From: Planctomycetota bacterium
Lineage (GTDB): Bacteria; Planctomycetota; SZUA-567; H5-PLA8
Length of the DNA stretch: 10,274 nucleotides
NCBI GenBank assembly: GCA_045863855.1
Contig: BTVV01000176.1
Span: 1 to 10,274, forward strand
Reading direction: 5' to 3'
The notes beneath the pieces are model-generated. The model saw nothing but the letters and a program-made list of their open reading frames with translations, did no database searches and was not told the DNA's origin. The position numbers were made by a program, and so were the translations under genes. This document shows positions 1 through 10,274 of this stretch, piece after piece. Positions within the stretch are counted from its first letter, which is position 1. Each line of letters starts with the position of its first letter.

Positions 1-46
1 GGATCATGGCGGCCTAGATAGGGGGGTTCAAGAGGCGCGTGCGCGG

Positions 47-688
47 ATGGAGTCCCGGGCCATGGGGGTCAAGTTGCAGCAGGGAGTAGTCTTAGATCTT
101 GTCCGCGGACTGGAGCCATACTTTAAAAATCAGAGCAATAAACAACTTTGGGGATGGTGGCGCGCTGGGTTGAACGTCGCCGCATTAGAGCTGCTTAGTA
201 AAGACAAGGGATCCCAAAACACCAACAGGGGCGACGCCGACATCCAGCGTGGAATTCACGATTCGCTCGAAGCACTGTTGGTCTCGCTTGGCTTAGCGGG
301 TATGCCGACGCCGGATCAGAATAAAGTCAAAAAATTGATTGCCGAGGAGTTGAATGGCTGGATCAATCAATGGATTGGTGACCATCATCCGTTGCCCGGC
401 GATCCAGACCTCATACTCATAAAGGCACAGCATGCCGGCGATGCGTTTCCGGACGAAGCGCTTTTACGCAAACTGGGCTGCAAACCTGCGGGCATTGAAT
501 TCTTGCGTTTGCTTTACGACCGTCGCCCTGAGCCGGTCAGTTATGATGCAGCGAGTGAGCATTTTAAAGTCTCTCCAAACGCATTTGCCCAACGAATCAG
601 AGACATCCCAAAACCAGTTAAGGATATTCTGTTGATGGATAAGGGTCCCAATAAACCGAAGGCGTGGCGTCCCCTGCCGACCGATTAG
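47..688 (+). CDS. Hypothetical protein, probable transcriptional regulator with C-terminal (winged) helix-turn-helix; may be 5'-truncated by the window
   Basis: 213-aa ORF. The C-terminus EFLRLLYDRRPEPVSYDAASEHFKVSPNAFAQRIRDI has a wHTH-like helix pattern. The frame has no stop from position 2 to the ATG at 47, so the true start may lie upstream. Visibly more AT-rich than downstream genes. Confidence 0.6.
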   Translation: MESRAMGVKLQQGVVLDLVRGLEPYFKNQSNKQLWGWWRAGLNVAALELLSKDKGSQNTNRGDADIQRGIHDSLEALLVSLGLAGMPTPDQNKVKKLIAEELNGWINQWIGDHHPLPGDPDLILIKAQHAGDAFPDEALLRKLGCKPAGIEFLRLLYDRRPEPVSYDAASEHFKVSPNAFAQRIRDIPKPVKDILLMDKGPNKPKAWRPLPTD

Positions 689-705
689 GAAAATCTAATC
701 GGTCG
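678..705. promoter_or_regulatory. Perfect 11-bp inverted repeat, operator-like or hairpin
   Basis: CGACCGATTAG (678-688), spacer GAAAAT, CTAATCGGTCG (695-705). It overlaps the stop codon of ORF 47..688. A further CTAAT copy lies at 707-711 and a -10-like TATGAT at 729-734. Confidence 0.6.
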
Positions 706-784
706 CCTAATTGCACCCCCACAATCTATATGATTTGCTCTCCCAGTGCGGCAACGAGGATTCACCGCCGCAGGGAGATAGAGC

Positions 785-1021
785 ATGGTGTTGCCCATTG
801 ACGTCATACGTGACCGCATGGGGCGCGTAAGCTACCGCTGGGGCGATGAGTTGCACGCGGTCGGGTTGCCTCCTCATGTTCAAGATGCGGCTGCGCAGCT
901 TGGTGTCCCCGCCAAAACGCTCCGGAGCCGACTTCAGCGCGGCGATCGTGGCGAGCGGTTGACGCGCGCGCTCCAGCGAAGACCGCACCACACCCAACGC
1001 AAAAAACGCAATCGAAAATAG
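785..1021 (+). CDS. Small HTH DNA-binding protein (excisionase/phage regulator-like)
   Basis: 78 aa with SD GGGAG at 773-777. VQDAAAQLGVPAKTLRSRLQRG is a typical small phage-type HTH. Basic C-terminal tail. Sits directly upstream of a primase gene, as in satellites and integrative elements. Confidence 0.7.
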   Translation: MVLPIDVIRDRMGRVSYRWGDELHAVGLPPHVQDAAAQLGVPAKTLRSRLQRGDRGERLTRALQRRPHHTQRKKRNRK

Positions 1022-1029
1022 ACAAATAA

Positions 1030-1063
1030 ACCGAACGCCGCGGGGGCAACCGCGGCGTTCGGT
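1030..1063 (-). terminator. Strong hairpin, possible intrinsic terminator in the minus direction or attenuator
   Basis: Perfect 14-bp stem ACCGAACGCCGCGG / CCGCGGCGTTCGGT with loop GGGCAA. The A-rich AAATAAA just upstream (1024-1030) gives a U-tract on the minus strand only. Confidence 0.6.
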
Positions 1064-1106
1064 CGCGCGTGAGCGCGAAGCCCCTGATTGCAGCAGGAGC
1101 AGAATC

Positions 1107-3830
1107 ATGATATCCGAAGATCACGAGCAAGGAAAGTCCGAGGCCGGGCGCGCCGAAGATCTTTCGTTGCCGAAAGGGTTTCTCAAGGCGCGCGGTAGAC
1201 GTTTGTCGCTCGCGGACGAGAAGGCGCTGCTCCAGACCCGTGGATTTACACGCGAAACCCTCCAGCGCCTGGGGCTTTTCTCGGTCGAGGAGGCCGACCT
1301 AGGGCTACTCGGCGTTTCGCTTCCATATAGCGAACTGCCCTCCACCATCGCCATTCCGTACCATGACACTGCACAGGGCGATTACGTGCTGGCCCGCCTC
1401 CACAAGGTCAGCGGCGAGGGATTGCGCTACCCTCCGTACACAACGCCGATGCCTAGCCCCGCTCTTTGCGACATCGTGATTGCGGAGTCGGAGCTGAAGG
1501 CTGCGATGGCTTTTCAGCTCGGAGACCAAGGTGTGGGTCTCCAAGGCGCCCAGAGCTTCGTCAATCGGGTGCCGGAACTGGCCAACACCATTCGCGGGAT
1601 GGGGCTGGATGGGCGGCGCGTATTTATGGTCCCGGATCATGAGTATTTGATCCAAGACGGTCAGCGCGAAGTCGCCGAGGCCTTAATTGCGATGGTGCGT
1701 GTCGCGCACGCTCTGAAGATGGACTTGGGCGTAGACGTTCGCGTCATCCTCTTGCCTGAACGATTCCTGGTGGACGGCCATACTTCCGGTGGGCATCCGA
1801 AAGTGAAGGCCGACTTGGACGCGGCCGTGGCTGCGGGACTCACCGAGGCCGAATGGAGAGACATTAAGGATAGGGCTTTCGCGGTCCCGGACCTCCCGTT
1901 CCCGACGTGGGCGATTGCCAAGGCGATGGTTTTGGCAGCGCCTGACGATTTCCTGGCCGGGGAGCACCTCAAGGCGCGCCTGCAGGGCATGGTGATCGAT
2001 GATGCGATGGAAGTGTTGAAGGCGGTGGTGTCTGCATTGCGTTCCCGGTGTTTTGATGCTGCGAGCGAGCGCACCGACGAAATTCTTCTGGGCGTGTACC
2101 TTCACACCACCGTGGAGTGGGCCAACAGAAACGAACTCAAGCACGTCACGATCAAGGGACTGCGCGACCTACTCAAGCGACTCGGGGAGGCGCTCCCGCC
2201 TGAGGCCGCGGGAGGATTGCTCGCGCATTGCATGGTTGAAAAGGAGCATGGGGTTGTCCTCGTCAAGAGCAGCGGCCCTGCTGAAGTAGTCGCGCCTTTC
2301 CTCCTGCGTTCGTGCCGGTACGGACACGTTCAGTATGTCAGCGGCCCGCGCGTTCGCAGTTACCGAGTGAACCTTGAACTGCGACACAACGGAAAGTGTC
2401 AGAAACGCGAAGTGGACATCACTGGGAATTTGTTCGAAGCCGAGCGGTACACCGCCGCCGATCCAGATCTTACGATCGCCGATACGAGGAGATTTCGCAT
2501 GTACGCTGGCGCCAAACTTCAGCAGGCTGGATTCCAGACCGCCGATCCGACGTTGGATCGCCCGTTATTCGTGGGCCTGCTGCGCTACGAGGACCGCTTG
2601 CTCGCGCTCACCGACACGTCGTTTCCGCGCCGGGACCAGGACTGTTGGTACGACTCGCCCGCCTTCCCCAAGGACGGCGATGCCGCGCGCGCCTTTGCGG
2701 AGATTGCAGGCATCACGCGAGACGCCGACATTGCGTTCGTGCATGCACTCGGCGCGCCACTGAAGGCTGTGCTGGGCTTTTACCCCCTCGCCAGCTGGAT
2801 CGGGCACCGCTACAGCGGCAAAACGACCGTAGCCGAGGCGACCGAAGCGCGGACGTGCCTAGCGCGCTTCTCGGCCAACGATCAGTTTTCAAGCCGTTAC
2901 CGGATTCTTAGGGCCGTGGGCAACCACAATCTGGCCGTCATGGCCGACGAGATGCATCGCCTGGATGAGCGCTGGAAAGGTGCGGCGTTGGCGGCATTCA
3001 ACACCTGCTACAACGGCGCCATCTGTACCCACGGTGTTGAGGGGCACTACTACACCGCAGGATGCGTGATCATGCTGGGCCAGGATCGCGCGTTTTCCGA
3101 TGAAGCGCTTTTGGCCAAACAGATCGTGATCCACTTTGACCAGCAGAACATTTCCGAGGCGGGAGTCCACGTGGCCAAGCAGAACCGGACGGCGTTTCCG
3201 CTGGTCGCATGGGTGGAGTTTCTGGCGAAAGAGGCGGCCGGGGCGCAGGAACTGCTTGCCGAACAGAAGTCGGTGCTCGAAGGAAAGCTGCAAGAGCGCG
3301 GGGTTCGATTTGTTTCGACGGACCGAACCTTGGTCAACTACGCCGCTGTGCTGGTGGCCGCTCAATACCTCAACAAGTTTGGAGTGCAGTTGGAGATCAC
3401 GGATCGGGTGGCAGACCTTTGCGCACTGCACCTAGCCGGCAAGTTGCACAAGCAGGACGAGCACGCCACCGCGCGCTCGGCTGCGCAACAGTTCTTGGTT
3501 GACTTATTGGAGGCGCTCGGCAACACCCGGGATCGCCAAGCGATGGAGGGCGACTTTGACATTGTGGCGGGTGAGGGGGTTTGGATTCGACTTGCCGCCA
3601 CCTTGAGAGTGCTCCGCCGGGGTCGGCCCCAGTCCTACGATGGGATGCAAGAGGCGAGAATGGGCGAGGCCCTAGCGAAGGAGTTCCGCCCTAAAGGCCT
3701 CACGAAGGCCAAGCACCAATTCGCGGCGGGGCGATTCGATGGCTTGCTCATCCCGGAGTCCCTGTGCGTGGAACTGGGAGTGGAGTTCAATGCCGGTTCC
3801 GCGCCCCAACGAGAGGATGGGCTCGTGTAA
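1107..3830 (+). CDS. Primase-helicase fusion: N-terminal Toprim-like (DUF3854-type) primase and C-terminal P-loop NTPase/helicase (DUF927/Cch/SF3-like) with putative terminal wHTH
   Basis: 907 aa with SD AGGAG at 1095-1099. Primase-like segments: RGFTRETLQRLGL, IVIAESELKA (Toprim glutamate motif, 1473-1502), GVGLQG, VFMVPDHE (D at 1635) and DLDAAV. Walker A GHRYSGKT at 2802-2825, Walker B VMADE at 2937-2951, then CVIMLGQD, DEALLAK and DRTLVNY. Confidence 0.8.
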   Translation: MISEDHEQGKSEAGRAEDLSLPKGFLKARGRRLSLADEKALLQTRGFTRETLQRLGLFSVEEADLGLLGVSLPYSELPSTIAIPYHDTAQGDYVLARLHKVSGEGLRYPPYTTPMPSPALCDIVIAESELKAAMAFQLGDQGVGLQGAQSFVNRVPELANTIRGMGLDGRRVFMVPDHEYLIQDGQREVAEALIAMVRVAHALKMDLGVDVRVILLPERFLVDGHTSGGHPKVKADLDAAVAAGLTEAEWRDIKDRAFAVPDLPFPTWAIAKAMVLAAPDDFLAGEHLKARLQGMVIDDAMEVLKAVVSALRSRCFDAASERTDEILLGVYLHTTVEWANRNELKHVTIKGLRDLLKRLGEALPPEAAGGLLAHCMVEKEHGVVLVKSSGPAEVVAPFLLRSCRYGHVQYVSGPRVRSYRVNLELRHNGKCQKREVDITGNLFEAERYTAADPDLTIADTRRFRMYAGAKLQQAGFQTADPTLDRPLFVGLLRYEDRLLALTDTSFPRRDQDCWYDSPAFPKDGDAARAFAEIAGITRDADIAFVHALGAPLKAVLGFYPLASWIGHRYSGKTTVAEATEARTCLARFSANDQFSSRYRILRAVGNHNLAVMADEMHRLDERWKGAALAAFNTCYNGAICTHGVEGHYYTAGCVIMLGQDRAFSDEALLAKQIVIHFDQQNISEAGVHVAKQNRTAFPLVAWVEFLAKEAAGAQELLAEQKSVLEGKLQERGVRFVSTDRTLVNYAAVLVAAQYLNKFGVQLEITDRVADLCALHLAGKLHKQDEHATARSAAQQFLVDLLEALGNTRDRQAMEGDFDIVAGEGVWIRLAATLRVLRRGRPQSYDGMQEARMGEALAKEFRPKGLTKAKHQFAAGRFDGLLIPESLCVELGVEFNAGSAPQREDGLV

Positions 3831-3831
3831 C

Positions 3832-4079
3832 TGTCGGAGAGGTGTCGGGGTACTCCGACACTGTAAGCTATTACTCTCAAATTAGTTACGTAGTGACGGG
3901 GTGGTCGTAGTGAAAATGCCCCCTCGCCATATACGCGGCAACTGAAGAGGGACGGGGAGAGGAAGAAGATGCATATAAAAGGAGAGCCTAGCAGTTTTGC
4001 CCCGACAGCCCCGACACTACGCAACCCGCACGTAGATCTGGGGTTGCAGGTACGGAGTACCCCGACACCCCCCCGACAC
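3832..4079. repeat. Nested inverted repeats with CCGACA iterons; putative replication origin
   Basis: Outer IR 3832-3857 vs 4053-4078 matches 24/26. Inner IR 3889-3901 vs 4009-4021 matches 12/13. CCGACA occurs on + at 3855, 4002, 4011, 4062 and 4073, and as TGTCGG at 3832 and 3843. Internal palindrome at 3842-3861. Starts right after the primase-helicase stop codon. Confidence 0.75.
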
Positions 4080-6635
4080 GAGACCTTAAGCGACGCCGGA
4101 GTATCCGGGTTGGTTCGCCGGCTGACGCGCGCACCCCAAGCGGTCCTGTTGGACACCGAGACGCTTGGTCTCGGCGGCATCCCATTCCTGATTCAGTTGG
4201 AAGACCCGGACACGGGAACGCCGCTGGTCATTCGCGCCCGCGACCACACCCCCGCGCGGATCTTGGAGTTGCTTGGGGCGCTTGCCTTGCCCCACCTGAC
4301 CTTGGTTGGACACAACCTGATCTTCGACCTGGCGAAGCTCAGCCACTTGGCCACCGTCTGCAAGGCGCTCGTGGAAGCGGGGCAGGGTTGGTCCGAAGAG
4401 GCGGTCTGGAACGCTGAGCGGATATGGCGACCTGGACAGTGTTCCTTCGAAGAAAGGCTTAAGCAGCTTTGGCTGCTCTGGCCCCGTCAGTGCGTGGACA
4501 CACTGGTTGCCGCGCACCGCCTGCCTCCATTCGCGAACGAACTGCAAAGCAAGTCGACGATCGCATTCACCCAAATCCCCGCCGCAGCCGTTCCGCGCTT
4601 GTTCGAGAAGTTTAAGGAAAACCTAAACCAGGATCAAGAAGGCTTGGAAGCCCGCTGGCGCCTGGGGGATCGCCTGTCGTGGGCCTGGAACGACAAACCC
4701 CATAGGCACGAAAAAGCCCGCCGCGAAGCCGCGATCAAAAGTCACGACTACCGCGTGCTGGCAGACGTTCGATTCACGCTGGACTATCCGGGCGCCTACA
4801 GTCTGAAAACCCTTGCACCCTTGTTGGGTTACGCGGGCCTTGCCGAGCATCAGGATTTCGAGGGAGTGTTTGGCCGCGCGGAGGAAAGCTGCCCGGCCTG
4901 GACGGAGCGGGGTGGGCCACAGGCCCGTGAAGTCGGCCACGCCGACGCTTGGGCCAAGTCACTGGACCTGGAGCACGACGAATCGTTCCTGCGTTACGCC
5001 GCCGCGGATATCGCGATGTTGCGCGTGGTGTACGACCACTACCGCCAGCAGACCGGCTTCGATGCGCTGGGGCACGACATGGCCCTCATACCCTGGGCTG
5101 CCGCCGTGCGCCTGACGGGCATCCACGTGGATGAGGCCGAGCGGGACCGCGCCGCGAAGGCCTACGAGGCTGCCTGCAACGAAGGCATTGCCCATTGCCA
5201 CGCGCTGGGGTTGGCAAACATAAACAGCAGCGATCAAGTGATCGAGTTTGTGAATAAGCATGTGATTGAGCGCGCCAATGCGATCATGCCAGTGGAAGAA
5301 GATGACTTAGAGGAGGTCGAAAACAGCCGCAGGGAGGACACCCTAGAGCCCCTCCTGAAACGCTTGGAAGCCCAGAAGGGCGCCGACGACGCGTGCCGCA
5401 ACTTGCGGATGCTGATCCACGCTCGCGTTTTCGACAAGAAGCTTCAGTTCGTGCGGAACATACACGGCGACTCGGTCTTCCCTATGTTCCACATCACGGG
5501 AACCGAGACCGACCGCCTGACCTGCACGAACCCGAACAGCCAGCAGATGCCGTCCCCGGATCGCGAGACCGACCTGGAACGCGCGCAGGATCTGCATTTC
5601 CGTGCGATGTTCACTTCCCCAAACGGATGGAAAATGCGCACCGGCGACTTCGACCAGTTAGAACTGCGCCTCAAATCGGGCGTAACCCGGGACCCCTTTA
5701 CCCAGGCGATTTACGCGCGCGAGACCAACGAAGATCCGGCCGACGAGCACAGCGAAACAGCGCTCAAGATTTTTAACGCGGAGCTTCACGCCGTAGTTCC
5801 GGGCGCCACCGATGCGGAGTTATTGTGCCTGCTCAAGTCCAAGGATAAACGCGTGAAAGCGTTCCGGGGAAAGGCCAAGCCAGTGGGCTTCGGCATCGCC
5901 TACGGCGCATCCGAGTTTGGCATCAGCCGTAGCGCCGGCTGCAGCGTGGAGGAAGCGCGGCGGATTCTGGATCAGTATTGGCGCGTCTGTCCCACCACCA
6001 AGGCGGCCATCCACGCCACGCATGAAATGTTCGCCATTTTGAGAGGTGCGGGCGGGTGGGGAATCCAAGTGGGAAATCCGAAGGCGCTGGGAATCACCAA
6101 CCCCGTCGGAGTTTCGAGATATTTTCGGATCGCGCTGCGAATGATTCGGATCGCGGGGCTCATGGCCAATGCGGCTCGGGATGTCAACGGGCGCAGTTAC
6201 CTGGAGCGGGAGATTGTGGGTCCTGGGGCTGGATTGGCACAAGTCCAGCGGGGTACCGACAGGATGACCGGCGGAGCACGTACCGTGACGGCCGTGGGCG
6301 CGCTCAGGAGCGCGCTGCGTGGGGGTGCGTTTGCCCTACAGGGAAAAGTTCAACGCCGCTCCTTCAATTTCTTGATTCAGTCGTTCGGTTCGTACCTGAC
6401 AAAACGCCTGCAAGGGGAAGTGTACGCGCTGATTCAACCAGGATTGCGGCGCGCCGAGGACCTTCCGGTGCTGCCGGGGCTTCAAGTCCACGACGAGATA
6501 CACCAGTACACGCGGGGTGATCAGGACGCAAGTATCCACGAGATCGTAGAGCGATTCAGAGCCGAGGCCAGCCGGCTGGTAGGTTGCCCGATCCGATTCA
6601 AGTTCGAGACCGTACGTTCGTGGGCCGAAAAGTAG
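3969..6635 (+). CDS. DNA polymerase family A with 3'-5' exonuclease (phage/mobile-element type; no 5'-3' exonuclease). True start may be TTG at 4110
   Basis: ExoI LLDTET (D at 4152), ExoII GHNLIFD (4308-4328), ExoIII YAAAD (4995-5009). Polymerase motifs: TETDRL...NPNSQQMP (from 5502), motif A DFDQLELR (5646-5669), motif B RGKAKPVGFGIAYG (5865-5906), NFLIQS (from 6366), motif C VHDE (6486-6497). Alternative start TTG at 4110 has SD GGAG at 4098-4101. Confidence 0.93.
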   Translation: MHIKGEPSSFAPTAPTLRNPHVDLGLQVRSTPTPPRHETLSDAGVSGLVRRLTRAPQAVLLDTETLGLGGIPFLIQLEDPDTGTPLVIRARDHTPARILELLGALALPHLTLVGHNLIFDLAKLSHLATVCKALVEAGQGWSEEAVWNAERIWRPGQCSFEERLKQLWLLWPRQCVDTLVAAHRLPPFANELQSKSTIAFTQIPAAAVPRLFEKFKENLNQDQEGLEARWRLGDRLSWAWNDKPHRHEKARREAAIKSHDYRVLADVRFTLDYPGAYSLKTLAPLLGYAGLAEHQDFEGVFGRAEESCPAWTERGGPQAREVGHADAWAKSLDLEHDESFLRYAAADIAMLRVVYDHYRQQTGFDALGHDMALIPWAAAVRLTGIHVDEAERDRAAKAYEAACNEGIAHCHALGLANINSSDQVIEFVNKHVIERANAIMPVEEDDLEEVENSRREDTLEPLLKRLEAQKGADDACRNLRMLIHARVFDKKLQFVRNIHGDSVFPMFHITGTETDRLTCTNPNSQQMPSPDRETDLERAQDLHFRAMFTSPNGWKMRTGDFDQLELRLKSGVTRDPFTQAIYARETNEDPADEHSETALKIFNAELHAVVPGATDAELLCLLKSKDKRVKAFRGKAKPVGFGIAYGASEFGISRSAGCSVEEARRILDQYWRVCPTTKAAIHATHEMFAILRGAGGWGIQVGNPKALGITNPVGVSRYFRIALRMIRIAGLMANAARDVNGRSYLEREIVGPGAGLAQVQRGTDRMTGGARTVTAVGALRSALRGGAFALQGKVQRRSFNFLIQSFGSYLTKRLQGEVYALIQPGLRRAEDLPVLPGLQVHDEIHQYTRGDQDASIHEIVERFRAEASRLVGCPIRFKFETVRSWAEK

Positions 6636-6646
6636 GAGTGATCCGA

Positions 6647-6877
6647 ATGCCACACCGTACCTCTAAGCGCGATTACCTAGAAGAGCCCAACCGAGATCCC
6701 CTTGCGATCCTCACCCCCGAAGCGCGTGCCGTCTACGTGGTGATGCCCGCTTGCTACAGGCGCTTCAAGATCATGGAACTGTTGGCTTACGAAGCCGGCC
6801 TCAAGAATCCCCGGCGTAACCAGTCCTTCGCCGATCTCTTCGAGCTCGTGAAGCGCCGCTGCGAGCACCTGCCGTGA
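6647..6877 (+). CDS. Small hypothetical protein (76 aa)
   Basis: ATG at 6647 is preceded by SD AGGAG (6634-6638), which overlaps the polymerase stop codon. It is the 3' part of listed ORF 6584..6877. No recognisable motif. Confidence 0.6.
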   Translation: MPHRTSKRDYLEEPNRDPLAILTPEARAVYVVMPACYRRFKIMELLAYEAGLKNPRRNQSFADLFELVKRRCEHLP

Positions 6878-7181
6878 TGGGCAGCCGGAGTTTGCTACGG
6901 ATGCGAAGTCCTGAGCGCCTTCGCGCGCTGTCTAAATTCGGGTCGATTCCGCGTTACAATTTAATGTGCACGCCTCGCCCTATTTTGGGCTGATCCACGA
7001 AGCATTCCACCTGCCGGTTTCCGGCCAGCGCTCTGCGACGCCCCGCCTCGCTCGCCGGTCGCTAGTGCTGCCGGCCCCGCCACGCCCATTCCCCGGCCTT
7101 TCCCCGACGCGCACTTCGCTAAATCCCACCGACCACGCCGCAGCGCTGCCCGGCCACCGGCCTTTTTCGGAGGCCATTTCC

Positions 7182-7874
7182 ATGTCACATGCAACTGCCT
7201 TAGCATGCCCGCCCCTCGAATCCGCCCCCAATTTCGAGGACTTGCTGCCCGAACTTTCCTCCCGCCTCGCGCGCATGACAAAAAAGCTACCTAAACGCAT
7301 CCGCGATGCGGCATTCGACGACGCCTTAGGCGCCGCATGGCTGAATTTTTCCAGCGCGAGCCGACGTGGCAACCGATTGAGTGCGAAGGCTTTGGGCTGG
7401 GCGGCCTGTAAGCACCTCAAGAATCGTTCGACGATCACGGCGCTGCACTATCCGTCTCGGCGTCCGGAGATTCCCGTGGCGCTGGACGAGGTTGCTGCCG
7501 ATCCCACTTCCAAACTCGCGCAATCGCTCACCACGGACGAGCATCAGAGCCCGTTCGAACGCGCACGCGTACGGTTCGACTGGCAGGCTTTTGCTCGAAC
7601 CCAGCCACCGCGCGTGCGCGTTATCCTGGCAGGCCTCGCGGAAGGCTACTCCAAGAGCGAGATCGCTCTGGGGCTTGGCATTTCGCGGGGGCGCTTGAGC
7701 CAATTACTCACCGAACTGGCCCATGAAATTCTGGCGTACGGCCACGCCGAGCCCCCGCCGCATCGACAAGGCGTTACATCCGTTACACACGAAACAATTT
7801 TGACCAATGATTCAGTGGAAATACCGGTCCCTTCCCGCCTATCGTCCAAGCCGTACCGGAACGCCACACGATGA
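7182..7874 (+). CDS. ECF-like sigma factor / sigma-70 region 4 HTH protein
   Basis: ATG at 7182 with SD GGAGG (7169-7173), inside listed ORF 6966..7874. Region-2-like segment RDAAFDDALGAAWLNF. Region-4-like segment FARTQPPRVRVILAGLAEGYSKSEIALGLGISRGRLSQLL (HTH about 7644-7709). Confidence 0.65.
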   Translation: MSHATALACPPLESAPNFEDLLPELSSRLARMTKKLPKRIRDAAFDDALGAAWLNFSSASRRGNRLSAKALGWAACKHLKNRSTITALHYPSRRPEIPVALDEVAADPTSKLAQSLTTDEHQSPFERARVRFDWQAFARTQPPRVRVILAGLAEGYSKSEIALGLGISRGRLSQLLTELAHEILAYGHAEPPPHRQGVTSVTHETILTNDSVEIPVPSRLSSKPYRNATR

Positions 7875-8128
7875 CGCTGCCCTCTAAACCCGTCGTGATC
7901 CGGCTCCCGGCGGAGGCCAACAAGAAGTTCGAAGCCCTCTGCCGGGAGTTCTCCGGACTGCCCAAATCCCAGGTCATGCGCCTGCTGATCGAGGCGCTCT
8001 TGAACGAGCCGTTGAGCGAACAAGTACAGGTCGTGACGAAGCAAATCCGCAAGCCCGGCACGAAGCCGGGCGTGACGAAGAAGCCTTCGGAGCGTTTCGA
8101 GGCGCTCAACACGAACCGGCGCCATTAG
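7871..8128 (+). CDS. Ribbon-helix-helix (CopG/Arc-like) DNA-binding protein
   Basis: 85 aa. KPVVIRLP strand followed by two helices (AEANKKFEALCREF, PKSQVMRLLIEALL). ATGA overlap with the upstream stop codon. Confidence 0.6.
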   Translation: MTLPSKPVVIRLPAEANKKFEALCREFSGLPKSQVMRLLIEALLNEPLSEQVQVVTKQIRKPGTKPGVTKKPSERFEALNTNRRH

Positions 8129-8136
8129 GGGGCAAT

Positions 8137-8709
8137 GTGGCCAAGCCGAAGAAGCAAAAGCAGAAGCATAAGAATCGCTTCAAGGCGCACGCGCGCTCGC
8201 GCATGCCGTTTCCTTCGTTAGCGCCCCCAGGGCACCAAGCCCTGTCGCCGGCGCCTGCTCCGGTGAAGTATGCTCCGGACAGTTCCGCGCACGAGCTGAC
8301 GGCAGAGAAGTTGGCGCGCGCCCAAGAACTCGTCCGCGAGCAGGCCGCGCACGTGAAGCCCGAGGAGATCGCGGGCATCGCGGACGGTGCGAAAGGCAAG
8401 GCCCAAGGCCTGGGTGCGTCGGGCTGGGACTTCATTGTCCTGCTCGGCAAGCAGGCCGGGCTGCTCTCCGAAATGCTCTACGACTGGGTAACGGGCAAGT
8501 ATCGGGCGCCCTGGCGCACCATCGCCGCGGCGGCTGCGGTGCTGGCGTATTTCATAAACCCGATCGACGTGATCCCCGACTTTATCCCCGTGGCTGGCTT
8601 TTTGGACGATGGGGGTGTCGTGGGCTTGACCTTCGGGCTGATCCGCGAAGACCTGCTGGAGTATTGCAAGTTCCGCGGCCTGGACCCCAAGGCATACGGC
8701 CTCGAATAG
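8137..8709 (+). CDS. DUF1232 / YkvA family protein
   Basis: Signature IAAAAAVLAYFINPIDVIPDFIPVAGFLDD preceded by LYDWVTGKYRAPWRT. GTG start with a G-rich SD at 8127-8132. Confidence 0.88.
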   Translation: MAKPKKQKQKHKNRFKAHARSRMPFPSLAPPGHQALSPAPAPVKYAPDSSAHELTAEKLARAQELVREQAAHVKPEEIAGIADGAKGKAQGLGASGWDFIVLLGKQAGLLSEMLYDWVTGKYRAPWRTIAAAAAVLAYFINPIDVIPDFIPVAGFLDDGGVVGLTFGLIREDLLEYCKFRGLDPKAYGLE

Positions 8710-8975
8710 CAGCGTGGCCGACGAGGCTGTATCCGGGACCACCCAGGAACCCCCATTACCCGCCTGGAACTTCATCCCTCCCTTCTTGGCCTGCCCGCTG
8801 AATTCCCCAAGGCCTCACGAGGCTGTGCCTGTTACCTCCGGCGCGGCCTGGCCTTATATGTTCCAGAAGCGCCAATTCGGAGATGGCACATAGAGTCATT
8901 TTCAAGCATGGGAGGGGCTATTTTTTGAAGTTCGCGGACGTTACAATTCGGACCGATCGACGTGGGGGGTGCTGC

Positions 8976-9653
8976 ATGGACGACAGCGATGTTCCCGAGG
9001 GCTTTGCGGATTTCGTGGCGGAGCGCGACGACGCCCTCAAGCCGCCGCGCCGCCCTTGCCCCAGCCAAATGCCCACGCACGAATGGCTCAAGGCGCTCGC
9101 GCGCGGCGGCCAGGCCGGAGCGCTCGTCGATGCTTTGTCGAGTAGATGGATGTCCTGCGTCGAGACTGCGAGCGAGAAAAAGCGCCTGCTAAACGAGGTC
9201 ATCAAGGCCAACTCCGACCGCGGCTTACCGGTTCTGATCGACGCCGTGTTCCGGGCGATGATCGAGTACGACGCGCAGCTCCTGCTCACGCGCCAGTTGC
9301 TGATCGCCGAGCAGATGGCTCAATACCACGGGCAGGAAGACGTAACCATCCGGCCGTCGCCTGCGGTGATCGAGGAATTGGGCAAACTTTTGCGCATGGA
9401 AATGCGGCTGGTCGATCTCTGTGAGCGGTACGCCCGAACTATGCACGTGCTGAAACTCGCCGGTTTTAAGCCACTGCTTCAGCCGCAGAATCCGGTGTCC
9501 TCCGCGCCGTACAGACCGCCCGTGCCTGAAACCCGCGCCCCCCAGTCCCCTCAGCCAACGACGACCTGTGCCCCGGAGATGTCAAATGCCTGTGTATCGA
9601 GACACGATCGGCCCGCCCGACCCGTTTCAGCCCCTGTCTGGACGCCAGCTTAA
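8976..9653 (+). CDS. Hypothetical helical protein
   Basis: Listed ORF 8883..9653; a likelier start is ATG 8976 after GGGGGG (8964-8969). Amphipathic helical core and a Pro-rich tail that overlaps the next gene. Confidence 0.6.
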   Translation: MDDSDVPEGFADFVAERDDALKPPRRPCPSQMPTHEWLKALARGGQAGALVDALSSRWMSCVETASEKKRLLNEVIKANSDRGLPVLIDAVFRAMIEYDAQLLLTRQLLIAEQMAQYHGQEDVTIRPSPAVIEELGKLLRMEMRLVDLCERYARTMHVLKLAGFKPLLQPQNPVSSAPYRPPVPETRAPQSPQPTTTCAPEMSNACVSRHDRPARPVSAPVWTPA

Positions 9654-10107
9654 GGAACTTCTCATCGATTTGCGTAGCATTTTGGAGCAAAATGGGATCG
9701 TCCAGAGGCGTGGCGACCATTTTAGGCTCCGGTACAGAGAGCTCGATCCTGAATCTGGTTTCAGAGTTCATCGTTCGATTTGGATCGGCCGAGATCCCTA
9801 CGAGGCCGGTGCGGTTGCCGCCTTATTACGGCGCTGGAAGGACGAACGCAAAGCGCGTTTGGCTCTCGCGGAGCAGCGTCGCGTCGCGGAGGCCAAGAAC
9901 AAACGCCGCCAGGCTTTAGCACGCGCCAGAGAGCGTCTAATCCTGGGCTTAATGAGCGGCGGCGGACGCGACCATATTCGGGAAGTGATCCGCGAGTTCG
10001 ATGCCGCCGCCGCTAAAGGGACATGGGCTGCCCTGGAGTTTGTCAACGATTTCGCGCGCCGGTCGCCGCCCCAAGCGGGTCGGAAAACAGCGATGTGTTT
10101 GTGGTAG
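9586..10107 (+). CDS. Hypothetical basic protein, possibly nucleic-acid binding
   Basis: ATG at 9586 with SD GGAG (9575-9578), inside listed ORF 9568..10107. The segment FRLRYRELDPESGFRVHRSIWIG is followed by a long Arg/Ala-rich helix. Confidence 0.6.
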   Translation: MPVYRDTIGPPDPFQPLSGRQLKELLIDLRSILEQNGIVQRRGDHFRLRYRELDPESGFRVHRSIWIGRDPYEAGAVAALLRRWKDERKARLALAEQRRVAEAKNKRRQALARARERLILGLMSGGGRDHIREVIREFDAAAAKGTWAALEFVNDFARRSPPQAGRKTAMCLW

Positions 10108-10274
10108 ATGCTACCGGGGCACGCATGTGAGTCGCTCCGGCAGGATTTCTGGAAAAGTGCGCGCTCTATTAAAGAGTGTACGTGGCGCGCAGGTTCGACC
10201 GTCCGTGAGCCTCGTTCTGGGGCCTGAATTTTCGTAGCCTAACGTACTCCCTAAAACGGATTCGGATTTAGGTC

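Follow-up and report, generated by a model that had tools for sequence, protein, structure and literature searches.

A primase-helicase, an iteron array and a family A DNA polymerase form the probable replication module of a Planctomycetota mobile island

In SaPIs, the replication origin lies just 3' of rep, where iterons of opposite orientation flank an AT-rich centre (PMC9371898). Integrative elements that encode a PolA together with an AAA+ helicase have also been published (PMC10061031, PMC2579912); their CcPol-MP/PolA-SSB and TV-Pol polymerases are primases, or proposed primases, paired with an OB-fold protein, and in most of them the exonuclease domain is partly lost (PMC10061031, PMC2579912). 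TV-Pol is a minimal polymerase domain to which no nuclease domain is fused or linked (PMC2579912). In the Actinoplanes phage phiAsp2, Pas55 combines an SF3 helicase, DnaG and PolA in one polypeptide (PMC4889955), and module 6 of the marine VEIME satellites carries a DNA polymerase gene (PMC9618062). CHEAP polymerases (PolA cluster 15) have leucine at motif B position B3 (PMC10201439).

The window analyzed here (10,274 nt) was a complete contig from an uncultured Planctomycetota bacterium (6.93-Mb assembly), and both ends of the element lay outside it. All ORFs in 785–6877 were on the plus strand and encoded an HTH protein, a primase-helicase, a PolA and a small protein (Table 1). With a probability of about 0.6, we regard this region as the replication module of a mobile island, found in one Planctomycetota family, that integrates at tRNA genes; the module follows the SaPI Pri-Rep-ori plan and adds its own elongating polymerase. 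This reading draws directly on the gene order, the folds, the catalytic residues, the iteron geometry, and the integrases and tRNA fragments beside related loci; against it stand the lack of an integrase and att site in the window, a related locus (G013) without PolA, the missing zinc-binding domain of the primase and an origin centre poorer in AT than in the relatives. The preliminary description had placed the HTH gene, the primase/P-loop fusion, a symmetric repeat and a complete PolA side by side in one orientation. The ORFs, folds and repeats agreed with this order, but the PolA was Klenow-like and the repeat array overlapped its frame.

Table 1. Features of the window (coordinates in nt; strand as +, or. 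where none applies)
Feature	Position	Strand	Basis or remark
5'-truncated ORF, no known family	2–688	+	Frame open past contig edge; upstream of module
Small HTH protein, excisionase/regulator position	785–1021	+	78 aa; weak HTH matches
Perfect 14-bp hairpin, HTH/primase intergenic	1030–1063	.	Inverted repeat I18; terminator-like on minus strand
Predicted primase-helicase, DnaG-type core and DUF927/Cch-like AAA+ helicase	1107–3830	+	907 aa; fold
Putative replication origin, opposed CCGACA iterons around central spacer	3832–4078	.	Repeats
Family A DNA polymerase, Klenow-like; start codon uncertain	3969–6635	+	888 aa; PF00476, E 6e-28
Small ORF 3' of PolA	6584–6877	+	ORF listing; ATG at 6647 gives 76 aa
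Separate island module	6871–10274	+	Paralogues on other contigs
Sigma70-r4-like gene	6966–7874	+	Island module
RHH gene	7871–8128	+	Island module
DUF1232 gene	8137–8709	+	Island module
Two conserved ORFs of no known role	8883–9653, 9568–10107	+	Island module

In the primase-helicase, residues ~17–360 formed a Toprim/DnaG-type core and residues ~374–907 an AAA+ helicase. In the predicted model, the primase half matched DnaG (5guj; Z 12.4, rmsd 8.6, 259 aligned), and the helicase half matched SaPIbov1 Rep (8tch; Z 8.9, rmsd 16.6, 345 aligned) and Cch (5dgk; Z 8.5, rmsd 17.3, 361 aligned); Foldseek gave Cch as the top match (E 1.7e-4) and also DnaG (E 3.4e-4). The helicase fold match is moderate, because the ATPase core was modelled at pLDDT below 50. 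A first model built from three sequences (pLDDT 48) had given no Foldseek match at E 0.001 and was replaced by this 10-row model. The protein matched the profile phrog_5629 (E 4e-13), hhalign aligned its helicase half with the primase of a P2-like Ralstonia phage (99.3%, 325 columns), and the atlas annotation was DUF3854/DUF927/Toprim. Pfam and NCBIfam assigned no family, and a sequence search against the PDB returned nothing meaningful; support for the Toprim and P-loop halves comes from the predicted fold. Residues E127, D177/E179, D236/D238, K572 and E615 were kept in all nine full-length or near-full-length alignment rows, the Toprim motif was DxE, not DxD, and the Walker A glycine was replaced by alanine in 4 of the 9. 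The Toprim catalytic core and the acidic residues place the protein in the DnaG type, with a predicted primase activity. A zinc-binding domain was absent, since the DnaG match started at residue 17 and no conserved cysteine preceded C375, whereas the annotation of one P2-like phage primase names a CHC2 zinc finger. The preliminary naming of the two large ORFs was thus borne out, by PF00476 for the PolA and by Toprim and Cch/Rep-like folds for the primase-helicase.

The iteron array contained nested inverted-repeat pairs at 3832–3866/4044–4078 (83%) and 3885–3919/3991–4025 (74%), with seven exact CCGACA/TGTCGG sites within 3832–4078. Sites lay at 3832, 3843 and 3894 (degenerate) on one strand and at 3855, 4002, 4011, 4062 and 4073 on the other, and at least five such sites within 260 nt occurred nowhere else in the assembly. 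The geometry was the same in all three relatives that retain the region: the offsets were kept among loci (left 0, 11, 23–24 and 62–64; right 170–192 and 230–257), and the spacers diverged. As in SaPI/PICI elements, the putative origin lay directly 3' of the rep-like gene and had opposed iterons around an AT-richer centre, a property weak in the window (at most 62% A+T) and clear in the relatives (72–85%). Positions 3830–3969 held iterons only and no ORF, as did the corresponding regions of loci L015 and L019. Because the longest PolA frame contains the right half of the array in its first ~37 codons, PolA translation may in fact start downstream, at TTG 4044 or 4110.

The linkage of primase-helicase, repeat and PolA, whose conservation the preliminary description proposed to check, was kept in three of four independent related loci: L015, G014 (L019) and G016 (L014). 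In the fourth, G013, the primase-helicase was truncated at residue 734, a sulfatase-modifying domain was fused to it, and PolA was absent. Loci L016, L018 and L019 were 100% identical in their overlap and were counted once, and L017, which was frameshifted and carried an inverted duplicate, was left out of these counts. A tyrosine integrase lay upstream in all three relatives with DNA there (L015, G014 and G013), and a tRNA fragment adjoined it in two of them. In G014, a 3' fragment of tRNA-Gly(TCC) was beside the integrase, and the intact tRNA lay 540 bp away from a contig end that carried an arm-like repeat; in L015, a partial tRNA was between the integrase and the HTH-primase genes. The integration signs sought in the flanks were found at relatives but not in the window, a whole contig cut by its ends, in which no integrase or att site was seen. 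The window also showed no tRNA gene, Rfam family, sigma-70 promoter match, SSB or processivity factor. Its HTH gene matched HTH_8 and Sigma70_r4_2 in Pfam, both below cut-off, and matched the G013 locus by tblastn (E 8e-5); its counterpart at the same position in relatives was HTH_17 or DUF1580. The relatives share with SaPI/PICI an integrase and a small HTH gene upstream. The truncated ORF at the left edge had no match in Pfam, PHROG or NCBIfam, and the small ORF 3' of PolA had no family and no counterpart in related primase-PolA loci. In samples taken across the phylum, the primase-helicase and the PolA were each found in 1 of 401, the genome of the window itself.

The PolA had no N-terminal 5'-3' exonuclease and, unlike bacterial Pol I, scored far below the curated Pol I cut-off (70 vs 720 bits); the host's own Pol I is encoded elsewhere, by a 962-aa frame on contig C31. 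The exonuclease motifs were exo I D62/E64, exo II N116/D120 and exo III Y343/D347, and all were intact in the window, L015, L019 and P0004. The polymerase motifs were A D560, B R633/K637/F641/Y645 and C H841-D842-E843, and the TGR motif read TDR. F641, invariant in alignment A6, occupies position B3, so the enzyme differs from CHEAP as judged by motif, no CHEAP reference being in our trees. The dN/dS was 0.07–0.14 (7 of 10 pairs computable). In two trees (support 100 and 99), the PolA had as its sister group a clade that includes IMG/VR phage polymerases (loci L050–L129, on contigs as long as 147 kb). It stood apart from host Pol I, T7, CP-51, crAss, P23-45, Eden and SABI, six of which were in the second tree; most of the 19 PolA clusters of PMC10201439 were without a labelled reference. 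By sequence, the enzyme groups with DNA polymerases encoded by large uncultured phages, not with host Pol I. Some members on both sides have ParB-like neighbours. No match to this primase-helicase lay within 10 kb in any of 88 viral loci, nor in five whole records. The viral status of the sister-clade phage records rests on IMG/VR, and virion genes were unconfirmed in the five, which matched PF03237 in 0/5, DnaB_C in 0/5 and phrog_2, which we take to be the large terminase, in 1/5.

Elements with a related logic are known, and PolA-carrying islands (TV-Pol, CcPol) were already described, so the locus is not a new category; of the proposed poorly described class of PolA-encoding integrative elements, the integrase linkage held in relatives and the novelty of the class did not, such elements having been published (PMC10061031, PMC2579912). 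Like SCCmec Cch/CcPol-MP and TV-Pol, the element and its relatives combine a family A polymerase with an AAA+ helicase and a site-specific recombinase. Unlike them, they have intact exonuclease motifs, no partner ORF, a separate Toprim primase domain and a tyrosine recombinase; no OB-fold SSB gene lies between the polymerase and helicase genes as in CcPol-MP/PolA-SSB, and the nuclease domain missing from TV-Pol is present with exo I–III intact. The helicase fold (SaPIbov1 Rep) and the fused or adjacent primase are shared with SaPI/PICI, from which the element differs in its proofreading PolA 3' of the origin, its DnaG-type Toprim primase, and in that no packaging-interference gene was found and no helper is known. 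Pas55 likewise joins a DnaG primase, an AAA+ helicase and PolA in one replicon, as a single phage polypeptide; such a fusion shows that PolA can also occur with helicases other than SF4, contrary to the contrast first drawn with T7-like phages (PMC4889955). The VEIME satellites are alike at the gene level, as satellite-type elements with a DNA polymerase whose family the cited text does not state (PMC9618062), and pipolins and casposons differ in using family B polymerases.

In the SaPI-like reading with an elongating PolA, integrase/HTH-mediated excision would come first. The C-terminal domain of a Rep hexamer would then bind the opposed CCGACA pairs and melt the central spacer, two helicases would load for bidirectional replication, the fused Toprim domain would prime, and the phage-related PolA would extend and proofread, with the host, which retains full-length Pol I, supplying primer removal, SSB and ligation. 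With a fused primase-helicase, an origin and a proofreading phage-related PolA, the island probably depends much less on the host for its copying than do the phage satellites to which it is otherwise similar, and we infer that it may be called self-synthesising. It would probably spread by helper-phage packaging. A bolder version, which we hold only tentatively, is that an undescribed family of tRNA-integrating elements in Planctomycetota captured its PolA from an uncharacterised large-phage lineage and combined it with an initiator (Toprim-DUF927) and an origin, both SaPI-like. The resulting two-protein replisome, a primase-helicase without zinc finger and PolA, would copy the element without host Pol III, possibly to let it replicate as a satellite while those phages infect the cell. 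If two proteins and a 250-bp origin suffice, few proofreading bacterial replisomes would be smaller, and reconstitution in vitro would be feasible; such work would test priming by a DnaG core without a zinc finger and the coupling of a Cch-type AAA+ helicase to PolA. The locus also points to a PolA lineage common to many large uncultured phages and unplaced among labelled subfamilies, and is a candidate replicon for Planctomycetota genetics.

The strongest rival, which we consider unlikely, keeps the SaPI-like island but lets host Pol III elongate, with PolA as an accessory for initial primer extension at the origin, for repair, or for help in priming, the last because the Toprim domain has no zinc finger. 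A SaPI-type Rep with its origin is known to suffice (PMC9371898), in SCCmec PolAs of the element serve as primases (PMC10061031), the primase begins its DnaG match at residue 17 without a zinc-binding domain, and a second island of the same genome has an unrelated, shorter PolA and, itself, no match to this primase. However, PolA follows the origin in all three intact relatives with its 5' end overlapping or abutting the iterons, all three exonuclease motifs are kept, and no ORF intervenes between helicase and PolA to encode the SSB partner of CcPol-type primases.

Still less probably, the region replicates a prophage that has its structural genes off the contig or has lost them. Among annotated primase-helicases, the closest belong to P2-like Burkholderia/Ralstonia phages (86 records; phrog_5629, RsoM1USA gp51), homologous in the helicase half, the PolA groups with phage polymerases, and the related contigs are short (1.4–16 kb) with the G014 element not closed. 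The P2-like carriers are tailed prophages with no PolA among 16 annotated neighbours. Against a prophage, none of the 10 window ORFs matched a virion PHROG, in a window cut by both contig ends, which agrees with the first impression that virion genes were missing. Among 21 further proteins of related loci, the only terS match was an excisionase, through its HTH. No primase-helicase relative was found in IMG/VR viral contigs in two scans, nor in a viral-contig scan with protein P0017, and the genes 3' of PolA varied by locus (ParB-like, SF2 helicase, sigma module). Neither morphogenesis genes nor packaging-redirecting genes (terS, capsid-size or Rpp-type) were seen in the window or the related loci, of which no element was closed; in the intact relatives, PolA was linked to the primase-helicase. 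The preliminary description had named a tailed-phage module or unlinked PolA homologues as grounds for abandoning its reading, and neither was encountered.

An assembly chimera was rejected: an X3 contig bridged 814–5919 and an X2 contig bridged 3095–8883 with no differing letters. The primase-ori-PolA junction was bridged by contigs of two other studies. Contigs of runs X1 and X3 reached 355 and 494 nt further left than the window, but no contig-end overlap extending it was found, and no integrase-bearing contig end could be assigned to its left end. Read depth was flat at ~7–9 over the module in three runs, which, with no host-gene control, is not a copy number. The circular junction that the preliminary description proposed to check was not found, the window ends being unjoined in all four runs (two listed joints, with sides of only 20 letters, were ignored). 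A free plasmid binned with the genome is very improbable: the contig stands alone, ParB-like genes lie 3' of PolA in two relatives, and the L015 junction could be the attP of a circle, but the G014 and G013 loci border host-type genes, only one weak primase match occurred among 72,556 plasmid records, and the end-to-end joint was missing.

The sigma-like, RHH and DUF1232 genes had no virion match, as first described, but they belong to a separate module, which occurs without this replisome in other islands and which relatives lack at their primase-PolA loci. Its paralogues were on contigs C141, C167, C117, C220, C197, C228 and C251, and ORF 8883–9653 had no usable atlas match. In G002, the match began at 6871, with unrelated DNA upstream. 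The module includes DNA that in paralogous islands precedes a serine resolvase.

Contigs from two other studies bridged positions 814-5919 and 3095-8883 without a single differing letter (of the four runs compared, one is a possible source and was left out of the independent count); therefore, the module is genuine and not an assembly artefact. The window is an entire contig of a 6.93-Mb assembly in 287 contigs, with a GC content of 60.7%, compared with 63.8% assembly-wide. The replication module is real, conserved, and rare. A primase-helicase profile matched 4 of the 17 genomes of the family, including the window's own, and 1 of 401 in a sample of the phylum.

In sequence libraries, the primase-helicase matched only phrog_5629 and primases of P2-like Burkholderia/Ralstonia phages (23-27% identity), and atlas matches pointed to DUF3854/Toprim plus DUF927. 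An AlphaFold model built from 10 aligned sequences (mean pLDDT 68, below 50 in the ATPase core) matched the DnaG catalytic core at residues 17-360 (Z 12.4), and SaPIbov1 Rep (Z 8.9) and SCCmec Cch (Z 8.5) at residues 374-907 with an rmsd of about 17; Foldseek agreed with both fold matches. All nine sequences retained the acidic residues of the Toprim domain, the lysine of Walker A, and the glutamate of Walker B, and dN/dS was 0.06-0.28 in the 5 of 10 pairs that were computable. Three features counted against activity: the zinc-binding domain normally required by DnaG-type primases was absent, DxE was found where DxD is expected, and the Walker A glycine was replaced by alanine in four of nine sequences. 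The proteins with this alanine (P0156, P0157, P0159, and the primase-helicase of L019) formed a helicase subgroup that was otherwise conserved.

The region between the primase-helicase and PolA genes, with some overlap into them, contained CCGACA sites in opposite orientations arranged as nested inverted repeats, and such a cluster was found nowhere else in the genome. The hexamer recurred with identical geometry in the related loci L015, L019, and L014 (11 bp within outer pairs and 8-9 bp within inner pairs), and the letters between the sites diverged among loci. The A+T content of the centre was 72-85% in these relatives versus only 62% in the window. The arrangement follows the plan of the SaPI ori, as given in PMC9371898, and by analogy the array is a putative replication origin. 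A non-coding stretch directly upstream of the primase gene was conserved in relatives, and a perfect hairpin occupied the equivalent position in the window.

The PolA ORF encoded a family A DNA polymerase (PF00476, E = 6e-28) scoring far under the Pol I cut-offs. The preliminary description of a complete proofreading PolA held for exo I, II, and III and motifs A, B, and C, which were all intact, but not for the 5'-3' exonuclease, which was absent. Position B3 was Phe, and the TGR motif was TDR. A search of 1.84 billion representatives gave 10 matches at E 1e-30 or better. Among relatives, dN/dS was 0.07-0.14 (7 of 10 pairs computable, most near saturation) and 0.10 in the cleanest pair. The element PolAs formed one group (support 99 in a 69-sequence FastTree tree and 98 in a 24-sequence IQ-TREE quick search), whose sister was an IMG/VR clade (100 and 99, respectively); host Pol I, reference phages, and a second island PolA were placed elsewhere. 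Because these supports are not bootstrap values and neither tree is truly rooted, we infer rather than observe that PolA passed from phage to element. The sister clade was present in at least 264 IMG/VR stretches, of which 80 were kept, on contigs of up to 147 kb. No virion gene was confirmed in its records, and DnaB_C matched none of the five tested. These loci (L050-L129) represent numerous uncultured phages whose PolA forms a distinct clade and has ParB-like neighbours. The second family A polymerase, which is shorter (582-596 aa), was located in integrase-bearing islands at tRNA-Leu and tRNA-Val. In the trees it was unrelated to the window PolA, and the window's primase-helicase had no match in these islands.

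In the likeliest mechanism, to which we assign a probability of about 0.6, a tyrosine integrase would excise the element, a hexamer of the primase-helicase (Rep) would bind the iterons and melt the origin, the fused Toprim domain would lay the primer, and PolA would elongate it with proofreading, leaving primer removal and ligation to the host. We infer every enzymatic step from fold and motif conservation. An accessory PolA, with elongation by host Pol III, is rather unlikely.

Four independent related loci had usable context, and the primase-helicase, repeat, and PolA synteny recurred in L015, G014, and G016. The order in L015 was excisionase, integrase, partial tRNA (GUG), HTH, primase, ori, and PolA. 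Insertions at this tRNA core are frequent in the family, and integrases of the L015 type are oriented toward their tRNA. The integrase-tRNA-HTH junction may for these reasons be either an attP or the boundary between tandem elements, in which case the integrase may be that of a neighbour. The window's genome has 26 tRNA calls arrayed within about 4.5 kb. The order in G014 was host genes, a tRNA-Gly(TCC) 3' fragment, integrase, HTH, primase, ori, PolA, and a ParB-like gene. The intact tRNA-Gly lay on another contig, 540 bp from its end, and the repeat beside it also occurred next to the integrase; fragment, intact tRNA, and common repeat fit candidate attL/attR sites on separate contigs. The integrases of L015 and G014 showed no significant similarity, indicating that the module travels with different integrases. 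In G016, a contig of 1.4 kb contained primase, ori, and the start of PolA, and the genome had two or more PolA copies. G013 had an integrase, an HTH gene, and a primase cut short at residue 734, and it lacked PolA; residues 1-734 were fused in-frame to an FGE-sulfatase/laminin-G (sulfatase-modifying) region, annotated at source only as a SUMF1-family enzyme, and the locus is probably a decayed copy. No virion genes were detected in a PHROG search of the window ORFs or among proteins of the related loci, in line with the preliminary description. A prophage remnant is improbable, and a plasmid very improbable.

The module works like a SaPI-type Pri-Rep-ori cassette with an apparently added, phage-related proofreading PolA. 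The proposal of a poorly described class stood in part: in full-text literature, with subscription journals largely outside it, no integrative element was found described that combines a Toprim-DUF927 helicase with an iteron origin and a PolA whose exonuclease is intact, but published sources already report PolA-bearing islands (TV-Pol, PMC2579912; CcPol-MP, PMC10061031), a phage DnaG-SF3-PolA fusion (PMC4889955), and satellites carrying a polymerase (PMC9618062). The module belongs neither to the CcPol/TV-Pol families nor to the pipolins, and its PolA is no member of CHEAP (PMC10201439).

The right half of the window was a separate module of sigma-like, RHH, and DUF1232 genes, two unfamiliar ORFs, and pre-resolvase DNA. 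It was repeated within the genome and in G002, one copy sitting in a tRNA-Val island bearing a different PolA; therefore, the window is a composite island. Its right end matched DNA preceding a serine resolvase on contig C141, and contig C179, which begins with half such a resolvase followed by a XerC/D-like pair, is a possible continuation.

Coordinates of features in the window and in related or neighbouring loci
Location	Positions	Feature
Window	1030-1063	Perfect hairpin
Window	3969-6635	PolA ORF
Window	6871 rightward	Right-hand module
Window	8883-10107	Conserved ORF pair
L015	3593-3680	Conserved upstream stretch
G014, C164	2019-2105	Conserved upstream stretch
G013, C51	13546-13595; 12638-12710	Conserved upstream stretch
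L019	2092-4797	Primase-helicase, Walker A alanine
G013, L020	8672-12640	Primase fusion
G000 (window's genome), C1	23667-28178	tRNA array
L008 (G000, C83)	1493-3280	Second PolA
L146 (G002)	6205-7950	Second PolA
L001	4032-9974	Recombinase cassette
L037	4312-9888	Recombinase cassette
L038	525-5017	Recombinase cassette
L145	4465-10404	Recombinase cassette

The conserved ORF pair, which follows the sigma70-r4-like gene, could be assigned to no family with Pfam, PHROGs, NCBIfam, or the atlas and is a lineage-specific island module, with paralogues on C141, C167, C83, and C117 and in G002. A recurrent cassette contained a serine resolvase (lacking in L038), a P-loop ORF of 830-920 aa that matched no Pfam family, and a tandem pair of XerC/D-like recombinases.
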